Source of the DNA: Tubiluchus corallicola
Taxonomy: Eukaryota > Animalia > Priapulida
Length of the DNA: 64,000 nucleotides
Direction of reading: 5' to 3'
NCBI GenBank assembly: GCA_030141605.1
Contig: JAQGDQ010000400.1
Span: 124,001-188,000, forward strand
Shown here: piece after piece, positions 1-64,000 of the stretch
Layout: the number at the start of each line of letters is the position of its first letter
How positions within the stretch are numbered: position 1 is the stretch's first letter
The notes under the pieces: generated by a model
Told to the model about the DNA's origin: nothing
Database searches by the model: none
The model's input: the letters and a program-made list of their open reading frames with translations, nothing else
Made by a program: the position numbers and the translations under genes

Positions 1-124
1 GAGTATCAGAAGTAATTATTATTTAACCTAAGCTTTGATTTAAAAAGAGCTATTGCAGTTTTCAATATTTTAGAGCATTTTTATTCTGAACTAATGTTTA
101 CACAATCATGGGGTTTTCCTTTAA
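1..124 (+). mobile_element. 3' end of a TTAA-flanked non-autonomous DNA transposon (family A, Kolobok-like)
   Basis: Matches the 3' ends of the copies at 15514-16069 and 50880-51436; ends ...ggttttcctttaa. Confidence 0.75.
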
Positions 125-250
125 TGAAGATTTTAAATAACCTATAAGCTTACATATCATAAGTATAAGTACTTGGGCTACTAATAGCTCTCAAATAGTC
201 GTATTAATAAAAACTTGCAGTAAAATATGCTGTCAACTGTATATTTCCAG

Positions 251-1458
251 ATGTATCAGTATACAACTTCAAATGTGAACAATACGGGTTTCATGGTTTG
301 GAAGCCAGTATGCTACGCTGGCAAAGAACACAGCTTAGAGAATGATCGGTTGGTACAAGTGTACAATCTGCGTTATGAGGTAGAGACCATACCAAAGGAT
401 AGCATAGCTTATGCTTACTATGGTTCTGTGGATCCTCGGTTGTTACAGGTTTCTGCAATAAATGTGTCATTCGGAACACAGGCTGATGGTTATTATGTTG
501 CAAGTAAATATTTGGACTGGTGAGTACCACACCCTGATTTTTATTGAAATCAAGTGAGTAATGTTTTCAGCTTTACTAACTCATGCAATGCTGCATTTTA
601 TTATACTGTGTCAAATTGTACATACAGTCAACATCGCATATGAGCCGGACCAGAAAAAACCGTCCCTTATATCCGATGTCCCTTATAGCTGAAGTTGAGT
701 CAGACCGAGGGTGTATCTAGACTTGTACTTCTGTGTACTTTTACCCATATTTTTATGGATTATTGCTACACACTCAGTGGAAACGGTATGTAGGAGCTGT
801 TCGAAGGCCGAGTTTGCGAAAAATTGAGGTTAAAAATTGATCAATTTCGCTTTGATCATATGGTCCCTTATATGCGAGGTAATTTACCTGGGTTTCTATT
901 ACACGGGACCTGAAGATATCGTCCCTTATATCCTAGTACCTCATATATAATGATTTTTACATAGGAAAAACGTTACGAAAAATCAGGACCGGTGTTGGTG
1001 GTCCCTTATAAGCGAGTACCTTATTACCGAGTTTGACTGTATTTTTATGCATGACATTTTAATGCTCTTGGAAATTTAAACAGCATTAACTCTGTCTGAC
1101 TGAGAAAATGATTGTAATATTGTTATCTCAAAGCCATTTCTAAACTAGAACTCTGAATACAACATTAGAAGAGATCTCTCTTATGTTTATTATAGCAGTT
1201 TGCACCTTTGATTTTGTGCTCTAGATACGTGAATTGCCTGGTTTATTACTGGCTGCATATGCCATTCTTACTACTTTTTTGAATTTCAGGAATGCATTGT
1301 TGGGCTCAGGTACGCTACCAGAAGATAGGCTATCACCATTAGTTATTGGAGTTATCACTGCAGGTGTTGGTATTCCGTCGCTGCTGTTCACATTTGGGGG
1401 ACTCGCCGTCGTTGTCCAGAAAGTGCGCAATAAAGAAACATTTCCAGAAATTAACTGA
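251..1458 (+). CDS. GLMP: Glycosylated lysosomal membrane protein (NCU-G1/C1orf85), last two coding exons; the 5' part lies outside the window
   Basis: Exons 251-519 (ttccag| ... TG|gtgagt) and 1290-1458 (tttcag|G) join in frame: ...INVSFGTQADGYYVASKYLDW-NALLGSGTLPEDRLSPLVIGVITAGVGIPSLLFTFGGLAVVVQKVRNKETFPEIN*. This has one TM helix and a short tail, matching the recalled human GLMP C-terminus ([30 protein letters not shown]...YQSIN). Confidence 0.88.
625..1039 (+). mobile_element. Tc1/mariner (pogo/Tigger-like) MITE, family C
   Basis: ta|cagtcaac ... gtttgactg|ta termini, internal gtcccttata repeats; second copy at 16329. Confidence 0.8.
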
Positions 1459-3159
1459 ACATTCCTTGCTCCTACAGAATGCTATCTATGTACAGTGAAC
1501 ACATTTACTATCGTATCTTTCAAATATGAGGAAAGCAATTGGTGTCGTTACTTCACTTACCTTTTGAGGCAATTGAAGGTGGTGACAGGAAGTACATGGA
1601 CATTTTCTGTTGCTGTAGGTGTAAGATAAAATACGTGTTTTCATTTTCTGATGTGCTACATTTATTTGCTCAAGTTTAGAGTTCTAAAATGGTGAATTTA
1701 GCAATGAAATTTAAAATCTGGGAGAATAGATATGGTAATGCTATGCTTGCCATGTTTCTTTGCTTAAGTTTGGATTTCTGTAAGTGGTGAATTTGGTAAG
1801 TGAATGTAAAATCTAGAAGCATAGACATAGCTATGCCGTATCTATACAGATCTCTAGCATGCCACATATATACAGAATACATGAGAACAAAGATAATTAT
1901 CAGTTTCATGATGTTAGCTATTGGATGTTTCTTAGCTTGCTTTTAAAAGTCAGTGGTGTACTGTAGATTTCAAGTTCGAGAAACTCGAGGATTATATTCA
2001 AATTAACTTTCCGTCATAACTTAAACAGTAAAATGTTGAACCAAGCTCGTTCATTTTTGCCCAGGTTTTTTTCTCTTTCCAGCAATATTTTTTTCAGCAC
2101 CGTGTACTAATACCAAAGTGTAATATGTAGATATTGTTAAGAGTGTAAAGAATTGAGTTTACATTACTTGTAGATTTGATGATTATGAACGATTATAAAA
2201 TGAAATTGACAAGTATGGAGCTAGATAAATTATATTATTGTGTAAATTATGGTAATTTTTGTAATTGTATATAGTTTCTATGACATATACATGGAAATGA
2301 TGCTTTGATTTAGAAATATAGATGAGTTGGGTGGATTGTTGCGATGAGTTGACTTGTCTCTTTTAGAGCCTTTGTTTGTCTGTGCGATTTGTGTTGCTGT
2401 TCTTATATGAAGGTTAGCGGTCAATATAGCATTTTTTAGAGTATTAAAATGTAGGGAAACTTCACAGCCCAAAATTGTAAACAAGGCAGGTCATTGCTGG
2501 TTATATTTGGATGCGATTTCTTTTCCGGCAGTAATAGTAATCACAGCCAATAAACGCTTGGCAAATGCCAAAAGACCTGAAAGTTTAAAACATTAAGATG
2601 TTAAAAGGTTAATTCCTTTCACGTACTGTAAATGTTTATTGAAATATAGAATACATCATTCCAGCTTGATTGTCCATGTGATGGAGAAAATAAATATATT
2701 TCTCCTGGGTTCCCTTTCTCGTGCTTGTGAAGGTTTCTCTTACAAATGTAATAATCCTACATTTCACTACAATGTAAAGCTGCATCTTTAATATTGTAGC
2801 AAAAGTATTTTTAATCAGTAATTTTTCAGTAGATTGCTATAGAACACTATTTGCTTGTTGGAATTCAAGAGATATCAAGGCATCCTGGAAATGTGTTATT
2901 CGCATTATTTGTATAGCGAATTTTGTACTACGTAATGTGTTTCATCAACTTCCTTAATGTATATCAATGTTTTATAACGTTTTATGATCATAGAAACTGG
3001 GCTTACTACAATGTTGTGTTAAAGATAATAAATGCTTTTGTGATAAAGTAATGCAAATGTATAAGGCAATATAGTACAATGTACAGTAACTGATAACACA
3101 ATTCGTTTCTGTTTCATTTTCTATGAAAATATCAGGCAAAGGGTGAAGCTGTAATAATA

Positions 3160-3664
3160 CAGGGATGAGAATTTTCTGCGGATACGCGGAATTCCGAGTT
3201 TTTGCCATTTTTGTAAATCGCGTAAATTCGTTGAGAAAGTTTGTACGAACCCTGTACATAATTTCACAAGCTGACTGCTAGTTGGCAGGCCGTCACTTTG
3301 TTTACATCACGTATATCAGTGTAACCACGTGTATATCTCTATGTATAAAAATATAGAATCAATTGTGCAGAGTTATTTGAGTCAATTGCAGACAGTTTTT
3401 ATATACTTTTCCATAGGAGCGGCCAGTACTTAGGCGTTTTTGAGACAATTAGGTATCATGTATCCTTGATAGTTGGATATTTTGAATTATGCATGAAACA
3501 AGGTAACTGATACTTTAAGTTCACTTAGAGGCTCTCTATGGTCACAAAATTGCAATTTGTTGCTGGCTCCAAGGGGGCTTTGCATCTCAACCCCGTTAGG
3601 GGCCTAAGGACCCAAAACCCCGGCCTGTTTCAGAGTTTTTTGCAATTTGTCATTCTCATCCCTG
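3160..3664 (+). mobile_element. hAT-like MITE, family B
   Basis: TIR cagggatgagaat/attctcatccctg; flanks ataata/ataatc; inverted copy at 7131-7648. Confidence 0.85.
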
Positions 3665-4220
3665 ATAATCACATCACACAGAGTCAGTAGTCCATTACAT
3701 ATGCATTAGGCAAACCAAATAGGGTTCATCACAGGGCAATGAGTACCAGAGCTTTAGACGAATCAGTTGCTTAAAAAAGGAGGAAGCTGTAATAGCTCGC
3801 TGTTGCTCTAAAGATCTCGTTCACACAACTTCAGTATCAATGGTAAATGGCGACTGTAGTTCCACAAAACCAAAATTCATAAAACTTGCATATGATTTTC
3901 ATTGTTGGAAAAGTGACTATTTGGCCTGGCAACCAGTCAAATAATCAAAGTGCGATTCTGATGCATGAACTTAATATGAAATGTTTTTCACTGTTTCTTA
4001 AATAATAACATGACCAGCTCTTCAACTATATGGTAACAGCAGGTTGACTATGCTAAGTGCCCTTACATGGTGTGACGGACTGAAGTGTGTGACGTAAAAG
4101 ATAATAGCAAGGTGTTACAGATAATGAAGTTTTTTATCCAAAAATGCTGTAAACTGTAGATGAATCTACGTTCCAGTCATGCTGCCAACATGATGAGTGG
4201 CAGAAAAGTAACGGCCGATT

Positions 4221-5388
4221 TGCAAGTTACCAATTCTTGTTACAAGTATGATTAAAAGTCAGAGGTGAAGAACTTTGACCAATGCAAGTTACCAATTCTT
4301 GTTACAAGTATGATTAAAAGTCAGAGGTGAAGAACTTTGACCAATGCAAGTTACCAATTCTTGTTACAAGTATGATTAAAAGTCAGAGGTGAAGAACTTT
4401 GACAATGCAAGTTACCAATTCTTGTTACAAGTATGATTAAAAGTCAGAGGTGAAGAACTTTGACAATGCAAGTTACCAATTCTTGTTACAAGCATGATTA
4501 AAAGTCAGAGGTGAAGAACTTTGATAATGCAAGTTACCAATTCTTGTTACAAGTATGATTAAAAGTCAGAGGTGAAGAACTTTGACCAATGCAAGTTACC
4601 AATTCTTGTTACAAGTATGATTAAAAGTCAGAGGTGAAGAACTTTGACAATGCAAGTTACCAATTCTTGTTACAAGTATGATTAAAAGTCAGAGGTGAAG
4701 AACTTTGACAATGCAAGTTACCAATTCTTGTTACAAGTATGATTAAAAGTCAGAGGTGAAGAACTTTGACCAATGCAAGTTACCAATTCTTGTTACAAGT
4801 ATGATTAAAAGTCAGAGGTGAAGAACTTTGACAATGCAAGTTACCAATTCTTGTTACAAGTATGATTAAAAGTCAGAGGTGAAGAACTTTGACAATGCAA
4901 GTTACCAATTCTTGTTACAAGTATGATTAAAAGTCAGAGGTGAAGAACTTTGACCAATGCAAGTTACCAATTCTTGTTACAAGTATGATTAAAAGTCAGA
5001 GGTGAAGAACTTTGACCAATGCAAGTTACCAATTCTTGTTACAAGTATGATTAAAAGTCAGAGGTGAAGAACTTTGACAATGCAAGTTACCAATTCTTGT
5101 TACAAGTATGATTAAAAGTCAGAGGTGAAGAACTTTGACAATGCAAGTTACCAATTCTTGTTACAAGTATGATTAAAAGTCAGAGGTGAAGAACTTTGAC
5201 CAATGCAAGTTACCAATTCTTGTTACAAGTATGATTAAAAGTCAGAGGTGAAGAACTTTGAACAGTGCAAGTTACCAATTCTTGTTACAAGTATAATTAA
5301 AAGTCAGAGGTGAAGAACTTTGACCAGTGCAAGTTACCAATTCTTGTTACAAGTATGATTAAAAGTCAGAGGTGAAGAACTTTGACCA
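4221..5388. repeat. Minisatellite, 61-62 bp unit, about 19 copies
   Basis: tgcaagttaccaattcttgttacaagtatgattaaaagtcagaggtgaagaactttgac(c)aa repeated head to tail, nearly identical. Confidence 0.97.
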
Positions 5389-5558
5389 AATCTGTTACAA
5401 CGTGTGTTGTTTCCAGAAAAATAAAAATTCAGACTTTCAGTGAGATAGTAAAAGCAGATAACAAGTGTAAAACAGTCAATATAACATCTGCCACTTTCTC
5501 TCTCAATAACTTCAACATACGAAATACTTGAAACACCAACATTCACATGACACAGGTG

Positions 5559-5564
5559 TTTATT
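5559..5564 (-). terminator. RPS17 polyadenylation signal AATAAA
   Basis: tttatt on the + strand, about 20 nt past the RPS17 stop codon. Confidence 0.7.
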
Positions 5565-5582
5565 TTTCAACTGTACAATAAT

Positions 5583-9190
<3,608 letters not shown>

Positions 9191-9210
9191 TTTCGTTAAT
9201 CTACAGCACT

Positions 9211-9219
9211 AAAAGGAAG
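9211..9219 (-). promoter_or_regulatory. 5'TOP/TCT-type transcription start of RPS17
   Basis: CTTCCTTTT on the minus strand, about 20-30 nt upstream of the ATG; typical of ribosomal protein genes. Confidence 0.75.
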
Positions 9220-9452
9220 TTATTACCAGGCACAGTTGGTGATAAAGTGGAAAGTTTTTCTTGACACAGATTCGCCAAAGTGCCAGTAAAAATTCTTTTT
9301 ATAATTTTCATTATATGACGGTAGTTTTAACGCAAAAAATATTTTAAAAAGATGCATTATTTTGCCTAAAAACTTTTGGTCTTAAGTTAAAAATTTCGTA
9401 TTTCAAAATTATAATTCTGTTTCAGCAATCACTATGTTCCAGGCCCACGGCC

Positions 9453-9461
9453 GTCACATGA
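9453..9461 (+). promoter_or_regulatory. CLEAR/M-box-like E-box (TFEB/MITF site) upstream of hexosaminidase
   Basis: GTCACATGA about 150 nt upstream of the ATG of a lysosomal hydrolase, in the divergent promoter gap. Confidence 0.55.
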
Positions 9462-9609
9462 AAACAATAAAACGTTTACTTACTGTTAGTCTTTATGCTA
9501 AGGGCCTTTTTATAGACTGGCATAGGCCATAGCGTATTAAAGTTTTTAAGAAGTCGTGTTTCTGTTTTAATAGCTCTTGATTGCGCTGAATGAATAAACT
9601 TGCGGCAAC

Positions 9610-10717
9610 ATGAAAAGCGATTTTACTGTTATAGTATTAGGCATTTTGGTGTTTTATTCATGCTTTCTCACTCGTACTTCTTGCAATCAACAGCGAGATT
9701 ATGAAAACGTCGGTACAGTTAAGGTGGAACCAACGGTGGGTCAGCCTTGGCCAAAACCACAAATATACCAAGTACAACAAACGTATATGAACATAGACAA
9801 ACAAAATTTTGAATTTACAGTAAGTCAGAAAACATGTGATATACTGGATGCTGCAATACAACGTTATTACAAAACTATTTTTTATCCAGAAGATGGCAGG
9901 TATTGATATTTATATATCATCGTATTTAAAATGTCTTGAAAATAAAAGGTGTCTGTGAGTGTGCTTAAAATTTGTTACATTCATGATGAGTAACCTTGCT
10001 TCTATCCCTAATCCAGTGCTTACAACATAAGCTTAACTTTGAGATTCTGTGGCACTGTAATTATTTTCTGCCTTTTTATTTGTTATACGCACCAAGTTCT
10101 GCATCACATTTCAATCTCACAGCCGTACTGTGGTTTTTGTTAAGGAGTTCCTTATTGTTACTTGTGAAAAACTGTCTGTGAACATTAACACCTTGTTGAA
10201 AGTGTTGGTGCACACAGCTTTGGTGATAGTCCTGCAAGGAATGAAGAACTATGTTATGTGAAAGTTCTTTTCCTTTAGCAGGCCAGCCAGCTTCGACAGT
10301 TAATCATCGACCGACATTTAATTAGTCAAAATCACGTCAGGGTGAGCTGTCACACATTGTGTTAGTTTGTGAAGTGATGACCTAAGCATTTGTAAGCAAA
10401 CTATTTCTCAGCTTCCTCACTGATTTTTGTTCCACTGTTCTAACAAATTTAATTTTCACAGAGTTAAAAGAAGTGTTCTGAGATTTGAACCTGAAGAAAG
10501 AAAGCCAAGTCTTGTTGTTGACAGCGATTATCATGGAATCCTACAGTCTCTTAACGTTTTCCTTACTAATGACTGTGAAGATCTGCCCGCTATGAATATG
10601 GATGAGCAGTGTAGGTTTTTTAAGTTTGATTTTATTTTAAAAAATGAGTTGAAGTTAGGTAAGTTTGATAGTAAGAACAGATATCCACAACTTATGTGAC
10701 TGGGAGAGGGAGAGGAA

Positions 10718-10812
<95 letters not shown>

Positions 10813-13800
10813 AGAGAGAGAGAGAGAGAGAGAGAGATTGAGAAGGGAGAGAAAGAGAGAGAGGGGGAGAGCAAGAGAGATAGAGGGGAGAGGGCAAGAG
10901 AGAGAGAGGAGAGAAAGAGAGAGAGGGGGAGAAAGAGAGAGCGGGAGGGGGAGAGAGAGAGGGGGGGGGGAAGAATAAGCAGACAAGCCATCAACCTGTT
11001 TTCTCTTTTTATTGGTGTTGTTTCTCCAGTTGTTGCATTTATAAATAAACACGGGCCTATAAAAGGTTATAGATTATGTAATACAAATGGCAGAGTTTCA
11101 AAGTACGAATATAGTAGGTGGTGGTCTAATAAGAAAATTCAAAAACTCTCGTGAAGCATTAAATTTATTTTTGAAAATTGCTTCCTTGTATATACTCATT
11201 ATAAAAGGTCTCTTCTAGTAATAAAGAAACATTAATGCGGTGTGTCTATAATACTAAACATTTAGATACTTTTCAATTGAATTTTCCCGAAATTATATTT
11301 TCTTCCAGATGAAATAAAGATTGACAATGCAGACTATCCTGGAAAGGGAATCTTGACAAGTGACAGTATCTGGGGGATTTTGCGAGGTTTAGAAACATTC
11401 AGTCAAATTATATACGAGTCTACAGAAGGTTTAGTAAGTTCAGTTTTTTCCTGCCATAGTCAGTATTTTTAATAGATGAGAGACAATTTAATTGTTGGGA
11501 AAGCATTTCAAGATAGTTTAAGTTAGTAAGTCTGAAATCAACTTTAAATTGAACTTGTAATGTGAGTCCAGTAGCTTAAAAGTCAATGAGTATTGAATTT
11601 GCCAACATGATTATAGCTGGAGAGGTGTTTTTGTTCTGTTAAATGAATATATGATTTTATACTCATAGCTTACAATAATTCTATGCTTGGTGTGTTTTTG
11701 CATTTTTTTGAAATACTGTTTTTGAGTGAGGGAATAATTAATTCTCGTGATATCATATGCTTAGAGACCATAGTCGAGTAGTAGCTGAGCTTGTGGATGG
11801 GTGTTTGATAGGGGTGAGCATCGAACGTTCGAATCGAATTCGAACGCTCGAATTCGATTCGAATGAGTTTTTTCATTTCGAACTCTATTCAAATCCAAAA
11901 CTATAGATTCGAATAATTCAACACTTCAATCACATATGTTCTTTATCACTAAAACGATTGAAACATCATGCAATTAGCATAATTTACCTGTGATTTCTGC
12001 GCACAATTTTAAAGAAATTACTAGTCGTTTTATTGCAGAACAAAATCTAGTGATATGCATGATCTTTGTAAGACTAATTTTTACTGGTGGTTTGAAAACT
12101 TGTTCGAAAATCTTTCAATCTCAATTCGAATTCGGTTCGAATTCGAAACACTGAAGTTCGGTTCGATTCGAATTCGCTGTCTGGTAGAGAATGCTCACCC
12201 CTAGTGTTTGAACACCTGCAAAAACTGCTTCTAGTCAGCTTCATAATCTGCCATATTGCCCTGGTTGTCTACCTCATTTGTGGAGGATTCACAGGCCAAG
12301 ACAACACTGCTGGTTCAGTGTCTCAGAAAATTTTCCGTGGTAGGTTACAGTCCCTAGTCTTGTCTTAGCCATCTACAGCGTCGATTTTGGCTTACGGTGC
12401 CCTATTTATTGATAACGCTGCGCTGATCTATTACAATCAGTTTGGAGCATTGCATTCAATGTTCTAATTGACTAATTAAGATTTACGTTTGGTTTAGGAT
12501 CAGACGTATAAGATTTACGCTTGGTTTAGGATCAGACTTATAAGATTTACGCTTGGTTTAGGATCAGACTGATAAGATTTACGCTTGGTTTAGGATCAGA
12601 CTTATAAGATTTACGCTTGGTTTAGGATCAGACTTATAAGATTTACGCTTGGTTTAGGATCAGACTTATAAGATTTACGCTTGGTTTAGGATCAGACTTA
12701 TAAGATTTACGCTTGGTTTAGGATCAGACTTATAAGATTTACGCTTGGTTTAGGATCAGACTTATAAGATTTACGCTTGGTTTAGGATCAGACTTATAAG
12801 ATTTACGCTTGGTTTAGGATCAGACTGATAAGATTTACGCTTGGTTTAGGATCAGACTTATAAGATTTACGCTTGGTTTAGGATCAGACTTATAAGATTT
12901 ACGCTTGGTTTAGGATCAGACTTATAAGATTTACGCTTGGTTTAGGATCAGACTTATAAGATTTACGCTTGGTTTAGGATCAGACTTATAAGATTTACGC
13001 TTGGTTTAGGATCAGACTTATAAGATTTACGCTTGGTTTAGGATCAGACTTATAAGATTTACGCTTGGTTTAGGATCAGACTTATAAGATTTACGCTTGG
13101 TTTAGGATCAGACTTATAAGATTTACGCTTGGTTTAGGATCAGACTTATAAGATTTACGCTTGGTTTAGGATCAGACTTATAAGATTTACGCTTGGTTTA
13201 GGATCAGACTTATAAGATTTACGCTTGGTTTAGGATCAGACTTATAAGATTTACGCTTGGTTTAGGATCAGACTTATAAGATTTACGCTTGGTTTAGGAT
13301 CAGACTTATAAGATTTACGCTTGGTTTAGGATCAGACTTATAAGATTTACGCTTGGTTTAGGATCAGACTTATAATATTTACGCTTGGTTTAGGATCAGA
13401 CTTATAAGATTTACGCTTGGTTTAGGATCAGACTTATAAGATTTACGCTTGGTTTAGGATCAGACTTATAAGATTTACGCTTGGTTTAGGATCAGACTTA
13501 TAAGATTTACGCTTGGTTTAGGATCAGACTTATAAGATTTACGCTTGGTTTAGGATCAGACTTATAAGATTTACGCTTGGTTTAGGATCAGACTTATAAG
13601 ATTTACGCTTGGTTTAGATCAGACTTATAAGATTTACGCTTGGTTTAGGATCAGACTTATAAGATTTACGCTTGGTTTAGGATCAGACTTATAAGATTTA
13701 CGCTTGGTTTAGGATCAGACTTATAAGATTTATTAAGAGACTTATAAGATTTACGCTTGGTTTAGGATCAGACTTATAAGATTTATGCTTGGTTTAGGAG

Positions 13801-16800
13801 CAGACTTATAAGATTTACGCTTGGTTTAGGATCAGACTTATAAGATTTACGCTTGGTTTAGGATCAGACTTATAAAATTTACGTTTGGTTTAGGAGCAGA
13901 CATAAGATTTACGTTTGGTTTAGGAGCAGACTTATAAATTTTACGTTTGGTTTAGGAGCAGACTTACAAGATTTACGTTTGGTTTAGGAGCAGACTTATA
14001 AATTTTACGTTTGGTTTAGGAGCAGACTTATAAATTTTACGTTTGGTTTAGGAGCTGACTTGTAAGATTTACATTTATTTTGTTATGCAGCTGAGGATTA
14101 ACAGCACTTTTATTGATGATCATCCAAGGTTTTCTCACAGAGGTATCCTGCTGGATACATCCAGGCACTTTGTAAACAAGGCTGTTTTGTTAAAGAATTT
14201 GGTGAGTTTATTGTAGCAGTCAATTTTTATGTTATGCATTAGGTGTACACATATACTTAAGTTAATAAGTTATTATAACTATTTTATTTATTTGTAGGAG
14301 TGTGTAATTATTTCATTTATTTACAGTAACATGAAATAATTCAACGTTACATAAATTTGGTTTACAAGCACAAGATCTAGTACGAATAGTTTGTTTTTCC
14401 TCTGCGCAAATTTACTTTTACTGGTTAATCCAAATGTTATTATGTTGTGTATGTTTGTGAACTTTGTGTTTCATGTTTATGTTTAAAAAAAATTTTACAA
14501 CAGTTTGTGGCATTTTGTTTTTAAAGGCGATTAGGGATAGCTCGATTGATTATATATTGCTTTACTTATGTGGTATTGTGAACTTGTAAAGTTTAAGTCA
14601 CTATTTTACTCTATGTTTGTCTTATATACTTGTTGCTACTATTCTTGCAGCGAGAGAGAGAGAGAGAGAGTGGGGAGGGGGAGAAAGAGAGAGGGATAGG
14701 TCAATTGATTATATATTACTTTTCTTATGTGGTATTGTGAACTTGTAAAGTTTAAGTCATTATTTTACTCTATATTTGTAATATATACTTGCCACTATTC
14801 TTGTAACCTTGTTATTCAGTAAATTCATATTTGTACAAAAAAATCTATTGCTTAAAGACATTAGTTTAAAAAAAAATAAAAAACAATATCATTCTTATAT
14901 TTTATGGAAGAATATGTTAATTTTGCTGGTCCAATGAATTATCACATCTCTACTAAACTCCTTTCTATTTCATTTCTTTTCTCTTTTTCTCTGTCTTTGT
15001 CTATTATTTTATCTTAACTATTCTCTGTTTTTCTATAATTCTTTCTCTTGTTTATTAAGCAGTTTTTTTCTCCACTTTTCATGGTGGCCTTACAAGCTTT
15101 GCTTCTTGACCACCATGCAGCATATATTTCCTGTTGATAAACTATTGTGCCATTAGTAACTATATTAATATAGTTGTAGTTCTTTTACAATCATTGTAAT
15201 TACAATTGATTTGATGTATAACAGTTACAATGTGATAATGTAATTATGCTGAAGTGGACAATAAATTGCGTCAATTACGTCAAAAAAATTACATCAATTA
15301 ACTTTTTAAGGCAAAGTGAAAAAAATCTTTTTTTACAGCAAGTTCTTATTAATTTTACACAAATGCTTGATTTTTTTTCAGGATACAATGGCATACAATA
15401 AGCTTAATGTTTTTCATTGGCATATTGTTGATGATCATTCATTTCCTTACGAAAGTTATTTGTTTCCAGATTTAAGTGCAAAGGTGAGCCAGTTAAATAC
15501 TGTAAATGCTTGTTTAAAGGAAGACCGGACGATTGTTTAGACTCAATCTCATCTTAATTTACTGTCCAAAATATACATGTTCCTGCCTATAAAAGTTAAC
15601 AATTGTTCCTTATATTTGAATAATTAGCTTAGAATGTTAATTATCGTCAACCGAGCACAGCTATCGCTTACGTCAGTAACTAACCACAGTTTGTGCAATA
15701 GCAGGCATCTTCCCTTGCGCATCAAGCACTTGCATAAGTGTTACAGTACTGCTTAAATGCATGATGTCGCGAAAAATGGGCTCTATATCATATGACGTCA
15801 TGAAACTAACACAACAGTTCATGATCATGGCTATCACGGTACCACCTTCTGTTTGTCGGCCACGCGCACGTGACAAAAAAGCGCAGTTGCCAATCTTAGT
15901 AGATTCACTGAGCCGTGAGTAGCTTTGAAAGTTTAACAAAATTTGAGTATCCGAGGTAATTATTATTTAATCTAAACTTTGAATTAAAAAAAGCTATTAT
16001 AGTTTTCAGTGCTTTAGAGCATACTTTATTTTGAACTAATGTCTGCACAGTCGTCCGGTTTTGCTTTAATAATGCTAATGTACCCCATCAAATTGTAACC
16101 CTGTGTTAAATCTTGTTAATTGAAGCCATGTTTCCATAATGGGGGATGCTTTTGTTGCTGCAAAAACAATTAGTGCTTGGATTATGTAAATCAGACAGGT
16201 AATGATTTTCGTTGCTTTACTTTGTCGTTATTGTTTTATCAATCATAAATATTAATTGTTTCAGTAGTGTATGTCATGTAGGTAATTTTGCAGTTATAGT
16301 TATATAACACTTGATAGAGTTTTAGCTACAGTCAACTTCGGATATAAGGGACACCTCCAGACCAGAAAAAACCGTCCCTTATATCTGATGTCCCTTATAG
16401 CCGCAGTTGAGTCAGATCGAGGGTGCATCTAGACCTGTATTTTTCTGCACTTTTACCCATGTTTTTATGGATTATTGCTACACATTCAGTGCAAACGGTA
16501 TGTAGGAAGCTCCTTCGGTGATGCGAGATGTATGTGACCGCGGAAACCGAGCTGTTCGTAGGCTGAGTTTGCGATAAAATCAATCAATTTCACTTTGGTT
16601 CATTATATGCGAGGTAATTTACCTGGGTTTCTATTACGCGGGACCTAAAGATATCGTCTCTTATAACCAAAAGTCTCTTATATCCGAGTACGTTATATAC
16701 GAAGATTTTTATAAGGAAAAACGTTACGAAAAATTGGGACCTGTAGATCTTCTATTCCATTTTAAAACTTATGCATGTAGTATGTATACTCATACCTGCA

Positions 16801-19800
16801 TGCATTGTGCTCTGTGTATTATCGTGTATTGCGGAATTTTATTAGAAAGGGCAAACCTTACACAGCAAGCATCAACAACAACTCATTTCATGCCAGCTGA
16901 TTAAATATTATTAGTGTGTCTTCTACAGTCAGTGTGATGTAGAGAACAAGAGACAGAATTCAAATTTTCAGCTAAATCTGATATTTTAATTTTAACTTTT
17001 TTGTGCTGCGATTTTGCACAATTTACTTTGCTTTGCGATACGCCTTGTCACATTGTATATCACATTGTTCTCAAATTTGTTGACTGTAGAATCATAGCAT
17101 GCAAATATTGCAATTAGTGAATGCACCTGTACAAAGTTTCCTCGAGAGATAACTTTACTTGAAGAACATAAAAAATAAAAAGGAAATTTTTTCGATTCGA
17201 TTTTCAAGGTGATTTCTCGATGATCACTTATTAAATTTTTTGAATAATTGCTGTGTATTAGATGCATAATTGTTTATGATGGACAATTTTATACGCCTAG
17301 GGTGCATTTCAAGCATATACCCATGTATATACCCAGGAAGATGTTTTAGAAATTATTGAATATGCCAGGATGCGGGGCATCAGAGTTGTACCTGAGTTTG
17401 ATACACCAGGTGAGCTAATGACAGTTTGCTGCTTTACCAGTTAATCAGGTAACTTATAACGAATCTACACTAGGCATCTGTAATGAAATTCGACACAATT
17501 TACGCCTAGGACCAATTAAACTTAACTAATCAACCTGTTGGACTGCAATTCTTTCTGTATTCAATTTTAACTGGGTTTTCAAATCTAAGTGGTAGTCCTC
17601 CATTTTTCATACTTCCAAGTTGTTAAAGTCTTTCTTTATTATTACTATAAATTCCGTATTTATGGCTCACTTATTTTTTGCTGAGGATGGTATGGGGATA
17701 ATGCCGAAATGTACAAGTTAATATCTATGCAAGTATGCTAATGTACAATATGGACTTATTCTCTACATTCTCGTCTCTGCTAACGTTAATTTTGATTTGT
17801 TTTAGGACATACTCAGTCATGGGGACCTGGCATGCCAGGTTTACTCACTCCCTGTTATGATAAACATGGCCAGCCCGACGGTACCTATGGGCCTGTTGAT
17901 CCCACGGTAAATTCAACTTACAAATTTTTTGCCAAGTTTCTTAGCGAAGTTGTAGACGTCTTTCCAGACAAGTACGTTCACCTTGGAGGAGATGAAGTCA
18001 GCTTTAATTGCTGGTAGGTGTGCCAGATTCTAGCTTGTGATATTTATACCCTTATTGAGATTGGAAGTTGCAACTAATTCTATGCATTTTCATATACTTT
18101 TTAACTCTGTTATAGGAAGAGTAATCCAAAAATCACATCGTTTATGAAGAAAATGGGTTTTGGAAAGGATTATGCAAAATTGGAACAGTATTACATACAG
18201 AAGTAAGTATCATTTTCTAGTGAAAGTCAGTATGCATGGCAGTTTTAATGTATCTGAAATGCTAACAGATAATTATCAGTTCTTTTTGCTGTAAATGTTT
18301 CGCAGGTGCATGCTAAGTCCTCATTTAAACACTCCCCGTTTGGCAATGTTTCGTTTTAACAACACTGAACATTTGACACTTTTTTCTCACTTAACGATGC
18401 GTTTTTCTTTTTAACGATGATTTTTTCCTTGCTCACAGCCTTTTTTATTTTGTCAACAACATTTTTACCTAATTCGAAGCATTAAACTGTGCATGCTGTA
18501 TTATTGTGTTCTACAAACACCTAGTAACGTAAAACAGTAGAATTATTATTTATATGTTCACTTCCCGACAGACTGCTAGCCACTTGTATCAAACAAGATT
18601 TATTTGGCAGCAGCTGATATAAGCTTTATGCAAGAAATTTTACCTGCAACATGCTACTATGGTAGCTAGTATCTGGGCGACATCGTCTCAAAGTCCGCCT
18701 CGAGTAGGTGAATAATATACTCATAAATATGAATAAAATGCATAAAATGTTTAATTTATGTGAATTAAGTATCAGTCAATCAATCAATCAATTTATTTCA
18801 CTCCAGCAATACATATACAATACATCTACATACAATATTATCGAAAAAAAGAAACAGTATAGGTAAAAAAAATGTTGATGAAGTCAAATTAACCTAATAA
18901 AAGAGTTGCTGTATGATACCTTGAAAGCTTGGCTTGTTAAGGTGGCAGAAATGAGTGAATGAAAGAATGGTTAGGGTTAGCAGAAATGCTGGAAGGGAAA
19001 AAATAGTAAGATTAGGGATAGAAAGAAGGAAAAGAGGAGAAGAAACGAACAACCATATTGTATGTTTTACATAGAGCTATATTTAAATAGCATTATAATT
19101 GATTGGAGGCCATATATTGCGACTGCATGAGACATGGAAGCATTAAAATTGTATTATAAGTATGAATCAAAAATGGTCCTTTTCAAGTACTTTATGCAAC
19201 TATAAATAGTTTTGTGTATTTTTACTTGGGCACTTATTTTATTCCAGTTGTTGGGGGCTGTGAATTTAATAAAGCTGATTTTTGTCTCTGGAACATAGCT
19301 CAATTTTGTCACATTACTTTCTGTGGAAGTCTTGGTTCCTTTAACGACGTTTCACATAACGTCACGTTTTGCTGGAAGGTATTTGTGTCGTTAAGTGAGG
19401 ACTTACTGTACACAAATACAGATGGATGAAATGTACATGAGAACAGTGATCTCACTAGCAAGGAGAGTAATTGTATAGCTAAGTGATGTTGTTTAGTTAC
19501 AAAAGTTAAACAATGTCAATTTGGGTAGTAAATAGATCTTGTTATTTATCAGCATTATTTAAGATTTACTGATTAGCAGGAAAGCTAATTTTGGGCAGTT
19601 TAATCCACCATATTGTCTCCGGTTATTTCTCGATGAGGCAAAATTTGTATGCATCAGAACATGTCTGCCGGTTTAGTATCTCATATTAGAATATTGCGTA
19701 ACAAGTGCTCCAAGTGTTCAACCTTAGTAGGAAGCCATGGAGTGTGCTGAAGTTCATAAAAATATTTAATATGATGGTTGAGACTTTTTAATTAGACTTC

Positions 19801-20015
19801 CTGTTTTCAAGTTGTTTTCAAGTTACAGCGGCCAGGTCATACCAAAGAAAAATGGTACCTGCTGTTGTCCTGCCTGACGCATGGTATTTAGGGGAAAAGT
19901 GGGGTCATAATAGTCTCTGTTATGTAGTTGTAGGTTGTTATTTACAGTCGGCAATAATAGCTCTTTGAGCTAATGTTAATTGTTGACCCAAAAGCTGACT
20001 TTAAATAAAGATTCC

Positions 20016-20085
<70 letters not shown>

Positions 20086-23000
20086 GTCATTATTATTATT
20101 ATTATTATTTTTGTTATTATTATTATTATTATTATATTCTAAACTCCATTTTGTTAATTTAGTGTGCTGAATACTATGCAGACTTTGAAACATGGTTACA
20201 TAGTGTGGCAAGAAGTGGTTGATAACAAAGTAAAGGTAGGGATTATATCGTTGATAAATCAATTTTTCTATGAAGTTCATATCAGACTTTTTAATTCTAC
20301 TTTCTCTGCTGTGTTTACGATTTTAAAGCCGTTTGACAAGTGAAATGCTTGTAGATTTGTATTTCTTGATTTTTTTTCGGTTGTGCATTTCACAAATAAT
20401 TGTCAGGCAGTAATAGAGCAAGAAACGGGTGTTAGAGACATATATTAGTATTGCGTTATTTTGACTGAGAAATTTATTTAGTTTTGCATTGCTTAAATAC
20501 TGATAACACTGTTTCATACTGCAGTAAATTTTGCCACATCATTTAACTGAACTGCGGTGCAGTATTGCACAAAATCATCTTTACTCTAGCACTGTTGCTG
20601 TTCGAAATTTTACTGAAAGTGAAGAATTAGTAATATAGTGTATTAAGTTAAAACAGTAGAGAGTCTGTGGGTAGCGCATTAAAATGCTGTAGAAGTGCCT
20701 GAAGCGATACATAAACATCAAAAAACTGATGAATTGTTGTCAACTAATATTTTATTGGTTGTCACAATGCACTAACAGTTTCCTGTACAAATAGCAGAAC
20801 AGCTAATTTTGTGTGCATTTTACATCATTTATTTCAATTTGTTTGTGTAAGATATTATCTAAAGTTGCTATATTAACCCATATCAGAACAGAGTATCAGA
20901 ACACGAAATTTTGTATACATTTTACTTGATTTATTTCAATTTGTTTATATAAAATATCTAAAATTGCTATAAATAATCAACAAGCAGACACTAGGCACTT
21001 GTCACTGTCAAATGCTTGATTGCAACTCTCATATGCTATACAGTGTTTATGAAATTCTGATTGATTTTATTTGGCTTTAGTTTTTTTATTGAAAACTCAT
21101 TAATTGCAAATGAAGTAGTGGGAGCATTTAAGAATTTTTCTGCAGCCATTTTTGATTGATAAACTCCAGTCTTAATTTTTAAAATTCACGACTCACATAA
21201 TTAACAGATTATTAAGTGAAGTAAGAGTTATATAATTTCTTTCTGAACCAAATTTGTTTGCGTATTTAATGGCTTCATTACCTTATTAATGCTATTTTTG
21301 GCTACATAATTATTTGCGTGTTTAAAAAGACTGTGTCGCCTGTGTCTAGGTTAAGAGTGATACTGTTGTTGAGGTATGGAAAGGCGGCTACGAATCAGAG
21401 ATGACATATGTAACAGGTTTAGGTTTTAATACCTTACTTGCTGCTTGCTGGTATCTAGACTACATCTCATATGGCAGTGATTGGCATAAATATTACACGT
21501 GTGAGCCGTGTGCATTTAATGGTAAGGAATAGCAAGCTGGGTAGGACATTAAACGGTCAAATGAACAGTTTTTTGCTCGGCAACTGTTAGTAGATCAGAT
21601 TTACTGCTGTACTATTCTTTTTGCCTATTGCAATCATGAATCAAGGTTTGTCAACCCCGTTGCATGCAGTTTATGTTCAGTGGGTTTTGAAGATAATTCC
21701 TGAGGCAAGCATTCTTTGGTGCATGGAATGCAATGTGCTCCAAGCAATGCCAATGGCCTGTCAAAGCATACAGTAAAATGATGAATATATGAATAATATC
21801 CAAACACAATTCATTTATGGCTGCAGAAGCCCCATGGCATGCAGTTTAAGTTCTGTGTGTTCTTGAAGAGAATTCCTGGAGTAAGTTTTCTTTTTGTTGA
21901 CTACTTTAGTTGCACGGCATTTCTATAGTCAGAACCTGTAAAGGTTTTTGTGATTATTGCTTTTGAGGTTGTTTAGGCTAAACCTGGCTGCTTTTTCTTC
22001 TTGCTTTGTGCTTGAGATGTACAGCGCTGCAAAAGTGAAACTATCTATTACCTACAAGTTGTTTAGGTTGCACACGACACGGTGGTACAAGTTTGGAAGG
22101 AGCCTCACAAACTTGAGATGACTTACGTAACTTGGCTTGGCTTTAACACGCTCCTGTCATCTTGTTGGTATTTGAGTACCATAAATCCGGGAGCTGATTG
22201 GCATGATTATTATAACTGTGACCCCGAGTCTTTTATCGGTGAGCCCCTTACAACGAGCATGTGGGTTTTTGGTGGGCTGGAATGCCCTAAGGTCAACAAC
22301 ATTTAATTTAGTTAACACTAAGCATCTTTACATTTCTCTCTGCTTGTTAATAATACCTTATTTTTCATCATTTAATACTAATTTTTGGTATATTTTGTTT
22401 TTGTGTTTTGTGTTGCTAAATTGCTTTGCTGAATTCTACCTACATGTGCTGCTAAACAGAAAACTGTTCATTTGACCCACATTTTGCTTTTACACTTCAA
22501 CAACAAGCAACGAAGCTAGGCATCAACTGTCTTTTTCAGCTGTCACATTTGTTAGCTCTTGATTCGCACACTTCTTAAGCACAAAATATTGGAAATTTTA
22601 AAGTGGCGACACGAAAACAAAGCCGCATTTGCAGAACACGTATTTTTACTTGTAATTTGGGCACTACTATTACACACTCCATCTTTTCGATCTTTCTCAG
22701 GTCAAACCTGACACTATTGTGCAAGTGTGGAAAGATAAGGATCGTGATGCTGAAATGAGTTATGTCACTGGACTGGGCTTGTCCACTTTGCTTTCCAGTT
22801 GTTGGTACCTGAGTCACATAACAACTGACAAGGACTGGCCGGAGAAATATACTTGCGAACCTCTAAAGTTTAATGGTGCTGCTTTACATTATTTAGTTTT
22901 ACATCATTATCACAGGCAAATGCTTGCGTGTTTCCACTGAATTAAACGTACAGCAACCTGTTGTTCTAAGTGGATTATGTGCTAGTGGCATCTTTGCCAA

Positions 23001-26000
23001 ATTTCAATTTATAGCAAATCTTGCCACTTAAAAACACAATTGTATCTGAACACCACAATAGTTTTTGCCATTGCTGAACACCACAATAGTTTTTGCCATT
23101 GCTGAACACCACAATAGTTTTTGCCATTGCTGAACACCACAATAGTTTTTGCCTTACCTGAACACCAGAGTAGTTTTTGCCTTACAAAACTAGTTTGTTT
23201 CTATGCTTGATGCCTAGCTTCACTTTGTACAGGAGCGGACTGAAAACAGCAAGGGCCCTCGGGGGGGGGGGGGTGGGAATCTGGTGAACACGTATCGGGT
23301 CGGGGAAGATTTGTAAGCTGAAACCACAAAACATGCTGTACGAAAGTCCACAAAACTTAACGGTGTACACAGGAGTGTATATTCTGTGTACAACAATGTA
23401 CCATCTATGGCCGTAAAGGAAGTCAGAATAGAGGGAAATGATGTGGTACATCTCATTTTTTGTTGCATTCCTGCAGTGACCTGCAATTGGCATCTCTTCT
23501 AGTATATAGACTTACTGTAGACAATTAGGCCTATGAAATTTTTGGGTTTAGCTACTAATGCTCTGTACTGTAAACAATTTCAAAGTTAGCTTCGCGTCAC
23601 ATGATTATGGTGCTAGAAAGTCTTTTATTGCACTTTCCATCCTATTTCGGTCTTCTCCTTAGTTCGAAGTGATCAGTCCGCTCCTGATTATAATATTTTG
23701 ATTTTTCGTTAGTTTATATAGATATTATGTATATTTTATATATATTATTTTATATTATTATTTATATATTATATATATTTTACATAGGTTTTTGCCTGCT
23801 CATTTACACTAACTATTATTGTTATTTAGCATAAACTTGAGATAACCTTAAGGTAAACTTACGTTAAATTTACTGCTTTCACAATTTTGTCTTGATCTGA
23901 TATCGTCTGCCTTTTGTTTGCATTCGAATGTCCCAGTCTTCGTTTCACAGTACTGATTAATATCAAATTATGACTTGACAAATCTATTAAATTGTTTTAA
24001 ATTGTTATTTTTGAAGAAATATAAAATTATTGGTGTATTCTGGAGTTGTGGAGATAGGCTATCTTAGCACATTTCTGTCATTTCTGTAATGAAAATTGAC
24101 TGTTACGTATTTCTGTAGGTACTGAGAAACAAAAGCAGTTGGTAAAAGGAGGAGAAGCGTGCTTATGGGGTGAATATGTTGATGGTACCAACCTCTTATC
24201 TAGGTTATGGTAGGTATGATTTGCAAATATTGTATGAATGTAGGAAAAATATAGTATATAGCTCTCTGTACACAATTAGATATGAACAATACAGTCTTGA
24301 ACTGCTCCAAAATCTGGTTGTGCAAGACTTGTGAGCAATATTCTGTTCAAATTCTAAGTTTTGGTGCTTAGCACAGCTTCTAGTAGAATAATTGTACAAT
24401 AGTTATCACTTAACAAGATGTAATACTGTTATCACAATTTAACCATCAAGGAAGTCAGCTCTTTAGAATAATTGCAAGCACATATCTGTTACCTGTTAAC
24501 ATGAATGCTTTTTCTAGATAGACTATTAGTTGTAATTAGTGCGGCACCCGAGGTTCTAAGATCTCGATAATTAGTGGCAAAGTTCCGCACTATCTATTTT
24601 CACCGTAACGTTCAACCTTCGTTGATCTTGATTTAAAGGTCATTTAGTTGTTGAGATGCTTTCACATTGACTGTATTGACATTTTTCTACAGGCTAGTTT
24701 GTCTTGCATAATAGTTTAAAGTCGTTCGCTGGGTGTGTATAAAGTTAAATGTTTAAAAGTCGTCCTTGTAGTAGTTATCATAGTTGTTGAGATGCTTTCA
24801 CGTTGACTGTATTGACATTGTTCTACAGGCTAGTTTGTCTTGCATAATAGTTTAAAGTCGTTCACTGGGTGTGTATAAAGTTAAATGTTTAAAACTCGCC
24901 CTTGTAATAGTTATCATAGTTGCGTTCCTTGTTAGATAGAGAAAAAATTCAGCCTTAGCTGAAAAAGAAATTCAGATTGGCAGAATGAATTTGAATTTTG
25001 AAAAATAAGTTACAGTTTAGCTAGCAAGATGCCACTTGTCTTTTTTGCTATTTTTGCATTTTAAATGAGAAACTATTGTTTAAAGTTTTTAAAGTATAAT
25101 TTTTGCTTGCTCTGAGTATATCTGAGTGTCAATATAGTAGATTAAACACTGGCTGCTGTAGAATTGATCCACATTTTTTCAATTGATATTACAATGTCTA
25201 AGAGATTTAACTGTTGTTTAAGTACATTGTAACATTATGTACCAAAACAAAATTTGAAGAATGGGCTTGATACGCATAAAAAAATACTCAAACAAGAAAT
25301 ATGTGCCACTTTTGTCTCTCTGTTTTGCTAGAAATAAACTAATGTGCAATTTCAGAAGATACGTTAGAGGCTGTGGCACAAGGTTACATTGACGTATAAT
25401 CTTTTTTCTTTTGCAAAAATGGCAAGAAAAATCATAGAACGCGAAAAGTGCCACTGTTACAAAAAAGGGAGAGTAACTTGTCTGTACCAAGCAAAATCAA
25501 ATCATATGTCTTGGCGACAAATGTCATGCACAACCTTAATATTGTGGGAATACAACAAAATTAAATGTAATAAAATTGGCGTTCAACTTTGCGGTATAGA
25601 AGGCGCTATAATTAATGGTATCTTGTTAAAAGCATTCACCAACACCTCGAGGCTTTAATTAGGTTGATACTGAATTTAAGTTGTATGAGATTTACTTGAT
25701 GAAATCAATTCTCTGTTAACAGGCCACGGGCATCTGCTGTTGCAGAGCGCCTTTGGAGTGCCCAATCTGTGGATGACGTAGACGAGGCATCTCATCGACT
25801 TGAAGAGCACAGATGTCGTATGGTTAGGTACAGTTTAAATTTTATCATGGAATTAACAATTTTTTACACTTATTACATTTCACTGAGTTTCTTGCATTTA
25901 GTAAATTTCATCTTTTCGAAAGTGGAGTACAGAGTTCCCTCACTTATCGCGGGTGTTCTGTTCCAGGCCCGCCCGTGATAAGTGAATTTCTGCGAAGTAG

Positions 26001-27221
26001 GGATGCTATACTTGTTTTAGTACTTATACATTATTGTAAGTCTTTATAAACCCTCCCCACCGCAGATGAAAACTACGCACATGCGACAGTCGGATGCTAA
26101 CGTGAAATGGAAGAGCTGAGAGGGGGTAGTTGCACAAGGGGAAAGAAAATAAATTGCACGGTACCTGAGCCAATCAGCGACTGGGATACAGAGCAGCATT
26201 CTCTGGTTGGTCGCTTTCCATCAATCAACCAATCGTGTGTGGTGTACATTCTCACGCCGGCAAGTAGCATCTCAAGCGGGCGCAAGTACCACATTTCGCT
26301 TATGGTGTGTATTCATCTGCTGAATAAATACACTATTTACTGTAAATGGTAATTTTTTATGATTTATAATATTCTTTTAATGTTAGAATTAATATTTTTA
26401 ATATATTTTTATACATTTTGTGACTTTTTATGTAAATTTCGTCAAATGTATACATTACTGTACAATACGTACTACGCATGTGCAAAAATACTTTAGACGG
26501 AGTACCGCTGAAACCCGTGAAACAGCGAGTTCGCGATAAACGAACCGCGAAGTAGCGAGGGAACACTGTACTAAAATAAGGATCAGCTATTTATTTTTCC
26601 TTTTATTCACCTGCCTGTTTACACATTTCTCATTACATACATGTGTTTCTGACTGGTGACCACTAGTCAGCCATCATCCATTTACCTCTTAAATTGCATG
26701 ACCATGATACACTGCCTAGTATTTGCTGTTTCCTATCATGTTGCAGAATTTTTTAGAAGTCACATTTCGCTTGCTGCAGGGTGAGGCTTAACTGTATACA
26801 TTTTACAAATGGGGCATGATCTTTGCAAGGTGGGTGGCATCATGGTAATAATTGACATGACACGCATTGCTTTCATTAAAAAAACAACTTAAAAATAAGT
26901 CAAAGTTTGATGGACTTCATTCTAACTGGTCATCAGCCTTCCTACAGTGGTCATTTTCTTTTGTGAATGTGTTGCAATTTCATATCAGAAGTTTGATGGA
27001 TGCCCAAAAACTGAATTAAAGGACTGTCGGGATACGCTTATTCTCTACTGTAGAAGGTCAAAGTCTGCACTATCAACTATTTTACATTCTTGAAACTTTT
27101 TTTATTTTTCATCAGTACATAGCAATGTATTTGTAGTAATTTACTTTTTCGTTTCAGACGAGGCATTCCAGCAGAGCCACCAAATGGTCCAGGTTTCTGT
27201 CAGTATGAAATACAGCCTTGA
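9610..27221 (+). CDS. HEXB: Beta-hexosaminidase (GH20, HEXA/HEXB-like), 13 coding exons per isoform, about 561-562 aa
   Basis: Exons 9610-9899, 10462-10610, 11309-11433, 14091-14201, 15382-15483, 17301-17409, 17806-18013, 18116-18202, 20163-20235, [21350-21521 | 22067-22238 | 22701-22875], 24119-24209, 25723-25827, 27158-27221. All are GT-AG with compatible phases. Has a signal peptide and the motifs [43 protein letters not shown], catalytic [18 protein letters not shown] and [13 protein letters not shown]. Probably co-orthologous to both HEXA and HEXB; the symbol is nominal. Confidence 0.96.
10703..10972. repeat. (GA)n microsatellite and purine-rich tract
   Basis: Long perfect GA run decaying into GA/G-rich sequence; explains the RERE/LSLS ORFs. 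Confidence 0.97.
11809..12203. mobile_element. hAT MITE with 8-bp TSD
   Basis: TIR taggggtgagcat/atgctcacccta, perfect TSD gtgtttga on both sides, subterminal ttcgaa repeats. Confidence 0.9.
12477..14072. repeat. Minisatellite, 32 bp unit, about 50 copies, in hexosaminidase intron 3
   Basis: taagatttacgcttggtttaggatcagactta in tandem; ends about 18 nt before the exon 4 acceptor. Confidence 0.97.
15514..16069 (+). mobile_element. TTAA-flanked non-autonomous DNA transposon (family A, Kolobok-like)
   Basis: ttaa|aggaagaccggacgattgt ... acagtcgtccggttttgct|ttaa. TTAA TSD with purine-purine termini fits Kolobok rather than piggyBac (CC ends). Confidence 0.8.
16329..16742 (+). mobile_element. Tc1/mariner MITE family C, 3'-truncated
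   Basis: Collinear with 625-1039. Confidence 0.78.
18311..19408. mobile_element. Degenerate Tigger-like non-autonomous element
   Basis: Inverted ends taagtcctcatttaa / ttaagtgaggacttactg|ta, with subterminal ttaacga repeats. Confidence 0.55.
19826..20134 (+). mobile_element. 5'-truncated SINE with expanded (TTA)n tail
   Basis: Body matches 30991-31273; the (TTA)n tail at about 20017-20134 stops about 28 nt before hexosaminidase exon 9. Confidence 0.85.
21350..21521 (+). CDS. Hexosaminidase exon 10a (mutually exclusive variant, canonical type)
   Basis: tctag|...G|gtaagg, 172 nt: [58 protein letters not shown]. Confidence 0.93.
22067..22238 (+). CDS. Hexosaminidase exon 10b (mutually exclusive variant)
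   Basis: tttag|...G|gtgagc, 172 nt: [58 protein letters not shown]. Confidence 0.88.
22701..22875 (+). CDS. Hexosaminidase exon 10c (mutually exclusive variant)
   Basis: ttctcag|...G|gtgctg (weaker donor), 175 nt: [59 protein letters not shown]. Confidence 0.85.
23046..23181. repeat. 28-bp tandem repeat, about 5 copies
   Basis: ctgaacaccacaatagtttttgccattg repeated. Confidence 0.9.
23230..23686. mobile_element. MITE with 14-bp TIR (hAT-like CAG ends)
   Basis: caggagcggactga ... tcagtccgctcctg; no clear TSD. Confidence 0.7.
25930..26568 (+). mobile_element. Tigger/pogo-like MITE, family D
   Basis: ta|cagagttccctcact ... agcgagggaacactg|ta; inverted shorter copy at 46651-47060. Confidence 0.85.
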
Positions 27222-27349
27222 AGTTGACATTGCTTGTTTCTACATGGTCAAATTTGTTTCTACATGTTTAAATTTGACCAACATCTAATAATTTTTGTAT
27301 TCCATGTTTGTATCCTTGTTGCAAGATGCCAGAAATGTTTGAAAAATAT

Positions 27350-27537
27350 AATAAATCACTATTAGTGACATCGTTAACATGTTTATTTCAATCCAGTGTA
27401 TTCATGATTACAATAGGCCTCATAAATGTTATCAATCTGTGATATATCAGGTACAGTGCAATAAATGGCACCTGGTGATTGTTTGATTTTTATATTAAAA
27501 CTTGTTGGTATAATTGTACATTGTATTAAACAATAAA
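27350..27537 (+). terminator. Hexosaminidase 3' end with three candidate polyA signals
   Basis: AATAAA at 27350, 27460 and 27532; the last is followed by a GT/T-rich tract. Confidence 0.55.
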
Positions 27538-28589
27538 TCTCCCAAAACTGGATTTGTGTAGTCTGTAATTTGTTGGTTTAAGTGTTTGTTTGATGTTTAT
27601 CGTTAAGACATTTTTTCATGATCAACTTCCATCCTGTTCTATACTTGCGTTTGCATTTGAGAATGAGTTTAAGAGGTAACAGAGTTTACTAGTTAGGGCT
27701 ACTTGGCTATTAGACCGAGTTATTGTCGTGTCAGGAGAATGCTTGTAATTTGGACCCAGTTGCGGCAAATCACCATACTTTCAGTTGTGGCTTTCTGACT
27801 TGCTACCTCTCTGTTGTCGCAACCCTCCTAGTAGCCTTGGAACTGTTGGAAATTACATTATTCTATTGTGTAATTATAATAGTGAGCCAATGAACTTTTA
27901 GAAAAATCAAGTTTCAGCTTGATTTTGGAGCATTGCATTCGTATGCTGGCCATAGTCTTAGTCTAATCAGTGCCGCATTTAATTCAAACCTGCTGAGCTT
28001 GCCTTACATAGAATTACATGGGCTGATATTGGTACATACTTGTATGTATGTATTGCACAGTCGAGTGTTCAGATAAACAAGGTCCTCGCTATTGTATAAT
28101 TTTTTTAAGTTTGCTGAGGCTTGTGTATCCGGAGTGGTTGAAAAAGCACCGTTCGCTTGCTAGGTCTGCAAGAATTTTCATAGTTTCATCATTAAATAAG
28201 TTAATTGCAGTGGAAATGCTCGATCGAGATAACTGTATTCTGCTAGTCATGAGCCGGGCTCTTGTATTACCAAAAATAAGGCTAACATGCACAATTGAAT
28301 ATATTCCGCTTATGCGAAAAAAGTAGACAGAATCAAATTTTTTGTGGAGTTCATTTTTTTATACAGATTGCCTCAAACAAGAACAAAGAGTATAAGAGTG
28401 AAAATACGAAAATATGCATGAATGCACAACTACTGTTCAGAATTAACAGAATTTGTGTAACTAATTTGCTACTGATAGGAGGCATCTATAGAATCTGAAA
28501 AGCAGAAGTTGTTCTTGAATCGCGTGAGCTTGTAGTCTTCGGGACCAGTAACTCAGTCCCTGTCGCAGTAACCCTGCATAAAACGTGTA

Positions 28590-28900
28590 AAATTAAATTC
28601 CGGTGATGACAGTTAAGTACAGCCATTTAATGGTAAGTTGTTTGAAACAAGTTCAGATATCATTGTGTAAAGTTTAAAAAAAATTGAGCGTTCGTAGCAC
28701 ACACTTCGCAAACTAAGCAAAACTTCAACTTTGTATTGGTTTTTGGTGGATCAGTGGTGCACATTGGGATGGCGATGCAGCGCTGCTTTACCAGTTGATG
28801 CAATTTGTTTTAAATTAATAAAAAATTCTATTTACGTAAGTTTGAAACAGGTAAGCATGATATCAAGTAGTACTTTGTATGTGGAAAGATCTTTATACTT
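28590..28900 (+). repeat. Old dispersed repeat with a diverged copy at about 42165-42510
   Basis: Shared blocks such as gccattt..ggta.gt.gtttgaaaca, ttcgtagcacacactt.gc.aact, ttacgtaagt and tgtggaaag/tatggaaag. Confidence 0.6.
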
Positions 28901-30990
28901 TAAAATATAAAGACTTTAAAGTAGAGTTTAAATCTTACCCTTTAGTCTCATGAAAAGCAGAAAAATGTAAATAAAAAAGCCTTGAAACGCAGTTGAAATC
29001 AGTTTCTACGTAATTAATTAATCAAAATAAGCCATTATCATTTATAACAATTATTTTTTTCAAAAGCTTGCTTTGCAGAAAACTGCTGTCGCTCTTGGCC
29101 TGGCCCTTGCGACTAGCGAGCCATAACGGAGCTGTGATACCAAGCAAACAGTTGCTGAAAGTAGTTCCATTTAAAAGAATTGGAATTAAAGTTTTGTTTT
29201 TTCGTTTATTACTCATTTGGATGGTACCTTTTAGGAAACGTTTTTTGAGTTTATTTTGTGAACTATAAACAATGTCCTGAACATTAACCTACACACCTAT
29301 TTTTGGGTATGACGTCAATCTGACGCAAAAGGCGACAGAACACAGTGAGTGAAGTTGTTAGGCTCCAACAGGATCAAGGGTGAGAAGATGTATTTTTAGG
29401 TGAGTAAAAATAGAAATGTTTTCATTGATTTTCATCTATTTTTGGCGTGTGTGTCAGTATTTGATTGACAATGTAAACAAAGCAAGTTAAAGTTTCATAG
29501 ACAACAGCTTGGTGTAAAATGATTTGAAACTTAGAAATTATGGACGTGTATTTGCATGCATGATTGGAGAATGAAGATTGCACGTAACTCTGAATACTGC
29601 AAAGTAGAGTCGGGATTTGTTTTGATAATACTTAGTTTGTTTACTCGTGCGAATTTAATCATTTTCTTCAATAAACAGTGGATAATGACACATTATTCTG
29701 CTCTGAAAAGGACAATTTGAGTTTTGAATTGTGTTGTGGCTTTGCCATTTCGCCTGTATTATTTAGGCCTGTTTCGTTATTTCTGTGGTCTCGCTGTCTG
29801 TTGTCTTTCAGCTGATTTTTTATTCTAATGTAGAGCAGTGATGGGCGTTATTAAAATTTAATTAAATACATTTGTTGATTGCATTTATTTTAGTAATTCT
29901 TGTACTTGATGTACAAGTTTGTGTAAGATTTTTAGGAATTGTGCATGCAGTACCATTCAGGTTGGAATTTGCATGGTAAATTTGGTGTATATGCGGGCGC
30001 ATGTATTTTTGTTGGCATGGGTGCGATATCAGAAAATGGATGTGAGCATAATGCTAAGCCACTAAAAACCTAGAACACAAAATACATTATTTATTTCCCT
30101 TAAAAAAGAAAGAATTTAAACAGTTTTTCAAAAGGCAGCAGTCATACTAGTTTTGCTGCAATGTCTTTTCAGAATACATGTATGTTAGTATTGATATATT
30201 TATGACCTTCAGCTTTGGACTCAATAATTTCATTGAATATTGTTCTCATCAAGACCGGTGAATGGTGTGTAAGCTTGTATTGCAATCTATTTTCCACGAA
30301 GATGGCTGCATTTAAATAAACTTCGGATACTTTTACACTTAATTAAGAGTTTTATGATGATAAGCATGAAAAATTGATGGATACAGGTGGCTACAGAGCG
30401 TGATGTTATTGGGCAGGGCACGTAGGGGTTAGCCGTATAAACAGCTTCCATATAAGGAAGCTGTTTATATATATATATATTATACGAAGCCGTATAAACA
30501 GCTTCCATACTGCATCATGCTAAATTGTGCTGCACAATTGCTAACTAGTGCAATTAACGTAATAATTATAAAAAATAATACGCGAAATTTTGTGCTGTGC
30601 TGTAATTCAACTAAAATTTGGCAATTTTAAGATTTAACTCATTGTGAGCAATGAATTAAATTATGAAAATGCTCACTTTTGACAGAACTATGGAAAAATT
30701 TCATGTTTGTTGTAGCAAATGTACTGCTTGTTCCCCTGAGAGGGTTGCGTTTTGTAAATTTTAATAGTTGTTTTTAAAGATCTTTCTTGCGAGTTATTTA
30801 CTGTTCTACTTACTCCGTATGTTTTCTTTTTTTAGTACTTGCATAAGTATTTTAATGAGGAATAGCCAACTCATTCCATTGATCACTGTAGTGCGGCATG
30901 TAGTCTAACAATAAAATTCAAAGCATTAGATAGAATTTAGTATAAAAGAACAAATGGGGACATTTACTAAAACATTTTGGTTTTAGACTC

Positions 30991-31273
30991 GACCAGACGG
31001 TTTAGTCTAGTGGTAATGCGTCTGCTTTCCGTCTGGGAGGTCATGAATTCGAACCAGCGGCCGGGCCATACCAAAGACTTTAAAAATGGTACCTGCTATT
31101 GCTCTACCTGACGCGTGGAGTTTAGGGTAAAAGTGGGGTAATAATAGTCTCTGTTATGTAGTTGTAGGTTGTTATTTACAGTCGGCGATAATAGCTCTTT
31201 GAGCTAATGTTAATTGTTGACCCAAAAGTCGACTTTAAATAAAGATTATTATTATTATTGTTATTACTATTAT
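30991..31273 (+). mobile_element. tRNA-derived SINE, full length (MetaSINE-like core)
   Basis: A box tagtctagtgg, B box aattcgaacc, core cataccaaagactttaaaaatggtac resembling my recollection of the Meta domain, and a (TTA)n tail; three copies in the window. Confidence 0.85.
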
Positions 31274-31806
31274 TGAAAGTACATGAAAATGTTTATTGCG
31301 TGCCTAGTGGCGCTTATCCATGATGCAGTCTACCCTTGTGCAAAATTGATATACAAAGCCTGTTTAAAAAATGTAAATGTGCTTTACAAGGATTTTATTA
31401 ACTTTAGTAATTCCCTGAAAACTTTATCTGCTATTACGACTACATGGATGTCAACATGTTTATCGATTTGGCTAAGCCTTGTTTTGTCTAATTACATCCA
31501 CTTCAGGTTTATAGCATTTGATAATGTAACTTCGGCAAAGGGCAGCTACAGTGTCTAATCTTTCAAACCTAGCACTAAAACATTTCTGTGAGCGGATGTG
31601 CGTTCAACCTTTATTGTGTCGTGCGTAATAGCTGGTTTACCAAAGTCTAGAGATCAGTGCAAAGAGTGCATTTACCTGACCTGGGGTTTCTTACTTGTCA
31701 ACAGATAAGACTAGCTACAAATATTATTGACGTATACATATTGTTTTTGTTTGTGATGTACTTTTTTTCCTTTATACCTGTTGCTACGACCTTTATTAAA
31801 TTTTTA

Positions 31807-32690
31807 TTACTCATAGCATTGCAAGAAAGTTTTTCACAAACATCCCTGAACACGAAAGAAGTTATAAGCGTTACGCACAGCATTGCATGAAAGTTCTTCA
31901 CAAACATCCCTGAATACGAAAGAAGTTATAGGCAATACTCACAGCATTGCAGGAAAGTTCTTCACAAACATCACTGAACGCGAAAGATGTTATAGGCATT
32001 ACTCACAGCATTGCAGGAAAGTTCTTCACAAACATCCCTGAACAGGAAAGAAGTTATAGGCGTTACGCACAGCATTGCAGGAAAGTTCTTCACAAACATC
32101 CCTGAATACGAAAGAAGTTATAGGCTATACTCACAGCATTGCAGGAAAGTTCTTCACAAACTCCCTGAACACGAAAGAAGTTATAGGCATTACTCACAGC
32201 ATTGCAGGAAAGTTCTTCACAAACATCCCTGAATATGAAAGAAGTTATAGGCATTACTCACAGCATTGCAGGAAAGTTTTTCACAAACATCCCTGAATAC
32301 GAAAGACGTTATAGGCATTACTCACAGCATTGCAGGAAAGTTTTTCACAAACATCCCTGAATACGAAAGAAGTTATAGGCATTACTCACAGCATTGCAGG
32401 AAAGTTCTTCACAAACATCACTGAACGCGAAAGAAGTTATAGGCATTACTCACAGCATTGCAGGAAAGTTCTTCACAAACATCCCTGAACAGGAAAGAAG
32501 TTATAGGCATTACTCACAGCATTGCAGGAAAGTTTTTCACAAACATCCCTGAACATGAAAGAAGTTATAGGCATTACTCACAGCATTGCAGGAAAGTTCT
32601 TCACAAATATCCCTGAATACGAAAGAAGTTATAGGCATTACTCACAGCATTGCAGGAAAGTTCTGCACAAACATCCCTGAACACGAAAGA
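31807..32690. repeat. Minisatellite, 64 bp unit, about 14 copies
   Basis: ttactcacagcattgcaggaaagttcttcacaaacatccctgaatacgaaagaagttataggca in tandem. Confidence 0.96.
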
Positions 32691-32694
32691 ATAT

Positions 32695-32981
32695 CTGTGG
32701 CACGTCGCTCGAATGGCCCGCTCCCGCCTACCGTTCATCTCCATGTCTGAGCCGGCGTGGAAGCGCTACAGAGGAGGTCAAGAAAAGCATTTCTGGCATC
32801 AAATGAAGCGCGATTTTGTGTCTCCTCTTGGGCTGGATCACTACCACAAAGTTTCCGATGATCTCATAGAGCTGCCTTCGTACTGCAAGGACCAGAAGCA
32901 GTGGCGTGCGATGGTTTGGGATACTACCTGTGCTGACCTGCCTACACCTGGTGGGGGCAGCAAGTAAGTAAGCAAGCAAGT
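32695..32981 (+). mobile_element. 5'-truncated LINE (RTE-like) 3' end
   Basis: Peptide WHVARMARSRLP...KRYRGG...DQKQWRAMV resembles the post-RT C-terminus of RTE-type ORFs; (AAGT/AAGC)n tail; TSD aagaatat at 32687-32694 and 32982-32989. Confidence 0.78.
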
Positions 32982-33889
32982 AAGAATATGTGCTTTATTC
33001 AAAGTCTCTGTCATGATAAGAGTCCAAACGAAACTGATGTGATACATATGGAGTGCAATGCATGCGTGATCTAGTTACTTTGGAGAGTTCGTTTAGTGAG
33101 TGGAGAAGCAAGTAAATATGGAATTAGTTAAACAGACTAAACTGAGAACTGCTCGCCTCTATTGGACATTGAGAACTGCATCAACTGCCCAGGAAGACCA
33201 AGTGCTACTTGTAACTATTTGTCTATAATAAGCAGAGGTTTTACAAGTTCATCTTAACATATCACGTGCCTCAGATTTCTTATGTGCGGCAAAGTCATTC
33301 TATAGATGAATATACTGACTTAAGTCTTGTTTTTTGCATGAAACAAATGAAATTTGGTGTAGTGGTAAACAGTCCCTAGAGCTACTGAAATTGTTGCAAA
33401 ATTAGGTCATGCGAACTTAAGACTAGGTCAGCTGTCTCATAAACTGTCAAAATGTGTCATCCTAAAAATTTATAGTGATTGATGAATGTTTAAAATAAAA
33501 ATACGCCTAGAAATTACTAGTACTGAATTACAGAGTGAATCGAAAAGTAAGCTTGTAAGCCAAAGCTTTTCATAATGTCTTTTAGACATTGTCTCTAATT
33601 ATTTTTTTACATGTCCCATGCTCAAACAAACCTATTTGCACACGTAGGTATTACTTTGCAGGACAAGTACAAGATGGCAGCAACTGCAAATTCGCACAAA
33701 GGTCTTTTGGCAATTTTTGTGATATTTTGGAATTTAATATTGTAAAAAGAAATTTGTTAAATAAAAATGAGCACAAAGAAAGAACTTGAAAACGTGCTCT
33801 ACAGCAACTACATAATGTTTTACATTTGAGACGGTAATTGCAGGAACAAATTTTAGCGGGCCTGTCAAATTTGGAATGAATGATTTTTG

Positions 33890-34982
33890 GTGCGTGGTAA
33901 AAATGGCACAGGAAAAAAGTGCATGGTAAAATTGGCACGAAAAGAAAAATAGGTAAAAATGGCGCAAATAGAAAAGTGTGAAAAAATGGCACATATGTTA
34001 GTTTGGTGCAGTGATTTCTATAATAAAACTATAATAATGCATTCAGTCATTTCATTCATTCATGTTAGGAAACAGACATTTCCTCCAAAGCCGAAGAGTC
34101 TTAAATTTATTCATCTCATTTTTTTAATTAAAAATGAAAAACGAAAATAAACATGTAAGAATACAAAAATGCACCTGTAAAAGTATTTTTATTAAAAAGT
34201 TGTTTTTATTACCAATCGTGTGAATAATCTTGACTGCTAACATTTTTTAATGAATTACTTATGTAAAGTATATTCAAAATAAAATGATGCTAATAATTAT
34301 ATAGACTAGCAAAAGACTCACAAAATATTTTGTTCAGTAAATAGACTTGTTCGTAATCAATAATGCACGAATGTTCCACACGGTGTTTATCTGACTTTCT
34401 GTAACCATTAATTTTGGCGATGGTAAGAGACTGGCTTATATACGTATTGACATACCAAATCAGTTTACAAGGCTGTACACTTTAACGAGCAAAGATTATA
34501 GACAGCGTTACACGGTTTTACAAGAGAGAATTTATCAAAAGGAACCTGGAATTAACCTGTACTTGTTTGTCCAGGCGAAGATAATAAGAAAGGGACCTGC
34601 ACAAAGTGCTTCCTGAATGTTTTTTGTACGTGGTGTTCGATCAAGTTTTGCGAAAAAAGAATCAATCAGCGAAAAAATTCCCATCCTATAGCCAGCTTCT
34701 TCGCAAAGTTTCATATGAAATTCTGTTACGTAGATTTTGCGTAATAGGTTTATGGCCTTGACAGGCAAAAACAACAAAGTAAACAGACAAACAAACAAAG
34801 AAACTGCACTGAAGCATAATTTCCTTGGCAAAGATAAAAATAATTATCCCTCGCAGTAATCCTAGTTTTAGTAAGTGAGCCAGTTTTTCCTGTACCGTTT
34901 TACCTACTTTTCCATTTGTACCGTTTTTTCCTGTACCATTTTTACGGTGGCATTTTTTCCTGTGTCATTTTTACCTACATTC
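33890..34982. mobile_element. Non-autonomous DNA transposon with repetitive long inverted ends (Mutator/foldback-like)
   Basis: The left end has repeats of ggtaaaaatggcacaggaaaaaa; the right end has the inverse ttttttcctgtgtcatttttacc. Confidence 0.65.
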
Positions 34983-35395
34983 ACATGATTCACGATTTTT
35001 CATTAGGAATGCCCTGATGTTGAGCCTCGAGTAGAATCTTCTGACGAATCAGCAACGCCTAATCAGTCATTCGGGTCACTAAGTTTTTTTTTTGTAAGTA
35101 TCTCAACGTTTGTCTGACATATTGGAAACTGCTAAAGTGCTTCCACGTGATGTGCAGTAGGTGCTTCTGGGTGCAGGCGGGGATTAATTACCAATTAGGT
35201 AGTTAACATTGCGCTGATAAGTGGAAATATTTTTGCAGCATAGCAGCTGCTTGAATAGTGAACACCAACTTGGACCTTAGCGCTTTGTGCAAAGAGCACA
35301 CGAGAAACTTCGGTCAAGATATTCGATTTTTCTCACTAATATTTTACAGCCACTAATGTACTTATCAGATGATTGTTTATTGGTAAATTGTTTAA

Positions 35396-35851
35396 CCCTT
35401 TCAGTCCCAAATTATTTTTTAGTAAGAATTTTTTTTTGATTTGGTACTTTTGTTCAGTATGTCCATCTTGTTTACACATAATAATTATTTTTTCTACCTG
35501 TGCCCGCGTGCTAAATATAGCCTGTATCCCACGGGATACATTGGTATTCAATGGAAGCATAAAATGTGCTTCATTTTGCAACTGCTGATAATTTTTTAAA
35601 GTATTTAAGACATTTAGTATGCATGCTATGCTGATCTGTACGAAGTCATCTCTAAAGTACTGTACCTTGAGCAGTTTTTATGCTATGTAGATCTTTTAAT
35701 TTGCCATTTTATCACCATTTTTAGTCTATTGTTATTGGCTTAAATCAAACTAACTATTATCAGATCAAATAACTGTTAGTTTTAAAATTTTATTAATTTT
35801 AAAAGCAGAAAATATTTTCGTATCCCACGGGATAGAACGGGTATGAAAGGG
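35396..35851. mobile_element. piggyBac-type MITE
   Basis: ttaa|ccctttca ... tgaaaggg|ttaa; internal near-palindrome tatcccacgggata occurs twice. Confidence 0.85.
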
Positions 35852-35959
35852 TTAAAGAACATTTTGGATTTCAACGCTGTTCGGGATTGTCTGGAAATGA
35901 CTAGATGAAGCTCGTCTACCGGCTTTTATATCACGATGACAACTTGCTAATAAGGCATA

Positions 35960-36170
35960 TGCGCTTAGCTGGCTTGATTGACAGTGAGATGACATCACAA
36001 GTTTTCAAGTTCGCAGCGCGCATGCGCCGTTGATGCTGCTTGAGATCTTAGCTGGAGTGGAGAGGGTGCCCGTGTGTGTGTTGAGTGCGCGCGATGGAGG
36101 TGTTCTGATTTTAGAAAGTTGGATTTATATTTAGGCTGTCAATCTAAAGTTGGCTTTCCTGGGTGAGTTA
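35960..36170 (+). promoter_or_regulatory. Candidate MEF2 promoter / non-coding first exon
   Basis: Locally GC/CpG-rich, NRF1-like gcgcatgcgc at about 36018, MEF2-type ttatatttag at 36125, donor gg|gtgagt at 36163; the ATG exon has an acceptor at 39545, so an upstream exon is expected. Confidence 0.4.
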
Positions 36171-39100
36171 TAATAGTAACACTGGTAGAGTAGCGTAGCG
36201 GGCGGGTGATGCTCGCCTTGTGTCATCATTTTCTAGTTTAAGCTTTCTCTGAGTTAGAGAGAGGGAGGTTGCTCTCGAGTCAGCTAAGTTTCTCTTGTGC
36301 GTCGTGCGTGCAAGCCGATCATGGATTTACTTTCCAGAGCGCTGATGCTGTTGCCAAGGCGACGAGATGCTATTCATTAAACTCGTTATTTTCACAAGGC
36401 TTGCAACACTTACATTCATGATGTGATTATTAGGACTAAACTATAAGAAGTGTGAACAAGCTAATGGGATAAATGTGGAAAATTGCTGCTATGCCAGTAT
36501 GATTGTTGTATTGTTGTACGTGCATATGTTTATATGTTAATTACGTTTCTCCATTTTGGGTGTTTGCAAGTAGGAGGTCACTGCTTGGATTTAACGACAT
36601 AGGTTGTGACTTTGATTATAGAACATTGAAAATAACGTTTTGTTTGTTTATACTAATAAAATGTCTCACAGCTATCTTTTTTGCTAAATATAAGTGTTTA
36701 AGATTTTAGGTGCATAAAGATCTAGATTCAGAACAATGCATAGACTTTTTTCACTTATTTAATTACTTATTTATTATTTATTTAATTATTATTTAAATGT
36801 GTAGCATAATAAATTGGATTTGTGTTTCACAAATTCAGTGTTTGAAAGGATTATGTACGCTCATTTAGCAAAAATCCTTATCGACATTCATGTTTTTTAT
36901 TACTATACATGAATTTTCGTTATGCACACTATTATGACTGACAAGATAAAAATGATAAAGTTTTTAAACTTTGAAAGAAATCCTTGTTGATAATCAAGCC
37001 ACAGACGTCGACATTTTGTCGCTTTCTTACGTTTTTATTCTAAGTAATTTTTAATTTATAACTATTGTGCTAGGTTATAAATAGGATGGTATATGGCATT
37101 ATTTAGCGAGTGAACATTTTTACATCAGCAAGTGAAAAGGCATAAAATTTGAAGATGATTTAAACTAAATTATCTGATGTTTGCTGGAAGCTACGACCTG
37201 TTTTAAAGTACAAAATGTTGATATGTTGGTGTCACTGCATTATAACTCGAATTTCTGAGAAACGGTTTTAACGGAAGTCTAAGAAGGGCAAGCATGCTTG
37301 GTTTGCTCTCTAAGAAATTATAAAAATGTAGATGAAACATCAGCTTTTGTCCAGTTCTGGATTGTTATGAAATACGAAATAGTCCAGCAATATCGTAGTC
37401 CAAATCATTTTTTAAACGCTATTTATTTTGCTTTTAATTTTCCATGTACGCTGGTGATTAGTTAACATGAGTTAAAGTGTGGAGCTTTAGGTGCTTTTTC
37501 TGCTGTACTGAACGCTGCTTTGCACGTAGGAGTGTTTCAAGTACAGTGTGTAGCTACTGTATGGTACACTAATCTGTTACGTAACCAAGGGCATCACTCG
37601 CACGTCCTACAGCCCAGCAACTTGTTTACGTAACTTACAACTTTGCAGAGGCACTTACTGACCCAGTAATAAATAACTGCAGTAGCTAACTAACGCAAAA
37701 TACTTCGCCGTCGGTTAGCAAACGTTTGACCAGTGATGTGGCGCTAATAGAGGGCTTTTTGTTTAGTGGCTTTTTGCTTTATTATTTCTTGTAAACACAG
37801 TTTATTATCAGTGTTGTTAGTTATAAGTTACTAATAAAATAAATTAACGAGTTCGTCACACGAAGAAATGTCAATTTTTTCATTTGGTTTTTTGTTAAAA
37901 TAAATTCCATGAATTCGTGCTTCTGTTACCTATATTTCTGGGACTCCTGCATTAATTGTGTATTATATAGGTTTTTTTCGTACAGTTTTGTCTATAGTTG
38001 TGCTTGTTTCTGTTGTATAGCGCTCATAGTGTAAATAAAATAAAAAACTAAACAGTTCTTTATACTGTTAGTAAAGTATAAGCTTTTTGGCTTGGCAATA
38101 ACATTACGTTCAGTGCCATAAAATTACACATTTCACATTTTCGTTGAACACTGTGTTTTACCAAAGCTGGAGTAAATTGAAATATTGTAATTTTCACATT
38201 AAAATTACAACAAGATAATCTATGCAAGAACCATATTGTGGAGATTAGAAGTCATAACAAGATAGTCTATGCTAGAACCATATTGTGGAGATTAGAAGTC
38301 ATAACTTGGACACTGAGCTCCTCACGTCTTAGGCTTATGTATTGCATTTTTTTGATATGTCGAAAGTTGAACTCGTTTTACAACTGTAAGATCACATTTG
38401 ACAGTTTTTTCCAGCGTTGCTTTAAACTTAATTAATGAAAAGCGATGATATTGGAACAAAAATACAGTTCATCTTTACAGAAATACGATTAATGGCTTAT
38501 GTATGGGAGATACAACTGAAATGTAAGATAATGTAGTAATGTAGCGATGATCTTGGAACAAAAATACAGTTCATCTGTACAGAAATACGATTAATGGCTT
38601 ATGTATGGGAGGTATAACTGAAATGTAAGAATGTAATTATGTATTGATGTAGCGACCTACTGAACCTAGTGTCGTAGACTCACGCTGGAGTTACACACTG
38701 GAGGTCTTTAAAATGTCACCGTCCACAACATGCAGTGTAGCAGGGAGGCAGAAGATCTATTTCTTGACCAATAGATGACTTCTAATCTGTAGAAGATGCA
38801 TACAGAATGTTACAGCATGTCACAAAATGAAGATCAGTGTCACCCATTTATAAATATGTATAATGTGACTTGCATTTAAAACATCAGCAAAATGTTGAAC
38901 ATCAACAGTCTTGACTGAGGTCAAAGGTCATATCAGGGTTGTCGCTAAACTGCGCATGTGCGAAAATTTGCCTTTGTGTGGTCGTAAGGCGACAGTCTTA
39001 ATTAATTAACTTCGTCCAGGAGAAAATTAATGCAAAATGTTACAAATTATCTGCACAGTGTACTTAATCAGCTTTCTTATTTTAAAATTAAAGGTCGCTG

Positions 39101-39643
39101 TAAATAAAATCGTGAGTAAAAAGTCAAACCGATGACTTAATTCATCTTCATGGAATATTGTTCCTCTGCAATATGCGAGGCAGCAAGGAAGCTTTCAGTT
39201 CTTGTATTATAATTTGGATAAGTTAATTTCTGTCTCACTTGTAAATTAAGACTAGTTAAATTGTTTTTGTGAATTATATAATCAATTTGCCTCTTTTTGC
39301 TCTTTTATGGTAAAAATAACTGCTAATACTTCTGCAAAGTACAATGTTTTTCGCCAATCACTAGTTCTTATCATAAATATCGGTTATTATTGTCATTGCT
39401 GTCGCCGTTGGTGTACAGTTTCCTTACATTAATGTCGGCTTTACTATTATGGTAAGTGACTGTATGGCAGCATCCAGCTTGGTGTACTTGGCATATGGTG
39501 ATCATGTTTACTCATATCACGGCTAGTATATTTTCTTTTACGCAGCGCCAAGGGGCCAACACGAACACACGAAAAGCAGCCAGCTGACCTCGAACATTTC
39601 GAGGGATCGTGAAGCAGCAGCATCAGCATAAACGCCACAAAAC

Positions 39644-56565
<16,922 letters not shown>

Positions 56566-58019
56566 GTAAGTAACATAGAGGTCCTCATTTAGAGTGTGCG
56601 TTGCGTTGGTCCTCATTCAATGGCCGTCACGCTTTTCCGATGAGCATAACCTGTACAGGAAGCAAAGAATTGTTAGTATCGATGTAAGTCTTATATTGCT
56701 CAAAGCAAAAGATAAGTTTCGATGGAAGTTCGGGTCACATTAATATTTGAGAAAAATGTTAGAAAGTTTCGTAATATAATTGTGATACGCGCCTCGTGTA
56801 ACTAGTAAAATCACTTTAAAGTCGCGATAACTTTGGACACACTTATTTTGAATGAAAAATGGTGTCATCTGGTTACCATGTAATATAAACACTTATCCCG
56901 CCAGGTGCCTGAGCGAACTTTTTTTGCCATTACTATTATCAACTACAAACAATCCAAAAGTTAAACGAGAGATTATTAGTTCTATTTTTTGCTTATTGAT
57001 GAATAACTTTGTCCACTATGTATTATGTAATGAAAACCAGTTATCAATGGTAATATAATAATCCTCAACTCTGCTAGTTAACACTGACAAAGTAACAGAA
57101 TCATTTTAGCAAGCTAAAAATGAACTCTGTGATCCTTGCAGAAGTCCATACTTATGTGTAATTGTAATGTGTAGTACTTGTAATGCATTCTGAGGTATAG
57201 TCCTGTGGATTAAAGCTATGCGAGCAAGTTATCGATAAATTTTTACATAAACACAAAGATTTAGTCAACATGAATAGTCAACTTTGTTATGCATGTCTTC
57301 AGGTTGTCCACCAGCTTACGGCATTTTGTTTCAAATGTGCCCTTTTGTGAGGTTCATTTGGCGACAGATATTAGTGATATAAATTTCTTTTGCATTTTTA
57401 AGCAAGTCACTTCATGCACGTATATTATATGGTACTTTCAGTATTTATAAGTGCATGGTAAAATACAATGAATGTAATTCAGGTGTTAATTTTTCCTTTA
57501 AATAATTCGTTTTTGGAAAAAGACTAAATGAACCAAAAGCGATGAAGTCTTCGCTTTATCTTTTTCCTTTGCTGACTCTATAGCATTGTTTCTTTACTCC
57601 GAAGAATTAACAAAAGTTCAAAGTTACGCCTATTTTTGTTGATTGAGTAACTCAATTTGAGTATTAGGTCCTGCGTACATGGAAAATTCCGTCTGTTGAC
57701 CGCTTGGTTTAGTTAGAAACGCTAAACTGACACAGTTCCAAGTTTCAATTCATACTTGAATGTTTTTCTCACTTCTGGTTGCGAGTTCAGCCACTTTCCT
57801 CCAAGTATTTTGACACAATGTACACAGTAAAGCAATATGGAGTCTAGTATCAAGAGCTAACAATGGCTGGAGACACATAATTTGCTTGATGCACTAAGAG
57901 ATGCACATAGAGATGAGCCCGTGTAGTCAAGCATGTTAGCTTTCAATATATATAACTGAATTGATTTTTGATTATTTCTGCAAAATTGTGAAAAGTGTTT
58001 TCTATGAGATACGGTTGTA

Positions 58020-58220
58020 ACTTTTGAAGTTTCAGAAGAAAAATCCAACGATTACCGTAGAAAATCTCATTGTTTTGAGATACAGTTATGACTTTCGAAG
58101 TTTCAGAAGAAAAATCCAACAATTACCGTAGAAAATCTCATTGTTTTGAGATACAGTTATGACTTTTGAAGTTTCAGAACAACAATCCAGCAATTACCGT
58201 AGAAAATCTCATTGTTTTGA
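58020..58220. repeat. 72-bp tandem repeat, about 3 copies
   Basis: gaagtttcagaagaaaaatccaac.attaccgtagaaaatctcattgttttgagatacagttatgacttt repeated. Confidence 0.85.
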
Positions 58221-59468
58221 CGCTTCAAGGTCATCTGTTACTTTACTTTTGTACGTTCACGCAGACGGTGTATAGTTCGTATATTCTGGTCTGTTTCTAC
58301 TGCAATCATATTTTCAATCCCACAATGATTTTAATAACAATCTTATAAATCATTGATTGTAAGAAGAAAGAACCTCTAGAGATTTGATATAATTTACCTG
58401 ATGGCCGCATACAGCCGTGTTGCACCAATAAAACGGCCACACCTCGTCAATTATTCATGACCTCTACCTGAAAAATTACTATTTCATGATCGAATTAATA
58501 TAATAACTCGCCTGATTCATTGTGCCTTGATTTGCTATAAATAAATAATTATTTTCTGATCGACGCGGATATATTATTGATGGGCTCTTTGGCCCGGCAG
58601 ATGTGACTCAGATAATTAAATGTAAAAAATAATGCCAAGGTGTATGGCGGCTTTGCGATTGTCGTAAAGTATATTATATTGCTGCAATGAAAGATAGATG
58701 CCAGGGCTTATCGTAAGTTAATGTATTAAATGCGGAACGTTAAGTTGATTGAGAAAAGCTTTGTCGCTTGATGTTGCATTGTCCTCGCTTTGCTTTTTGT
58801 GTGTAAATAATGAATGAACAGCTAGTTGAGTACCTCGTTGATGCTGACTGACTGGGTTTTTTTTCAAATGCTTGTGCAAAACAATTCAGTTTAGTTCAGT
58901 TCATTTATGTATTTATTGCTTCAGAAAATGCGTTGGAAGTTTGTACCCGTTTCAGATGTGCAGTTGATTATGACTGTTAACAGTCGAGTATAAGTGTTAT
59001 GTCCCATTCTTCCACGAATACCATGCTTTTTATAATATGCCATTAGCCCATTACAATGTGCTTGAAGCACTTGTGTCGCCACCTATGCATCAAATTATTG
59101 CTGAATAATTGGAGTTAGTATACTTTAAGGATGTTATTGTTTAGCTGTTAAAATCCCATGTTTCCTTTTTTGTAATTATTTATTATTTTTTATTTATTTA
59201 TTTATTTATTTTTTGTAATAAGACAAGAGAAACGTGCGTCTGTGTAGTTACCGACATAATCTAAAGCTTTACTCGAGCTAACCTTACTACCATGTTTTAT
59301 AAATTAGCCCGAGGAAGACATTCAATAGGCCTAGTGTGCTTAGCGTCTGAAGATAAGCAACACTGTGCCTGGCTAATAAATGGATTGATGATAAGCAAGA
59401 AAATTGCTTTTCAGCGATTTAATTTTCTTTAAATTGCTTTTCATTGCTTCAGAAAATTGCTTTTCAAC

Positions 59469-59742
59469 TATCGGAGGGTTTAGTCGAGTAGTAACGCGTC
59501 CGCTTTCCATCTGGGAGATCGCGAGTTCAATACAGCGGCCGGGTCATACCAAAGACTTTAAAAATGGTACCTGTTGTTACCCTGCTTTTGCGTGGTATTT
59601 AAAGTGGTGTAATAATTGTTTCTGTTATGCAGTTGTAGGTTGTTATTTGCAGTCGGCTCAAAAAAGCGCTTTGGACCTTATGATAATTGTTCATCCAAAA
59701 AGCCGACTTTAAATAAAGATTATCATTATTATTATAATTATT
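59469..59742 (+). mobile_element. tRNA-derived SINE (MetaSINE-like)
   Basis: Diverged copy of 30991-31273 with A/B boxes and a TTA tail. Confidence 0.82.
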
Positions 59743-59926
59743 TGTTGTATGTCGACTCTAGCTACGCCTTTCGTTGAGGTACATCCGAGCATCATCATCA
59801 TCATCATCATCCGAGCATATCATCATCGGTTTGCTAACTCTTTTTAGAGAACTTTTTGATGACGAATGTTATATTGACCTTCAAAAATTAATTTTAATTT
59901 AATTGATTTAGGTGTGCATTTGCTAA

Positions 59927-60466
59927 TGAAAGGAAAACCGAATGATTGTGTAAACATTAGTTCAGAATAAAGAATGCTCCAAAATATTGAAAACTACAAT
60001 AGCTTTTTTTAAGTCAAAGCTTAGATTAAATAATAATTACCTCGGATACTCAAATATTGTTAAACTTTCAAAGCTGCGCTCGGCTCAGTGAATCTACTAA
60101 GATTAGCAGCGGCGCCTTTTTGTCGCATTCGCGTGGCCGATAAATAGAAGGCTGTACCGTGATAAGCCTGCAGCGTTAGTTTCTGACGTCATATGATGTA
60201 GAACCCATTTTCGTGACATCACGCGTTTAAACAGTAACACTTACGCAAATGTGCTTGATGCGCAACGGAAGATGCCTGCCATTGCACAAACTGTGGTTAG
60301 TTTCTGACGTAAGCAATAGCTGTGTTCGGTTGCCGTTAATTAACTTTCTAAGCTAATTATTCAAATATAAGGAACAATTATTAACTTTTACAGGCAAGAA
60401 AATGTATATTTTGGACAGCAAATTAAAATGAGATCGAGTCCAAACAATCGTCCGGTTTTCCTTTAA
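59927..60466 (-). mobile_element. Family A Kolobok-like element, inverted
   Basis: Reverse complement of 50880-51436 with small deletions. Confidence 0.83.
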
Positions 60467-63400
60467 CAAAAGGATCTCAGTAGGATAGTGTTGCCAGAAG
60501 CAGACAGCAAGTTGAAAGTTGAGCTTTTATTGGCATATTCTACGCTTTATTAATTGGGCTCCCTGTTAAATATTACACACTGCAGTTAGACATAGATTCT
60601 GTGGGTTAAGTAAGGACAGTCTACTCGTGTTTCCATCTGGGACACTTTTCCCAATGGAATTTTCCCTCACATGCGCTCAAGGGCGGCGTGGTCATTTGTG
60701 TGGCCGCTGTGCGCAGTGAAAACGTTTAAGCGCCTGTGATGATGATGATGTTGATGATGATGATGAATGGTGCTGCCATGCCAGAATGTGCTCTCAGTAT
60801 CAGTTTTACACAACACTGGGCCACATGTGCTTCTCAGATGTCATACATCTAGCAGGAAGTTGTAACCGGAGGAGGTGCGGCCATGGACGCTGGTACTGTA
60901 CTGTATACACTGGCTTCAGAAGCCATATGCTCACGCGCTCACGTCTTATTAACTCGTTCCTTATTTCACTGATTACGTTAAGACCAGGCTGCTCTGGGTT
61001 TCATCGCTTAAACATTCATGGCTCACTGATTTTAGCGAGTATACATTCTTAGCAATCTCGTAACTGTCATAGGTCAAGTAGCTTGTCTAAGATTTTGTAA
61101 ATAGTTTTAACATTCAGTTTTCGTACGGTTTTTGCATACTTGCTTGTTCTACAATATTGTCAAATAAGAAAAATCGTGCGTAGTATTTTTGGTGCACGTA
61201 GGTGGTTGCACTTACAGCACAGGTATGTCCTTCATTGGCTATTAATTGTGAATATTTTATGTTTTTTTCTTTTTGCACGGCGTTCGTGTTTTTAAAGGAC
61301 TCGCATTTTTTAACTTTAGTTTTCCGTCTTGTTGAAGTTGGCTTCCCTAGCTGCACTAGGCCAAACATTGTCGTCAATTTCTTTCAAAAACCATCTTCAA
61401 ATTGATGTGTTGGTTTTCGTTATGGGTCGAAAATTGCAGATCCCAAAGTTTTTCCCTTGATAGTTTACACAGGTTTACTTGGGTGGTAAGGCTAGTTCAC
61501 ATATCTTGTTCATACGTAAGCGTCATTGATCATCTGCTCTTTCCGTGGCCTCCTGTTAGTTATTGTGATTAATTTTTGTTGCAACTAACGGGTTGTACAT
61601 AAACTTGATATGCAAGGTACATAAACACCATTTTTTCGCAATTAAAATAACAAACTTGTGAATTTTTTCCCATTATTTCCTAGTTGCTGTATGTCTTTTG
61701 CTTTGCGCATTGGTTTTGCCTAGCCTAGAATTAACTAACACGAAGATTAACAGATAACATCATAATATCAACGTAAAAATACGTGGATACATGTATGTAT
61801 ATTCATCACAACTTCTGTTACTAATTCTAAGCACTAAAGACCAGAAAAAACGTTTAAACTAAGGAAGTGAAACACGACTTGAAAATCAGAAGCTTAAAAT
61901 TTATCCTACTAAAACTCGTTTCACTCCAGTTAATAAGATGTAACTCCGTGCGAAAGACACGAATAATAGATTTTATTTGGCAAGGTTCCAAGAAAGTGGT
62001 GACGTAGTACAGAAGGCTTAGTACTGCCTAATCTCTACTGCCACTTGATTTCACTTTGTAAAACTCGCCTCCCCGCTAATTAGTGTATAGCCTTTAGAGT
62101 TCAGACAGAACTATGGGAAAGAGACTATGAACGTATTGATTTCGTGAAGAGTATCGAGTATATTTTATCCGCCGTAGTTAATTAACGACAAACAGCGGTC
62201 TAGCGCGCTGTATACCTGTTAGCTAAGCGTATGTATCCTTTCTATTGACGTCATAGCACATTCTCTACCCTCATAGCTCTGTGCGGGAAATGGTTTTGAA
62301 GTTTTTAATGCATTGGCAGCGTCCCATGGAGATATTCTAAATAGTTCTACGGTTTCTACCATCAGAACGTTTGTGGGGGTGTGCGTTATTATCATTGATC
62401 CTGTTGTGTTGCTATACAAAACTTGCATCTCGTGAGTAATGACCACAGTCAAAGCCACTTTGAAAAGTGACCAATAGTCAGTTTCAGTAGAGAAGCCACT
62501 TGGTCATTGTATTTATATTGCAGCGTTTGTACTGCAGCGTTAAACACGTCTTCGTAGAATATATTGTGCGTAAACCAAGCACGACTCAGTTTTAGACATT
62601 AAACAGTGTCTAACGGTTACTTTGGGCCAAATCATGACATACACGATATTATAATTACAAAAAAAGGTGCACAAATGAGAAACAATGAGTACAGATAGTA
62701 GCTGTTTATTTTTCATCTAGACCCTGAGAGCTTTAAAATACGCTCTCAAATACAAATTTTTGTGACGTTGTACTCTTTAAAGGACAACAAAAGGGGTACC
62801 TGAAGTAGGTTTCAGAAAAAATCGCCTTAAAAATTATATTACTTTACGGAAATTTTATGCACATATCGTATTCGCGTTGAAAGGAATTTTTGTTTGTTTT
62901 CATTTTAAATCTCCCACAATACTGTTCCGACGGCGCCATTACATGACGTCACTAAAATACGTAAATCAGGGGACGAAAAGAAAATGTTAAATTATGTCCC
63001 AAAAAAACTTTCCATGCAAATCTATATTACTTAGCATTTCACTTACCTGCTGGAAAGAATTATGTAACTAGACTAATAATTTAAAATGCTTGTGCTAATT
63101 GGTAAAATGTCACTGACTCACCCTCCAGGGTGCGCCACTTGCTAGCCAAAAACGTATTTTTAATCTTATTGACAAGATACAATAATTTAAAATTTTACTC
63201 AGTTAGTAACATGTGAGCTACGAATGCTCTGGTTATTTTTTCAAACTTTACAAAATGTTATCTAAACTTGTTTCAAATGACCTGCTGTCAAAATGGCTGC
63301 GCCTAACGGTCATCGCGGGAGCTTAAATTTACACATTTTATACAGCGTTATGGCATAGGCAAGCCATGCATACGAAAAGGTAGTATGTAAATGGTATAAA

Positions 63401-64000
63401 ATTTCGAGACGAATTTTTTAAGCTTTGTGTAAGTGGAGTGTTTTCTTGTGCTTTAAATTAGTACTATACATGCATAGGAGGTGATTAGTGAAAACCGTGA
63501 AATATATATTTTAAATTTGTGTTGTAATATTAAACAGGCAGTTAAGAAACAGCTCGTTGTGGATTTCCACTCTTGAGCAAATCAAAGATAAACCGTTTGA
63601 AGTGAAAGTGGTTCGGGCATTTAGTATCGTTATTTCTTCTTTTTTCTGTATTTTTTCGATCTTCACAAGCTGATCAGTACGGAGCAGGTTGTCGACAAAA
63701 ACTGCTTCCGCCAAGAAGAATGTGTGAACACTGGTGGTAAAATGGAAACCACAGTTTGCAAGCATTTGAGTGAAATGTAACTATGCGAACATTCGTCTTG
63801 GCATTTAAAAGCTGTACGAGACTACAACATGCCGACAGTTACATTACAAAATATTTGAAAAGTGGTTTTGAAGCGAGTTTTTTTTTGCAACAGTTTCAGA
63901 AACTGGAACCTTACAAGCATAAACTGCCATCGTGTAGCTTGAATATCGTTATTAACACATACGTGATAGGAAGGATTGTTCGTTATAATTTAGTACATGT

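Follow-up and report, generated by a model that had tools for sequence, protein, structure and literature searches.

Three tandem copies of an active-site exon in a priapulid beta-hexosaminidase gene, a likely mutually exclusive cassette

Can a single beta-hexosaminidase gene make several enzymes by choosing among tandem copies of one active-site exon? The question arises from a stretch of 64,000 nucleotides of the priapulid Tubiluchus corallicola (contig JAQGDQ010000400.1, positions 124,001 to 188,000), hereafter the window, whose own numbering is used throughout. A sequence-only reading of this DNA had proposed a Dscam-style cassette giving three isoenzymes from one gene. We consider it probable that three tandem, intact and selected exon copies form a mutually exclusive cassette, in which copy a provides the main form and copy b, and less surely copy c, provide alternatives with changed substrate preference and dimer contacts.

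The gene and its three exon copies

The hexosaminidase gene occupies positions 9610-27221 of the forward strand and contributes 13 coding exons to each mRNA. It has both domains of the HexA/HexB-type GH20 enzymes (PF14845 and PF00728), and the catalytic HxGGDE motif is found in the gene model as HLGGDEV. Judged by these features the product is a GH20 HexA/HexB-type beta-hexosaminidase, with activity and dimerisation predicted. Its exons, all on the forward strand, are the following.

Exon 1: 9610-9899, forward strand; PF14845 (GH20b) above the Pfam cut-off
Exon 2: 10462-10610, forward strand, from the spliced gene model
Exon 3: 11309-11433, forward strand, from the spliced gene model
Exon 4: 14091-14201, forward strand, from the spliced gene model
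Exon 5: 15382-15483, forward strand, from the spliced gene model
Exon 6: 17301-17409, forward strand, from the spliced gene model
Exon 7: 17806-18013, forward strand; PF00728 (GH20 catalytic domain) above the Pfam cut-off
Exon 8: 18116-18202, forward strand, from the spliced gene model
Exon 9: 20163-20235, forward strand, constitutive, 73 nt, 5' of the cluster; joined to copy a in a contig of run X2
Copy a: 21350-21521, forward strand, 172 nt; canonical active-site exon, found spliced alone
Copy b: 22067-22238, forward strand, 172 nt; good donor (GTGAGC), presumably used
Copy c: 22701-22875, forward strand, 175 nt; weak donor (GTGCTG), use presumed and least sure
Exon 11: 24119-24209, forward strand, constitutive, 91 nt, 3' of the cluster
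Exon 12: 25723-25827, forward strand, from the spliced gene model
Exon 13: 27158-27221, forward strand, from the spliced gene model

The repeated exon, which we take to be the equivalent of human HEXA/HEXB exon 11, lies exactly where the sequence-only reading had placed it, as three copies that are each bounded by AG and GT, run from phase 0 to phase 1 and contain no stop codon. In a peptide alignment of the three copies 29 columns are invariant, which is the shared scaffold described earlier. The copies match human HexB/HexA chains (E 1e-17 to 1e-11), align with HexB 416-471 (3LMY numbering) and all retain W424 and Y450. In the 64-kb window we found no second copy of any other of the 13 exons, as had been claimed, and no fourth copy of the cassette exon.

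The gene stands head to head with a ribosomal protein S17 gene (PF00833; 6824-8527, reverse strand), with about 1.1 kb between them. The window also holds the 3' exons of a lysosomal NCU-G1/GLMP gene (224-1455, forward strand; PF15065) and, at 56398-56589 (forward strand), an exon of another gene downstream with an HJURP_C repeat (PF12347), a domain known from MEF2 proteins. About 50 copies of a 32-nt unit (12477-14076) end directly before the acceptor of exon 4. At about 31850-32680 a tandem repeat yields repeated open frames in two phases, and no Pfam match was found in the frame adjoining it.

All three copies have lengths of 1 mod 3 (172, 172 and 175 nt). When the eight possible inclusion patterns (8/8) were computed, a full-length protein resulted in 3/8, the single-copy ones, in which exons 1-9, one copy and exons 11-13 encode 561 aa (a), 561 aa (b) or 562 aa (c); the rule that only one copy at a time gives a full enzyme is thus borne out. 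With zero, two or three copies included, translation ends at 426-491 aa, the stop codon lying 171-495 nt above the last junction; for each double inclusion the early stop falls 320-362 nt above it. The fact that exactly one copy preserves the frame suggests that the gene likely makes alternative enzymes. Like homologous mutually exclusive exons, the copies are tandem, lie in one intron interval, have equal phases and are compatible with the frame singly.

The donors of a and b fit the consensus at 6/9 and 5/9 places, which is typical for the gene, and that of b is similar to the donors of exons 5 and 6. The donor of c (ATG/GTGCTG, exon/intron) fits at 3/9 places and is the weakest among the gene's 14 donors, the others fitting at 5-7. 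Two ways of enforcing exclusion were ruled out: steric exclusion, in which the intron is too short to splice, by the spacers of 545 and 462 nt between the copies, and a U2/U12 incompatibility by the donors (GTAGGG, GTAAGG, GTGAGC of b and GTGCTG of c), which are all U2-like when compared with the U12-type splice-site consensus.

A contig of run X2 (record 12, 301 nt) maps on copy a. One of its loose ends agrees with the last letters of exon 9 at 18/21 places and the other with the start of exon 11 at 30/30, the join to exon 11 being a loose-end match beyond the mapped stretch. Exons 9, a and 11 are joined in this contig and b and c are skipped: copy a is spliced alone. That run X2 represents RNA is a guess, and the contig might conceivably be a processed copy. 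It differs from the window at 11/177 letters and so comes from a relative or a divergent population; 8 differences are listed within copy a, of which 5 are silent. Four X2 contigs mapped in all, none of them on b or c, and since contigs drop rare forms this is not evidence about these copies. We infer that b and c are used as well: for b this is quite probable, and for c, the least sure given its poor donor, it could go either way.

Are the copies genuine, and have they been maintained? Nucleotide identity between copies is 103-110/174-175 (about 60%), and the 100-nt flanks are identical at about 50/105 aligned positions, i.e. they are unrelated. Contigs of run X1, which may be the window's own source, span the intron-exon edges of a and b plus the flank of c; they differ from the window at 4-5 per 200 bases and are of low depth. 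The divergence of the copies, their unrelated flanks and the X1 contigs at their edges argue against a duplication created by assembly, the outcome that the sequence-only reading had named as fatal to its proposal. With these observations, and with no other exon duplicated, we give an assembly artefact, or fragments of a second, nested gene, a negligible chance of being the explanation.

Synonymous divergence is as heavy as had been described. Third positions are identical at 17-21/57 sites, against 36-44/57 at first and second positions, and pS is 0.80-1.03 (saturated) in all three pairs, with pN at 0.26-0.30; the comparison of dN/dS among the copies that had been suggested as a check gave bootstrap upper bounds on pN/pS of 0.38-0.58. 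We took as a conservation reference 155 homologous stretches, in which 17 columns are at least 85% conserved. Copy a keeps 16/17 of these columns, b 17/17 and c 16/17, and differences from a shun them both in b (1/17 vs 20/39 other columns, p=0.001) and in c (2/17 vs 22/40 others, p=0.003). In 4000 simulations with 0.5-1.0 changes per site, a neutral copy remains stop-free in 1.6-3%. These comparisons indicate that b and c have been under protein-level purifying selection for most of their history; the tests are averages over the whole branch and are compatible with recent decay of b or c. Protein searches with b and c yielded no close relatives (2/5 and 0/1 candidates), and a tree of 34 full-length proteins places the gene product with a non-teleost animal but no more closely than that.

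Variant residues and the enzymes they would give

Copy a carries D452, Y453 and Y456 (HexB numbering), the common state: D or N stands at 452 in 139/155 homologous stretches and Y456 in 129/154. Copy b has S452, T453 and P456, and copy c has S452, H453, T456 and D457. The active site includes D452 and Y450 (PMC7789739, PMC6499197), D452-L453 of human beta as opposed to N423-R424 of alpha decides how 6-sulfate and sialic acid are handled (PMC3587417, PMC3445047), and Tyr456 contributes to the partner subunit's site (PMC4449183).

From these residues we infer that b and c alter both substrate preference and dimer contact. In human HexB the acidic D452 repels 6-sulfate and sialic acid. Neither b nor c has it, and they would accept charged or otherwise different glycans; His453 of copy c is a state also found in the canonical teleost hexa exon. 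Both are also without Y456, which completes the partner subunit's site, so that mixed dimers would be unlike a/a dimers. Human Y456S is listed as an adult Sandhoff allele (PMC6646740), and b and c might therefore be weak enzymes; the insect OfHex2 has neither human pair and does not cleave charged substrates (PMC3445047), and an alpha-like enzyme need not follow from S452 by itself. In human HEXA/HEXB (PDB 2GJX, 1NOU, 3LMY; PMC3587417), variants likewise differ at 452/453 and combine as dimers. There, however, they are encoded by two genes, whereas here they are alternative exons of one gene, and the human alpha pair is N-R where b and c carry S-T and S-H.

Intronic stems and the choice among copies

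Three perfect inverted repeats, 18, 15 and 14 bases long, lie in the introns of the cluster, and 0/1000 shuffles contained such a set. The five best continuous helices are S1, S3, S2, S4 and S5, given here together with a weaker candidate.

S1: arms 21555-21575 and 22457-22477, forward strand, 21 bp of which 18 perfect Watson-Crick; encloses b
S2: arms 22512-22526 and 23207-23221, forward strand, 15 bp perfect; encloses c
S3: arms 23230-23243 and 23673-23686, forward strand, 14 bp perfect; shortens the intron before exon 11
S4: arms 21137-21149 and 21817-21829, forward strand, 13 bp; encloses a, crosses S1
S5: arms 20686-20699 and 21916-21929, forward strand, 14 bp with G-U; encloses a and S4, crosses S1
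Weak candidate pairing: 21332-21340 and 22605-22613, forward strand, over the acceptor tract of a; -19.4, rank 20

Helix energies were computed from the stacking values of Turner 2004. The helices of ranks 2-5 exceed all 605 shuffles and rank 1 is equalled or passed by 5, in a comparison where shuffles underestimate the stem content of real genomic DNA. At -29.5 or better there are three helices in the cluster tile and at most one in each of the 16 other tiles of the window (a single one in 4/16); at -24.5 or better there are 5 in the cluster tile and 4 in one other. The arms of S1-S3 are unique within the window, and S1 and S2 appear in both MFE and centroid folds.

Elsewhere in the window, inverted-repeat pairs at 3160-3664, 7125-7654, 11809-12203 and 16337-16688 have a spacing of 350-530 nt, the first two sharing an arm; they are probably small non-autonomous DNA transposons. 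The loop of S2 holds, after copy c, 4.9 copies of a 28-nt unit (23046-23181).

How could such stems select one copy? In folds of growing length, the pair probability of S4 is 0.85-0.87 and that of S5 is 0.98 before the right arm of S1 is added; once it is added, S1 reaches 1.0 and S4 drops to 0.0. In a short transcript S4 and S5 are predicted to loop out a, bringing exon 9 near b. Once 22457-22477 is transcribed, S1 would displace S4 and loop out b in its turn. With S1, S2 and S3 all formed, the unpaired distance from the donor of a to exon 11 would shrink from 2597 to about 507 bases, and a would become the default. The combination of S5, S4 and S2 would expose b, and nonsense-mediated decay would remove double inclusions. 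No strong stem hiding both a and b was found: the best candidate, 21332-21340/22605-22613, has a pair probability of 0.39 and an energy at background strength, and it would hide a and b and cross S2.

Crossing long-range stems, each looping out one alternative exon, are thus present as a prediction, and together they form a predicted srp/Dscam-like switch favouring a. Drosophila srp exon 4 and Dscam exon 4/9 (PMC4691838) likewise have crossing upstream and downstream stems that loop out alternative exons, and stronger pairing favours one exon, as predicted here. Those pairings are conserved and proven by mutation, whereas the stems of the window are predicted from one sequence. A single shared docking site of the Dscam exon 6 type has no support in the window, the one candidate (I8), 20719-20736 as alternative partner of the left arm of S1, having a pair probability of 0.0. 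The term Dscam-style is therefore apt for the crossing stems, as a prediction, but not for a shared docking site. Whether S1-S5 are causal for exon choice is, in our estimate from these models, an even call.

The same exon in other animals and the readings weighed

A profile of a, b and c matched 680 proteins. Among the best 150 of these 680, the top two are read-through open reading frames that each contain two copies, separated by 59 nt in P0008 and by 44 nt in P0009; two hexa models from fish also carry a pair of copies. A search seeded with the fish variant found 42 teleost proteins, from carps to gobies. When 100 rows were classed, 78 had the variant only, 16 the canonical version only, 4 both and 2 neither, the excess of variant-only rows being due to the variant seed; one protein classed as canonical only, P0013, in fact holds both versions. 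Full-length hexa models with either one or the other version exist in 5 species (Amphiprion ocellaris, A. percula, Puntigrus, Astyanax and Xyrichtys), and in many teleost species the second version is the only form in the model listed. This second version is strongly conserved in teleost hexa (P0013, P0033, P0165-P0262) as WYLD[LQK]PGPTH[NDS]W, with a CYLC motif.

The teleost exon lies between neighbours of 73 and 91 nt, as in the window, and comes as a canonical copy and a variant whose 452-457 loop is altered, the variant having Pro456 like copy b. It differs in having two copies with the variant first and D452 kept, whereas the window has three copies, of which b and c are without D452, and its copies form a clade separate from those of the window in the exon-peptide tree. 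Supplement S4 of PMC8933327 (fish RNA-seq) contains an rMATS MXE row under the label HEXB, in which the two alternative exons measure 181 and 175 nt and their neighbours 91 and 73 nt, with an FDR of 0.0016 and a PSI change of -0.136. The first two lengths are those of the two hexa copies of that fish species, and the last two are those of the neighbours in the window. The second teleost version has apparently been overlooked and is apparently undescribed: in the sources consulted, the fish event is on record only as annotation (RefSeq/Ensembl models) and as that table row of PMC8933327 supplement S4. The X1/X2 isoforms of Onthophagus, considered as a parallel case, were set aside as they differ by truncation and not at this exon.

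The same exon is also duplicated elsewhere. From metagenome contigs, 79 loci of 195 relatives were kept, of which 45 look genomic. Tandem arrays of 2-6 copies of the cassette exon occur in 8/45 genomic loci or, by other counts, in 6/20 sequence clusters and 4/23 loci with both flanking exons seen; the loci were retrieved with the cassette exon itself, which inflates the rate, and several are related. Duplicated neighbours were found in none (exon 7 0/9, exon 8 0/22, exon 9 0/31, exon 11 0/35, exon 12 0/25; total 0/122), and the difference from the cassette exon has p=2e-5. One canonical copy is kept in every array, and Ser452 is found in 9/14 intact extra copies vs 14/155 homologous stretches, rows that are not independent. 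Spacers between copies range from 36 to 1262 nt and are short in L016, L022 and L023 (36 nt), L005 (58 nt), P0009 (44 nt) and P0008 (59 nt). Very short spacers would force steric exclusion, a different mechanism acting on the same exon.

Some arrays have features of their own. L051 (800-3928) has six tandem copies, two with stops and the canonical copy last, and its alternating pattern suggests duplication of a two-exon block. In L005 (416-817) a D-Y copy is paired with an S-R copy, that is, beta-like and alpha-like pairs in one gene, and in L064 (1203-1383) and L065 the S-R type is the sole copy. With S-R as an extra copy in one place and as the only copy in the others, the exon and gene duplication routes may be interchangeable. 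A scan of other animals' arrays for stems (16 loci, 30 shuffles each) found no stem stronger than background enclosing a single copy in L014, L046, L005, L016 and L022, and strong stems in L007, L025 and L026 that look unrelated to exon choice. L046 (3079-4840) has three copies; its three best helices, around copy 2, copies 1+2 and copies 2+3, do not beat the shuffles, and two helix arms are adjacent at 3879-3910.

A tree of 39 exon peptides (58 columns, resolving little beyond this group) unites a, b and c in one clade (96/94) that excludes the fish copies and the other arrays. An independent origin of the arrays in different animals is likely on these grounds, with old gene conversion as the alternative. 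The recurrence elsewhere lowers the rarity of the window's cassette and raises its generality.

Could b and c be formerly used exons that are now silent or decaying spares, with S1-S3 keeping them out and only the a enzyme made? We think this unlikely. It would explain why only a was found spliced, why the donor of c is weak and why the three strongest stems all favour a, and it agrees with the turnover seen elsewhere, where L051 has broken copies and the extra copy of L016 has lost 9 nt by deletion. Yet b and c retain their frame, length class, AG/GT sites and 16-17/17 conserved residues at a distance where synonymous sites are saturated; moreover b has a donor of the kind found at exons 5 and 6, copy a is itself enclosed by two stems (S4 and S5), and the fish event is both used and regulated. 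If b and c were instead poison exons, included with a to cause mRNA decay or a truncated protein and so tune the enzyme level, every double inclusion should yield an early stop, which it does 320-362 nt above the last junction, and some teleost models do stop just after the variant exon. Such exons would have no need for protein-level selection in the frame of a, yet b and c show it, and we regard this explanation as very improbable.

Another reading accepts the cassette and differs in the choice mechanism only, thus overlapping with the explanation that we prefer: weak splice sites and protein repressors, together with nonsense-mediated decay of double inclusions, would account for exclusivity, the stems being chance or transposon remnants. 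This we consider a real, if minority, possibility. With all copies at 1 mod 3, decay alone removes doubles; transposon-like inverted repeats of similar strength exist elsewhere in the window, and other animals' arrays either are without such stems or have spacers of 36-59 nt. On the other hand, the five top helices each surround a single copy or lie on the way to exon 11, their arms are unique in the window and their order of formation gives a switch. A mutually exclusive cassette thus remains our preferred reading, as the sequence-only reading had proposed, supported by the frame, by selection, by one a-only contig and by the same event in fish. Of the three isoenzymes, that of a stands on a spliced form, whereas those of b and c are presumed and the donor of c is weak. 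More tentatively worded still should be a wider reading, in which this exon is a recurrent duplication hot spot that would give many lineages, teleosts included, HEXA/HEXB-like diversity by splicing, always with one canonical copy and with D/N452 repeatedly turned into Ser in the extras. The crossing-stem switch would here serve up to six isoenzymes, homo- and heterodimers with differing tolerance of sulfated and sialylated glycans; we hold this whole reading to be doubtful at present.

Mutually exclusive homologous exons are known as a kind, and it is the recurrence and the RNA switch that are the interesting parts. Exons of this kind that lie near functional sites have been described as a class (PMC7954323), and known cases, including substitutions derived from tandem exon duplication, are likewise tandem and of one phase (PMC7954323, PMC8373072, PMC9741552). 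The differing residues in the survey of PMC7954323 generally cluster at the functional site, as they do in the window; the case of the window differs in having three copies and in that its exon has been duplicated repeatedly across unrelated lineages. The main texts of PMC7954323 and PMC4494069 and their supplements as far as searched make no mention of hexosaminidase, while the MXE-MOD resource of the former and one supplementary file of the latter may list fish hexa. No account of a cassette in a hexosaminidase was found in the literature searched, which is thin in subscription journals; this agrees with the earlier statement that none was known in a GH20 enzyme, but the same exon is duplicated in other animals.

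With this gene, a housekeeping lysosomal enzyme would join those that vary their active site through exchangeable exons, and it is in this exon that the residues distinguishing the alpha (Tay-Sachs) from the beta (Sandhoff) subunit lie. The conserved second exon version in teleost hexa bears on fish models of gangliosidosis (Tay-Sachs). The five stems constitute a small, directly testable three-exon RNA switch outside the arthropod model genes, and the repeated duplication of the cassette exon, its neighbours spared, is a natural experiment that sets splicing against gene duplication as a source of new enzyme specificity.

Follow-up and report, generated by a model that had tools for sequence, protein, structure and literature searches.

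The window, a stretch of 64,000 nucleotides from the priapulid Tubiluchus corallicola, contains on its forward strand a HexA/HexB-like hexosaminidase gene of family GH20, which we modelled with 13 exons between positions 9610 and 27221. The GH20 catalytic domain (PF00728) and N-terminal domain (PF14845) both scored over the Pfam cut-off in the predicted protein, whose best whole-protein identity to homologs was 57% in a quick tree comparison. Nine constitutive coding exons (9610–9899, 10462–10610, 11309–11433, 14091–14201, 15382–15483, 17301–17409, 17806–18013, 18116–18202 and 20163–20235) carry the equivalents of R211, H294, D354 and E355 of the human beta chain, and constitutive exons 11 to 13 (24119–24209, 25723–25827 and 27158–27221, which ends in the stop codon) carry those of W489 and E491. 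These equivalents, and those of W424 and Y450 in exon 10, were established by alignment to the human chains; the equivalents of H237, D240 and W405 were read off the translation only. A tandem array with a 32-nt unit (12477–14076) occupies much of intron 3. Upstream of the hexosaminidase gene lie exons of an NCU-G1 family gene on the forward strand (224–520 and 1225–1455), whose product is also a lysosomal protein, as well as a 61-nt tandem array (4221–5386) and a long inverted pair of related sequences (3382–3665 and 7130–7412) that is possibly a mobile element. Downstream we observed a 64-nt array (31806–32691) and a forward-strand MADS-box exon (45186–45431, Pfam SRF-TF), presumably MEF2-like, at which a 67-nt tandem array begins (from 45415).

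Exon 10 is present in three tandem copies on the forward strand: 10a (21350–21521, 172 nt), 10b (22067–22238, 172 nt) and 10c (22701–22875, 175 nt). Each copy is bounded by AG and GT, begins in phase 0 and ends in phase 1, so that the three share the homology, equal phase and intact splice sites by which mutually exclusive exons are recognized. Among the eight combinations of exon 10 that we tested, the three with a single copy gave full frames of 561–562 amino acids, and a premature stop appeared when exon 10 was skipped and when two copies (three combinations) or all three were included; only single-copy splicing therefore holds the frame. The invariant WYL begins at 21449, 22166 and 22803, and is followed by DYISYG in copy a (21458–21475), STINPG in copy b (22175–22192) and SHITTD in copy c (22812–22829). 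The loop after VWK reads GGYESE, EPHKLE and DKDRDAE, respectively, and is one residue longer in copy c. The EPHK loop is not special to exon b, because it is also present in two ordinary homologs (P0012 and P0061). The donor of exon 10c (G/GTGCTG) was, by eye, the weakest-looking in the gene.

We compared the region with two sequencing runs. Contigs of the first run span introns and are DNA-like, and the second we guessed to be RNA. The second run yielded a single 301-nt contig across exon a, with ends resembling the end of exon 9 and matching the start of exon 11. Exon a is thus spliced singly, in the order 9–a–11, in a sample that differs from the window by about 6%, with the junction between a and exon 11 lying at a loose contig end. 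Nine differences from the window were listed for this contig, of which five are synonymous and none alters residues 452–457 (human beta numbering). Exons b and c fall outside its coverage, so the contig is evidence neither way for them and the splice record concerns exon a.

The protein identity of the three copies is 56–61%, with 28 of 58 columns invariant, and many of the identical residues are written with different codons (21 of 35, 23 of 33 and 19 of 32 in the three copy pairs), so that synonymous sites are saturated. In a neutral simulation with at least 0.5 substitutions per site, no more than 1 run in 10,000 retained 33 or more of the 57 residues in an open frame. Together these results show that the likeness of the copies is not due to chance, and on this pattern of codons and residues the copies are under long purifying selection. 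A careful tree of 36 exons, from invertebrate and taxon-unlabelled sources, placed copy a, on a short branch, and the pair of b and c in one group (support 94/88 and 96/80). The copies group together and not with those of other animals, which suggests that the duplication in the window was separate from theirs. A single origin of all variant exons with Ser452 was 48 log units worse, at a p-AU of 0.106, and was thus not rejected.

Alignment to the human beta chain (PDB 3lmy) showed that exon 10 spans W424, Y450, D452, L453 and Y456, and the human alpha chain reads WYLNRISYG at the same place; the numbering that the preliminary description had given is therefore correct, and the varied residues 452 and 453 fall in the pocket of human beta and not away from the active site. 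In PMC3129794, this pocket comprises 13 residues, of which D452 and L453 alone differ between alpha and beta. Four of the 13 (W424, Y450, D452 and L453) lie in exon 10. A beta chain carrying D452N, L453R and four loop changes, six changes in total and not two, cleaves the anionic substrates 4-MUGS and GM2 (PMC3129794), and PDB 5bro is an engineered modified HexB, a beta chain with N-R at 452–453. Inhibitors have been docked against Y450, D452 and Y456 (PMC6499197). The loop encoded by exon 10 is sensitive to change, as judged from the disease alleles Tyr456Ser (adult Sandhoff) and Asp459Ala (juvenile form; PMC6646740), and from insertions and substitutions at alpha 425–428, within a stretch (424–429) that runs along the subunit interface, which did not restore activity and in which reframing was not tolerated (PMC11699244).

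At residues 452–453, copy a has D-Y, copy b S-T and copy c S-H. Copies b and c retain W424, Y450 and D459, but position 452 is no longer acidic and both have lost the tyrosines at 453 and 456, the latter replaced by proline in b and threonine in c. The alpha-type pair (Asn423-Arg424 in alpha numbering) and the beta-type pair Asp452-Leu453 are each absent from all three copies, and with S-T in b and S-H in c, neither of them containing the alpha arginine, no isoform is strictly alpha-like. We then set these residues against 126 motifs drawn from 120 homologs, among the matches listed. Position 453 is tyrosine in 87 of the 126, position 452 is asparagine in 81, aspartate in 42 and serine in 3, and Tyr456 is missing in 10. 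By this comparison, copy a has the form usual among invertebrates, and b and c are new variants and not alpha mimics. The preliminary description had read the three motifs and loops correctly and had rightly placed a specificity-setting residue pair here, with the pocket Trp and Tyr kept in b and c, Asp452 exchanged for Ser and the Tyr456 equivalent lost; its observations were confirmed, and its interpretation was partly supported. Copy a is beta-like in its Asp452, but not in its Tyr453, where beta has Leu. The exons do change 452 and 453, as claimed for a swap of alpha and beta specificity residues, but neither variant brings in the alpha arginine. The loss of Tyr456 is no alpha/beta swap, because both human chains keep this tyrosine. 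The catalytic residues are shared with human HexA and HexB (PDB 3lmy, 2gjx and 5bro), and the variable exon covers the same pocket positions. The human difference is divided between two genes (PMC3129794), whereas the window has one gene with three versions of the exon; Arg453 is found in none of these, and Tyr456 is missing from two.

The same exon varies in other animals. Isoforms that match outside exon 10 were found in oyster, in the freshwater mussel Sinanodonta and in two amphioxus species, in which there are three exon versions, including N-R, in two clusters; one further homolog (P0001) has a tandem two-copy frame of exon 10. Among the matches listed, and dependent on annotation, 15 of 20 clusters screened, invertebrate or taxon-unlabelled, gave no sign of a swap, a weak negative. 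A candidate isoform pair from Lamellibrachia (P0067 and P0471) was discarded because the two proteins also differ outside the exon. In metagenomes, 8 of 79 loci hold two to five tandem copies, and in three of the eight these are near-identical. Across 14 clusters, which are partly non-independent, position 453 differed in all 19 within-cluster copy pairs, compared with 0.17 between species, a figure lowered by the choice of reference copies by motif; an independent background is the Tyr453 frequency of 87/126. Position 452 differed in 16 of the 19 pairs and position 456 in 6, Y450 and W460 were invariant, and 9 of the 19 variant copies have Ser452. One metagenome locus (L007) has copies with only 4 differences in 57 residues. 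Three of the four fall at 452, 453 and 456, and the variant reads S-H as in copy c. The repeated change at 453 and 452 is the best support for a role of the exon in specificity, a role that we still infer from sequence. Another locus (L051, 1483–3928) holds five tandem copies; one is interrupted by an in-frame stop, and three combine Ser452 with a longer loop.

The exon also varies in vertebrates. In a search with an eel protein, 19 of 120 models among the matches listed contained two exon copies; 17 of these were hexb-type, all with a D-type exon followed by an N-R exon, and two came from alpha-named or subunit-unnamed clusters. The hexb isoforms X1 and X2 of chimaera, bichir, paddlefish, teleosts and frogs, taken from RefSeq and other models, swap this same exon, with changes at 452–453. 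In all 12 fish and frog species examined, which were chosen because isoforms were listed, the isoform pairs differ in exon 10, with no mismatch outside the exon except for two in one Callorhinchus pair, and D-Y or D-I is set against N-R (10 species) or N-V (2 species). A real alpha/beta motif swap therefore does occur, between isoforms of fish and frog hexb. This undoes the earlier contrast between splicing in this animal and gene duplication in vertebrates, since fish and frogs swap D-Y for N-R within the same exon. The hexb of these fish and frogs has two copies, both with Tyr456, unlike the three copies of the window, two of which lack it. In reef-fish RNA-seq, a mutually exclusive HEXB event with 181- and 175-nt exons shifts in prolonged heat (dPSI −0.136, FDR 0.0016; PMC8933327); by length, these would correspond to the N-R and D exons. 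In fish proteins P0317, P0401 and P0517–P0521, from alpha-named or subunit-unnamed clusters, we also observed a second, strongly changed exon (DLPGPT or DLPIPT, with no Tyr456) beside NHISYG.

These isoforms bear on the origin of the alpha and beta subunits. A search of a small candidate set with the Xenopus N-R exon gave 108 matches. No amniote protein named beta was among them, and all eight amniote matches lacking a subunit name were alpha-like. A careful tree of 29 rows grouped tetrapod HEXA with the hexb N-R exons (93/96), although a topology grouped by gene was not rejected (p-AU 0.149). Under a mixture model with 68 rows, the gene-wise tree outscored the quick free tree by 15 log units, and the fish proteins named alpha lie at roughly the same distance from alpha as from beta. 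The ancestral vertebrate gene may have had both D-type and N-R-type exons, of which amniote HEXA would have kept N-R and mammalian HEXB D; fish and frog hexb, predicted still to make both, would be a natural counterpart of the engineered modified HexB. With the gene-wise grouping unrejected and fish alpha equidistant, the data suggest but do not show that the alpha/beta split arose from a splice pair.

To return to the window, the exon 10 copies are accompanied by intronic inverted repeats, all on the forward strand. Exon b is enclosed by an 18-nt perfect repeat (21555–21572 and 22460–22477), the first arm of which starts 33 nt past the donor of a, with a predicted pair probability of 1.0. Exon c is enclosed by a 15-nt perfect repeat (22512–22526 and 23207–23221; probability 0.97), followed after 8 nt by a stem with 14-nt perfect arms (23230–23243 and 23673–23686; probability 0.99). 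A tentative stem around exon a (21138–21149 and 21817–21828, 12-nt arms) crosses the b stem. It ranked fourth in an all-against-all duplex scan at −25.4 kcal/mol, near background (the next scored −24.9), and reached a probability of 0.94 only while the 3′ arm of the b stem was absent, in nested folding that cannot hold both. Jointly, the predicted stems cut the distance from a to exon 11 from 2597 to 507 nt. In shuffled sequence, an 18-nt perfect repeat was found in 0 of 1000 cases and a 15-nt one in 4 of 1000; these shuffles overstate the significance of the stems, because the window contains 29 perfect inverted repeats of at least 14 nt, 26 of which lie elsewhere. Within the gene, three of the four such repeats are the b, c and downstream stems. 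Simple steric exclusion is unlikely, as the introns between the copies (545 and 462 nt) are too long, compared with about 58 and 36 nt in metagenome loci L005 and L022. That the stems are transposon ends seems less likely, as each of the two arms tested occurs only once in the window and no convincing target-site duplication was seen by eye. The inverted repeats around b and c are likely to serve splicing control. The loop of the c stem contains a 28-nt tandem repeat (23046–23181), and the intron between a and b a direct repeat (21655–21717 and 21830–21893, 175-nt spacing) that adjoins the 3′ arm of the a stem. A metagenome locus (L046, 3331–3892) has a 14-nt perfect inverted repeat around the middle of three exon copies, comparable to that around exon b.

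This arrangement resembles exon 4 of Drosophila srp, where crossing stems around alternative exons control the choice between them (PMC4691838, PMC6071210): in the window, too, predicted intronic stems each enclose one alternative exon, and the tentative a stem crosses the b stem. The window differs in having three exons, in the serial order of the b, c and downstream stems, in the weakness of the a stem, which is near background, and in that its stems are predicted from sequence. Long-range intronic pairing in a duplicated-exon cluster is also shared with the docking-site and selector systems of Dscam exon 6, 14-3-3 zeta and Mhc. Unlike in those systems, no arm of the stems has a second strong partner: a duplex scan for a shared docking site found none, with second-best partners of four arms at −16.9 to −22.5 kcal/mol, close to the control minimum of −19.8 kcal/mol. 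A candidate selector downstream of exon a (−16.1 kcal/mol) was within background.

We propose, with a probability of about 0.62, that the three pocket-lining exon copies are mutually exclusive and give rise to three isoforms predicted to differ in the sugars they accept. The frame logic, the purifying selection, the 9–a–11 contig, the isoforms in other animals, the pattern at position 453 and the stems support this reading; the weak c donor, the sensitivity of the loop and a splice record for a alone weaken it. Stems around b and c would loop these exons out and leave a as the default, and the weaker stem around a may favour b; the scheme covers these two outcomes, and the choice of c over a and b falls outside it. 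Nonsense-mediated decay would clear transcripts with wrong exon combinations. The predicted product of copy a is a general enzyme for neutral substrates. In b and c, the loss of acidic 452 and of tyrosines 453 and 456 would open the rim of the pocket and alter the contact with the neighbouring dimer partner, and copy c, whose histidine takes the place of Arg424, would be more likely than b to accept anionic substrates at lysosomal pH.

Three other explanations were weighed against this one, and we consider each of them unlikely. Exons b and c could be rarely used or recently silenced duplicates, looped out by their stems so that only a matters. The single spliced record is of a, b and c each sit inside a strong stem, c has a weak donor, both listed differences in exon b in the DNA-like run change an amino acid, and one copy in the five-copy metagenome locus contains an in-frame stop. 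Nevertheless, the frames, splice sites and 28 invariant residues of the copies have outlasted saturated synonymous change, annotation in other animals treats variant exons as isoforms, whose use shifts in fish RNA-seq (PMC8933327), and non-consensus donors at this exon also occur in metagenome loci L014, L033 and L051. A little less probable is that the main effect of the variants is on the pairing or stability of dimers, as with subunits that function only when paired with a, and that sugar specificity stays much the same. The interface position of alpha 424–429 (PMC11699244) would fit this, as would the absence from both b and c of a tyrosine common to human alpha and beta whose change to serine is a disease allele, but the most consistent change is at pocket position 453 (19 of 19 pairs) and not at 456 (6 of 19), and the tyrosine is dispensed with in 10 of 126 homolog motifs.

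The least probable of the three is that b and c are strict alpha-equivalents with HexA-like activity on sulfated sugars and GM2. Both have indeed lost acidic 452, copy c carries a histidine in place of Arg424, a feature shared with fish proteins under the NCBI name alpha (NHISYG), and the constitutive exon 7 aligns to human alpha with a higher score than to human beta. By contrast, no copy contains the arginine, b has threonine in its place, and both b and c lose the tyrosine that human alpha retains. We favour three isoforms predicted to differ in substrate choice. For the wider reading we see about even odds: that the exon acts as a cassette for specificity, duplicated repeatedly among animals, that the HEXA/HEXB difference divides an older splice pair and that the window gene is an independent three-way version under serial RNA stems.

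The cluster probably belongs to the class of tandem mutually exclusive exons, with homologous copies, predicted to be used one per transcript, and variable residues near functional sites (PMC4494069, PMC7954323); in this case the same exon was duplicated in many animal lineages. A general process leading from splice pairs to gene duplicates has been described in PMC4494069, there without hexosaminidase. The main texts of PMC4494069 and PMC7954323 do not mention hexosaminidase, and hexb is absent from six supplement files of the latter, whose gene table may be elsewhere. In the open-licence literature, to which our search was confined and which excludes subscription journals, we found no description of a hexosaminidase exon switch. 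The raw vertebrate fact is already on record, because RefSeq models and one supplement hold the isoforms, and appears to have gone uninterpreted.

These results point to a recurrent splice switch at two residues that set the substrate choice of hexosaminidases. Its natural variants (S-T, S-H, N-R, D-H and D-L) form a directly assayable set, and the window offers a small cluster of three exons in which the candidate RNA stems are clear. Should fish and frog hexb produce an N-R isoform that cleaves anionic substrates, part of a HexA-like function could come from hexb alone. Models of Tay-Sachs and Sandhoff disease in fish and frogs would then be read differently, and the alpha/beta split would gain a testable origin.
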